Made by a program: the position numbers and the translations under genes. The notes under the pieces are model-generated. The model had not been told where the DNA came from, searched no databases, and was given only the letters and a program-made list of their open reading frames with translations. A stretch of 43,439 nt of DNA from a virus. How positions within the stretch are numbered: the stretch's first letter is position 1; each line of letters begins with the position of its first letter. Location of the stretch: positions 1-43,439 of IMG/VR virus record IMGVR_UViG_3300013296_000006, one strand, 5' to 3'. Positions 1 to 43,439 of the stretch are shown here, piece after piece.

Positions 1-123
1 AACCACGGCCTGACGACTGTACAGAGTTTGCGTAACAAGTCGTACCCCAATTTGTACATGCGCGAAACTAATGAAGAGAATCGCTTTCAAGAGCGAACTG
101 CAGTCATGGGTTGGCGCACTGAC
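1..123. repeat. Terminal direct repeat, copy A (identical to 43317-43439). Read as the assembly overlap of a circular or circularly permuted genome.
   Basis: Bases 1-123 (aaccacggcctgacgactgtacag...ggttggcgcactgac) recur exactly at 43317-43439. The repeat sits inside a continuous terminase reading frame. Confidence 0.95.
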
Positions 124-510
124 AAAAAGACAAAACCTGTTATCATAAACAATTTAGGCAAAGCAATTCGTGAAGGTGATATACTTGACTTGGATGTTGT
201 TTTTCTTAGCGAATGTCAAACCTACATCATCGACGATCAGGGTTATACAAATGCTCAAGAAGGACAATTTGATGATACTGTTATGGCAAAGGCAATCGCC
301 TTGCAAATGGCAGGTTTTAACTCTATAGACACCAACCAGTTAAGAGAAAAAATAAGTAAACCAGTAAAGAGAAATAAAAATGCCTCCAACACCGCAAACA
401 GCCTCGACTCAATCGCCCGCCCAGGTGTCAAGCGCTCAACCTACGGCGAAGCAGTCAGCCGAAGACGATCAGCAAGAGCAGCACATCGAGCAAGTCGTCA
501 CGCCAGGTAA
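1..510 (+). CDS. terL: Terminase large subunit, C-terminal part (same gene as 41862-43439; total 654 aa on the 43,316-bp circle).
   Basis: Frame 1 is open from base 1 to TAA at 508-510. It contains GWRTDKKTKPVIINNL and FDDTVMAKAIALQ, typical of the TerL nuclease C-terminus. The last ~45 aa are Arg/Ser/Ala-rich low complexity. Confidence 0.9.
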   Translation, partial: NHGLTTVQSLRNKSYPNLYMRETNEENRFQERTAVMGWRTDKKTKPVIINNLGKAIREGDILDLDVVFLSECQTYIIDDQGYTNAQEGQFDDTVMAKAIALQMAGFNSIDTNQLREKISKPVKRNKNASNTANSLDSIARPGVKRSTYGEAVSRRRSARAAHRASRHAR

Positions 511-2425
511 TCTAAGCCTAGAGGATGCGCTTGCGCTATTTAAAGATGCTCGGCGCTATATTGATAGCGGTTATCGTAACGATTGGGATAAGTATTTTAA
601 GGTTTACAGTGGTAAGCGTGTCATCCGAAATTATGAGGGTATTTCTGACCCCGTTATTCGTGAATCCCATACTATTATCGAAACGCTGGTGGCTAATATT
701 GCTTCGGGTTATCCGAAGTTTCATTTTGTACAAACCAATGAAGAGCAAGCCAAAGATACGCAAGTGCTCAATGACATGCTTGATTACTACATGGTGTGTA
801 ACCAGATGGGCCTCAAAAACCAAGAGTGGGTACGCGACATGTTGCTGTACGGTACAGGTGTTTTGGGTGTTGAGTGGCGTGACGGCGAACCGTTTATTTT
901 CAATGTTCCGCTTCGTGATTTCTTCTTTGATCCGACTTCAACTGGTATTACGCAAACGCTTAATCCCGCGCAGTATGCAGGTTATGAATATCTAGCTGAT
1001 AAAAATACTTTGGCTAGTGAGCGCATCTTCGATGCTGATAAGAACGCTTGGGTGCCACGTTACGACCTTACTGATCTTGAAAATAGCCCACCAGAGCCTA
1101 AAGGTGGGGCTGGCACCAAAGGTATGGACAAAGCCTTTAAGGATATGTTTAAGGGTTCAACTCTTGGCGAAAAAGCCATGGAAAACCAGATTCATGTTAT
1201 TAAACTCTATCACTTGCCAACTGGTCGTTTAGTCGAAATCGGTAACAAGAAGAAATTTATCTACAACCAACCGACCTGGACGCAGCGCGAAGAAATGACG
1301 CGGCAGATTGTTACTAATGTTGATGGTCAAGATATCCCAGGTACCCAAACGCTTGATCAGATCAAGCCATTTTTGCCATTTGCTATTTTGCGTGACTACA
1401 TTGATAGCTCTCAGTTCTTAGGTACGGGTGAAATGGCCCTTATCATGAACGATGCTGAGCTGCTGAACGACTATGAGGCCATGCAGATTGATAACAATGC
1501 CTATCAGAACACTCCAATGTACTGGATTGACCCACAATACTCTGATTTGGCGGCTGAAATCGAGACTATCCCTGGTGCAGTTTACCCGATTCCTCGCAAT
1601 GCTATTGGTGCGATTGAGCGGCCGCAGCTTACAGGCGACTTGGATAACAAACAAGAGCGTATTCTCGAACGTATGCGCCGCGCTACGGGCGCTGATGAGG
1701 TCATTCAGGGCTCTCAGCCAAGTTCTAGCCGTACAACTGCTACAGAAGTCAATTCAACGCTTCAGCAGGCTCAAACGCGCTTTAGCACGAAGATTTCCAA
1801 TTTGGAAAGTGAAGGTTACGCACAATTGGCGCTGCTTATCTTTAAAATGGTGCAAATTTTCGTCACTAAAAAGACTGCCATGCGTATTGTTGGCAAAATG
1901 GGTGTCTTCTTTAAAGACTTTGACCCCTGGGATTACAACGGTAAATGGGAAGCTCACGCACAACTTGATACCACCATTAAGCAAAACCAGGTTGAAGTTG
2001 GCCTGAAAGATCAGGCAGTGTATGAATCACTAAAGTCTACCCCTGGTATTGATCAGCTTGCGCTTGCTCGTTGGTGGATTATGAAGAAAGACCCGAATAT
2101 GACTGATGAAGAATTTAATGGCATGTTAGCACCGCCACCACCTCCCCAAAAACCAGAAGCCAAAGATTACTTGCAGGTTGCTTACAAAGACCTCGAACCG
2201 TGGGGTCGTTACCAGGCACAGAAAGATTTGGGCTGGCAACCAGACCCGTCATTGGCTGGTGACATGCACAACCGAATGCTTGATCAGGCTAATGAGGGTG
2301 CTGAATCTATGGATGTCGCAACCCGTCGTGATGGTACGGTAGTACCTGGGCTTGAAAATATGGTTAATCCTCCCGCACCAGAGCCCGCTCAGGCACCTGC
2401 TGGACTCGCGCCTGCTGCAGCATAG
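380..2425 (+). CDS. Portal protein.
   Basis: 681-aa ORF immediately after terL; size and position are typical of a portal. The N-terminal ~45 aa are Q/S/A/P-rich and overlap the terL 3' end by 131 nt. The C-terminus is Pro/Ala-rich. Confidence 0.8.
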   Translation: MPPTPQTASTQSPAQVSSAQPTAKQSAEDDQQEQHIEQVVTPGNLSLEDALALFKDARRYIDSGYRNDWDKYFKVYSGKRVIRNYEGISDPVIRESHTIIETLVANIASGYPKFHFVQTNEEQAKDTQVLNDMLDYYMVCNQMGLKNQEWVRDMLLYGTGVLGVEWRDGEPFIFNVPLRDFFFDPTSTGITQTLNPAQYAGYEYLADKNTLASERIFDADKNAWVPRYDLTDLENSPPEPKGGAGTKGMDKAFKDMFKGSTLGEKAMENQIHVIKLYHLPTGRLVEIGNKKKFIYNQPTWTQREEMTRQIVTNVDGQDIPGTQTLDQIKPFLPFAILRDYIDSSQFLGTGEMALIMNDAELLNDYEAMQIDNNAYQNTPMYWIDPQYSDLAAEIETIPGAVYPIPRNAIGAIERPQLTGDLDNKQERILERMRRATGADEVIQGSQPSSSRTTATEVNSTLQQAQTRFSTKISNLESEGYAQLALLIFKMVQIFVTKKTAMRIVGKMGVFFKDFDPWDYNGKWEAHAQLDTTIKQNQVEVGLKDQAVYESLKSTPGIDQLALARWWIMKKDPNMTDEEFNGMLAPPPPPQKPEAKDYLQVAYKDLEPWGRYQAQKDLGWQPDPSLAGDMHNRMLDQANEGAESMDVATRRDGTVVPGLENMVNPPAPEPAQAPAGLAPAAA

Positions 2426-2464
2426 TGCTATACTGCTACTGATTAACAGTAAGGAGCTAATCTC

Positions 2465-2857
2465 ATGGCAAAATCAACAGTAAAATCAGCTAATGCAACC
2501 CGTGGTCAAAAAGCCAAGGCTGCTCATCAAAAAGGCACAAATCAACGTGCCGCAGATCAGGCAACACTTAAAGCTATGTATTTGGCGGACTCTGAGAATC
2601 CACTGTTGCTTGATATTATCGCTAAAGCTGAGAGTTTTATTAAATACCATGTCAAATTGGCTCAAGACGGTACAGGTGCTCGAAAAACAGGTTACAAATT
2701 ATCTGATGGTACCCCCGAAATCGAAAATTACTTTTTTAGTAATGATGAGATTGCCTCTGAGATGAAAAAAGCTGCTGGGCTTCAAGAGCTTTTGGACTAC
2801 ATCAATCGTCAGCTTACTTTGCCAGAGCCTACTAAGAAGACCAAAAAAGTTTCATAA
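2465..2857 (+). CDS. Hypothetical head-module protein (130 aa).
   Basis: AAGGAG lies 8 nt upstream of the ATG. Both termini are basic. No family recognised. Sits between portal and scaffold. Confidence 0.6.
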   Translation: MAKSTVKSANATRGQKAKAAHQKGTNQRAADQATLKAMYLADSENPLLLDIIAKAESFIKYHVKLAQDGTGARKTGYKLSDGTPEIENYFFSNDEIASEMKKAAGLQELLDYINRQLTLPEPTKKTKKVS

Positions 2858-2948
2858 TTTTGTTACCACTCCTATTTGGTGTATTCTAAATTCATAACCG
2901 TATTGCGGTTTGCAATTTTCACACAAAAAATAAGGAGAAAAAAGAAAG

Positions 2949-3785
2949 ATGGAAGACGATCCAACTACTCCCGTGGACAACCTCAATGGCGACGCTGATA
3001 CCAGCACGACCGCTACAGACCCTAACGGAACTGGTCAAGGAACTGGCGCAGATGCCAACGACTCCGACCCATCAAAGTCAACCGACACTAGTTCGGCTGA
3101 TGGCGATAAAAAACCAACAGCAAATGATAGTGCCGATCAAGTTGACACTCCCGCCCCCCTCGATGCCGATTTAGACGATTGGATTGAGAAAAAGGGTCTA
3201 GCTAAACCTACTACTGAAGCTGAGAAACGAGCATATCAAGATATGCGCAATGATCAGCGTGAATTTACACGACAGCAGCAGGCTAAGAAAGATTCCTCCA
3301 CTTTGGCGGATTCGGTAACGAAAACCAAAGATGAACTCAAACCAAAAGAAGGTGACGAAGAACTCGATCCAGTTGAAAAGCGGCTTGCCGACTTGGAAGC
3401 AGATCGTGTTGCTGAACGTACCACTCGATTACAATCAGAGTTCTATACGACAGAAAAGGTTACACCCGAAGAGCACAAGCAAATTTTGGAAATCTTCAAA
3501 GAAAAAGTTGACCGTCAGCCCGATAATGCTTCGAAGCTGAAGGCAGTTGATCTTTGGGGCTCACCCGAAGCTTTGCCAGACTTACTAGACATTGCGCGAG
3601 CACGTTTAGCTAAGACTAGTGATTCATCTGAGGTTGCAGAAAAGGCGGCTCGTGAAGAGCGTGAGAGAATTGCGCGTGAATCAAATGCCAAGTCTCCTGG
3701 TCGGAACGCCTCAACTACTACTACTGCTGATAAAACAGAAACAGAAGCTCAGGTTGAAAGGTTTCGTACTAGGTTTAATAAATAA
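2949..3785 (+). CDS. Scaffolding protein (putative).
   Basis: AAGGAG Shine-Dalgarno (SD) site upstream. 278 aa, with an acidic low-complexity N-terminus followed by a long charged helical region. Located between the portal and capsid genes. Confidence 0.6.
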   Translation: MEDDPTTPVDNLNGDADTSTTATDPNGTGQGTGADANDSDPSKSTDTSSADGDKKPTANDSADQVDTPAPLDADLDDWIEKKGLAKPTTEAEKRAYQDMRNDQREFTRQQQAKKDSSTLADSVTKTKDELKPKEGDEELDPVEKRLADLEADRVAERTTRLQSEFYTTEKVTPEEHKQILEIFKEKVDRQPDNASKLKAVDLWGSPEALPDLLDIARARLAKTSDSSEVAEKAAREERERIARESNAKSPGRNASTTTTADKTETEAQVERFRTRFNK

Positions 3786-3803
3786 CGAAAGTGAAAAACC
3801 TAC

Positions 3804-4637
3804 ATGCAAAACTATGCAACAGAAGTGCTCGATCTGATCGACGAGCGGTTTTACCTAGAAAGTAAAACTAACGCAATCGTAAACAACGGTTTGCAATTCG
3901 ATTTTACAGGCGTTAATGCCGTAACTATCTACAACATTGATGTCGTTGCTGAAAACGACTACCAGCGAACTGGTACCATGCGTTATGGTCAACTGGTCGA
4001 ACTCGGTGACGGTGTTCAAACTAAAATCTTGTCTCAGGACAAGTCCTTCGCAATCTCTATCGACCGTGGAAACCGCGAAGACAGTAAAATGGTCTTGTCA
4101 ATGGAAGACGCTGTTACGCGTCAGGTTCGTGAGGTTTCAGTTCCTACCGTTGATATCTATCGTCTAGGTGTTTTGACTGCTTATGCTATCGCTAACAGCC
4201 AAACTACTACTGGTGCTCTAGCTTACAACACTATTTTCGCCGCTATATTGACTGAACGCGCAGCACTCATTAACGCCAAGGTAAATCTTGACGATATCGT
4301 TTGTTACATTAACCCAACTTCAGAAGCCTACCTGTGGCAAGACCCTGCGTTTAAAACCGCTTGTAACGCCACTAACGAAGACCGTGCTACTGGTGTAATC
4401 GGTACTGTAATGGGTATGAAAATTGTTGTCTGCCCTGATAGCTACTACGTTGCGAACTTTGGCTTTATGCTATGTTCTGACAAGGTGCTTGTCGCTCCTA
4501 CCAAGTTTGATGAAATCAAAACTGGTGATGGTTTCCCATTTGGTATTTCTGGTATGGTTGGCTTCGGTCGCCGTTACTACGATGCCTTTGTTACTAGCAA
4601 TAAGGGTCCAGCCATTCGCGTTCGAATGTTAGCTTAA
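3804..4637 (+). CDS. Major capsid protein (putative, HK97-fold class).
   Basis: 277-aa ORF directly after the scaffold candidate. The head operon ends shortly downstream at a strong terminator. Family not verified by search. Confidence 0.7.
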   Translation: MQNYATEVLDLIDERFYLESKTNAIVNNGLQFDFTGVNAVTIYNIDVVAENDYQRTGTMRYGQLVELGDGVQTKILSQDKSFAISIDRGNREDSKMVLSMEDAVTRQVREVSVPTVDIYRLGVLTAYAIANSQTTTGALAYNTIFAAILTERAALINAKVNLDDIVCYINPTSEAYLWQDPAFKTACNATNEDRATGVIGTVMGMKIVVCPDSYYVANFGFMLCSDKVLVAPTKFDEIKTGDGFPFGISGMVGFGRRYYDAFVTSNKGPAIRVRMLA

Positions 4638-4661
4638 TCTTAGAAAGGAACATATAAAATC

Positions 4662-5312
4662 ATGCCAACATATCCAAAGCCCCAAGCGGGCCAAGCAAAA
4701 AGTCGGGAAGAGGGCGGCCGCGCCGCTCCCGCAGGTTGGTGGGTTCATCCTGAGACTGGCAATCGTGCCATTACTCTTGAAGACCCCCTATTTGGTAACG
4801 CGCAATCTCAGGCATTTTTACAGGCAGGTTTCGTTTTCGAGCGAGATGCTAATCCTGATGAAGTCCAAACATTGCCTCAGTTAGCTCTTGAACAGAATCA
4901 TGCTGATCGTGAGAACTTTAAGGGTCTGTCAGCTCGTATGAGCGCACTTGAAGGTGTTGCGGATGAAAATGCTGCTCTAAAGCGTCGTATCGCAGAACTT
5001 GAGGCCCAGGGCAATTCAAATGATCCTGCCACTCAATCTGGTAATGACGCCAAGAAAGCTGCATTTAACCGTGTAGACGCTGATATGCAGCTTAACCCTG
5101 GTGATGACACAACCCCAGGTGGTGATGAAACCTCTGAAGAGGACGAAAACTCTGGTGATGACACACCCGAAAAACCTTTAAATAAGCAAAATGCAACTGA
5201 GTTGAAGGCAACTGCTGAACGTGAAGGTGTTGATGTCTCTGGTGCTGATACTAATAAAAAATTGGTCGCCGCTATCCAAAAAGCCCGCGACGCTAAAGAA
5301 AGTGAGAAATAG
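4662..5312 (+). CDS. Head-associated protein with a C-terminal HeH/SAP-like (Rho-N-like) motif.
   Basis: 216 aa. Coiled-coil segment ALKRRIAELEAQ, then an acidic linker. The C-terminal NATELKATAEREGVDVSGADTNKKLVAAIQKAR resembles helix-extension-helix DNA-binding motifs. Confidence 0.5.
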   Translation: MPTYPKPQAGQAKSREEGGRAAPAGWWVHPETGNRAITLEDPLFGNAQSQAFLQAGFVFERDANPDEVQTLPQLALEQNHADRENFKGLSARMSALEGVADENAALKRRIAELEAQGNSNDPATQSGNDAKKAAFNRVDADMQLNPGDDTTPGGDETSEEDENSGDDTPEKPLNKQNATELKATAEREGVDVSGADTNKKLVAAIQKARDAKESEK

Positions 5313-5314
5313 TC

Positions 5315-5698
5315 ATGGCAAATCTTCCTGACGGTCGAACTAAACTCGACGTTTCAGCTAACCTTACGTTAGTCAAAGACACGCATACTGGTGTCGTCAT
5401 CAACGTGGTTGCAGATGGTAAGAATATTACCCTCCCTGCCGCTGCTGCTGGTGTAATGTTTAAAATTCGTAACGGTGGTGCAGCTCCTACGGGTGCTCCT
5501 GTCGGTGCGAGTGGTAACAAGAGTATGGCAGTCACGATTGTACCTAATGGTACCGATACCATCGGTGGTGCTGGTCGTGCAGCCGCTAACACTAACCTAG
5601 TCAACACGAAAGCCACAGCTAATGTCGGTGACGAAGTTGAACTGCTTAGTGTAGCTGGTGCCTGGCAAATTGTCGGTAAGAAAGGTATTTGGGCCTAG
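5315..5698 (+). CDS. Small Gly/Ala/Thr-rich beta protein, possibly head decoration or fibre.
   Basis: 127 aa, start 3 nt after the upstream stop. Last gene before the intrinsic terminator at 5717-5747. Confidence 0.55.
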   Translation: MANLPDGRTKLDVSANLTLVKDTHTGVVINVVADGKNITLPAAAAGVMFKIRNGGAAPTGAPVGASGNKSMAVTIVPNGTDTIGGAGRAAANTNLVNTKATANVGDEVELLSVAGAWQIVGKKGIWA

Positions 5699-5716
5699 CC
5701 CAATTCCTGTCTTCCT

Positions 5717-5747
5717 GAAAAAGAAGTCTTTCGGGGCTTCTTTTTTT
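5717..5747 (+). terminator. Rho-independent terminator after the capsid block.
   Basis: Stem aagaagtc (5721-5728) pairs with ggcttctt (5735-5742) around a 6-nt loop, followed by a T-run. Confidence 0.8.
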
Positions 5748-5776
5748 ATGCTTGCGTTTTAGATTTGTGGTATTAT
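5748..5776 (+). promoter_or_regulatory. Possible extended -10 promoter (TGgTATTAT).
   Basis: tgg tattat at 5768-5776. The -35 is poor (atgctt). Lies between the terminator and the gene at 5809. Confidence 0.35.
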
Positions 5777-5808
5777 GAACTTATAACTCTTAGAAAGATA
5801 AAAACCAT

Positions 5809-6255
5809 ATGACAACAGTACCAGTAGGACAACTCGAAGAGATCAAAGCCTTTGGCGGTATTTTAGCCAAGAAAAAGGTGACTCTTGATGGCTCTGCTAA
5901 CAATGGTGCAATCGGTACATTCCCTATTTTTACTGTAAAAGGCCAGGTATTATTGGCGCTGATTTGTGTCAGTGAAGTGGTACCTGTTGGCGCATCTGGT
6001 ACTCTAAAAGTTGGTAACTCAGGTAGCACGGCTCGTTATTTACCCTCTTTGACTGCTACTACTTTGGTGGCTGGTGCAAGTGAAGATATCACTGGCTTAG
6101 TCAGTGCAGGTACAGCTTTAAAAACTACCCCATCACAGGTAGCTTTAGACGGCGAAACTATTATCGGTACCGTCGCTACTACTGCCCTTACTGCTGGTAC
6201 ACTTGATTATTACGCTTTCTATATCCCACTAACAGATGGGGCAAGTGTCTCATAA
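5809..6255 (+). CDS. Virion structural protein (148 aa, beta-rich, Thr/Gly/Ala-rich).
   Basis: ATG at 5809 following the terminator/promoter region. Composition resembles 5315-5698. Confidence 0.55.
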   Translation: MTTVPVGQLEEIKAFGGILAKKKVTLDGSANNGAIGTFPIFTVKGQVLLALICVSEVVPVGASGTLKVGNSGSTARYLPSLTATTLVAGASEDITGLVSAGTALKTTPSQVALDGETIIGTVATTALTAGTLDYYAFYIPLTDGASVS

Positions 6256-6263
6256 GGAATAAT

Positions 6264-6452
6264 ATGTCTACTCAAACCAAAACTTTTCACAATACTACAA
6301 AAAAAACTATCAATGTCCTAGGCATTGGTGAAATCCCTGCAGGTGAGCAGATCAGTGTCACTGGTGAATATTTACCACCTGTAGTACTCGCTAATTATCC
6401 TGGTCTTGTCGAAACAACTGACGATGAAGCGCCCAAGAAAGGTTCAAAATGA
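6264..6452 (+). CDS. Hypothetical small structural-module protein (62 aa).
   Basis: ATG ORF whose stop overlaps the next start (ATGA at 6449). Confidence 0.5.
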   Translation: MSTQTKTFHNTTKKTINVLGIGEIPAGEQISVTGEYLPPVVLANYPGLVETTDDEAPKKGSK

Positions 6453-7363
6453 GCAAAGCTAAAATTATAAAAATTCCTGGTCTTGGTCAGCTTGCAATCG
6501 CACTAGATTTACATGGTGCTGCCAAACAGGTTCATGCCTTCGGTGCCGAAGTTTTTGATACTGAGCTTACTGTTAAGGTGCTTGATAAAGATGGCAATGA
6601 GAAAAAGATTCGTGACTACTTTGGCGGTAATCGTTTTCAGCGTTTACTCTATCGCCTTATTTACCGCAACAAAACTGAGCTAAGTTTAGGTTCGGGTTTG
6701 ACTACTAACGTAAGTGCTCTGGCCCTTGCCAACGATTTCAACTTAGCTGGTCCATCAGGTGCGCCGATCAACACTATCAAGCTTGCCAACTACCATGTAT
6801 CTGGTACGGGTACTACGGCGGCTGCTGCAACTGACATCAAGCTTCAGACTCAATCGACAAATGGTGGCCAAACGCCTGTAGCGGGTGCTCAGACCCTTAT
6901 TTCGGCCGCTAACCTCCAGAAGTACCAAACCGTTGCTACAATCAGCTACACGGGCTCTGAAGCGGTTACAGAATGGGGTTTGCTCTGTGGTACTATCGCA
7001 GGTGCTATTTCTGGTACGACTGGTTCGCCGTTTACTTCTGGTACTTCTACCAGTGGTACCGTAACTGGTACGCCATTGACTGCTTCTAGCTCAACTGTTC
7101 AGGGCCAACAGCAAACCATTTTTGAAAACACTGGTAACGCTACTCCTTCATGGGGCTTGGTAACTTCTAACACCACCTCAGTTGTCAACGTGCCTGCTTG
7201 GTACAAAGTCGCTGACGGTACGGCTGGCGCGACTCCAGCTAACACTAACGCTTATACTATTCGGCCTGTTATGTTTGATCACAAAGTATTCAGTGCGATC
7301 AACGTAGTTAATGGTGACTCGATTCAGTACACCTACACACTCACGGTAGCATCAGGGGGCTAA
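6449..7363 (+). CDS. Virion structural protein, fibre-like (304 aa).
   Basis: ATGA coupling. Thr/Gly/Ser-rich. The segment HVSGTGTTAAAATDIKLQ...VTEWGLL resembles a pattern I associate with phage fibre or tail proteins; not verified. Confidence 0.5.
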   Translation: MSKAKIIKIPGLGQLAIALDLHGAAKQVHAFGAEVFDTELTVKVLDKDGNEKKIRDYFGGNRFQRLLYRLIYRNKTELSLGSGLTTNVSALALANDFNLAGPSGAPINTIKLANYHVSGTGTTAAAATDIKLQTQSTNGGQTPVAGAQTLISAANLQKYQTVATISYTGSEAVTEWGLLCGTIAGAISGTTGSPFTSGTSTSGTVTGTPLTASSSTVQGQQQTIFENTGNATPSWGLVTSNTTSVVNVPAWYKVADGTAGATPANTNAYTIRPVMFDHKVFSAINVVNGDSIQYTYTLTVASGG

Positions 7364-7364
7364 A

Positions 7365-8513
7365 GTGGCCTTCGACAAGCACAACAACTTTGCATATAGC
7401 GTTATAGCTACTGCACCTTCGCCTGCAACTTCTGGTCTTTCTTTGGTGGTTTCGGCTGGTGACGGTACCAAATTTCCAACGACACCGTTCAATGCGACTA
7501 TTTGGCCAGTCAACACACAGCCAACCAAAGCCAATGCTGAAATTGTTCGAGTTACAGCTATATCGACTGATACGTTCACAATCGTTAGAACCCAAGAATC
7601 AACTACGGCACGTACCGTTATTGTGGGTGATCAGATTGCCGCAGGTATTACAGTCAAAACGATAACCGATATAGAAACACCGCTTAAAAATATTATTTTT
7701 AATTATGTTGCTTCTGGTTGTGTGTGGACGGCTGACTCAGCAGGTTTGAGTTTAAACGGTAGTATGACATCAGGAGTAGTAATTATCGCGGGTGTGCCGC
7801 TTACTGTTAATGCAGTTTCGGCCCATGCGTTTACTGCATCAAAAGACACCTATGTTGATTTTGTCGATAGCAAAGATGGTACTGCCAAGATTATTTATAC
7901 TGAAGTTACCAATAATGCTGCCTCGCCTAGCACCTTGTCTGACTCAAGTACATTTAGTGATGTTCTGAATATTCGAAATGCAATTATTGTTAGTGGGCTT
8001 ACAATAGCAGCAGCTACCTCTATAAATCAAGGCCAGGAAACAATGGTTTTGCCAATTGCTTCTTCTATCCCATATGCGGTAACTGACAGTCTCGGTAATC
8101 TTATCAACCCAACTGATCCGTTTCGTAAGTTACTTGGCTTGCGTCAGATCATTGCCGATTTTAGCACTGCATCAACGACTGCCGTTGATGTAACGGGTAT
8201 CAATATGTTCGTAAATATTCCTAGTGGTCGTAAGATCAAAGCTACTATGTCAGGAGCACAAGGCTATAACGCTGGTGGTGGTATCAATAAATACAATTTT
8301 GTAGATGTGACTGCTTCGAATACTACTATCTATAATCCGAACCAAAACCCAGGTAACACCGCAGCCCAACCTCAAGAGATAAGCACTGTTCTGACGCCGC
8401 CTAGTAGCGGTTATCGTAACTATAAATTACAAGCATTTGTGAGCACAGGAACCTTGCATACAGCGAGTGTTAGCCAGTCAACTGCTTTGCAGTTTAGAAT
8501 AGAACTGGAGTAA
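7365..8513 (+). CDS. Tail fibre or minor tail protein (382 aa).
   Basis: GTG start with AGGGGG 6 nt upstream. The N-terminal segment (PSPATSGLSLVVSAGDGTKFPTTPFNATIW...AEIVRVTAISTDTFTIVRTQESTTAR) matches a conserved N-domain I recognise from many phage fibre and minor tail proteins. Confidence 0.6.
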   Translation: MAFDKHNNFAYSVIATAPSPATSGLSLVVSAGDGTKFPTTPFNATIWPVNTQPTKANAEIVRVTAISTDTFTIVRTQESTTARTVIVGDQIAAGITVKTITDIETPLKNIIFNYVASGCVWTADSAGLSLNGSMTSGVVIIAGVPLTVNAVSAHAFTASKDTYVDFVDSKDGTAKIIYTEVTNNAASPSTLSDSSTFSDVLNIRNAIIVSGLTIAAATSINQGQETMVLPIASSIPYAVTDSLGNLINPTDPFRKLLGLRQIIADFSTASTTAVDVTGINMFVNIPSGRKIKATMSGAQGYNAGGGINKYNFVDVTASNTTIYNPNQNPGNTAAQPQEISTVLTPPSSGYRNYKLQAFVSTGTLHTASVSQSTALQFRIELE

Positions 8514-8516
8514 TTC

Positions 8517-9440
8517 ATGTTTGGGGCTAACTATTTTGCTCAACCATATTTCGGCCAGGCATATCAGGGAAGTATCTCTGGTACCCTAAATATTATCGGT
8601 TTTACCGCTACAGTGAGTATGACTGGTGCTTTTAGCAAAAAGACTAGCTATATTCTTACAGCTAATTTGTCGTTTACTGGGCTATTGGCGAAATTATCTA
8701 GGCGCAGTTTTACAGCTAACCTTACACTTACTGGTGGCTTTGCTAAAACTGCATTTAAGACTTTTGCAGCTACACTTTCTTTTATTGGTGCATTTAAACG
8801 ACAGATCAATAAAGTGATGGTAGCCACTCAAAATTTCATCGGTGTTTTTAACAGAAAAGTTAGTCGATTATTCACTGCTACACTAACAACTACGGGTAGT
8901 GCGTTCTTAAAACTTATTAAATTGCCGTTTTCAGCCACACAGAGCTTCGTAGGAGCGTTTTCTAAGCGAACACTGAATGTCATAGCGTTTACGGCTACTC
9001 AGAGCTTTGTGGGGGCTTTAAAACGGCAGATTAACCGAAAATTAGTTGCTACTCAAAGTTTTGCGGGTGTTATGTTCAAGCAGACCAATAAACCTTTTGC
9101 CGCCACTCAAAGTTTCATAGGTAGTTTTGGCCGTTTCATTAGGCGCAATTTTGTGGCCACTCTTACAATATCTGCAATACTGCTTAAATTACTTGGTAAA
9201 AATTTTGTAGCTACTCTCAGTTTATTTGGTGCATGGACCCGTTGGTTTAAGCATGGTATGGCTCTTATTATTGAAACGGTGCAGACCACTGTGACGTTCA
9301 ACGAAGATAATAATAATCGTACTCTTAACTCAGATAGTAACGCGGCGACGCTAAGTGACCCTTCAAACCAGAAAACTATAAATAGTGATGACACCAATGT
9401 TACAATGTCTTCAGACTCTAACGAAAGAACACTGGACTAA
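8517..9440 (+). CDS. Tandem-repeat structural protein (307 aa; about 12 repeats of 18-20 aa).
   Basis: GGAG SD site. The repeat unit F-x-A-T-(Q/L)-S-F-x-G-x-F-x-(K/R)-x-x-x-(K/R) recurs about 12 times, for example FTATQSFVGALKRQINRKL and VATQSFAGVMFKQTNKP. The C-terminal tail is Asn/Ser/Asp/Thr-rich. Confidence 0.7.
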   Translation: MFGANYFAQPYFGQAYQGSISGTLNIIGFTATVSMTGAFSKKTSYILTANLSFTGLLAKLSRRSFTANLTLTGGFAKTAFKTFAATLSFIGAFKRQINKVMVATQNFIGVFNRKVSRLFTATLTTTGSAFLKLIKLPFSATQSFVGAFSKRTLNVIAFTATQSFVGALKRQINRKLVATQSFAGVMFKQTNKPFAATQSFIGSFGRFIRRNFVATLTISAILLKLLGKNFVATLSLFGAWTRWFKHGMALIIETVQTTVTFNEDNNNRTLNSDSNAATLSDPSNQKTINSDDTNVTMSSDSNERTLD

Positions 9441-9444
9441 AAAA

Positions 9445-9771
9445 ATGGCAACACAAACAATAAACACAGTCGCAGGCAACACCGCACCAGCTTGGATCAT
9501 TACAGCAAAACGAAAAGGCGTGGTTATTGACGTTACAGGTTGTAGCGTTGATTTGATATTGGCCAAAGGTAACAGTGTTACGAACGCTGGACACCAGGAT
9601 TGCGTTATTGTTACTCCTACGAGTGGCATTGTTAGTTATTCGCCTCAAACTGGGGATGTTCCAGTTAGGGGTAAATATAAGGCTGATTTGAAGGTTATTT
9701 ATCCTGATGCTACTAGTGAAATTCTTTATGATCAGTTGGTTGTTAATGCACGAAAGGCATTGGGTACCTAA
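9445..9771 (+). CDS. Small beta-sandwich (Ig-like) structural protein (108 aa).
   Basis: ATG at 9445 (MATQTINTVAGN...) just after the upstream stop at 9440; the track start at 9385 lies inside the previous gene. Alternating beta pattern throughout. Confidence 0.55.
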   Translation: MATQTINTVAGNTAPAWIITAKRKGVVIDVTGCSVDLILAKGNSVTNAGHQDCVIVTPTSGIVSYSPQTGDVPVRGKYKADLKVIYPDATSEILYDQLVVNARKALGT

Positions 9772-10448
9772 TGGGCCAGATTACACTTGCACAGTATAGA
9801 GCTAATGTTCGTGGGCTCGTTGGTGACACAGCTTATGATATGACGCTAGTTGATCAGGCGATTAACTGGTTTATTTATGAGGTACACACCAACAACCATA
9901 TCCGTTACATGGAAACTTCGGATGAGGTTGATATTTCTGCTGGTGACACTACCGCTGATTTTCCTGATGATTTGAACAGTATTTTAAGTTTGACTATGAC
10001 TAGCCCACAGCATTTAGATATTTTGCGTCACTATGTTGAATATGGTGATTTTATGAAACTGTACCCTGGCTGGGCTACTTATAACCCACGGTTAGTCTAC
10101 CAATGGACTGATTTTGCTAATGGTATGCGTCTAGCGGCACCTGCCAAACAAGACACTATTTTGGCTATCGACTATATTCGTAATCCTGTGCCAATGATAG
10201 ATGACGAAGATACTACTGATATGCCAGATCAGTACGAAGAGCTAATCTCAAAGGGTGGGCTTGCTCGTTTGATGGAAATCAATGAAGACTACGGTGAGGC
10301 TGCTACTGAACGTAATAACCTCGATCCACTTTTGACGGCATTTATTAGCACTGAAAGCCGTGGTGGGCTCAAAGCTGGTCCAATTATTATGCGCTCCAAT
10401 AGGGGTCGGGTAGGTCGCGGGAGCTACCAACAAGGGGAGACAACATAA
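9771..10448 (+). CDS. Head-tail adaptor or tail tubular A-position protein (225 aa).
   Basis: TAATG coupling on both sides. It immediately precedes the 672-aa nozzle-like gene, as in the podovirus gp11/gp12 order. Confidence 0.45.
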   Translation: MGQITLAQYRANVRGLVGDTAYDMTLVDQAINWFIYEVHTNNHIRYMETSDEVDISAGDTTADFPDDLNSILSLTMTSPQHLDILRHYVEYGDFMKLYPGWATYNPRLVYQWTDFANGMRLAAPAKQDTILAIDYIRNPVPMIDDEDTTDMPDQYEELISKGGLARLMEINEDYGEAATERNNLDPLLTAFISTESRGGLKAGPIIMRSNRGRVGRGSYQQGETT

Positions 10449-12466
10449 TGCGCAGTGGTGTCACTGGGAAACGAACTGTACCGCAAACCTCCAGCAAAGC
10501 CATAGACGAGTTCTATGGCTTGCGTGGTCTTGATATGACGACTCCTGATGAGGAAATGTTACCTGGCAACAGCCCATGGACAATTAACAGCCGTATGTAT
10601 GCCCGTAACGATGGTGAAAGCCGTGTTGGTAATCGAACGCGTACAGGTGCCACTCACTTTTCTTCGCCTGTAGGTTCGGCCGCTAATGTCCAAAACGTCG
10701 CTACTACTATTGGTGATCTTGATTTCTCTACCACTAAAGTTATCGCTAACCCCATTCAGTTTAGTTCTGGTGGGGCTTTAACTCGTTTAGATACTGAAAT
10801 TAAGAAAATTGGTCAGGCATCAGGCCATCCGATTGTTGAAATTTATACTAATAACGGTGGTGTTCCAGGTACGTTGATTGCTGAGAGTTCTATAAATGGC
10901 TCATTGATTACTACTACTTACCAGTATTTGACTTCTTATTTTATTGATGCGCCTACCGTTAATAACACGGACACTTATTGGGCTGTTTACTTTATTCAGG
11001 ATAATGGCGCAGGTAGCTATTACTTGAACCAGACGGCCGCTGGCTCAGTTTTAGAGCTGGTTTCGACGAATGGTGGCCAAGCTTGGAGTTCGTTGAACTG
11101 CGGCATCCATTTTAAGAGCTATTTATCAACGCCTGGCGGTGTAAAGGGCTACTATCCTTACTATCCATCTGATAGCAGCTTAAACAAGCTCCTGATGGCC
11201 CAGGGAACGACTTTACAGGGCATTATGAAGTCCACAGGTGCGTTGACGGCTATTGATACCAGTATGAGCCCTAGTTCAACTAAGGTACGATTTGCGCAGG
11301 TTGATGATCTCGCACTGTACTGTAATGGCTATGATCCTCTAAAACTGTGGAACGGCACTGATGCACCGAGTAACGTGTTAAATGTGCCTACCGTCAATCC
11401 TGATAACGTCATGGCTTGGCAAAACCGAGTCTTTATCTACAAGGGTACGCGTGTAGAATTTTCTGAATTAGGTGACATGAATACTTGGCCGTCAGTTAAC
11501 TTCTTTTATATCCCGATTACTACTCCGAAATCACCTGATCACATTACTGGTTGGCGCGTATTCCAAGATAATCTTTGTTTTTGGACACACAAAACTAAGT
11601 ATCAAGTTATCGGCTCAAATATTAGTAACTTCACCTATAAAGAGGTTGTCGGAACTAAGGGTGCTGCTTCTGATGAGGGCATTGTTTGTGATCGGAACTT
11701 TGCTTATTTTGTATCTGATGATAAGCAGATTTACCGCTGGAATGGTATATCTGACACCCTGTTATCATTGGCTGTTGAAGGCGAACTGCAGGGTATGGAT
11801 GATGTCACACAGGTTCGTTTGCACCTCTATCGTAATCAACTTCGTGTTTATTACACAAAGGCTGGTGAAGGCCGAATGCTTTTATTGGATATCGAGTTAA
11901 GTAATCCTAGTGCAAGCGCATGGGTTTGGATGCTTGACACCGATCACCCGATGGTTGGCTCGTGTGATTTATACCTCGATAAAGATGATCCGTTAATTGA
12001 GTTTTCTTCTTTGGTGGGCCGCGCTTACTACGGTGAAGTAGAAGACAACTTTAATGATGTCGGCAAAGCTCTCGATTGGAAATACTGGACCAATTACAAA
12101 ACCTATGGCTACCGCCGACGCAATGGCCAGTCATTCGGTGGTGCTTCTACCAAGAAGCGTATCCGTCGTTTCCACCCTATCGTGCGCACCGAAGACTCTG
12201 ATTATACAATGTCGGTTGGTCGTGACTTTGACTTTAAGAATCAGCCTGATATGCGGGCTTACGTTGTTTCTGGTGGTGGTGCTAAATTCGGTTCATTTAA
12301 ATGGGGTGATGGTACTCACTGGGGTAAAGCAAAGCAGATCATGACACTTACTTCTATGAGTGGTCGCGGTAACTTTATTCAGTATCGTTTTGAGCGCAAG
12401 GGTGTTGATACCCCTGTAGAGTTATATGGCTATGTTGCACAATACAAGATTGGAACACCGAAGTAA
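10448..12466 (+). CDS. Tail nozzle or tail tubular B-like protein (672 aa).
   Basis: Repeated blade-like segments (YCNGYDPLKLWNG, WQNRVFIYKG, FQDNLCFWTH, FAYFVSDDKQIYRWNG) suggest a beta-propeller. Size and position fit a podovirus nozzle. Confidence 0.5.
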   Translation: MRSGVTGKRTVPQTSSKAIDEFYGLRGLDMTTPDEEMLPGNSPWTINSRMYARNDGESRVGNRTRTGATHFSSPVGSAANVQNVATTIGDLDFSTTKVIANPIQFSSGGALTRLDTEIKKIGQASGHPIVEIYTNNGGVPGTLIAESSINGSLITTTYQYLTSYFIDAPTVNNTDTYWAVYFIQDNGAGSYYLNQTAAGSVLELVSTNGGQAWSSLNCGIHFKSYLSTPGGVKGYYPYYPSDSSLNKLLMAQGTTLQGIMKSTGALTAIDTSMSPSSTKVRFAQVDDLALYCNGYDPLKLWNGTDAPSNVLNVPTVNPDNVMAWQNRVFIYKGTRVEFSELGDMNTWPSVNFFYIPITTPKSPDHITGWRVFQDNLCFWTHKTKYQVIGSNISNFTYKEVVGTKGAASDEGIVCDRNFAYFVSDDKQIYRWNGISDTLLSLAVEGELQGMDDVTQVRLHLYRNQLRVYYTKAGEGRMLLLDIELSNPSASAWVWMLDTDHPMVGSCDLYLDKDDPLIEFSSLVGRAYYGEVEDNFNDVGKALDWKYWTNYKTYGYRRRNGQSFGGASTKKRIRRFHPIVRTEDSDYTMSVGRDFDFKNQPDMRAYVVSGGGAKFGSFKWGDGTHWGKAKQIMTLTSMSGRGNFIQYRFERKGVDTPVELYGYVAQYKIGTPK

Positions 12467-12930
12467 TGCAACCTACAGGATTGTCTCTTGATGGTGGTAC
12501 ACTCCAGCTTTTGCCTGGAGGTGCTACGTTAGAACAGCTTACAGCAGCTCTAAACGATGTTATTACACGCTTAAACTCACAGCTACAGACACAGGTTTAT
12601 TCTGATACTCAAAACCAGCGTATGCTTATTGGTTATCAACAGAATGGTTGGGGCGTAGGTAAAAACTTTGGTATCAAGATATCTATTGAAGGCAAGGATG
12701 TGCGGACCGCGACTGACGATGAGTTACTTTTCAGTATGTCTGTTGATGCTTGGACTTGGCGCAATAGCAGTGGTCAGATTACAAAGCAATTCCAGGCTCA
12801 GACTGGTACCGACAGTTACTATGACTCTGCTACCCGCAATTATGTTAATATTGGTTTACGGCCGAGTACTAACACCGACGGGTTTGAAATGGCTAAACCA
12901 GGTTCGGACTTAGGCAATGCCCCAATCTAA
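12466..12930 (+). CDS. Tail-associated structural protein (154 aa).
   Basis: TAATG coupling. No family named. Confidence 0.5.
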   Translation: MQPTGLSLDGGTLQLLPGGATLEQLTAALNDVITRLNSQLQTQVYSDTQNQRMLIGYQQNGWGVGKNFGIKISIEGKDVRTATDDELLFSMSVDAWTWRNSSGQITKQFQAQTGTDSYYDSATRNYVNIGLRPSTNTDGFEMAKPGSDLGNAPI

Positions 12931-13672
12931 GCAATCACTGACTAGTGATTTTGATTATTTAAAAATCGCTAAAGATGACACGATTACTATCACTACTGGC
13001 ACACCGTCAGATAGTGATTTTGCTTTTCCGACTGATCCGTTCGGTGGCTTTGGTTTCGGTGAGCAAGGTTATGCTACGATTAGCCATAATCTAGGTAGTG
13101 TGCCGCTTGTTCGAGCCTTTATACAATCAGTAGGCGGCCTCTGGTATAGCTCATATCAACAGATTGGTTTTATTCAGATTGATCCTAACCTGCTTACTTT
13201 GGTGAGTGCAAACGACTTGAAACTTTGTGTTAATAGTGGCTCACACCAAAGCAATGTACCAGTGTTTTATCGAATTTATAAGCTAGGTACAACTGCCATT
13301 GATTCAGATGATCGTATTGATAAGATATTCTTAAAAAGTGATCCAGCCTCACCTACCAGTGCTACACTTGGGCCTTGCACGTTTTCTTCTGATAATGTGC
13401 AAACAGTAGTACCAATTCCGCATAACCAAAATGAGGATATCATTTGGACTTTAGAATTTTCCCAGGATGGTAATAACTGGTATAACGACGGTAGTTTCAT
13501 TTATGGTGGCCCTGACACTGGTTCTGGCCCTCCAGGTGGTCCGTATGCCTATTACTACTATTGTCGTGCTTATGGAGCTGCTGATAGCAATAATTTTTAT
13601 ATTCGTTTTGAACATAACTATCCGACTAGCATCACCTTATATGCTCGATGGAGTTTGGATTATCGCTCATGA
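12917..13672 (+). CDS. Tail-associated structural protein (251 aa).
   Basis: ATG overlapping the upstream gene by 14 nt. Contains an ISHNLGSVPLV-type motif common in phage structural proteins. Confidence 0.5.
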   Translation: MPQSKQSLTSDFDYLKIAKDDTITITTGTPSDSDFAFPTDPFGGFGFGEQGYATISHNLGSVPLVRAFIQSVGGLWYSSYQQIGFIQIDPNLLTLVSANDLKLCVNSGSHQSNVPVFYRIYKLGTTAIDSDDRIDKIFLKSDPASPTSATLGPCTFSSDNVQTVVPIPHNQNEDIIWTLEFSQDGNNWYNDGSFIYGGPDTGSGPPGGPYAYYYYCRAYGAADSNNFYIRFEHNYPTSITLYARWSLDYRS

Positions 13673-14070
13673 GTGACAAGTACGTTAATGATGTTTTTAA
13701 CTCTGATCTCGACGCTTTTAAGCAAAGCGGTATTCAAACTGCTTCAGTGACTTTTTCTGGTAGTGTGGCCGCTGGTGGTGAAGTTGTACTTACCACTTCA
13801 CCACTGACTTTAAATAATTTAGATTTCTCTCAAATTCTGTTTGATAATAGCTTTTATCATCCTGGTCGATATCGTAATATGGCACTTGAAAATGCCACTA
13901 TGATTAACGAAACGACTAGAGGCAGTCAACTGCAATGTAATGTAGCCCAGGTAGTCAATGGCAACACAATTCAGTTGACGGCAACGCTATTTAATCCGTA
14001 TGATGGAGCTGTAACCCTTAGTACAACGACAATAAATTTCTTGTATATTCCTTATCAAGCTACGTTGTAA
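13669..14070 (+). CDS. Structural-module protein (133 aa).
   Basis: ATGA overlap with the upstream stop at 13669-13672. An alternative in-frame ATG at 13648 cannot be excluded. Confidence 0.45.
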   Translation: MSDKYVNDVFNSDLDAFKQSGIQTASVTFSGSVAAGGEVVLTTSPLTLNNLDFSQILFDNSFYHPGRYRNMALENATMINETTRGSQLQCNVAQVVNGNTIQLTATLFNPYDGAVTLSTTTINFLYIPYQATL

Positions 14071-14111
14071 AGTGTGGTAAAATTACCATATAAAGGAAAT
14101 TTAAACAAAAA

Positions 14112-14828
14112 ATGCCACCACAAGTACAAGACTTAAACACTCTTATCGGTCAGTACCAAACCGCACTGGCCCCTCAAAAACAACAACTCGATAGCCAAAT
14201 TACGGCTAACGATCAATCAGGCCAGGTGCAACAGCAAGGACTTGGCGCGGCAAAAGATACAGCTTTTCAAGATATTACCCAACAGGCGAATGATCGCGGT
14301 GGGTATTTTTCTGGTTTTAGCCCTGATCAACAAGCTAAATATACGGCTGCTACTTATCTGCCTGCTCTAGCTCAACTGCAAAGTACTATCGCTGGTACTC
14401 GTGCTTCACTGCTTGGCAAAGAAGCTGATCTGTCAGCTACCGCTAATACCTCGGCACTTACTGAACAGCAACAGGAACAAAAGAATCTTCAGTCATACCA
14501 AGAACAACAGGCCGCTGCCGCTGCCGCTGCCGCCGAAGCTGAAAAGACTCGTGAATTTCAAGCGGGTGAAAACGCTAAAGATCGGGCTGCTACGTTGGCT
14601 GCTGCTAACGCTAAAGCTGCTCAAATCACCCCTGCACAACAGCAGGCCCAGGACTTCGCGGCCGCTAATAGCTATCTATCAGGTAAAGTTGGTGGCGATC
14701 AAAAAGTTAGCCCTAATGTTTGGAAAGCTGCCGAAAAGAGTTGGGTTGATGCTGGCTATAGTGCCGCATCCTTCAAGTCAAACTTTGGTAACTACATTAA
14801 CAGCAATCACGCACAAGATTACACCTAG
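14112..14828 (+). CDS. Gln/Ala-rich internal virion protein candidate (238 aa).
   Basis: Q-rich helical sequence with a poly-Ala run (QQAAAAAAAAEAEK) encoded by a GCCGCT-type repeat near 14511-14535. Lies upstream of the giant ejection-type gene. Confidence 0.45.
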   Translation: MPPQVQDLNTLIGQYQTALAPQKQQLDSQITANDQSGQVQQQGLGAAKDTAFQDITQQANDRGGYFSGFSPDQQAKYTAATYLPALAQLQSTIAGTRASLLGKEADLSATANTSALTEQQQEQKNLQSYQEQQAAAAAAAAEAEKTREFQAGENAKDRAATLAAANAKAAQITPAQQQAQDFAAANSYLSGKVGGDQKVSPNVWKAAEKSWVDAGYSAASFKSNFGNYINSNHAQDYT

Positions 14829-14837
14829 GAGTAAAAG

Positions 14838-17800
14838 ATGCCGTTTATTGCTCCTGGCTCAACAAGTTCGAAAAGTTCAGGTGGTGGCCCCGCACCACGA
14901 TTTCACGCTCCATCTGATAATATGCACATTGCACCCGAAGAGGGTAGTGGTAATGGGCTTACTGATATCAACTCTCTTAAAGCTCAAAAGCAGAAGAATC
15001 AACAGCAGAATAATAAAAGTGTCGCTCACAAGGCCATTGATGATCTTGGTGGCTTTTTAAGTGGTGCGGGTCATGTAGCAAAATCTACGGGTTCAGCACT
15101 TGTAAAGCCTGCGGCCGATGTCATCAATTACGATGTTATCAATCCCGCAAAACAGGTTGTAGCTACGGCTACTGGCAACAAGCAAGCGGCTGCTAATGCT
15201 AGTGCTAATGAAACGAAAATCGGTGGCAAAATAGTTCATGATACTGCTCAACTTAGTAGTGATATTTCTGGTGGGGCTGTTAATCAGTTAGCTCGTGCGG
15301 CCGTTCAGGTGCCTCACGCCATTGCTCGTGAAGTTCAGAACAAACCCATTGATGATATTCAGAAAAAAGCTTTTGGCACAACTGATTCAGGTACAATTGC
15401 TAAGAAGATCGTTGGCTCAACGGTTGGTACGGCTGCGCTGGTTGCGGGGGCTCCTGAAGCCGCTGCCGCTAAAGATGTCGTAGTTGCTGGCGGTGAAACG
15501 GCCGCCAAAACAGGTGCCAAAATCGTTCCTAGAGTGGCCAAAGACGCTGCTATCGGTGGTACTGGTACAGCAGGCAGTAACCTAACGACTAATCCTAACC
15601 AAAGCACCAAAGACCTTGTTAAAAACACTGTTATCGGTGCTGCTACCGCAGGCGCACTACCTGTAGTAGCAGCCGCCGCTGGTAAGGGTGTTCAGTATCT
15701 TTTCGGTAAAAAACCAGTTGCAGCGTCAACTCCGACTCCTATTGAGGTCAAAGATCAAAGTACTGGTACAACGAAAGGTGTTGTCACTAGCGTATTACCG
15801 AAATCGACAGGTGTTGATGCGAAACCACCTGTACTGCCGCGGCCGAGTGACGCTGGTTATACTAATGCAGAATTTCGTTCAGAATTTAACGCTCCCGCCG
15901 CCCAGGTTGCTAAAAATACACCTGAAGTAGCTGATGCTTTCGCTAAGACTGGCTCACATGATCCCACGACACTTACCGTTGCTACTTTGGCGGACTTGAC
16001 TAACAGTAAAAAGGTCGGCGGTATTGTCGATCAAATGGTACCAGGTTTGCAGGGTGCTGATCGGACCGCAACTGTAAAAGCCATCACTGCAGCTAAAGAC
16101 CCTGCAGAAGTATCTCATCTGTTATATGATGCGGCCCACAATCAGCATATGGCTAACAATGCGGCGACTCATCTGACAGGTACGCCAATGGATAAGAGCA
16201 TTTCCTTCAATAACCCTAGTGACGTTGAAAATGCACAGCGTCAACAGTTACATGTTCGAATCGCTCAAATCAATAAAGCCATTGATAATCATGCGGCTGG
16301 TAGTACTGAGCAGACACCAGAGGCTTTAAATGCCCTCCTGAAGTCACGACAGGCTGCTCAAGACGTTTTAGATGGTAAAACGGCTTATGCTGACGCATAC
16401 GGCCCTAAAGCCAATACAAGCAATATTAAGCCGTTACCGTTTGTCGGTGATCCTATCGAAGGCCACCCGTTACAGCAGACTAAGGGTATTGTTGCTAGCA
16501 TTCCGAAGGTAGCTGAAGGTGATAGTACTCGCCAGGCAGTTGTCAACCGAGAAGTAGCTATGCGGGCAACACTTGATAGTTTCCACCCTGCTGAAGCGAC
16601 TGAAACCTGGAACAAATTAAGCGCGGCCGATCAGAAGTTATTTGATAAAAGTGAAGTTGGCCCAGGCTTAACCGATAAGCAGGGTATGGACCGCTTTATT
16701 CGGATTGCAAAAGCCAATGCAAAAGACCCCGAAACACTAATCAAGTACGCTAAAATCCACGCTGAAGATATGAAAACAGTGTTAGCTCACCGCCAGGCGC
16801 TTCACCCTGAGACTGAAAACTTGCCTAACTATCGACCGCACTTGTATGACCGCAATGATAAAGCTACTGCCGACTACTTGCAAAAACGAGCTGATACCTA
16901 TGCATTAGCTATTAAGAATGGTAAACCTGGCTATACCCAACACCGTATTATTCCAACGTATGCCGAAGCTGAAAAGGTACTTGGTAAAGATGGCAAACCT
17001 CTCTTAAAGCGGCTCAATAATAACGCTCACGAGGATTATATTCAGACTTTGCAACGAACGGCTGGCGAAAATGGCCAAGCTGCATTAGTTAAGGGTATGC
17101 GAGAGGCACACGGCACGAGTGCTGTTTTCCATGTTGGTACGAGTCCGACAGGTGATAATCTTGGTAACTTGCGTATCGCTGGTAGCAAAGGCTTGTCTAT
17201 GCCACAGGAACTAGCTGATCACTACAATGCTCGTGAAACGGCCGCTCCATCTAAGAATATGTTTGTCCGTGGCTACGATAAGTTGAACAAGAGTGTTAAA
17301 AATACTGTCCTAGCGGGTGGTGCTTTCCATGGTCTACAGAGTGGATTAACGGTAGCTGGTCAACAACTCATCAGTGGTATTCGTCACCCATCTTATTTGA
17401 TGGATAACCTACGACTTATCGGTGATAGCATGAGTACTAAGCTTCGTGATGCACATTTGGAAGCCATGAAAAACAACGCGGGTGACTTTAAAGATGGCAT
17501 GACCAGCTTAGAGCGTCAACGAGCTGCAGGTCTGACATATACTGACTTAGCCACTAAAGCTACCGATGGTAAAAACCAGGGAATCTTGAATAAATTACCA
17601 GGCTTCAAACAGCTCCATGAGGCAGTATTTGAACGTCAATTACCTGCCGCTAAGCAGATGATATTTGACCAGAAAACAGCTCATCTTGATTTGCGTAATC
17701 CTGCTGATCTTGCTAAAGCCCGTAGTGAAGCTGCAGGTATCAACTACATGATTGGTGGTATCGACTCGGCAACTGCAGGTCTATCACCAAAAGCTATGCA

Positions 17801-18758
17801 ACGCTTATCACGGGTTGTTCTAGCGGCCGATTATACTGAGGGTCGTGCTATGACTGTCGTAAATGCTTTGACTAAGTGGGGTGCAGATAGCCCTGCTGGT
17901 CGTACAGCACGGCAGGCGGTAATCGGTAAATCGTTGGTGACTGCTTTACCTGGGCTTATTGGTTTGGCCGCTACTGGCAAACTGAACTTAAATGATCCTA
18001 AAGCTGTTGGTAACGCCTTTGTACAACAGATTATCAGCCCACAGATCATGACTCCGTGGCGTGGTGCTCCTACCAAGAGCAATCAAAAAGGTAATCCCAT
18101 TTCCTTAAAACTACCAAGTACTTATATCTCAGAAATTGGTAAGGTTTTGGCTCCTGTCATTGATCCAAAAAGTACTTATGATAATAACCGTACCAGTGGT
18201 ATAAAAGATTTTGCCTCCGCTCGTTTGGCGGCGTTACCTGCAGCGGCCGAAAAGCTAGCAACGAATAAAGATTACTTCGGTAATCCTATTTTCACAGGTG
18301 ATAAGAAACAAACGGCTCTTAATGTTGCTGAACAATTCGCTCCTATCCCTGTATCACAAGGGGCCAAAGCTGCTTCTGGTAAACAAACGCTTGCTGAAAC
18401 AGCGCTCAATGAGGCAGGCTTTAAAACTTCTAGTAGTACCCTGCCTCAAGATACAGCTCATGCTCGTCGTCTTAACGAGTTCTATAACACTAAAAATGCA
18501 CTTGAGACTAACCGTGCCAAGGTCGTCAAACAGATGAATGATTTGGTCCGATCTGGTAACACTAATCAAGCTGATCGACTGGCCCAGGAGTTTAACTCAA
18601 CCATAGATGCACAAACTAAGCCATTCCGCAGCAAGTATGCCGATAACTATAATCCCGCATTCGATAAAGAATTTTTAAAGGCTAAGATTTCACCAACCAA
18701 CTCAGCAAATAGGGCTCGTGTAAAGGCAATTAAAGAGTCCGACGCTGTGGTACAATAA
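14838..18758 (+). CDS. Large internal virion or DNA-ejection protein (1306 aa).
   Basis: AGGAG SD site. Several Gly/Ala-rich hydrophobic segments (IVGSTVGTAALVAGAP, VIGAATAGALPVVAAAAG, LVTALPGLIGLAATG). Size and position parallel podovirus core proteins. I recognised no lytic domain. Confidence 0.5.
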   Translation: MPFIAPGSTSSKSSGGGPAPRFHAPSDNMHIAPEEGSGNGLTDINSLKAQKQKNQQQNNKSVAHKAIDDLGGFLSGAGHVAKSTGSALVKPAADVINYDVINPAKQVVATATGNKQAAANASANETKIGGKIVHDTAQLSSDISGGAVNQLARAAVQVPHAIAREVQNKPIDDIQKKAFGTTDSGTIAKKIVGSTVGTAALVAGAPEAAAAKDVVVAGGETAAKTGAKIVPRVAKDAAIGGTGTAGSNLTTNPNQSTKDLVKNTVIGAATAGALPVVAAAAGKGVQYLFGKKPVAASTPTPIEVKDQSTGTTKGVVTSVLPKSTGVDAKPPVLPRPSDAGYTNAEFRSEFNAPAAQVAKNTPEVADAFAKTGSHDPTTLTVATLADLTNSKKVGGIVDQMVPGLQGADRTATVKAITAAKDPAEVSHLLYDAAHNQHMANNAATHLTGTPMDKSISFNNPSDVENAQRQQLHVRIAQINKAIDNHAAGSTEQTPEALNALLKSRQAAQDVLDGKTAYADAYGPKANTSNIKPLPFVGDPIEGHPLQQTKGIVASIPKVAEGDSTRQAVVNREVAMRATLDSFHPAEATETWNKLSAADQKLFDKSEVGPGLTDKQGMDRFIRIAKANAKDPETLIKYAKIHAEDMKTVLAHRQALHPETENLPNYRPHLYDRNDKATADYLQKRADTYALAIKNGKPGYTQHRIIPTYAEAEKVLGKDGKPLLKRLNNNAHEDYIQTLQRTAGENGQAALVKGMREAHGTSAVFHVGTSPTGDNLGNLRIAGSKGLSMPQELADHYNARETAAPSKNMFVRGYDKLNKSVKNTVLAGGAFHGLQSGLTVAGQQLISGIRHPSYLMDNLRLIGDSMSTKLRDAHLEAMKNNAGDFKDGMTSLERQRAAGLTYTDLATKATDGKNQGILNKLPGFKQLHEAVFERQLPAAKQMIFDQKTAHLDLRNPADLAKARSEAAGINYMIGGIDSATAGLSPKAMQRLSRVVLAADYTEGRAMTVVNALTKWGADSPAGRTARQAVIGKSLVTALPGLIGLAATGKLNLNDPKAVGNAFVQQIISPQIMTPWRGAPTKSNQKGNPISLKLPSTYISEIGKVLAPVIDPKSTYDNNRTSGIKDFASARLAALPAAAEKLATNKDYFGNPIFTGDKKQTALNVAEQFAPIPVSQGAKAASGKQTLAETALNEAGFKTSSSTLPQDTAHARRLNEFYNTKNALETNRAKVVKQMNDLVRSGNTNQADRLAQEFNSTIDAQTKPFRSKYADNYNPAFDKEFLKAKISPTNSANRARVKAIKESDAVVQ

Positions 18759-18781
18759 CCAATAGAAAGAAGAAACCAAAA

Positions 18782-19648
18782 ATGCCAGTAATTAACCCCC
18801 CATTACCAGCCGACGGCGACGAAGCAATTGTTGAGCCGTACAATGCAGCCATTCAAGCCATTCTAGGCGTTCTAAACGGCTCTGTAGACGCTGATAATAT
18901 CGCGGCGGGTGCAATTGGCCTTTCTGAGTTATCAACGGTTATACAGGGCTTCCTAGTGCCTACAGCTTCAATCCTATCTTTTGGTGGTACCAGTGCTCCG
19001 ACTGGTTGGTTGATGTGCGATGGCAGCTCTCAGCTACGGGCTAATTATTCTGCTCTATTTGCTGCAATTGGCACAGCTTATGGTTCTGTCGATGGCACTC
19101 ACTTTAATCTACCTGATTTCCGCGGTCGTGTTCCTGTTGGCCGCGAGGCAATGGGTGGTACTACTTCTGGTCGTCTTGAACGTACAAGTACTTTGACAAC
19201 GGTTAGTGGTAGCCCTAGCGCCACCGTAGGTAGTGCAACTGGTTTGGCCCCAGGCATGTTTATCACAAATGCCAATGTTACAGCAGGTACAAAAATACTT
19301 TCTATATCTGGTACAACCATTACGATGTCGGCCAACGCTACGGGCAACGGTACAACTGTTACTGCTCGTTTCTCAATGCTTGGAAATGACCCTGAAGTGT
19401 TAGGTGCAGCAGGTGGTGAAGATGTCCACCAGTTAGTGACCAATGAATTGGCCGCGCACTCGCACACTCAGTCTATTTGGAACTCTGTTGGCTCATTTTC
19501 AAATGGTACAACAGGTCTGCACAGTCAGGGTGGTACTTCAACTGCTACGACAGTTGGTACATCAGAAAACACTAATAATACGGGTAGTGACCAGGCGCAC
19601 AACAACATGCAGCCGTCACTTGTCACAAACTTTATTATCAAAACGTAA
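18782..19648 (+). CDS. Tail fibre with a phage tail-collar domain.
   Basis: PTGWLMCDGSSQLRANYSALFAAIGTAYG...FNLPDFRGRVPVG, then GGEDVHQLVTNELAAHSHT and HNNMQPSLVTNFIIK. This is the classic tail-collar/MdpB-type signature. Confidence 0.8.
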   Translation: MPVINPPLPADGDEAIVEPYNAAIQAILGVLNGSVDADNIAAGAIGLSELSTVIQGFLVPTASILSFGGTSAPTGWLMCDGSSQLRANYSALFAAIGTAYGSVDGTHFNLPDFRGRVPVGREAMGGTTSGRLERTSTLTTVSGSPSATVGSATGLAPGMFITNANVTAGTKILSISGTTITMSANATGNGTTVTARFSMLGNDPEVLGAAGGEDVHQLVTNELAAHSHTQSIWNSVGSFSNGTTGLHSQGGTSTATTVGTSENTNNTGSDQAHNNMQPSLVTNFIIKT

Positions 19649-19703
19649 GATTTTCGATTGTGTTAATAAAAAAACATAAACATAATGGTAGGATGAGAGA
19701 AGG

Positions 19704-20090
19704 ATGTTACTAACACATGAAATCACCAACTTCGCTGCAATTACAGCCACTCTGTCCGAATCCTTCGGTCTACTCGCAGGTGCGATTGGGCTCATCGGAA
19801 TTGTTGGTGGTCTTGTCGGCTTCTTCGCAAAAGGAAGGAGTGACGCGATCATTAAAGCTCAAGCCGAACTCATTGATGTGCGCGATAAACAGATTAGTGA
19901 CCTCAGAGAAAGCACTGCAGCGCTCACTAGTAAGGTCGAAGTACTCACCCAGCAGAGTGCAACACTTACTAGCTTAGCCCAAGGCTCACCCCAGTTAGTT
20001 ACTCTTACTAAAGAAATTAAAAATTTGCCATCTTCGATAACTAGGATAATAATCAAAGCTATGAAAGATGCGCAGAAAAAAAATGGTTGA
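19704..20090 (+). CDS. Membrane-anchored coiled-coil protein (lysis cassette; holin- or spanin-like).
   Basis: GAGAAGG SD site. N-terminal TM segment (LLAGAIGLIGIVGGLVGFF), then a coiled coil (AELIDVRDKQISDLRESTAALTSKVEVL). Confidence 0.45.
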   Translation: MLLTHEITNFAAITATLSESFGLLAGAIGLIGIVGGLVGFFAKGRSDAIIKAQAELIDVRDKQISDLRESTAALTSKVEVLTQQSATLTSLAQGSPQLVTLTKEIKNLPSSITRIIIKAMKDAQKKNG

Positions 20091-20625
20091 CACAAATCTA
20101 ACCCACGACTTACTTAGTGATATCGAAATAAAAGATCGGCGTTTTCGCTTTACCCAAACGCTGTTTTTCTTTTTGGTGGCATTGATGCTAGTAGTTTTAC
20201 TAGTCGCTAGCTATCAACAGCAAGTAGGGGTTAAAAAGGTTACGACTGGTCAAACCAAGACCTTGGCAGCATTAACCACAGAAGGTAAATCACAAACTGA
20301 TAAAATCAATGACCTCCAAAAGCATATCGACTGTGTAGTAGCACTTTTCCAACAACCTGATCGTTCCTCATTAGTCATTAGCGACATTGAAAATTGTAGC
20401 TTAAAACAACTTCAGGATTCAGCCGATAATAGTAAGACCTCAGCAGCAGCACCTTCACAACCTAGTACGTCAAATTCATCCAGTGTAGCCACCACTACAC
20501 CCGTGACGGCACCAACAAGTCCTAGTACTGGTTCGGGGGGCTCCAATCCTATTCAACAGCCCGATCCGCTAACCATTCTAGGCTTACCAGTTTGTGTGCC
20601 GTTCACTGGTCTTTGTGTCCGTTAG
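20068..20625 (+). CDS. Membrane-anchored Ser/Thr/Pro-rich protein (lysis cassette).
   Basis: TM segment LFFFLVALMLVVLLVASY, an S/T/P-rich region and a Cys-containing C-terminus. The start could instead be the ATG at 20083. Confidence 0.45.
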   Translation: MRRKKMVDTNLTHDLLSDIEIKDRRFRFTQTLFFFLVALMLVVLLVASYQQQVGVKKVTTGQTKTLAALTTEGKSQTDKINDLQKHIDCVVALFQQPDRSSLVISDIENCSLKQLQDSADNSKTSAAAPSQPSTSNSSSVATTTPVTAPTSPSTGSGGSNPIQQPDPLTILGLPVCVPFTGLCVR

Positions 20626-20641
20626 TGATACAATACAGCTT

Positions 20642-21568
20642 ATGGAAACAGGCATAGATTTTTCATTCGCATCTATCACCGCTGCTGAAATTAAGCAGGC
20701 AGGTTATTCATTCGTTTGCCGCTATTTGGCAAGTTCACCTGGTAAAGCTATTACAGCGGCCCAGGCGAACGATTATCGCTCAAATAATCTTGGTATAGTA
20801 CTGGTGTTTGAAGACTACGCAAATCAAGCCCTCGATGGCTACAATCAGGGTGTTGCTGATGCAAAAGAGGCTGTAGCCCAAGCTGATGCTATCGGATTCC
20901 CGAATGATCGGCCGATTTATTTTGCAGTTGATTTTGACGAAGCTGACACACCGCTTACTAATGGTGAGATTTATGCTTATTTGGACGGCGCAGCTTCAGT
21001 TATTGGTTTACAACGTGTCGGTGTTTATGGTGGGTACTACGTCGTTAAACGCTGTATCGAAAATGGCCACGCTACCTGGTCTTGGCAAACAGTTGCCTGG
21101 AGTGGTGGCCAAGTATATGCAGGCGCACATTTATATCAAAATGGTAATTCAGACTTCAATGGTGGAGCTGATATCAACCAAGCATTAAAAACAGACTTTG
21201 GCCAATGGGGTCAAAAGAAAGAGGTGAATATGTACCCAACAGAGGCAGCATGTCAAATACTAACGGCTCAGACAGGCTGGCAAAAGGGGCCAGATGGTAA
21301 AACTAGCGCTGATGCTATAGCCTACTGGACTACTGGAACTGGAAACCCTGATTGGGGTAATCCTGATGTCATAGCCGCTAAATGGGCGATTGAAGTGTTT
21401 TATGCAGGCCGCCAAGAAGGTGAAGATATTGCTAACTCGCAAAAGCCTACTCCAGCTCCCACACCTGCGCCTGATCCTACTCCAGCACCTACGCCAAGCC
21501 CTACACCTCCTAGCAAATTACCAGGTTGGTTACAGGCAATCGTTAATCTATTCACGGGGAAAAAATAA
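20642..21568 (+). CDS. Endolysin, Rv2525c-like/GH25-like glycoside hydrolase domain with a Pro/Thr linker.
   Basis: ATG at 20642 (METGIDFS...). GIDFSFASITAAEIKQAGYSFVCRYL...IYFAVDFD...GVYGGYY matches the DUF1906/Rv2525c-like glycosidase pattern. The C-terminus is PTPAPTPAPDPTPAPTPSPTPP followed by LPGWLQAIVNLFTGKK. Confidence 0.65.
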   Translation: METGIDFSFASITAAEIKQAGYSFVCRYLASSPGKAITAAQANDYRSNNLGIVLVFEDYANQALDGYNQGVADAKEAVAQADAIGFPNDRPIYFAVDFDEADTPLTNGEIYAYLDGAASVIGLQRVGVYGGYYVVKRCIENGHATWSWQTVAWSGGQVYAGAHLYQNGNSDFNGGADINQALKTDFGQWGQKKEVNMYPTEAACQILTAQTGWQKGPDGKTSADAIAYWTTGTGNPDWGNPDVIAAKWAIEVFYAGRQEGEDIANSQKPTPAPTPAPDPTPAPTPSPTPPSKLPGWLQAIVNLFTGKK

Positions 21569-22308
21569 TGCAGTACAAACTTGGTAAACTACCTGCCCGT
21601 AAAGGGGCAATCAAATTTGAATTAGCACATTATTTGAATCTACCTACTTTGGTGCTTCCGAAAACTTTCGGCCACCAAAAGTTAGAAAATGAATGGCAAA
21701 TGCTTGGTAATGATCAATATGGTGATTGTGTATGGGCTGGCGCGGGCCATGAAACAATGTTGTGGAACTTAGAAGCTGGCAAAACAGTGACTATCACGAC
21801 CGCTAATGCACTCAGCGATTATGCTAAAGTCACAGGCTTCAATCCTAACGATCCGAATACTGACCAAGGCACTGATATGCAGGTTGCCGCTAGTTATCGC
21901 CTTAAAACGGGTGTAGTGGACGCACAGGGCCAACGTCACAAAGTTGGAGCTTATCTAGCCATTAAGCTTGGTGATACTACTCTGTTAAAACAGGCAATGT
22001 ACCTGTTTGGCAGTGTTGGCATTGGTATCGAGTTCCCGCAATCAGCTATGGACCAGTTTAATGCGGGCAAGCCATGGAGCGTCGTAAAATCAACTGTTGA
22101 AGGTGGCCACTATATCCCCGCAGTTGGCTATGATGCAAAGTATATTTACGTTGTTACTTGGGGCAAATGCATAAAAATGACCTGGGGATTCTTTAAGAAA
22201 TATGCTGATGAAGCTATTGTGTACCTTAGTGAAGAAATGCTTAAAAACGGCACCAGTCTCGAAGGTTTTAACCTCGCACAGTTGCAAGCCGATTTGAAAG
22301 CGCTATAA
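21568..22308 (+). CDS. Papain-like cysteine peptidase (second lysin component).
   Basis: TAATG coupling. GNDQYGDCVWAGAGHE holds the candidate catalytic Cys and EGGHYIPAVGYD the candidate His. This pattern is known from phage-encoded C1-like peptidases. Confidence 0.6.
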   Translation: MQYKLGKLPARKGAIKFELAHYLNLPTLVLPKTFGHQKLENEWQMLGNDQYGDCVWAGAGHETMLWNLEAGKTVTITTANALSDYAKVTGFNPNDPNTDQGTDMQVAASYRLKTGVVDAQGQRHKVGAYLAIKLGDTTLLKQAMYLFGSVGIGIEFPQSAMDQFNAGKPWSVVKSTVEGGHYIPAVGYDAKYIYVVTWGKCIKMTWGFFKKYADEAIVYLSEEMLKNGTSLEGFNLAQLQADLKAL

Positions 22309-22336
22309 TTAGCAACATAATAAAAGAAAGAAAAAT

Positions 22337-22585
22337 ATGGCAAAACTCACTGCAGCAGAACGTAACAAACTTGGTAGCAATCAATTTGCTATCCCTAGTA
22401 AACGAGCTTACCCGATTCACGATATGAATCACGCTAAAGATGCTTTAGCTCGTTCTTCTGGTAAAAAAGAAGAGGCTCAAGTTAAAACGGCCGTTCATAA
22501 AAAGTGGCCACAACTACGCCCCAAGGTCAATGATACTGATAAAGACGGCGATAGCAGCGCCGATAAAGATAAGGACGGGTACTAA
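22337..22585 (+). CDS. Conserved small phage protein (82 aa).
   Basis: The AIPSKRAYPIHDMNHAKDALARSSG motif recurs in many phage proteins of unknown function. The tail is Asp/Lys-rich (DTDKDGDSSADKDKDG). Confidence 0.5.
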   Translation: MAKLTAAERNKLGSNQFAIPSKRAYPIHDMNHAKDALARSSGKKEEAQVKTAVHKKWPQLRPKVNDTDKDGDSSADKDKDGY

Positions 22586-22587
22586 AA

Positions 22588-22899
22588 ATGGATATTCTAA
22601 GCGCCGTATATTTACATGCAGTCGTACTATCAGCTTTGGCGGTTGTAGTTGTTCAACAGTTATTGAAATGGCAAGTTGTACCAACTAAACTAGCAAACCG
22701 TTTTCCTGTACCTACGAATATCATTCTGAGCTTCATAGCGTCGGTTGTAGCCGTTTGGCAGTCACATGTACCTACACCTGCTAATTGGACTGATTGGATC
22801 GTTCTAGTGGCCACTGTGAGCGTCAGCGCAGCCATTACATACAACGCTACCTTGCGTAATTGGGTTGGTCTTCGAAATACTGAAAGCAAAACTAGCTAA
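22588..22899 (+). CDS. Holin-like membrane protein (103 aa, about 3 TM segments).
   Basis: Three hydrophobic segments (AVVLSALAVVVVQQLL, IILSFIASVVAVW, WIVLVATVSVSAAITY). Last gene of the late arm, next to the lysins. Confidence 0.5.
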   Translation: MDILSAVYLHAVVLSALAVVVVQQLLKWQVVPTKLANRFPVPTNIILSFIASVVAVWQSHVPTPANWTDWIVLVATVSVSAAITYNATLRNWVGLRNTESKTS

Positions 22900-22916
22900 A
22901 GTTTCACGACAACGAA

Positions 22917-22950
22917 CAAAAAACCCCTTGCTATGAGGGGTTTTTATTTT
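22917..22950. terminator. Strong intrinsic terminator ending the rightward arm; bidirectional shape.
   Basis: aaaacccct (22920-22928), a 7-nt loop, aggggtttt (22936-22944), then a T-run. An A-run lies upstream. Confidence 0.85.
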
Positions 22951-23104
22951 TGTGTTTAGGGTGCAATCCCAGGTGTTTATTTTCAAACATCAAAGAGAAT
23001 CTTTGATCACTAGCATACTTATGTGTGAGGGTGGAGTTTTGGGAGGTGTAATTGCTATAAAAAGGTGCTACGCATAGCCGTTACGTTATATATACCACAA
23101 GCGG

Positions 23105-23142
23105 AATAAAAAAAGAAATCCCGCTGTTAATGTGACAGCGGG
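23105..23142 (-). terminator. Intrinsic terminator for the leftward arm.
   Basis: Stem cccgctgt (23120-23127) pairs with acagcggg (23135-23142). On the minus strand it is followed by ATTTCTTTTTTTATT. Confidence 0.65.
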
Positions 23143-23450
23143 TTCATAAGTTTTTATCTGTGTTTTATTTCGTGTTTTGATCTGTAGATATAGGCTGGGA
23201 GGCTTTTATCTATCATCAATATAGCATTAAAAGATTAAAAGCAATAGAATTATCTATTTTTAAGAGAGCGGCGGGGAGTGACAGCTTTACTCAGTGTTTC
23301 GGCCTCGGCCTAATTTACCTTTAGATCGCCAGTTAATTAAGTGTACACCCGCGTCATCCTATCTAACGACCACGGCAAGCCCAAAAGAGTGCTTAATCGT
23401 TAGAACGGGATGGTTGATTACCCTCGCAAAGTAATCAACATTCCCACATT

Positions 23451-24017
23451 TTACCAGAAGAGGTTTGAGGCCCAAAAACTTTGTGCGCCCCACCAAGAAC
23501 TGTAGCGGCTAACAGCATAATTTGAAGCCCATTTTAGCTGACAAACTGGATCAACCGATATGAAATTACCGTCAGTATCAAAATTGACACAACCTGATTT
23601 CCCACAGGGCAACTCTTGTACTAATCCGCAAGCACCTGTATGCGGCTCCTGAGCTACAATTCGCCAACCAGATTCATGGCTCACGATGTAGTCAACAGCC
23701 GCATAGTCTGAAGGTGCAATACCCGCTGCAGCCATCCAGTCTTCATGACCACCACTATAAACAGACTGTGAGGCTTGTACAGGTTGTGTGACGGGCGTTT
23801 GAGCTGGAGCCACAGGTTGAGTCGTTTGCGGTGCTGAAACGGCTTCTTGGGCGGGTTTTGAAGGTACAGGAGCAGCTTTTATAACCGCTACTTTAGTGAC
23901 AGGAATGGTTTTAGTAACAGATTTTTGTTTCAAGGGAGCTGCATTAACAGCAACCAATGAAGTGGTGATTAGGATTGCAATGACAATTTGTATAGCATCC
24001 TTGAATAAATGTTTCAT
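23451..24017 (-). CDS. Secreted or anchored lysozyme-like (APF/transglycosylase-like) cell-wall protein.
   Basis: N-terminal signal or anchor (IVIAILITTSLVAVNAAP), then a Pro/Gln/Ala-rich linker. The C-terminal YIVSHESGW...GACGLVQ...YAVSRYSSWWGAQSFWASNLFW resembles the C-domain of Gram-positive aggregation-promoting-factor/transglycosylase-like proteins. Confidence 0.55.
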   Translation of the reverse strand: MKHLFKDAIQIVIAILITTSLVAVNAAPLKQKSVTKTIPVTKVAVIKAAPVPSKPAQEAVSAPQTTQPVAPAQTPVTQPVQASQSVYSGGHEDWMAAAGIAPSDYAAVDYIVSHESGWRIVAQEPHTGACGLVQELPCGKSGCVNFDTDGNFISVDPVCQLKWASNYAVSRYSSWWGAQSFWASNLFW

Positions 24018-24053
24018 AGTCCGCGTTATTCGGTCACTGTGGTAAAACGCTGG

Positions 24054-24248
24054 CTAACCTTTCTTATTTGTTGGTTTGCTCATTTGTTTGTAAATATGGT
24101 TTACGACTAACAATATACCACAAAACACGGTCACGATCCCGACGACGTACTTGTTGGTAAAGTTGATCCATCCAGCTAGACTTGCGCCCGCCAAGATGAT
24201 AATGGTTAGTGCAAATGGCTCAATGGCCGTTACGAATTTGTTTAACAT
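24054..24248 (-). CDS. Small 2-TM membrane protein, class II holin-like (64 aa).
   Basis: AAGGAG SD site. Two hydrophobic helices and a basic C-terminal tail (KQMSKPTNKKG). Has its own promoter upstream. Confidence 0.5.
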   Translation of the reverse strand: MLNKFVTAIEPFALTIIILAGASLAGWINFTNKYVVGIVTVFCGILLVVNHIYKQMSKPTNKKG

Positions 24249-24284
24249 GTTAGTAGCTCCTTACTATTTTGATGTTACTGAAAC

Positions 24285-24313
24285 AGTCTAGCACACCATA
24301 AGTAGTTTGTCAA
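24285..24313 (-). promoter_or_regulatory. Sigma70-like promoter, minus strand (TTGACA-17-TAGACT).
   Basis: Minus strand reads TTGACAaactacTTATGGtgtgcTAGACT, sharing the TTATGG spacer element with three other leftward promoters. The -35 overlaps the stop of the upstream gene. Confidence 0.65.
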
Positions 24314-24516
24314 GTACCATATCGTTTGATCAATTTTACTCGCCAGTTATTGTAAGGTAATAACCTTCGAGTTTTTGCATCAAAGTAATCTCTGGAACTA
24401 TCAGAACGACGACTTACAAATTCACGACTGTACATTAGAGCTACATGTACCCGTAAGATTTTGTTTAATAATGGCTGTTCAAAATCATAGCCTATTGGTT
24501 GTTTTCGAATTTTCAT
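24310..24516 (-). CDS. Hypothetical protein (68 aa).
   Basis: ATG at 24516 (MKIRKQPIGYDF...). The track start at 24528 is TTG. Confidence 0.5.
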   Translation of the reverse strand: MKIRKQPIGYDFEQPLLNKILRVHVALMYSREFVSRRSDSSRDYFDAKTRRLLPYNNWRVKLIKRYGT

Positions 24517-24518
24517 GA

Positions 24519-24647
24519 TTAACCCCAAAATCCAATACTCAAAACATGGCCGTGTTCACAAGTCCCACGATTATAGCTCCAGGCTTCTACCTTCGTACCA
24601 TCAATAGGGCAACGACCACGGAGGCGACGAATGATTGCTAATAACAT
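24519..24647 (-). CDS. Small Cys/His-containing ORF (42 aa; below the track cut-off).
   Basis: Minus-strand ATG at 24647, translating MLLAIIRRLRGRCPIDGTKVEAWSYNRGTCEHGHVLSIGFWG. The stop lies 2 nt before the next ATG. Confidence 0.35.
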   Translation of the reverse strand: MLLAIIRRLRGRCPIDGTKVEAWSYNRGTCEHGHVLSIGFWG

Positions 24648-24685
24648 TACTTCTCACTTTCTTTTAGAGTTAGGGTTATCGGCTG

Positions 24686-24826
24686 TCATGATGCTGACTC
24701 AGAAATTGCTTTATCAATTAAGACTTCAACCATATTAGCCATGCTACGGGACTGAGAAGCAGCTAACTTGGAAAGTTTCTCTCGGTATTCAGTCTTAATC
24801 TTAATCTGCGTATATAGATTTGCCAT
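24686..24826 (-). CDS. Ribbon-helix-helix (CopG/Arc-like) DNA-binding protein (46 aa).
   Basis: Internal ATG at 24826 gives MANLYTQIKIKTEYREKLSKLAASQSRSMANMVEVLIDKAISE, a beta-strand followed by two helices as in RHH proteins. The longer track ORF's N-terminus looks like out-of-frame junk overlapping the upstream gene. Confidence 0.6.
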   Translation of the reverse strand: MANLYTQIKIKTEYREKLSKLAASQSRSMANMVEVLIDKAISESAS

Positions 24827-24986
24827 TTTCAATCTCAATTTCATTAACCATATCTTTATAAACCTCATAACAAAAGCTGTTACAAAACCACAGTCTATCG
24901 TGGCGCACCTTGCGTATAAACAATGTGGCACGATTAAGAGGTTCGCCACACTCACAGCACACGTAATTAATTTGGGCGTAAGTCAT
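24801..24986 (-). CDS. Small zinc-ribbon protein (61 aa).
   Basis: AAGGAA SD site 8 nt upstream. Cys pairs at CCEC and at C...C (FCNSFC). First gene after the promoter at 25042-25070. Confidence 0.5.
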   Translation of the reverse strand: MTYAQINYVCCECGEPLNRATLFIRKVRHDRLWFCNSFCYEVYKDMVNEIEIENGKSIYAD

Positions 24987-25041
24987 TAGTAGATTCCTTT
25001 GCTCTTTTCATAATTTCGTTCCTTGCTTAGTTGATACCCTA

Positions 25042-25070
25042 ATAGTAGCAAACTGGTAGCATATTGTCAA
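25042..25070 (-). promoter_or_regulatory. Sigma70-like promoter, minus strand (TTGACA-17-TACTAT).
   Basis: Minus strand reads TTGACAatatgctaccagtttgcTACTAT, about 50 nt upstream of the ATG at 24986. Confidence 0.6.
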
Positions 25071-25132
25071 CACTATACTTTACTATCCCCAATGCCGAAG
25101 TGGTTGCGGGCTTCTTACAATATTGTTTTACG

Positions 25133-25222
25133 TTACTCACCGATTAACTCCTTCTTACAAAAACAGCATTTGCCGTTTTCAAAATAATGATCACAATGTA
25201 CGCAGATTTCTTGAATACTCAT
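25133..25222 (-). CDS. Tiny Cys-rich ORF (29 aa).
   Basis: ATGA overlap with the stop of 25219-25419. Translates MSIQEICVHCDHYFENGKCCFCKKELIGE (CxxC...CCxC). Confidence 0.3.
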   Translation of the reverse strand: MSIQEICVHCDHYFENGKCCFCKKELIGE

Positions 25223-25419
25223 TTTAAAACTTTCACAATTGATCTAGGGCATTTGTGCATTTTTGATTCAGGAACTTCAATAGCAAAATAGCCGTAACTA
25301 AGCGCCCAGTAGCACTCACCCTGTTTATAGCCAATATAGTGATCAATTTGCCGTACTTCGTAGTAACGGCCGCGTTCACCATTTGGAACCAAAACATACT
25401 CGCCTTTTTTGAAGCTCAT
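25219..25419 (-). CDS. Hypothetical protein (66 aa).
   Basis: TAATG coupling to the upstream gene. No family recognised. Confidence 0.5.
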   Translation of the reverse strand: MSFKKGEYVLVPNGERGRYYEVRQIDHYIGYKQGECYWALSYGYFAIEVPESKMHKCPRSIVKVLK

Positions 25420-25817
25420 TACTTTTTTTTTCGAGGTGCTTTCTTCTTTTTGGTGGCATTCTGTACACCAACGTCGATTTCAATAGGGTCAACAGGTGGC
25501 AATACATTGATTGGAATTTCATCAAATTCGGCCGATTGAACCACCAACATAATACCGTTACGAATACTATCAGGTGCTACGGCGATTACCTGTGCATCAG
25601 CGGGCGCACCTTTCACTATGGTAGTGTTCTTACGCCATTTCAGCCCTTTAGTAAATAGAAACATAAAATCGGCTGGTTTCACCATAAACATACGAACACG
25701 GCGAGTAGGGATTTTAAGCTCTTCCTTCGGTTTGTCGGCCTCTGGTTTTTGAACGACTTTCAAGCGATCTTCGGGATGCTCCAGCCCTTCAGGTTTAGGA
25801 TTCTTGTGTTCACTCAT
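25419..25817 (-). CDS. Hypothetical protein (132 aa) with basic termini.
   Basis: AGAGG SD site. The C-terminus is KKKKAPRKKK. Confidence 0.5.
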   Translation of the reverse strand: MSEHKNPKPEGLEHPEDRLKVVQKPEADKPKEELKIPTRRVRMFMVKPADFMFLFTKGLKWRKNTTIVKGAPADAQVIAVAPDSIRNGIMLVVQSAEFDEIPINVLPPVDPIEIDVGVQNATKKKKAPRKKK

Positions 25818-25818
25818 T

Positions 25819-26217
25819 CTAGTTACCTCTTTCAGTTAAAATTATTTCACCTTCACGAGCCCAATATTTTTCAACGTGCGCATCGTAAACATAGGAATCA
25901 TCGTCACAGAGAGCATCCATAAAAGCCTTGAGATAGTTATCGGCATCAGGTTTAACTTGGTGAGGTTTGCCATCATAGGATGCTTTCTTTTTTTCTGGCC
26001 ACGAAGGGGGCATGGGAATTTTGAACACTACTGTAAACCGTGCGTCCAAGCTTCCCCGAATTACTTTGTGCAGGTCGGCTTTGAAGTCCAAGTATCGCAT
26101 CACGCTGGGGCGTTGGCGTTTTTTCGGATCGGCGTGATTCGGGTCTTTGTACCAACGATCCCGCTGTGTCATCCTGGGCTTTGGTACGGGAGCTACTGGT
26201 ATTATGAGCGGCTTCAT
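25819..26217 (-). CDS. rusA: RusA-like Holliday junction resolvase.
   Basis: 132 aa. VKPDADNYLKAFMDALCDD matches the RusA catalytic Asp/Lys region. The N-terminus PVPKPRMTQRDRW is typical. Confidence 0.8.
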   Translation of the reverse strand: MKPLIIPVAPVPKPRMTQRDRWYKDPNHADPKKRQRPSVMRYLDFKADLHKVIRGSLDARFTVVFKIPMPPSWPEKKKASYDGKPHQVKPDADNYLKAFMDALCDDDSYVYDAHVEKYWAREGEIILTERGN

Positions 26218-26506
26218 GACACGACCTTATGAGCCAAACCATTTTTGATTCATCGAAGAGAAGATCACCATTTCGCCCCTCAGTGTGGTGTAAATCCATA
26301 CTCGGTGCGGCAGCCCCACAGCGCGGAAGACCAAGGAGGTAATCTTGACAATGTAAAAGTCCGTTTTGGTCACGATCTTTTACTGCCTTTAGATTTCGAA
26401 AATCTTCGTACTTTATTGAACGCGGACTGCTCTGAGCTATCGGTTTCTGGCTTCTTTTTAAATAGCTTCTCTTTAAACCAGAACTCTGTTTTTGGTCCAA
26501 ACTCAT
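25973..26506 (-). CDS. HNH-like (His-Me finger) protein. The domain occupies the first ~101 aa; the remaining 76 codons overlap rusA out of frame.
   Basis: ATGA coupling at 26503-26506 with GGAGGGGG upstream. Motif HCQDYLLGLPRCG...DLHHTEGRNG...SCHEAAH fits the C..C/HH/CH..H pattern. Confidence 0.5.
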   Translation of the reverse strand: MSLDQKQSSGLKRSYLKRSQKPIAQSSPRSIKYEDFRNLKAVKDRDQNGLLHCQDYLLGLPRCGAAAPSMDLHHTEGRNGDLLFDESKMVWLIRSCHEAAHNTSSSRTKAQDDTAGSLVQRPESRRSEKTPTPQRDAILGLQSRPAQSNSGKLGRTVYSSVQNSHAPFVARKKESIL

Positions 26507-26853
26507 TTTCCCCCTCCAGTAGTGGGGTGTTTACTCCCGCTTCGAACGGCTCCATTGTGGGCTTTTGCACCCTTTTGAGAGATGGCTTTGAGCTTTTTGG
26601 TTTGGCCACTGTCTTTAAGAATTTTGAAATAACCAACACTATTTTTACTCGCAAGTTGTCTAAGCTCTTCGATACGTCCTTCATCTTTAAGCTTACCAAA
26701 GTAACCGCGAGACCGATGTTTCCCACCAGCAGCACCCAATTCGTTATAGTAATTTTCATTTTTCTCCTTATTGGTGGCGGCAGCTTTTTTACCCGCTGCA
26801 GACCTATCAAATGCAGGTATACGCCTACCAAGTTTATCAAATCGTTCTGCCAT
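26503..26853 (-). CDS. KGG/GsiB-like stress-motif protein (116 aa).
   Basis: GAGGA SD site. NYYNELGAAGGKH resembles the EFYQEIGRKGGEA repeat of general stress proteins. Lys/Gly-rich. Confidence 0.4.
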   Translation of the reverse strand: MAERFDKLGRRIPAFDRSAAGKKAAATNKEKNENYYNELGAAGGKHRSRGYFGKLKDEGRIEELRQLASKNSVGYFKILKDSGQTKKLKAISQKGAKAHNGAVRSGSKHPTTGGGK

Positions 26854-26857
26854 AGTG

Positions 26858-27220
26858 TTAATCCTCTAAGTCTTCGAGTTCTTCTTGAACCTGTTGATCG
26901 AATTTGTTCATCCAATCATCGTAAAAAGGGGCAAAATCGTCTTTGGTACCACCTAGTTTCATGTGAAGTGCGAATAATTTTAATCGTAGTTGTTGAGATC
27001 GGCTGCGTTGGCCCTTAATACTGCTATTTTCGGTAGGGATATCAGACAATTCAATCTCATCAATTTTAAAGGCCAAATGGCCATTCTGCTGGTAGTATTT
27101 GTCCACCAAAGAAAAACCACTATTGCTCATTTCACGCAGCGTTTGAAAGCTGAATTTAACTGAGCCATCTTTTACACGGCTAAACGATTTTAGTTGGGCT
27201 TCTACCAGCAGAATTTGCAT
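26858..27220 (-). CDS. Hypothetical protein (120 aa) with an acidic C-terminus.
   Basis: ATG ORF ending QQVQEELEDLED. No family recognised. Confidence 0.5.
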   Translation of the reverse strand: MQILLVEAQLKSFSRVKDGSVKFSFQTLREMSNSGFSLVDKYYQQNGHLAFKIDEIELSDIPTENSSIKGQRSRSQQLRLKLFALHMKLGGTKDDFAPFYDDWMNKFDQQVQEELEDLED

Positions 27221-27222
27221 AG

Positions 27223-27507
27223 CTAAATCTCTAAGTTCCGCGTTAATCGGCTTATAGTATTACTGATTTTCGATAACCTATGACCGTGAGAACCAAGAAG
27301 ACTTACTGTTGTGGAAATACCACAAGAAGTAGTAGCGTCTTCACCTGATTCATCAGGGGTGTTGCTACTAACCACAATCAATCGAGATTCTAGTACTTCA
27401 AGCTGTTTTTCAATAGCAGATAGTAGTTCATCATTTCGATTTATGGTTGATTCTAATGGTGAGATTTCTTGGGCTTTACTCGTTGTAGTTTCATTTTCTC
27501 TGTCCAT
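27223..27507 (-). CDS. Hypothetical acidic protein (94 aa).
   Basis: ATG ORF packed tightly between its neighbours. Confidence 0.5.
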   Translation of the reverse strand: MDRENETTTSKAQEISPLESTINRNDELLSAIEKQLEVLESRLIVVSSNTPDESGEDATTSCGISTTVSLLGSHGHRLSKISNTISRLTRNLEI

Positions 27508-27508
27508 A

Positions 27509-27712
27509 TTATCCTTCTTTCCCAGTTACCTTAAATTTGTGAACCATTTTACCTGAACCAGTAGCGGTAGATTCATCCCTGTCATCAGTGACTTCATCAC
27601 CATCTAACAGGGCTACGATCTCGTATGGCTCCAAAGGGAGCTGACGGACCATGTTCTCTAAATCTTCTTCGCTTTCGAACTCAATTGTTGTCGTCGAGGT
27701 GAAAGTTAGCAT
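27509..27712 (-). CDS. Small, highly acidic protein (67 aa).
   Basis: By my count, about 16 Asp/Glu against 6 Lys/Arg. Tightly packed. Confidence 0.5.
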   Translation of the reverse strand: MLTFTSTTTIEFESEEDLENMVRQLPLEPYEIVALLDGDEVTDDRDESTATGSGKMVHKFKVTGKEG

Positions 27713-27713
27713 A

Positions 27714-27908
27714 TTAGCGATTTGCGAGAGTTAGAAAACCATTGCGCGGGTTTTCTGTGACAACCTTACCATCAGGCAGATCGCAAGCAGTATCACGCTG
27801 ATCCTTACTGAAATAATAGATCGTTTGTACCTTGCCACCGCGCAAAGTTATTTTCTTACAATTCAGGTAGTAAGTTATGTCTTTTGAGTTTGTTTGGGTA
27901 TATCCCAT
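27714..27908 (-). CDS. Hypothetical protein (64 aa).
   Basis: ATG ORF, tightly packed. Confidence 0.5.
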   Translation of the reverse strand: MGYTQTNSKDITYYLNCKKITLRGGKVQTIYYFSKDQRDTACDLPDGKVVTENPRNGFLTLANR

Positions 27909-27913
27909 AGTTT

Positions 27914-28399
27914 TTACTCCTTTCGAGAGCCTTTAGTTGCAACAGTTTCATCGTTGCCTGGTTCATCGTTGTGACGCGATTCAATAACATCATTCGCGTC
28001 AACAGCTTCATGGTCGAAAAGTCCAGTCTGGCGCTCGGTAGTAGTCATTTCGCGCTCACTGATCTTTTCGTGGGTATCGGTTCGTACTTGAGTCACTAAA
28101 CCTTTTTCGTAATCGTAAGTGACTTCTACAGTAACTTCACGAATCTCTCGATTAGTCGAAACGATGTTAGCTAGCTTGGTTTCCTTAGCTTCAGCCTGTT
28201 TGAGATCAGCGTTCAATTCAGCCATGATTGACTTTTTACGGGCCTTCATAGCTTCGGTAGCTGCATGAGCATCGGCTTGCTCATGGGCGCGGGCATTCCA
28301 TTCAACGGCGTTAAGCTCACAAGAAAGTTCCTGTGATACTTTTTCTACCTTTGGTGGAATACCTTCATAAGAGCGCTCTTCTTTTTTCTTAATTGCCAT
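27914..28399 (-). CDS. Coiled-coil protein (161 aa), function unknown.
   Basis: Long charged helix followed by a beta-like segment and an acidic tail. Any Gam- or Gp157-like resemblance is only impressionistic. Confidence 0.45.
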   Translation of the reverse strand: MAIKKKEERSYEGIPPKVEKVSQELSCELNAVEWNARAHEQADAHAATEAMKARKKSIMAELNADLKQAEAKETKLANIVSTNREIREVTVEVTYDYEKGLVTQVRTDTHEKISEREMTTTERQTGLFDHEAVDANDVIESRHNDEPGNDETVATKGSRKE

Positions 28400-28402
28400 G
28401 AT

Positions 28403-28753
28403 TTATCGCCTTCTCGCAGAACGACTGCGCTTTAGAGTTAATTCAGCTTTTTCAGCCCGTTCACGCCATTGATCACAGACTAGTTGAATACCTTCGAGAC
28501 CATCAACTTTACTTTGTAATTTTTCAATGGTTCCCTTTAACTCAGTACATTTTTGTTCAGAATTTCGATACAAAGCACTCATTTGGCCAGCTTCATGCGC
28601 TAAAGTAATCATAGTAAATTCGGCTGCAGGTAGCTTAGGTGCTTCTGCTTTTTCTAGCAAATCTAGTCTGCGTCTTCGGAGTGTTTCTATTTGTTGATCA
28701 ATTTGTTCAATTGCGGGATCATATCCCATTTCCATACCATCGTAATGTCTCAT
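28403..28753 (-). CDS. Coiled-coil protein (116 aa).
   Basis: ATG ORF with heptad-like charged helices. Confidence 0.5.
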   Translation of the reverse strand: MRHYDGMEMGYDPAIEQIDQQIETLRRRRLDLLEKAEAPKLPAAEFTMITLAHEAGQMSALYRNSEQKCTELKGTIEKLQSKVDGLEGIQLVCDQWRERAEKAELTLKRSRSARRR

Positions 28754-28790
28754 ATATTACCTTTCACCTCAGTAGCATAAGCTCTCAAAC

Positions 28791-29648
28791 TTAGAACGCT
28801 ACATCTTTCATAGGCTTTAATTTTTTAGCATCTTTCTGTGGCTTGGTTTCAGCTTTAGCAGCAGAGTCACCGTCACCATCTTCGGTATCGTCATCATCAG
28901 CCTTTTCGTCCAAGTTTTCAATTTGAACATCTTCAGGCTTAACATCCTTACTTGGCTTTGGTTTACCATTCAGTTCATCAGTCGTTGTCGCATACTTAGG
29001 GCCGTCATCCTCGGCAGTAGCGCCGTTGTCATCCTCATCAGGCTTACGTTGCATGTAAGTGTTGAGGTAGCGCTGTAATTGTTCGTCCAGGCGTTGTGCT
29101 TCAGCTTCAGTCGCATCGGTAACATTTTGGCCCTCAAATACAGGGATGAAGTAAGTGTTACGACCCTTCTTAGCCTTTTTAGGCTCATTGGTGATGTATA
29201 CAGCGCACTTGTCGATATCGAACTGTTTTTTAAAGTCGATCCATGCGCTCATAGCTGCACCAGAAAACTTGAAGTTACCAATTTGGAACTCGCCAGTCTC
29301 GTCTTTGAACATTACATACACGCTCTGAGCGAATTTGAGCCCATTTAAGCCCATTTCTTTGATTTGTTGGTAAGTACCACGAGCCTGTATTCCCTGCTTG
29401 GTACGGGCCACCAAAAGGCCGTTAGAATTGCGAACCTCATTACTCCAATAGCCTGATTGTTGAGCATCATTGAAACCAGTAAGTGTTTGGAGTTCATCGA
29501 GCACCAGGAAACTAAACGGTAGTGGCACTTCGATTTCTTCCTGGGTTTCCTTGTCGTAATAGGTGATACGACCACCACCCTCTTCACCGCCGCGCCATTG
29601 CATAAAGCGCGTTGCTGGGTTTTTTACTGTTGGGTTAGATCGTGACAT
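28791..29648 (-). CDS. Putative ssDNA-binding or annealing protein (285 aa).
   Basis: Globular ~200-aa N-domain, then a long acidic tail (DDDDTEDGDGD) ending in Phe. Located next to the exonuclease module. Family not verified. Confidence 0.35.
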   Translation of the reverse strand: MSRSNPTVKNPATRFMQWRGGEEGGGRITYYDKETQEEIEVPLPFSFLVLDELQTLTGFNDAQQSGYWSNEVRNSNGLLVARTKQGIQARGTYQQIKEMGLNGLKFAQSVYVMFKDETGEFQIGNFKFSGAAMSAWIDFKKQFDIDKCAVYITNEPKKAKKGRNTYFIPVFEGQNVTDATEAEAQRLDEQLQRYLNTYMQRKPDEDDNGATAEDDGPKYATTTDELNGKPKPSKDVKPEDVQIENLDEKADDDDTEDGDGDSAAKAETKPQKDAKKLKPMKDVAF

Positions 29649-29863
29649 TACTTTTCCTCCTGCTTAATTTTGCCAAGTTCTGCATCAAAATCACCTTCAG
29701 TACTGATTACTTTGCTGCTAACAGAACATTGTTGGCTATTTACGCTAAAGGCTGTACCAATAGCTCGTACTAGGTTATGGAACAATTCAGCCTGGAAACC
29801 GTTTGTAGTTGTTCCCTCGATAGTTACCAAGTAGCTGTTCTTAAATTTACGATTTTTACCCAT
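29648..29863 (-). CDS. Hypothetical protein (71 aa).
   Basis: TAATG coupling at both ends. Confidence 0.5.
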   Translation of the reverse strand: MGKNRKFKNSYLVTIEGTTTNGFQAELFHNLVRAIGTAFSVNSQQCSVSSKVISTEGDFDAELGKIKQEEK

Positions 29864-30240
29864 TACTTAGTTCCCTTCTTCTTAGTTGCTGGTACCTTGA
29901 CTAACTTGGTTTCGGCGCTTACCTCTTCCTTGAGCCCCAAATATCCCATAATTGCATCAATCTTTTCGGTTAAACTGAATGATTTGGCCTCCCGCTTAGT
30001 GGTATAGATGGGATCATAGAAAGTTTTGATTATGTCAATATTGAAAAACCTAAAACCACGACGAGTACCAACGTGTTCTTGTAAGTTTTCAATATCTTTT
30101 TCAGTAGAATCAATTTTTTCGTATAGCTTACCAATACCTTTACCGTGTTTTAGCTGTTTGTGCTCAAGTCGTTCAATCCGATGCTCAAGCCTCTCAATAT
30201 CAAATAATAATCCCTGAAGAGTTTCTTTTCGCACAAACAT
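29863..30240 (-). CDS. Hypothetical protein (125 aa).
   Basis: TAATG coupling. Coiled-coil N-terminus. Confidence 0.5.
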   Translation of the reverse strand: MFVRKETLQGLLFDIERLEHRIERLEHKQLKHGKGIGKLYEKIDSTEKDIENLQEHVGTRRGFRFFNIDIIKTFYDPIYTTKREAKSFSLTEKIDAIMGYLGLKEEVSAETKLVKVPATKKKGTK

Positions 30241-31433
30241 TAGAATGCCTCCTTAGTTTCGTTATTTTTACCTTGTGGTAACTCTGCGTGTGCCAAGAGT
30301 GCTTTCTTGGTTTTTTTCATCAACTGGAAGCAGAGAATTACTGCTTTGGCCCATTTCAAACAATCATCAACAGTCAAACCACACTCACTGGCATACACCA
30401 AGCTAAACTCACCATCCTTACGGGCAGATACCACTAGAAGGTCATCTGCGGGCTCGTGGCCCATTTCGCGGCGAATAAGCTCATAGAAAGCATCCTGAAT
30501 GAAATAACTGTAATACACGCCTTCTGGTGCCGCAGCATCGGTATTTACACTAGCATTGCTAGTCTTCCAGTCTGTCGTACAACGAACATGAGTTTTGAGC
30601 TTATCTGTTGTCTCAGTTTGTGTGATCCTGATCCCTTTACCCTGTCTCATTTTGGTAATGATAGTTTCGTAAAGTGGTTTATCCTTATAAATCGGGTGAT
30701 GTTCAACTGGAATCCCTAAATCAGCATCGTAGGTGCCAGGGTAATCATATTCCATAGAGTACAAAATCTCTTCAGCACCGTATAGAACGGGCTTAGTTTC
30801 CAACCACCAAATCTTAAAGCGGCTAAAAGCTTTAGTAGCCATTTCAATATCAGCGGGTGCTTCTTGGAATGCTAAATTACGATCTGCTTCATCGGGGTCA
30901 TCCTCACCAGGTTTAGGAATCGGAAATGCGTCTTTGATAGCCCAGTTATAAGCTTCAGCAATATCAAATTCTTCGCCCTTGATGTAGTGTTCGATGGCAT
31001 CGTGAACGACTGAACCGATATCAGCACCTTTCTTTTGTTTACGTTGCCAGTTTTTACTAGCGGATAGAATAAACGGTAAAGCTTCTTCTTTCGATAGCGG
31101 TGCTAAGCCATCTTTTCCCCATAGAGTACCGCCTCCATTCTTAGCAGAAAAACCAGTCATACGCTCACCCTTTTCATTGGTGAAATCATAGAAGCCAAAT
31201 AGCTCAGACAATGCCATTCCCATAGGCCAGGTCATCAAACCTTTTTTCTCAAGAGTGTCACCAAGAATAGTGGTTACACCAGTTGGCCGAGTAGCCTTAC
31301 CCCAGGCTTTTTTATCAGTTTCGGGTAAATCCCAGTTTTCACGGTGACGAATGTAGTAGCGGTGTGATTTGTCGAGATAATCAAGCTTTATCTTCCCATC
31401 GTACAGAACTTTTGTTATGTCTTTGAATGCCAT
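30240..31433 (-). CDS. PD-(D/E)XK (RecB/Cas4-like) exonuclease.
   Basis: 397 aa. Motifs: GSVVHDAIEHY, YDADLG, TTDWKT (D-x-K) and YFIQDAFY (QxxxY). Confidence 0.65.
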   Translation of the reverse strand: MAFKDITKVLYDGKIKLDYLDKSHRYYIRHRENWDLPETDKKAWGKATRPTGVTTILGDTLEKKGLMTWPMGMALSELFGFYDFTNEKGERMTGFSAKNGGGTLWGKDGLAPLSKEEALPFILSASKNWQRKQKKGADIGSVVHDAIEHYIKGEEFDIAEAYNWAIKDAFPIPKPGEDDPDEADRNLAFQEAPADIEMATKAFSRFKIWWLETKPVLYGAEEILYSMEYDYPGTYDADLGIPVEHHPIYKDKPLYETIITKMRQGKGIRITQTETTDKLKTHVRCTTDWKTSNASVNTDAAAPEGVYYSYFIQDAFYELIRREMGHEPADDLLVVSARKDGEFSLVYASECGLTVDDCLKWAKAVILCFQLMKKTKKALLAHAELPQGKNNETKEAF

Positions 31434-31627
31434 TATTTTACTTCTTTCATTATTTCTCGACCAATATGAAGTTCCAATTGTTTTTTAATAGAAATTTGAG
31501 CATTCATTTTGATTGTAGCGATTAGGCTTTTAGTATAATCTTTGCTATTAGCTTCTGTAAGATATTTACGGTCCTTTAAATCTGCAATACGCCACTCTGC
31601 TTTCAGTATTTCAATCTCAATATTCAT
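31433..31627 (-). CDS. Hypothetical coiled-coil protein (64 aa).
   Basis: TAATG coupling. Confidence 0.45.
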   Translation of the reverse strand: MNIEIEILKAEWRIADLKDRKYLTEANSKDYTKSLIATIKMNAQISIKKQLELHIGREIMKEVK

Positions 31628-31701
31628 TATTCCGCTACCTTTTCAGATTCAGATAGCTTTGCTTGTTCAGCAACTATTTGTGTAAATTGTTCGTTTTCCA
31701 T
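31627..31701 (-). CDS. Tiny ORF (24 aa).
   Basis: AAGGAG SD site 5 nt upstream of the ATG at 31701. TAATG overlap with the next gene. First ORF after the promoter at 31729-31757. Confidence 0.3.
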   Translation of the reverse strand: MENEQFTQIVAEQAKLSESEKVAE

Positions 31702-31728
31702 ACCGCTCCTTACTTCGTTATTGTTGTC

Positions 31729-31757
31729 AGGTTAGCATACCATAAACGCGCTGTCAA
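31729..31757 (-). promoter_or_regulatory. Sigma70-like promoter, minus strand (TTGACA-17-TAACCT).
   Basis: Minus strand reads TTGACAgcgcgTTTATGGTATGCTAAcct. Of its first 27 nt, 23 match the promoter at 33085-33113. Confidence 0.6.
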
Positions 31758-31762
31758 GTAGA

Positions 31763-31939
31763 TTATAAATACTCTGCTAATGGTTTGAGTGTCGATTTTT
31801 CTGCCCTATTTTTAAACCAACCCCAAAATGTTGCTTCTAGAGGAGTGGCATATTCATAACGGTTATGGCAGTCCTTGAATTCATCACTTTCCAAAAATTC
31901 TATCCAATACTTATCCATAATTCTATCGCGTACAGTCAT
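31763..31939 (-). CDS. Hypothetical protein (58 aa; below the track cut-off).
   Basis: ATGA overlap with the stop of 31936-32331. Translates MTVRDRIMDKYWIEFLESDEF... Confidence 0.45.
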   Translation of the reverse strand: MTVRDRIMDKYWIEFLESDEFKDCHNRYEYATPLEATFWGWFKNRAEKSTLKPLAEYL

Positions 31940-32331
31940 CCCATAACTCCTATCAATTGATTACGCCTAACAATTTCTTCTTCAAGCACCAAAATGTGAT
32001 TGTTAATTTGTTTTACCTCTCGAATAATCGTATTTACGAAAGTGTAGTAACCCGCATCCGCCACTGTTACTACGTCACCTGGCATGGTCCGCGGTGGTTC
32101 ATTTTTTTGGAGCGGTAGCTGAAGCTCAAAGCGCTCAGCTATATCACTGTAATCTTCTAGTAGATGGCCATAGAAAGCGTACTGCATAAATATTGCCTGC
32201 CAACTAGCACTACGGATATCTGGCACAGTAGTTAGATTTGTAACTACATTAGCAGCTAATCGCTTTTGGTGTTGTCGGTCCGCCATCAGCCATTTACTCG
32301 CTAAATTGGGGTATTGGGGTTCCGTCTTCAA
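31936..32331 (-). CDS. Hypothetical protein (131 aa from TTG, or 116 aa from the ATG at 32286).
   Basis: The TTG at 32331 has AAGGGA upstream. The in-frame ATG at 32286 lies just after the upstream stop. Confidence 0.5.
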   Translation of the reverse strand: MKTEPQYPNLASKWLMADRQHQKRLAANVVTNLTTVPDIRSASWQAIFMQYAFYGHLLEDYSDIAERFELQLPLQKNEPPRTMPGDVVTVADAGYYTFVNTIIREVKQINNHILVLEEEIVRRNQLIGVMG

Positions 32332-32704
32332 AATGATTATCCCTTCTATCTAAATATTTTTTCTCACCGTCCTCAGTTGCAGGCTCAGTGACAGGTACTT
32401 GGCAATCTAAACACATAGGTGGCACTTGATCAGAATCAACCTCATGGCCGTAGTGCATCCGAACTATTCGCTGATCAACTAACTCAATATGCACACCCCA
32501 CATTCGCTTAGCCTTTCGGTCTATCTTGGTAACTTTGATGGTGGTGATTGAGCCTTCGTAGTTGAATTTTAAGACACGGCCAACACGGAACACGAACTTG
32601 TGAGTTTCAGGGTCAACTTCTTGGTACACATCCCCGAATAGATCAGTTATTTCTTCGCGCTTGGTAGCCATAGCGCGGTGAGTTTGTTTAAAGGGCTTAC
32701 TCAT
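32294..32704 (-). CDS. Hypothetical protein (136 aa).
   Basis: ATG ORF overlapping the upstream gene by 8 nt. Confidence 0.5.
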   Translation of the reverse strand: MSKPFKQTHRAMATKREEITDLFGDVYQEVDPETHKFVFRVGRVLKFNYEGSITTIKVTKIDRKAKRMWGVHIELVDQRIVRMHYGHEVDSDQVPPMCLDCQVPVTEPATEDGEKKYLDRRDNHFEDGTPIPQFSE

Positions 32705-33059
32705 GGTATTTTTCCTTTTTCAGAACAAGTGGTTTTGGTTGCTTAAAAACTAGTGAACGCATATCGTCAAGATGTTTTTTAGTAGCTATCAATTCACCTG
32801 CAACAAAGTTGTTGTTTGGTGATGGGAATCCCTTTTTTTCAAGGGCTTGTAGTAATAGTGCTGCAGTTTCTTGGTCAGGTAACAGACAAAAAACTAACTC
32901 GTCAGTTCGAATAGGTCTTTCAATTTTCTTTACGGCTTTAGTCTCAGTGCCGCCTTTGATTAAAAACTGTCGCTCATCGGGTAGATATTGTCGAAAAATA
33001 TAAACCTCTACCTCTTGTGTATAGCCTGGTTGTTGAATTTGAACTTGCCAATCGTACAT
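32697..33059 (-). CDS. Hypothetical protein (120 aa).
   Basis: ATG at 33059 with AAGGAG upstream. The track start at 33113 is the TTG of a TTGACA promoter box. Confidence 0.5.
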   Translation of the reverse strand: MYDWQVQIQQPGYTQEVEVYIFRQYLPDERQFLIKGGTETKAVKKIERPIRTDELVFCLLPDQETAALLLQALEKKGFPSPNNNFVAGELIATKKHLDDMRSLVFKQPKPLVLKKEKYHE

Positions 33060-33084
33060 AGTTCGCTCCTTACTGCTTAAAATC

Positions 33085-33113
33085 ACCTTAGCATACCATA
33101 AACGTATTGTCAA
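33085..33113 (-). promoter_or_regulatory. Sigma70-like promoter, minus strand (TTGACA-17-TAAGGT).
   Basis: Minus strand reads TTGACAatacgTTTATGGTATGCTAAggt, in the gap between the primase gene and 32697-33059. Confidence 0.6.
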
Positions 33114-33140
33114 GCACTTTCTACAATGCTTGTGGATAAG

Positions 33141-34145
33141 CTAAAATAGTAACTGTGGCTGAACCTTCGCAGGCTCCTTACTTTCGAAGGGATCAGCCAT
33201 TTTTATTTCTTCGGCTCCTGGCCAGTTCGACGACACTTCAGATGGGATGCTTGCAGGTAACTTCTTACCAAACAATTCTTCAAAGGCATAATCCTGCACA
33301 GTCTCAACATCGGTGGCTTCCAAAAACTCGCCCCAATCTTTATATTTCGTCGGCACCTGTTTTACTCTGTACGGTAAAATCTCATCCAAAGCCTCACGCA
33401 GCTTGTCGCCTGCAGTATCGTTGTCGCCCGCGTAGACGACCTGTATGCCGTTTTCTTTGCAATACATGGCAAATGCCTTAACTAACTCGCCAGAAGCCGC
33501 TGACGGGGCCGCAATCCATGGCACAGCGCAATATTCAAGCACAGCCGCATCACTCGTGCCTTCCACCAAAAATAATTTGTCGTTATCCAAATTCCAAGTA
33601 CCATACATGGTCGGCTTGGCATCTTTGAGCATAGTAAAGCGGACATCACCCTGCAAATGACGGTATTGCGCAAACGGAATTGAACCCTTGCTAGCACTGA
33701 AATAAGGAATAAAAACACTATGGTTATGTTTACGCCAGCCCATGTCATTGAGCACATCACTGGGTACACCGTGCAAATGAAACTCAGGTAGTAATTCCAT
33801 CTTCTCCCAATCGGCCATAAGATCAAACTGCTTGTATTTGTGCTCAGTCACTTTTTGCTCCCGTCGAATCGAATTATTGGATCGACCCCGTTCGCTATAT
33901 ACAGGCTGTTGTTGATTTTCGCGTAATGAAGGGAAGGCTTTTGTAATGTGGAATCGTCCGCATCCCGCGTGGCAGTTGACAAACCAGTCATCTTTATAGA
34001 TTTGTACCGATGGGTGTTTATCATCATGCATGGGACATTGCGAAAGGAGATAGCGACCCTTATTAAAATATTTGAGTCCCGCGCGGTCCAACTCCATAAG
34101 CACATCATTTTCTGTAAATTTATCTTCCTCATAATTCCCTTTCAT
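33141..34145 (-). CDS. DnaG-like DNA primase (zinc finger plus Toprim).
   Basis: CPMHDDKHPSVQIYKDDWFVNCHAGCG is a CHC2-type zinc finger. Toprim residues appear in LFLVEGTSDA and YAGDNDTAGD. Confidence 0.8.
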   Translation of the reverse strand: MKGNYEEDKFTENDVLMELDRAGLKYFNKGRYLLSQCPMHDDKHPSVQIYKDDWFVNCHAGCGRFHITKAFPSLRENQQQPVYSERGRSNNSIRREQKVTEHKYKQFDLMADWEKMELLPEFHLHGVPSDVLNDMGWRKHNHSVFIPYFSASKGSIPFAQYRHLQGDVRFTMLKDAKPTMYGTWNLDNDKLFLVEGTSDAAVLEYCAVPWIAAPSAASGELVKAFAMYCKENGIQVVYAGDNDTAGDKLREALDEILPYRVKQVPTKYKDWGEFLEATDVETVQDYAFEELFGKKLPASIPSEVSSNWPGAEEIKMADPFESKEPAKVQPQLLF

Positions 34146-34936
34146 ACTATTGGTTCCAACTTACTATCAACCATGAGCATACAGTAGTGAAAGTTTGGCT
34201 TTTTTGTAAAGCGTGATTTCTGCAACTGCAACCGAATGGTATCATCAACATTTTTTTCTTCCGACACCGATATAACTTTGGTGGCAGCTTGTGAAATAGC
34301 ACTTGAGCCCACAATCTGATCCATACCCTTGGCACCAGCTTTTTTGTTCACATGGCTCACCAAAATAATGGTCTTTTTGTTCTGCTTCATTAACTGGTTA
34401 AGCTTCTGCATAAATACTCGTTGCGCAATGTATTCATTTTCCTGTTTAGCCATTTCTGCATTTTCAAAGGCAAATTGCAAGTGATCGAGTAAAATCAACT
34501 CAATACCAGCGTCAAACCAGTCTTGGATATACTTCAGCAGATCGTCGAGACTCCAAGATTTTGTAAGCTCACCTTCAGGCAAGCACCAAACAGTATCGCC
34601 ACTGTTCATGGCTCGATACTCACTCGGAGTTAGGATTTGGGCTAAGCGGTTGCTGACATCGGCCATGTCATCTTCGAGAACCAATAGCCCTACCTTTGTG
34701 CCATTCCTGATAGCGGGCGCTAGAAAATTCAGGGCTACAGTTGACTTACCAACTCCCGTGGGGCCATAGAGCAACACAATTTCATAACCGTTCTTACGAC
34801 CGAAGCCGCCAGCGAAATATTTGTCAAGCACATCCTGACCTGTGCTGTAAAGATCAGTGCGGCCCCAAGTTTTGTTAATTTCCATAGCTTTTTCATAAAA
34901 ATCACCAATGACTGATATCTGTTTTGATAATCCCAT
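34142..34936 (-). CDS. DnaB-like/RecA-fold replicative helicase (264 aa).
   Basis: Walker A LLYGPTGVGKST, Walker B ELILLDHLQ, plus a VSHVNKK segment. ATGA coupling to the primase gene. Confidence 0.7.
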   Translation of the reverse strand: MGLSKQISVIGDFYEKAMEINKTWGRTDLYSTGQDVLDKYFAGGFGRKNGYEIVLLYGPTGVGKSTVALNFLAPAIRNGTKVGLLVLEDDMADVSNRLAQILTPSEYRAMNSGDTVWCLPEGELTKSWSLDDLLKYIQDWFDAGIELILLDHLQFAFENAEMAKQENEYIAQRVFMQKLNQLMKQNKKTIILVSHVNKKAGAKGMDQIVGSSAISQAATKVISVSEEKNVDDTIRLQLQKSRFTKKPNFHYCMLMVDSKLEPIV

Positions 34937-35598
34937 TACACCCCACCCATTCTGCGTCTTACCATTTCATCTTGATTTTCGATAGTTACTGACTGTTTGC
35001 TGCCTAGCGTATCTTTACCAATGGCTAAAAACTTGTCAATCGTCGTGGCCCGTATCAGGTAATCAATCTTAAATTCCTTGACCCGCTCGGAATGCCAGTC
35101 GTCGGCGACGAGGGCGCGGAGTGCTAATTTAATTTCCTCCAAAGTAAAAGCATCAAGAGTTTTCTTAGTACCGCGTTCAGGTAAGGTACGGAAACTACGA
35201 CCTGTAATTTCATTCACCAAAGCTAACAAAGATTTCTGTAACTCCACAAAAGACTTATTATTAGTATTGGTATTATGTTTCTGCTTTTGCAGAAGGGGGG
35301 CTTCTGCTTTTGCGTAAGGGTCTTTGGTTATATCAATACCCCTTAAACCGCCGTCGATAACTCTAGTGGAAATAAAACCTTTGGCTTCAAGCTGCTTAAC
35401 CCAAACGCTAATTCTCGTTGGTTGAACTCCATAAAGCTTCGCAAAATATTTATTAGTCGCCCAACACATCCCAGTCATGTTACAGAGCGCGGTTATTTCT
35501 ACGAATAGTATTTTTGCACTTGCAGAAATGTCAGGATCATAACGAACATCTGCGGGCATGACACCATAATAGGTTGGCCGCTCTAGGCTGTTTTCCAT
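34936..35598 (-). CDS. Replisome organizer or replication-initiation HTH protein (220 aa).
   Basis: The winged-helix-like N-terminus (CWATNKYFAKLYGVQPTRISVWVKQLEAKGFI) is typical of phage replication organizers. Lies immediately upstream of helicase and primase. Confidence 0.55.
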   Translation of the reverse strand: MENSLERPTYYGVMPADVRYDPDISASAKILFVEITALCNMTGMCWATNKYFAKLYGVQPTRISVWVKQLEAKGFISTRVIDGGLRGIDITKDPYAKAEAPLLQKQKHNTNTNNKSFVELQKSLLALVNEITGRSFRTLPERGTKKTLDAFTLEEIKLALRALVADDWHSERVKEFKIDYLIRATTIDKFLAIGKDTLGSKQSVTIENQDEMVRRRMGGV

Positions 35599-35674
35599 TT
35601 TAACCTCTTTCTTTTGGTGCTCTTGACAGCCAGTTGGGGCTTTTGGTAAACTTCAGATAGTTGAAGTTTCTCCT

Positions 35675-35704
35675 AAAAGCCTCTGTTGCAGCAGAGCGCT
35701 TTTT
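35675..35704. terminator. Hairpin with flanking A and T runs (bidirectional terminator or attenuator shape).
   Basis: aaaagc ctctgt tgca gcagag c gctttt. The T-run follows the stem on the + strand; TTTT AGGAG follows it on the - strand. Confidence 0.4.
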
Positions 35705-35733
35705 AATTTGTTCTCTGATAGTTGAAGTCAGTA

Positions 35734-35889
35734 TTAAAAGCATAATTCAAACCTTTTATGTTGTCCAGACGCTATATGTGGTGTGCAATTTACCTGCCAT
35801 GATACTAGTTTTGGTATACCCCAAGCTGCTAACAGATACACTAACGCGGTTAGCATTAGGTAGTACCCAATCCACCAGATATTTTTCAT
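35734..35889 (-). CDS. Small membrane protein (51 aa; below the track cut-off).
   Basis: ATGA overlap with the stop of 35886-36230. MKNIWWIGYYLMLTALVYLLAAWGIPKLV... has one TM segment. Confidence 0.4.
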   Translation of the reverse strand: MKNIWWIGYYLMLTALVYLLAAWGIPKLVSWQVNCTPHIASGQHKRFELCF

Positions 35890-36230
35890 GTGTTTTGTTC
35901 AATCCTTCGTTGCATACCAGTAGCAGTTTCGGATGGTGTTACCTGTTGTAACTCCCAACCTTTTAGTCGGCGTTGCTTCCAAACTTCATGTGAAATAGGC
36001 AGATATTCACCTGCTTGTTGTAACTTACGTCGAGCACGGGTAAGACTCTCAAAATTGAAAGTGCGAATTAGCTGCATTTGTTCGGCCGACAAATCAGCGC
36101 CGCTAAACTGTAAAAGCTGAATGATCAACTCTTTATCGCTATCTGTTGGTGGTATACCCGTCATCTGAGACTTTTGGTTATTGGTTAGAATCTCAATCAT
36201 GAGATCATAGTGTTCGGTACTTTTTGCCAT
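35886..36230 (-). CDS. Hypothetical protein (114 aa).
   Basis: TAATG coupling. No family recognised. Confidence 0.5.
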   Translation of the reverse strand: MAKSTEHYDLMIEILTNNQKSQMTGIPPTDSDKELIIQLLQFSGADLSAEQMQLIRTFNFESLTRARRKLQQAGEYLPISHEVWKQRRLKGWELQQVTPSETATGMQRRIEQNT

Positions 36231-36529
36231 TAGAAACTTCCTTTGCCTTTTAGCAATGCTTTTTTACGATGCTGTAATTCATCCTGAAATTCTTCGATTT
36301 TTGCCTCAATTTCCAAAATACTGTCATGTTCAATTTGATCTCGGTATTCAGCTAATATCTTCTCTAGCCACTTGATGCAATTTAGCATGTGGTAGGTATC
36401 CATTTTTCTGATTGGTATTCGTCGGCCGTCTTTAGTTTCCCAGTAGCCAGATTCATACTCGAAGTGTGGTGACTGATCAATCTCATCACCATCGTACATA
36501 TCGTAACCGTTATCTTCAGCCCAGCTCAT
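36230..36529 (-). CDS. Hypothetical protein (99 aa).
   Basis: ATGA coupling with the helicase gene. Confidence 0.5.
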   Translation of the reverse strand: MSWAEDNGYDMYDGDEIDQSPHFEYESGYWETKDGRRIPIRKMDTYHMLNCIKWLEKILAEYRDQIEHDSILEIEAKIEEFQDELQHRKKALLKGKGSF

Positions 36530-37761
36530 TTTATGCTCCTAGCTTTCTTCTTAACTACAAAACTGTACAGTTCACAAGCATCCATGCGGCCAACCTCTGA
36601 CCATACTTCATCACGCCAGCCGTCCTTTTCTTTCAACACTCGGATAGTCTCAACGCGGCCGAGTGTTTCAACCACGCCGACTAGATCGTACACTTGCAGT
36701 ACTTTTAATGGGTTTTCAGGGTCTAAACGTACACCACGGCCTATCATCTGGTAATACAGCGCTAGAGACATCGTAGGCCGTGCCATAACGATACAATCGA
36801 GTTCAGGTACATCAAAGCCTGTGGTAAATACGCCGACGTTAAACAAGTGCTTTACGCGTCCAGCGCGGTAATCAGCAATAATTTGTTCCCTATCGCGTAA
36901 CCGAGTCTTACCCGTCACCATGACTGCGTTAATTCCCATATTTTTCACCATCGCCATTGCCTTTTCAGCCTGACTAATCTTGGCACAAAATATTAGGGTA
37001 CGCTTATTATTTTCATCAGAATAGCGCACCGCGGCCGCAATTCTACTTAAACGCTTCTGGTTCCAGTAGCGCTTCATGCTCTCATCGGTGAAGTCAGCGC
37101 CAGTTGTGTTGACTACTAGATCATCAAGCTCAACGCTATCTGTAAAGTATTCAATTGGTGATAAATAGCCTGCTTCGATTAGATCACCCGTTTCGATTTT
37201 GTACTTGATGCTACGGAAAAATGGGGTGCGGCTAATGCGGTTTACCATCTTGAGGCTAGCTGTAGCACTTAGGATGCCCCAATTATCACGAGTCCATAGC
37301 GTATCAATGCGGTAAGGTGTGGCAGTCAAACCACAAACATGGTTACAGTTGATGGCTTTTAAAAAGCTAGTGAGCATCCCTGTTTCGCGCTTTGGGTTGA
37401 CACCGTGGCACTCATCAATCAAAACATACTTAAAGTGTGCAAATTTCTCTGGTTGCTTGTAAATGCTGCCAATGGTGGCAAAGGTGAATTTAGCAATCTC
37501 TTTACGGCCCTTACTAGCACTATAAATGCCAACATCTAGGTTTGGGTTATAGCTCAGTAGTTTTTGAAAGTTTTGCTCCAGTATTTCTTTGGAGGGTTGC
37601 AGTATCAGTATCGGCTGGTTAATACGGTGGCAGATGTCAGCTATAATCAGTGACTTACCCGCACCAGTAGCAGCCTGGATAATAAACGGATGTTTTTCTT
37701 TGGTGAGTCCTTCGACGGCTGCGTTACTAGCATCTATCTGGTAATCTCTAAGTTTATACAT
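36526..37761 (-). CDS. Superfamily 2 DEAD/DEAH-type helicase.
   Basis: ATG at 37761 with GAGGA upstream (the track start at 37773 is TTG). Motifs: QAATGAGKS (I), LIDECH (II), GLTATP (III), QMIGRGVR (VI). Confidence 0.8.
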   Translation of the reverse strand: MYKLRDYQIDASNAAVEGLTKEKHPFIIQAATGAGKSLIIADICHRINQPILILQPSKEILEQNFQKLLSYNPNLDVGIYSASKGRKEIAKFTFATIGSIYKQPEKFAHFKYVLIDECHGVNPKRETGMLTSFLKAINCNHVCGLTATPYRIDTLWTRDNWGILSATASLKMVNRISRTPFFRSIKYKIETGDLIEAGYLSPIEYFTDSVELDDLVVNTTGADFTDESMKRYWNQKRLSRIAAAVRYSDENNKRTLIFCAKISQAEKAMAMVKNMGINAVMVTGKTRLRDREQIIADYRAGRVKHLFNVGVFTTGFDVPELDCIVMARPTMSLALYYQMIGRGVRLDPENPLKVLQVYDLVGVVETLGRVETIRVLKEKDGWRDEVWSEVGRMDACELYSFVVKKKARSIK

Positions 37762-38161
37762 GTCGTTCCTCAAATGGGTTTTCTCTTATTGCAGCCATAG
37801 CTTTAAGGCACATATCAGCGTCAAAATTACCAATATGACATTCTTGCGGGCTGAGTTTTAAAATGCGTTGTAAGTAGCCGTATACCTTGCCCCGTGCTTT
37901 TTTGCGCGAGTGATAGCTAGTATTTTGCCATAACGGGTCAACAATGGCGTGTAGTTTACGGCGCATAGCTTTGGTTTGTTCATCAGGTATATTGCCTAGT
38001 GGCTTACCGTTTGGATGTACACCGACTGAGCCGCGACATACGGGAAAGCGATCACAGATGTATGCTTTCCCGTTGCCGAAGCTTTTACCACCGTACAATA
38101 GGCTGTTGTTTCTTAGGTGAGCTGGTGAGCCACAATAACATGTTACAGGGTATTCTTTCAT
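37754..38161 (-). CDS. Zinc-finger protein, DUF3268-like.
   Basis: CYCGSPA...YICDRFPVCRGSVGVHPNGKPLG...LHAIVDPLW...CHIGNFD matches my recollection of the DUF3268 zinc-finger family common in phages. Confidence 0.5.
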   Translation of the reverse strand: MKEYPVTCYCGSPAHLRNNSLLYGGKSFGNGKAYICDRFPVCRGSVGVHPNGKPLGNIPDEQTKAMRRKLHAIVDPLWQNTSYHSRKKARGKVYGYLQRILKLSPQECHIGNFDADMCLKAMAAIRENPFEERHV

Positions 38162-38177
38162 AGATTACCTTAAATAG

Positions 38178-38399
38178 TTAGACCATTACTGTTAAAGCTA
38201 GTTCAGCTTCTTGTTTATTAGGGTACCATTTTGCAAAATCGTGTTTATCGCCAAGTTTAGGTGATTGGAATAATACCCAACCTTTTTTTCTTAATGGTTC
38301 GTGCATTGTGCCACTGCCAGTTGTCATCCAATAACTTTTATCCATTCCACTTACGTCAACGATTGCGTTAAAGTCTTTTACTTGTGCTATCCGTGTCAT
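38178..38399 (-). CDS. Hypothetical protein (73 aa).
   Basis: ATG ORF with TAATG coupling to the upstream small ORF. Confidence 0.5.
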   Translation of the reverse strand: MTRIAQVKDFNAIVDVSGMDKSYWMTTGSGTMHEPLRKKGWVLFQSPKLGDKHDFAKWYPNKQEAELALTVMV

Positions 38400-38548
38400 T
38401 ATAGGTTACACTCTAGCCATTTCTGACCCTGGCTATTGCCGATGATCTCACAGTTGTTTTTGTAGTTGTGAACTGCTAGCTGCGCGCTTACAATTCCGAA
38501 GGTTAGTAATGCTATGATTAACAGCAGTACTTTGGTGGATTTACGCAT
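38399..38548 (-). CDS. Small signal- or TM-containing protein (49 aa; below the track cut-off).
   Basis: TAATG overlaps at both ends. Translates MRKSTKVLLLIIALLTFGIVSAQLAVHNYKNNCEIIGNSQGQKWLECNL. Confidence 0.4.
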   Translation of the reverse strand: MRKSTKVLLLIIALLTFGIVSAQLAVHNYKNNCEIIGNSQGQKWLECNL

Positions 38549-38850
38549 TATTTTACCTCCTGATGTATTGGTGCACCTTCGCCATAATCGGCAATGATTT
38601 GTTTGCTATTATCAGCTTTAAAGCCATTTTGCTTTAGAAATTCCTTGATGTGGCGCAAGGTAGTTACGCTATAGGTGTCAAACACCATAGGTTTACCGCC
38701 TTTGATACTAGCCACATGTGTATCGTAGCTCCAAAGTCGTTTGGTTCCGTCTTCGTTGATTTCAATGCGTGCCTTGCCATAAAAGCTGGCACGAGTATCA
38801 TAACGTGGGTGCAGCTCGTAAGTTGCGGGTTCTCCTTGTTGAGTATCCAT
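38548..38850 (-). CDS. Conserved-looking hypothetical protein (100 aa).
   Basis: ATG ORF. The FYGKARIE...LWSYDTHVA...SVTTLRHIKEFLKQNG pattern looks like a recurrent phage or plasmid family, but I cannot name it. Confidence 0.5.
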   Translation of the reverse strand: MDTQQGEPATYELHPRYDTRASFYGKARIEINEDGTKRLWSYDTHVASIKGGKPMVFDTYSVTTLRHIKEFLKQNGFKADNSKQIIADYGEGAPIHQEVK

Positions 38851-38875
38851 AATGATTTTTCCTTAATCTGGTCAA

Positions 38876-38956
38876 TTAGACCGCGAGTGATTTATTTAGT
38901 AATGACTTAATGAATTTGTCTACTGGCGTACTGCCATTAGTCAACTCGTATTCCAT
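38876..38956 (-). CDS. Tiny ORF (26 aa).
   Basis: Minus-strand ATG at 38956. Translates MEYELTNGSTPVDKFIKSLLNKSLAV. Confidence 0.2.
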   Translation of the reverse strand: MEYELTNGSTPVDKFIKSLLNKSLAV

Positions 38957-38959
38957 GAT

Positions 38960-39034
38960 TTACCCCTTGTGAATGATCTTGCGTGGTGCGCGTGATTCAA
39001 TTCGTTTAGTGCTGTAGTGTACAAACATAATCAT
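38960..39034 (-). CDS. Tiny basic ORF (24 aa), the first ORF of the early operon.
   Basis: Perfect AAGGAG 9 nt upstream of the ATG at 39034. Translates MIMFVHYSTKRIESRAPRKIIHKG. Confidence 0.3.
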   Translation of the reverse strand: MIMFVHYSTKRIESRAPRKIIHKG

Positions 39035-39215
39035 TTTATTATGCTCCTTTTAGTGTTTTTGTTTTGGTAGGGTGGCTAGGTTTAACGCCTAGCCATTATT
39101 CCCTGTTAGTTCGAATGGTTGAGCTAGTAGCTTGCTGTTTGTAGTTTAGGGCTTACACCTACTGCTAGCTGTTCCGTTCGATGTGTCGCTTGCCGTGTAA
39201 CAATTGACTGTTTAC

Positions 39216-39244
39216 ATACTATCACGCCATAAGCAGCATGTCAA
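39216..39244 (-). promoter_or_regulatory. Main leftward (early) promoter (TTGACA-17-TAGTAT).
   Basis: Minus strand reads TTGACAtgctgCTTATGGcgtgaTAGTAT. No minus-strand gene lies to its right. Confidence 0.65.
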
Positions 39245-39284
39245 TACCTTTTACATAAGGCTGTGTATAACTCTATTAAAATGC

Positions 39285-39313
39285 TTGTTTTACCTCTGTT
39301 AGTAGCGTATAAT
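39285..39313 (+). promoter_or_regulatory. Rightward promoter (TTGTTT-17-TATAAT).
   Basis: ttgttt at 39285-39290 and tataat at 39308-39313. It diverges from the leftward promoter 40 bp away. Confidence 0.5.
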
Positions 39314-39361
39314 TATAAGTAATAAATCATCACTTAACCATTAACAATTTAGCTTTGTAAC

Positions 39362-39401
39362 GTGTATATCTCGCCACAATCGCGGCAATAATGATATACA
39401 C
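39362..39401. promoter_or_regulatory. 9-bp perfect inverted repeat, GTGTATATC-N22-GATATACAC (operator-like).
   Basis: Arms at 39362-39370 and 39393-39401. It ends 6 nt before the -35 of the promoter at 39408-39435. Confidence 0.45.
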
Positions 39402-39407
39402 ACCGCC

Positions 39408-39435
39408 TTGCTGCCGTTTTTCAGCATGATATAAT
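39408..39435 (+). promoter_or_regulatory. Rightward extended -10 promoter (TTGCTG-16-TGaTATAAT) placed for a leaderless transcript.
   Basis: The -10 TATAAT at 39430-39435 ends 6 nt before the ATG at 39442. No SD site lies between them. Confidence 0.5.
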
Positions 39436-39441
39436 TCACAT

Positions 39442-39822
39442 ATGTCAACAACAGAAAAACAAAAGCGTCAGTATCATAAAATCACACCTGAACAGATTGC
39501 AGGGCTTGAAGCATTGACCGCATTACTTGGCAATGGCTCAGCGGCAGTACGCGCTATGACTCCTTCTGTACGTGATCCAGGAAGGCGAGCATTTAATATA
39601 GCCAAGAAAAGCAAGGGAGAGAGCGCAGAGCTTTTTATAGATAAGCAGTTACAGGCTATTGGAATTGACGCGATAAATAGAATTGGTGAGATTGTTGCAA
39701 GCCCTGATGAAAAAACAGCACTGAAAGCAGCACAATACGCTGTTGATCATATCAGGGGTCAAGCTACTAAAAAGTCTATTTCTTTGGTCGGAAAAGCTAA
39801 TATTCAGAACCTTTTAGATTAG
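39442..39822 (+). CDS. Terminase small subunit-like DNA-binding protein (126 aa).
   Basis: HTH-like N-terminal half (LLGNGSAAVRAMTPSVRDPGRRAFNIAKKS). The C-terminal ALKAAQYAVDHIRGQATKK resembles the conserved helix of Terminase_2-type TerS proteins. Not verified by search. Confidence 0.45.
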   Translation: MSTTEKQKRQYHKITPEQIAGLEALTALLGNGSAAVRAMTPSVRDPGRRAFNIAKKSKGESAELFIDKQLQAIGIDAINRIGEIVASPDEKTALKAAQYAVDHIRGQATKKSISLVGKANIQNLLD

Positions 39823-39850
39823 ACGCACGTACAGCCGTTTTAAAGCGTTT

Positions 39851-39998
39851 TTAGCGTAACAGCCGTACTTTCTTTGGTGCTTAGCGTAACAGTACAGTCG
39901 CACACTATTCATTCTACGACACTGCTATCAGGGGTGATAGCGTAACAGTCTTAGCGTAACAGTTCCCTACGCTATATATGGGGTGGTGTTACGCTAAC
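39851..39998. repeat. Left cluster of the TTAGCGTAACA(G) motif: four forward copies and one inverted copy.
   Basis: Forward copies at 39851-39862, 39881-39892, 39937-39948 (ATAGCGTAACAG) and 39951-39962. Inverted copy TGTTACGCTAAC at 39987-39998. Confidence 0.9.
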
Positions 39999-40152
39999 TT
40001 ATGCCATCATTGCAAGGTTAGAGTTTGATGGCTGGGTATCATTGACGGCGTTTCAAAACGGCATGGGGGTACACGACGACTTGTGGTGCAGCTTGACAGG
40101 CAGTTTTATGAACGTAGTGAGCAGTTACCCTACCCCCATCCTCTCTTCGACC

Positions 40153-40185
40153 TATAAAAATTTTCCAGTATATTTTTTAAAACAC
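40153..40185. other. AT-rich core between the two motif clusters.
   Basis: tataaaaattttccagtatattttttaaaacac. Confidence 0.6.
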
Positions 40186-40368
40186 TACCTCTTATATACC
40201 TCTATGAGCCATGTACAGCCCGTCTGATAGACTTTAGACAGGCAAGTGGCATCGACTACAGCTACAGCCCAGTAACAGCGGTATGGGCGCGGATTCCTTT
40301 TAAATAAGTCGCCGAACGTGCAATACGGCATCCCCAACTATGACTCGGATCAAATACGTGTACCGTTT

Positions 40369-40412
40369 TGTTACGCTAACTTGTTTTTGTTACGCTAACT
40401 TGTTACGCTAAC
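40369..40412. repeat. Right cluster: three tandem inverted-orientation copies (TTGTTACGCTAACTT).
   Basis: Copies at 40369-40380, 40388-40399 and 40401-40412. The last ends 3 nt before the ATG at 40416. Confidence 0.9.
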
Positions 40413-40415
40413 TTC

Positions 40416-40607
40416 ATGGCAGAAATAAAAACAGAAATGGATTTTTTATTAGAAATGGAGTGGCGCTTGCAATTGGACTTGAATCAGGTTCAGCAGCGTA
40501 TCGGTGAGTTATTAGCAACTAAAGAGGTTGAGTTGGGTGAAGAGGTACACGCCATGCGCCGCGCCCGCTTTTCGGTAGTACCTGATCTACCAGATGGAGT
40601 CGCATGA
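40416..40607 (+). CDS. Small coiled-coil protein (63 aa).
   Basis: ATG ORF with ATGA coupling to the RecA-like gene. Confidence 0.5.
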   Translation: MAEIKTEMDFLLEMEWRLQLDLNQVQQRIGELLATKEVELGEEVHAMRRARFSVVPDLPDGVA

Positions 40608-41590
40608 AAAAGATTTGTGAAAACTGTAAAGAGGAGTTTGACGCAAAGCGGAAGACGGCTAAGTATTGTTCGTCGAAATGCCGTGTTGAAGCGGCACGGG
40701 GTAGTGATGTGTCCGATCTGCAGCCAGGAATGCTTGAGAGCAAAAATTCAAAGAGCAAGGTAGGTGCAACTCCTACGTCGGACTCCAAACCGTATGATCG
40801 TGAGAAAAACTTACAGGCGTTTATAAAAATGGGGGTAGCGAAAGTTGAGTGGATTCCTACGGGTATGCCCGACTTTGACGCGCTGACTATGATCCCACGA
40901 GGCCGTATAACGCAAATACAGGGCCGCTACGGTGCGGGAAAGACTACGTTGTGTCTGAACATGATTAAAGGCTTAAAAGGCCGCAAAGTGCTTTATATTG
41001 ACGCAGAAGCAGCTCTCAATCCACATCTTTTGGTGGATTTAGAAATTGAGGCCAAGAATTTTACGCTTTACAACGAGTCGAATTATATCGAGGATATCAG
41101 TGAAGTTATTAGGGTCGGCGCTAAAAACGGCCAGTACGATATTATCGTGCTCGATTCGGTGCCGATGACGAGCACCAAAACTATAGAAGCTAGTGATATA
41201 ACCAGTAAGAACATCGGTCAAAAAGCTTTTATCATTCATAAGCTAGTCGAGTTAATCGCCATGGATTTAAAGCGGACCAATACGGCTATGGTGTTTATTA
41301 ACCAGGTCCGCGACGTAATCGGTACGCCGTACCCTGATACCTACACGCCTGGCGGTACGGGTATACCCTTCCAAGCCAGTCTTATTGTGCAACTGCGGTC
41401 CGCGAAGTCATGGCGCTTTCCGCAAGCTAAAAAAGGTAGCAAATCCCATGTCTTTTTAGGCCAAGAAGTTGAAGCTACGATTATAAAATCTAAGGTGAAT
41501 AATCCTGGCCGCGTTGCAAAATTCAAACTGTTCTACCCTAACCCAACGGAACTACCGTTAGAGGCCATCGACACTAAAGAGGACTTCTAA
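40604..41590 (+). CDS. Zinc-ribbon plus RecA-like recombinase/ATPase (328 aa).
   Basis: N-terminal CENCKEEFDAKRKTAKYCSSKCR. The core matches RecA: IPTGMPDFDALT..IPRGRITQIQGRYGAGKTTLCL (Walker A), IIVLDSV (Walker B), FINQVRDVIGTPYPDTYTPGGTGIPFQASLIVQLR. Confidence 0.75.
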   Translation: MKKICENCKEEFDAKRKTAKYCSSKCRVEAARGSDVSDLQPGMLESKNSKSKVGATPTSDSKPYDREKNLQAFIKMGVAKVEWIPTGMPDFDALTMIPRGRITQIQGRYGAGKTTLCLNMIKGLKGRKVLYIDAEAALNPHLLVDLEIEAKNFTLYNESNYIEDISEVIRVGAKNGQYDIIVLDSVPMTSTKTIEASDITSKNIGQKAFIIHKLVELIAMDLKRTNTAMVFINQVRDVIGTPYPDTYTPGGTGIPFQASLIVQLRSAKSWRFPQAKKGSKSHVFLGQEVEATIIKSKVNNPGRVAKFKLFYPNPTELPLEAIDTKEDF

Positions 41591-41904
41591 TGCCAAAGGG
41601 TATCCCCAAAGATATTACCGAAGCCAAGCGGGTGAATGTGTACTTACGGCCGCCGCAGCTTAAAACGCGTAAGCTGATTAGCAATTACTCGGCTTTCGTA
41701 CAAATCGCTACTGATAATGCCGCCGATATCATGGCATGGGCTATACTTAAAAAAGTAGACCCGAAAAAATATCATCCACTACACCAGTTAGATGAACCAG
41801 GACTAGTTGATGAATTTAACAAAAAATTCCCTGCTGATCCGCTAATACCAAAAGGCAAAAAATGGCCCAAGAACTCTCAGAAACTACCCGACGTACTATT
41901 CTAA
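41590..41904 (+). CDS. Hypothetical protein (104 aa), possibly RHH-like DNA-binding.
   Basis: TAATG coupling. KRVNVYLRPPQLKTRKLISNYSAFVQIA looks like a beta-strand plus helix. Overlaps the terL start by 43 nt. Confidence 0.45.
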   Translation: MPKGIPKDITEAKRVNVYLRPPQLKTRKLISNYSAFVQIATDNAADIMAWAILKKVDPKKYHPLHQLDEPGLVDEFNKKFPADPLIPKGKKWPKNSQKLPDVLF

Positions 41905-43439
41905 GCCGCATCCCTAACTACACCCAGTTACTTGAAGAGGATGCGGTTAATGCCGTCATTCGTGTTATTGCCGACGACTTCGAAATTTATACTGAACGTA
42001 ACCTGATGATCGAAGATAAAGACACGGGTGAGATCATTCCGTTTGTCTTTAACTGGGCGCAGCGTAAGCTTGTAGAGCTTGTTTTGGCGGATATCGCGGC
42101 TGGGGTGCCAGTCCGCTACATTATCTTAAAAGCGCGACAGATGGGGCTCAGTACTGTCATTGAGGCTCTTGGCTTTTGGTGGACGACTACCCACCGCAAC
42201 GTCAAGACGGTGATTATCGCCCATGAAACAGAGGCCGTTGACACGCTCTATGACATGTTCAAACGCTATTTTGATAACTGCCGCTTAGAGTTCCAGCCGT
42301 CTAGGAAGTACAACAACAAAAAGCAGCTTGTGTTTGACGTTGAGGATAAAATTAAGGAAGAGTACAAGGAACGCGGTGAGCGCAGCCCAGGGCTCGGCTC
42401 CAGTATTAAAACAATGGTGGCCAAAGAGGGTAAGGGTCGTTCACAGAACATTAAGTTTTTGCACGGTTCAGAGGTTGCCTTTTGGGAAGCTAAAGCCGAC
42501 TTCGTTTCGGCATCCATGCAGGCCGTACCATTAGCCCCTAATACCTTCGTCTTTTTGGAGTCCACCGCCAATGGTGTAGGTGGGTTCTTTTATAAAAGTT
42601 GGTTCAATGCTAAAAAGGGTAAATCTAACTTACGGGCTATTTTCTTCGCCTGGCATGAGCACAACGCCTATGAATTACCAGCACCGAAAACGGGGCTCAG
42701 TTATTACGATGATGAAGAGGCCAAGCTACTGGAGCTGTTTGAAAAGAAGGGTTATGAGCGTTGGCGTTGGGATCGCAAAATTATGTGGCGGCGCGAGAAA
42801 AAGAAGGAGTTTTTGGACGATCCTAAAAAGTTCTACCAGGAATACCCATCTACCGATATGGAAGCATTTTTGGCATCAGGCCGACCGAAATTCGACATGG
42901 ATATGCTGGTTAAAATGTGGCAGTATGCCGATGATCACCCTAGCCACAAGTATGGCCAGATAGTGCCGAATCCTGACCCCGTAGGCCGAGACCGCTACAT
43001 TTTCGAAGAGGTACCTGTCGCTATTGAAGGTACGGACCCGACACCACTAAAACTGTGGGAATTACCTATAAAGCGGCAACCTGGTATTCGCCAGGAGGCT
43101 ATGAAGTACGCTATCGGTGTGGATGTTTCCGAAGGTAAATTGAATAAAGAATCTGAGAAAAAAGAAAATGACTACTCGGTTATTGATGTGATTCGTGTCG
43201 ATAATTGGCAGACCGTTGCTCGTTGGCGCGGCCACATTGACCCTGATCTTTTAGGGCAGCAAGTGTATATGCTTGGCCGATTCTACAATGATGCTTTGGT
43301 GGGCGTTGAGGTTAATAACCACGGCCTGACGACTGTACAGAGTTTGCGTAACAAGTCGTACCCCAATTTGTACATGCGCGAAACTAATGAAGAGAATCGC
43401 TTTCAAGAGCGAACTGCAGTCATGGGTTGGCGCACTGAC
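41862..43439 (+). CDS. terL: Terminase large subunit, N-terminal and central part. It runs off the window end and continues at 124-510 after the overlap is removed.
   Basis: ATG at 41862, with no stop in frame to the window end. Motifs seen: ILKARQMGLST (Walker A-like), FLHGSEVAFW, VFLESTANGVGG, EYPSTDMEAF. Nuclease-type acidic motifs IGVDVSEG and DYSVIDV are present. Confidence 0.9.
   Translation, partial: MAQELSETTRRTILSRIPNYTQLLEEDAVNAVIRVIADDFEIYTERNLMIEDKDTGEIIPFVFNWAQRKLVELVLADIAAGVPVRYIILKARQMGLSTVIEALGFWWTTTHRNVKTVIIAHETEAVDTLYDMFKRYFDNCRLEFQPSRKYNNKKQLVFDVEDKIKEEYKERGERSPGLGSSIKTMVAKEGKGRSQNIKFLHGSEVAFWEAKADFVSASMQAVPLAPNTFVFLESTANGVGGFFYKSWFNAKKGKSNLRAIFFAWHEHNAYELPAPKTGLSYYDDEEAKLLELFEKKGYERWRWDRKIMWRREKKKEFLDDPKKFYQEYPSTDMEAFLASGRPKFDMDMLVKMWQYADDHPSHKYGQIVPNPDPVGRDRYIFEEVPVAIEGTDPTPLKLWELPIKRQPGIRQEAMKYAIGVDVSEGKLNKESEKKENDYSVIDVIRVDNWQTVARWRGHIDPDLLGQQVYMLGRFYNDALVGVEVNNHGLTTVQSLRNKSYPNLYMRETNEENRFQERTAVMGWRTD
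43317..43439. repeat. Terminal direct repeat, copy B (identical to 1-123).
   Basis: Exact 123-nt identity with the window start. The reading frame of the ORF starting at 41862 continues seamlessly into position 1. Confidence 0.95.

Follow-up and report, generated by a model that had tools for sequence, protein, structure and literature searches.

Eight copies of an 11-bp site, TTAGCGTAACA, stand in the gap between the small-terminase gene (terS) and a RecA-type gene of this phage. Our preferred interpretation, to which we would give about an even chance, is that they form a nucleoprotein site in the packaging region that tethers a RecA fusion protein and probably autoregulates the operon of that protein as well. 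A gene 200 bp downstream encodes the RecA-type protein, whose zinc module (residues 1-34) would dock on the eight copies, each asymmetric 11-bp site taking one module. A cluster of four forward sites plus one reverse and, convergent with it, a cluster of three reverse sites would bracket a 370-bp core right after terS, and clusters and core together would assemble the nucleoprotein complex that heads the packaging module. Such a complex would be part of the packaging-initiation region, like cosB or pacL/pacR, and would tether the RecA recombinase to both sides of the expected site of terminase action. The computations themselves establish the sites and how well they are kept, selection on the DNA, a steady association with the zinc module and the terS-terL interval, and joint switching of motif and zinc-finger residue; that the module binds the sites, where the packaging cut falls and what RecA contributes are what we infer from these sequences. 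Since the right cluster overlies the start of the downstream operon, its occupancy probably feeds back on expression.

The array and its neighboring genes

The ends of the window, by which we mean the whole 43,439-nt stretch analyzed, share an identical 123-bp overlap. Hence, we regard it as a circularly assembled genome of 43,316 bp, in which terL extends past the window end. The gene order is terS, gap, 63-aa ORF, zinc-finger-RecA gene (40604-41590), 104-aa ORF, terL and a portal gene of the SU10 type. The features are as follows:

39442 to 39822, + strand: terS, 126 aa, a probable Terminase_2-type small terminase that opens the rightward operon
39851 to 39997: left cluster, four forward sites (39851, 39881, 39937 ATAGCGTAACA, 39951) and one reverse site (39987)
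39998 to 40368: non-coding core, conserved between the clusters, with an AT-rich tract at about 40140 to 40185 inside
40369 to 40411, - strand: right cluster, reverse sites at 40369, 40388 and 40401, spaced by 19 and 13
40416 to 40607, + strand: 63-aa ORF without a Shine-Dalgarno sequence, beginning 4 nt past the last site
40604 to 40705, + strand: Cys4 zinc module, residues 1-34 of the RecA-like protein, ligands C5, C8, C22 and C26
40706 to 41590, + strand: disordered linker (residues 35-63), then the RecA recombinase core (residues 64-318)
41590 to 41904, + strand: 104-aa ORF, overlapping the terL start and present in all syntenic relatives
41862 to 43439, + strand: terL, 654 aa, crossing the assembly junction and continuing to position 510

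When the whole window was searched, exact copies of TTAGCGTAACA were confined to the 593-bp gap at 39823-40415, at 39851, 39881 and 39951 on the forward strand and at 39987, 40369, 40388 and 40401 on the reverse. Together with the one-mismatch copy at 39937, they make up the eight copies, seven exact and one imperfect, that the first-pass annotation had reported, positions included. Its judgment that the arrangement exceeds chance was borne out: allowing up to one mismatch, the window contains 10 matches against 1.13 expected, while the shuffle maximum was 3 and none of 100 shuffles reached 10. The two matches beyond the eight (TTTGCGTAACA at 27 and 43343) are a single terL site doubled by the 123-bp overlap, so the claim that the motif is absent elsewhere holds but for this one site, counted twice. 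The 9-mer TAGCGTAAC occurs additionally at 38663 (-). The data support an array that is non-random and functional.

The array begins 29 bp past the terS stop codon, and its four forward copies are spread over three reading frames. The final copy of the right cluster ends at 40411, 4 nt ahead of the ATG at 40416, in line with the earlier remark that the last copies abut a start codon. Site spacings group at 12-13, 17-23 and 30-34 bp; these groups are not clean enough to be interpreted as helical phasing of the sites. The gap had also been called the largest non-coding element of the genome, which is nearly a tie: 593 bp here and 591 bp at 38851-39441.

The terS product had no direct Pfam or PHROG match, and the structural route (AF2 model with a pLDDT of 64; Foldseek, PDB hmmsearch and hhalign against four TerS ORFs) was negative. 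Its identity was reached transitively, through distant profile relatives. A profile of 31 homologs recovers 75 relatives, and among the 49 most distant, 21 match PF03592 (best 4e-16), 20 match phrog_51, 9 match phrog_2538 and 8 match phrog_2606, the last three being small-terminase PHROGs. Because such relatives match Terminase_2 and TerS PHROGs, we conclude that 39442-39822 most probably encodes a small terminase, as had been proposed. Neither the 63-aa nor the 104-aa ORF has a family match, and the 63-aa ORF is not homologous to the ORFs found at the same spot in relatives.

The RecA-like gene downstream proved to encode a genuine RecA. The 328-aa protein scores 103.9 bits against Pfam RecA PF00154 (cutoff 27; model positions 28-258 of 262), and its best 50 Foldseek matches in PDB are all bacterial RecA (top E 1.6e-23). 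The AF2 model has a pLDDT of 89. A P-loop, GAGKT, lies at residues 110-114, and G112, K113 and T114 are invariant across 67 homologs.

Co-variation of the sites with the zinc module

The RecA core is preceded by a zinc module, which the first-pass annotation had not noticed. Residues 1-34 are modeled as a beta-hairpin followed by a helix at 24-34 (AF2 pLDDT 95), and the predicted fold has the four Cys ligands, the knuckle and the helix N-terminus of a treble clef or zinc ribbon. No Pfam family reaches its cutoff with this module; it is common to PHROGs 6975 and 2862 and to the HNH-endonuclease PHROGs 1271 and 15471. RadA/Sms and T7 gp4 likewise place a Cys4 zinc domain at the N-terminus, ahead of a RecA-fold ATPase. 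Here, however, the core is bacterial RecA proper and not a hexameric helicase of the DnaB or Sms type, there is no Lon or primase domain, and an 11-bp duplex site appears to be what the zinc module recognizes.

Close relatives, gathered through TerS and RecA homologs, carry arrays of differing sequence:

Motif A, TTAGCGTAACA: L049 and L050, with the first two forward sites at the same offsets
Motif B, TTATCTCGGACA: L051
Motif C, TTATCTGTGACA: L055
Motif D, TAAGTGTGACA: L056 to L059
Motif TTAGCGTAAAT: GenBank MW202692.1

The layout is kept while the motif changes. This is so in L058 and L051, whose RecA cores are 89% and 83% identical to that of the window, and in L055-L057, which also use motifs other than A.

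Which protein, then, reads the sites? We aligned 11 motif-A loci with 5 non-A loci (about three lineages), a small and partly non-independent sample. Residue 28 of the zinc module, which follows C-R, is V, L or Q in 11/11 motif-A loci and K in 5/5 non-A loci. Residue 18 is T with motif A and D with the other motifs, L021 being the single exception. In the small zinc-finger proteins that accompany motif A, the residue-28 position is occupied by V, M or T in all cases. The structural model places residue 28 on the helix of the module. No TerS column separated the motif-A from the non-A loci in the same comparison of 11 with 5. The window TerS shares 73% identity with its counterpart in L051 (motif B), 70% with the one in L058 (motif D) and 75% with those in L049 and L050, but only 27-49% with those of more distant motif-A loci.

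Since a zinc-finger residue tracks the motif class and TerS does not, we conclude that the reader is the zinc finger rather than TerS. The earlier suggestion that the sites form an array for TerS is in this respect rejected, by co-variation only. Given this co-variation and the association of module and sites, we consider it very probable that the zinc module reads the 11-mer. The 34-residue module would then display an apparent specificity switch of one or two residues (V28/K and T18/D, against four motif classes).

Between the clusters lies a 370-bp core whose conservation the first-pass annotation had overlooked; the AT-rich stretch that it described there is indeed present (GC 0.28 at 40140-40199). 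An alignment of the window with L049, L050 and L051 gives a mean column identity of 69% and invariant runs of up to 13 nt. The invariant blocks are GGGGTACAC at 40066, ATGAACGTAGTGA at 40108, GTTACCCTACCCC at 40124, GAACGTGCAATACGG at 40314 and ACGTGT at about 40355. L020 keeps two of them; L058 keeps every block although its arrays carry motif D. As the blocks are kept while the array motif differs, the core appears to evolve with the genome backbone, including TerS, and the arrays with the zinc finger. A mechanical ORF at 40042-40227 is disrupted in relatives by non-triplet indels; hence, it is not a gene and the gap is non-coding. A covariation check of RNA structure in the core yielded 14 predicted pairs with zero compensatory changes. 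Rfam, at gathering and permissive thresholds, and a tRNA scan found nothing in the region, and a nucleotide search of the region against 50,697 GenBank phages gave no match. The core may be a TerS-recognized pac or cleavage region, or else a promoter with a leader.

Inverted clusters around an interior, the sites widely scattered in one cluster and closely packed in the other, could also be the ends of a small non-autonomous mobile element carrying inverted transposase-binding sites, as in Tn7 or Mu. A Bacteroidota metagenome-assembled genome in which a repeated element containing the motif is present in three copies (L041, L045) would suit this idea. However, the array keeps its position even in relatives with protein identities as low as 40-50%, the supposed ends switch motif around a conserved interior, there is no transposase, and many lineages carry single-orientation arrays within genes. 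We think a mobile element extremely improbable.

Arrays and zinc modules in other phages

A search of IMG/VR for two TTAGCGTAACA copies 1-30 nt apart (22 specified bases) revealed arrays in 25 other viral contigs. About 11 of these are syntenic relatives, with protein identities of 27-65%. Their arrays separate terS from the zinc-finger-RecA gene, and a further single copy frequently stands ahead of terS. In the close relatives L049 and L050, the offsets of sites from the terS stop codon are nearly those of the window (+28 and +59/60, with a third site at +116/+127). Thus, the same motif occupies the same place in syntenic relatives, one of the outcomes on which the first-pass annotation had staked its proposal, and the proposal survived this check. 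The break points of relatives' contigs of 42-46 kb are scattered, which fits permuted or circular genomes and is consistent with headful packaging.

In unrelated phages, the array lies in or beside an ORF of 64-161 aa whose match to the RecA-like protein is confined to residues 1-40, the zinc module. About 12 independent lineages, with at least four TerL families among them, place the array within the terS-terL interval or adjoining terL, and a gene for the same CxxC-x13-CSxxC module always contains the array or neighbors it. Five of these loci (L006, L013, L017, L025 and L027) have a PHROG small terminase as the next ORF upstream; in L009 that ORF is a homolog of the window TerS and in L011 it is TerL. 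Downstream, after 0-6 small genes, comes a TerL of the GpA, Terminase_6N, Terminase_6C or Terminase_3 type, or one that carries an intein. Several lineages have a zinc-finger gene that adjoins or overlaps terS, the overlap being 4 nt in L017 and L024. The orientation of the sites relative to the packaging operon varies between lineages.

Module and array are not always found together. L018 has an array, and no zinc module was detected there; L001 and L002 have the module, and the 0.6-1.1 kb upstream of it contains no array. Loss of the first CxxC was considered as the cause in L001 and L002 and was rejected, because loci with CxxD or CxxPxC...H variants retain exact arrays.

Nine zinc-finger ORFs contain the array within their coding sequence, a feature of other phages that the first-pass annotation had overlooked. 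G+TTAGCGTAACA translates as Val-Ser-Val-Thr, and in these ORFs the array is in frame as xSVT, with an onset at nt +91 to +97. The codons for these three residues are AGC, GTA and ACA in 30/30 units, with no synonymous variation, whereas elsewhere in the same ORFs AGC, GTA and ACA make up 28%, 31% and 40% of the Ser, Val and Thr codons. Invariant codons argue that the constraint acts on the DNA. L009 embeds its array in the antisense orientation, where it is read as TVTL; in L010, in L023 and in the window the array stands outside the zinc-finger gene, immediately upstream. A homolog search with a small zinc-finger protein returned 14 matches, none of them named. All combine the zinc finger with an xSVT linker, and what follows at the C-terminus falls into at least four unrelated domain types; the C-terminal domains of the small zinc-finger proteins have no PHROG match. 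Several database ORFs called over such arrays, for example in MW202692.1, are probably spurious.

A comparison of 99 sites (about 25 loci) left (T)TAGCGTAACA as the sole conserved part, the flanks being variable; G occupies position -1 in 22 of 59 non-coding sites. With neither its flanks nor the palindromic G conserved, the site is asymmetric. Each site had earlier been described as a partial palindrome, GTTAnnnTAAC, as expected of a dimeric binder. That description fits only the reverse copies in the window and does not extend to the sites in general, and the argument for a dimer fails with it, as the variant motifs of relatives are not palindromic either.

A scan of 185,579 species genomes for the motif gave 20 matches, mostly due to chance (the 11-mer within longer tandem units) or to mis-binned phage contigs. 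In scans of viral contigs, motif B had 0 matches and motif D had 2, both in 43-kb contigs (L059 and L060), of which L059 belongs to the same zinc-finger-RecA lineage. Among motifs A, B and D, motif A alone is widespread.

Could the arrays instead load RecA at a fixed locus, for recombination-dependent replication or concatemer formation, independently of terminase recognition? The fused effector is RecA by both its Pfam score and its folds in PDB, convergent sites around a core with an AT-rich tract would suit symmetric loading, and the phage encodes an exonuclease as well. However, most carriers of module and array are without a RecA domain and have other C-terminal domains, at least four in kind, and RecA loading leaves unexplained both the terS-terL position in those phages and the fixed junction between site and start codon described below. 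We regard RecA loading of this kind as quite unlikely.

Packaging, expression and replication at the array

Three roles had been suggested for the array: a pac/cos-type array for TerS, a replication origin and operators. The link to packaging fits best, though without TerS as the reader. About 12 lineages have a cluster of short sites by the small-terminase gene in the packaging module, as pac and cosB arrays have. The lambda cosB R sites read by gpNu1, the SPP1 pacL/pacR boxes read by G1P and the P1 pac hexamers (4 + 3) read by PacA are likewise repeated sites that flank a core, lie in or beside the small-terminase gene and have their last member near the start of a downstream packaging gene. 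Unlike in those systems, the reader here would be a Cys4 zinc module and not the helix-turn-helix of TerS, and it is fused to RecA or to other domains. In the one lineage of the window, module and array stand in the packaging region with RecA as the only module carrier, an odd partner for a terminase. The canonical TerS, with its own DNA-binding domain, could recognize pac alone, perhaps in the core.

A related arrangement is found at the cos site of actinophages. In the cos phage Kevin1, a member of the same module family is the product of gene 1 (gp1, phrog_6975), which overlaps terL and lies 55 bp from the left end, the genome ends being those of the linear GenBank record. The 8-mer AGCAAACA has four copies in the Kevin1 genome against 0.49 expected; all lie within 240 bp across cos, and one abuts the ATG of gene 1. 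A Kevin1-type module protein is gene 1 in 78 actinophage records, and repeats of its own flank cos in Gordonia phage Eyre. In Cluster N phages and their actinophage relatives, the gene 1 proteins thus share the zinc module family and its place at the TerS position by cos. They differ in their motif, AGCAAACA, and in a helical C-terminal domain without RecA, and they are annotated as hypothetical.

The strongest rival holds that the copies are autoregulatory operators; it owes its rank to the many lineages whose last site precedes an ATG by exactly 4 nt. By binding the right cluster, the zinc-finger protein would cover the promoter or 5' end of the operon that encodes it, which runs from the 63-aa ORF through RecA, the 104-aa ORF, terL and portal and beyond. 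Looping to the left cluster, some 400 bp off, would strengthen repression, and the packaging-gene neighborhood would merely reflect dosage control of late or packaging genes. The junction TGTTACGCTAA-N4-ATG occurs at a minimum of 10 loci, where it precedes at least six unrelated ORF families, and it fronts the zinc-finger genes themselves in L009 and L010 (N5 in L023). Its geometry, TGn-TAnnnT, 6 nt, A(+1)TG, is that of an extended -10 element that would drive a leaderless transcript; in L051 and L055, perfect versions of this element, TGATATAAT and TGCTATACT, lie between the right-cluster reverse sites. At motif C and D loci the last site lies 11-20 nt ahead of a Shine-Dalgarno sequence. Specificity switching among close relatives is, moreover, typical of repressor-operator pairs. 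A similar plan is known from P1 RepA incC and ParR/parC-type arrays, whose direct repeats cover the promoter or beginning of the operon for their binder while another cluster lies farther away. Neither a Rep nor a Par protein is present here, however, and a RecA fusion or a small zinc protein would serve as the binder.

Other observations speak against operators. Nine lineages place the array in coding sequence, downstream of the start codon and in the opposite direction. The constant terS-terL placement and the overlaps with terS (L017, L024) are unexpected for a generic regulator. A consensus scan of the window's right cluster found no strong sigma-70 promoter, and the motif occurs nowhere else in the genome, for which reason we also rejected its reading as a promoter family. 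On balance, we consider operators a possible but rather unlikely account. The packaging and operator readings are mutually compatible; lambda cosB-Nu1 and SPP1 pacL are arrangements in which the two roles coexist.

Repeats plus an unwinding element could also make an iteron-type primary replication origin, and the array does present direct and inverted repeats flanking an AT-rich tract. The lambda origin sits inside gene O, and sites inside the binder's gene, as in other carriers of the array, recall it. In the lambda ori iterons of gene O and the SPP1 oriL of gene 38, as in those carriers, sites lie in frame in the linker region of the binder, and site and domain specificity diversify together among relatives. 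The likeness stops at the neighborhood, which here is one of packaging genes, at the window sites, which lie outside the gene, and at a separate O-like initiator. The leftward arm encodes an O-like/DnaD-like initiator (34936-35598; phrog_19658, E 6e-21) about 4 kb from the array, then a DnaB-like helicase and a primase, the three together at 33141-35598, in addition to the exonuclease. The initiator gene has separate repeats inside and beside it (35279-35320 and 35653-35741), while the binder adjacent to the array is RecA and not a cognate initiator. The arrays of unrelated phages lie inside packaging modules, and GC skew reverses at the divergent gene boundary rather than specifically at the arrays. 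Since a separate initiator module has its own repeats 4 kb away, the origin role is not supported, and we judge a primary origin at the array very unlikely.

To our knowledge, recognition of packaging sites in tailed phages has been described almost wholly through helix-turn-helix small terminases. In a 2022 review, zinc fingers come up for the herpesvirus terminase only. Our literature search for the motif, for a zinc-module partner of a phage terminase and for such a zinc-finger-RecA fusion found none. The arrangement is a variation on known site-array systems (cosB/pac boxes, iterons, operators) in which both the reader and the effector are unusual.

If the packaging interpretation is true, these phages would mark their packaging region by a second, modular means, in use across at least four TerL families. 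A natural sequence-tethered RecA would be of interest for the mechanism of recombination and as a tool, and arrays of the xSVT type in small ORFs could flag pac-proximal regions of metagenomic phages.

A more general proposal, which we advance only tentatively and think unlikely as it stands, is that the 34-residue zinc module and its own 11-bp sites act as a portable address tag that delivers interchangeable effectors to the packaging-initiation region of unrelated phages. The array is often written into the linker of the module's own gene. Were the proposal true, a sequence-targeted RecA would be pre-positioned on both sides of the terminase cut and packaging initiation would be coupled to recombination or end protection, and rapid co-switching of finger and site would prevent cross-talk among co-infecting relatives.

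Assembly ends and repeats at the replication initiator

The two ends of the window share an identical 123-bp repeat (1-123 and 43317-43439); hence, the window represents a circular assembly. Because terL crosses the ends of this assembly, it is absent from the ORF list of the window, in which spurious pieces at 28-510 and 42580-42963 appear in its place. Two sets of repeats that lie in or beside the gene for the O-like initiator are candidates for the iterons of the actual origin.

41862 to the assembly junction, resuming at 124 and stopping at 510: terL
35279-35320: a tandem pair of 19-nt repeats, TTCTGCTTTTGCnnAAGGG, within the gene for the O-like initiator (minus strand, 34936-35598)
35653-35741: two 28-nt repeats, in the non-coding stretch adjoining that gene

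Elsewhere, the packaging module of another locus, L009, encodes a homolog of the N-terminal domain of the window's replication initiator (1906-2652, 51% identity), immediately following the zinc-finger gene with its array. Separately, the TerL of an unrelated phage (L007:4571-7057) contains a putative intein, matching Pfam Intein_splicing at 31.5 bits, below the cutoff of 35.8.

Motif arrays and the zinc module in other genomes

Comparing the N-termini of RecA-family homologs P0001-P0120, we observed three ligand variants of the zinc module: CxxC...CSxxC, CxxD...FCSxKC (the commonest) and CxxPxC...FHxxxC. Arrays of the exact 11-mer can accompany any of the three. The sole viral locus outside this pairing of array and zinc module is L018, where the array at 7554-7983 embeds the 11-mer in a longer unit, GAATTACRTTAGCGTWACATC, and no zinc-module ORF was detected nearby.

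In GenBank MW202692.1 (29856-30321), the array carries the variant TTAGCGTAAAT between terS and recA, and is overlaid by three annotated hypothetical ORFs that are probably not genes. The 42-kb genome of Mycobacterium phage Kevin1 has four copies of AGCAAACA, all flanking the cos junction, one of which abuts the ATG of gene 1. That gene occupies the position of TerS, and its product, which is annotated as hypothetical, carries the zinc module; no TerS is among the annotations of the record. The motif also occurs in a Bacteroidota MAG, UBA1935, within an element present in three copies with identical flanks. Each copy holds two exact direct motifs separated by a TTGCGTAACA variant, plus a single inverted motif, and the element may be mobile or a repeated prophage region.

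L061 (Kevin1):41809-41886 and 47-75: copies of AGCAAACA
L041:3434-3490; L045:1071-1119 and 7445-7493: UBA1935 element

The site-ATG junction and the conserved core

At 40401-40418 of the window, TGTTACGCTAA is followed by 4 nt and an ATG, without a Shine-Dalgarno sequence. This fixed junction recurs in L005, L009, L010, L015, L028, L038, L039, L049 and L050, and precedes at least six unrelated families of small ORFs. Judged by sequence, the site reads as TGn-TAcgcT, which has the geometry of an extended -10 element that would serve a leaderless start.

Between the two arrays lies a strongly conserved core, which is kept even in loci whose flanking arrays carry a different motif.

39998-40368: non-coding core containing the invariant blocks GGGGTACAC, ATGAACGTAGTGA, GTTACCCTACCCC, GAACGTGCAATACGG and ACGTGT

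Several GAACGT/ACGTG-like repeats also fall within it. The core may serve as a pac or cleavage region, or as a promoter plus leader.
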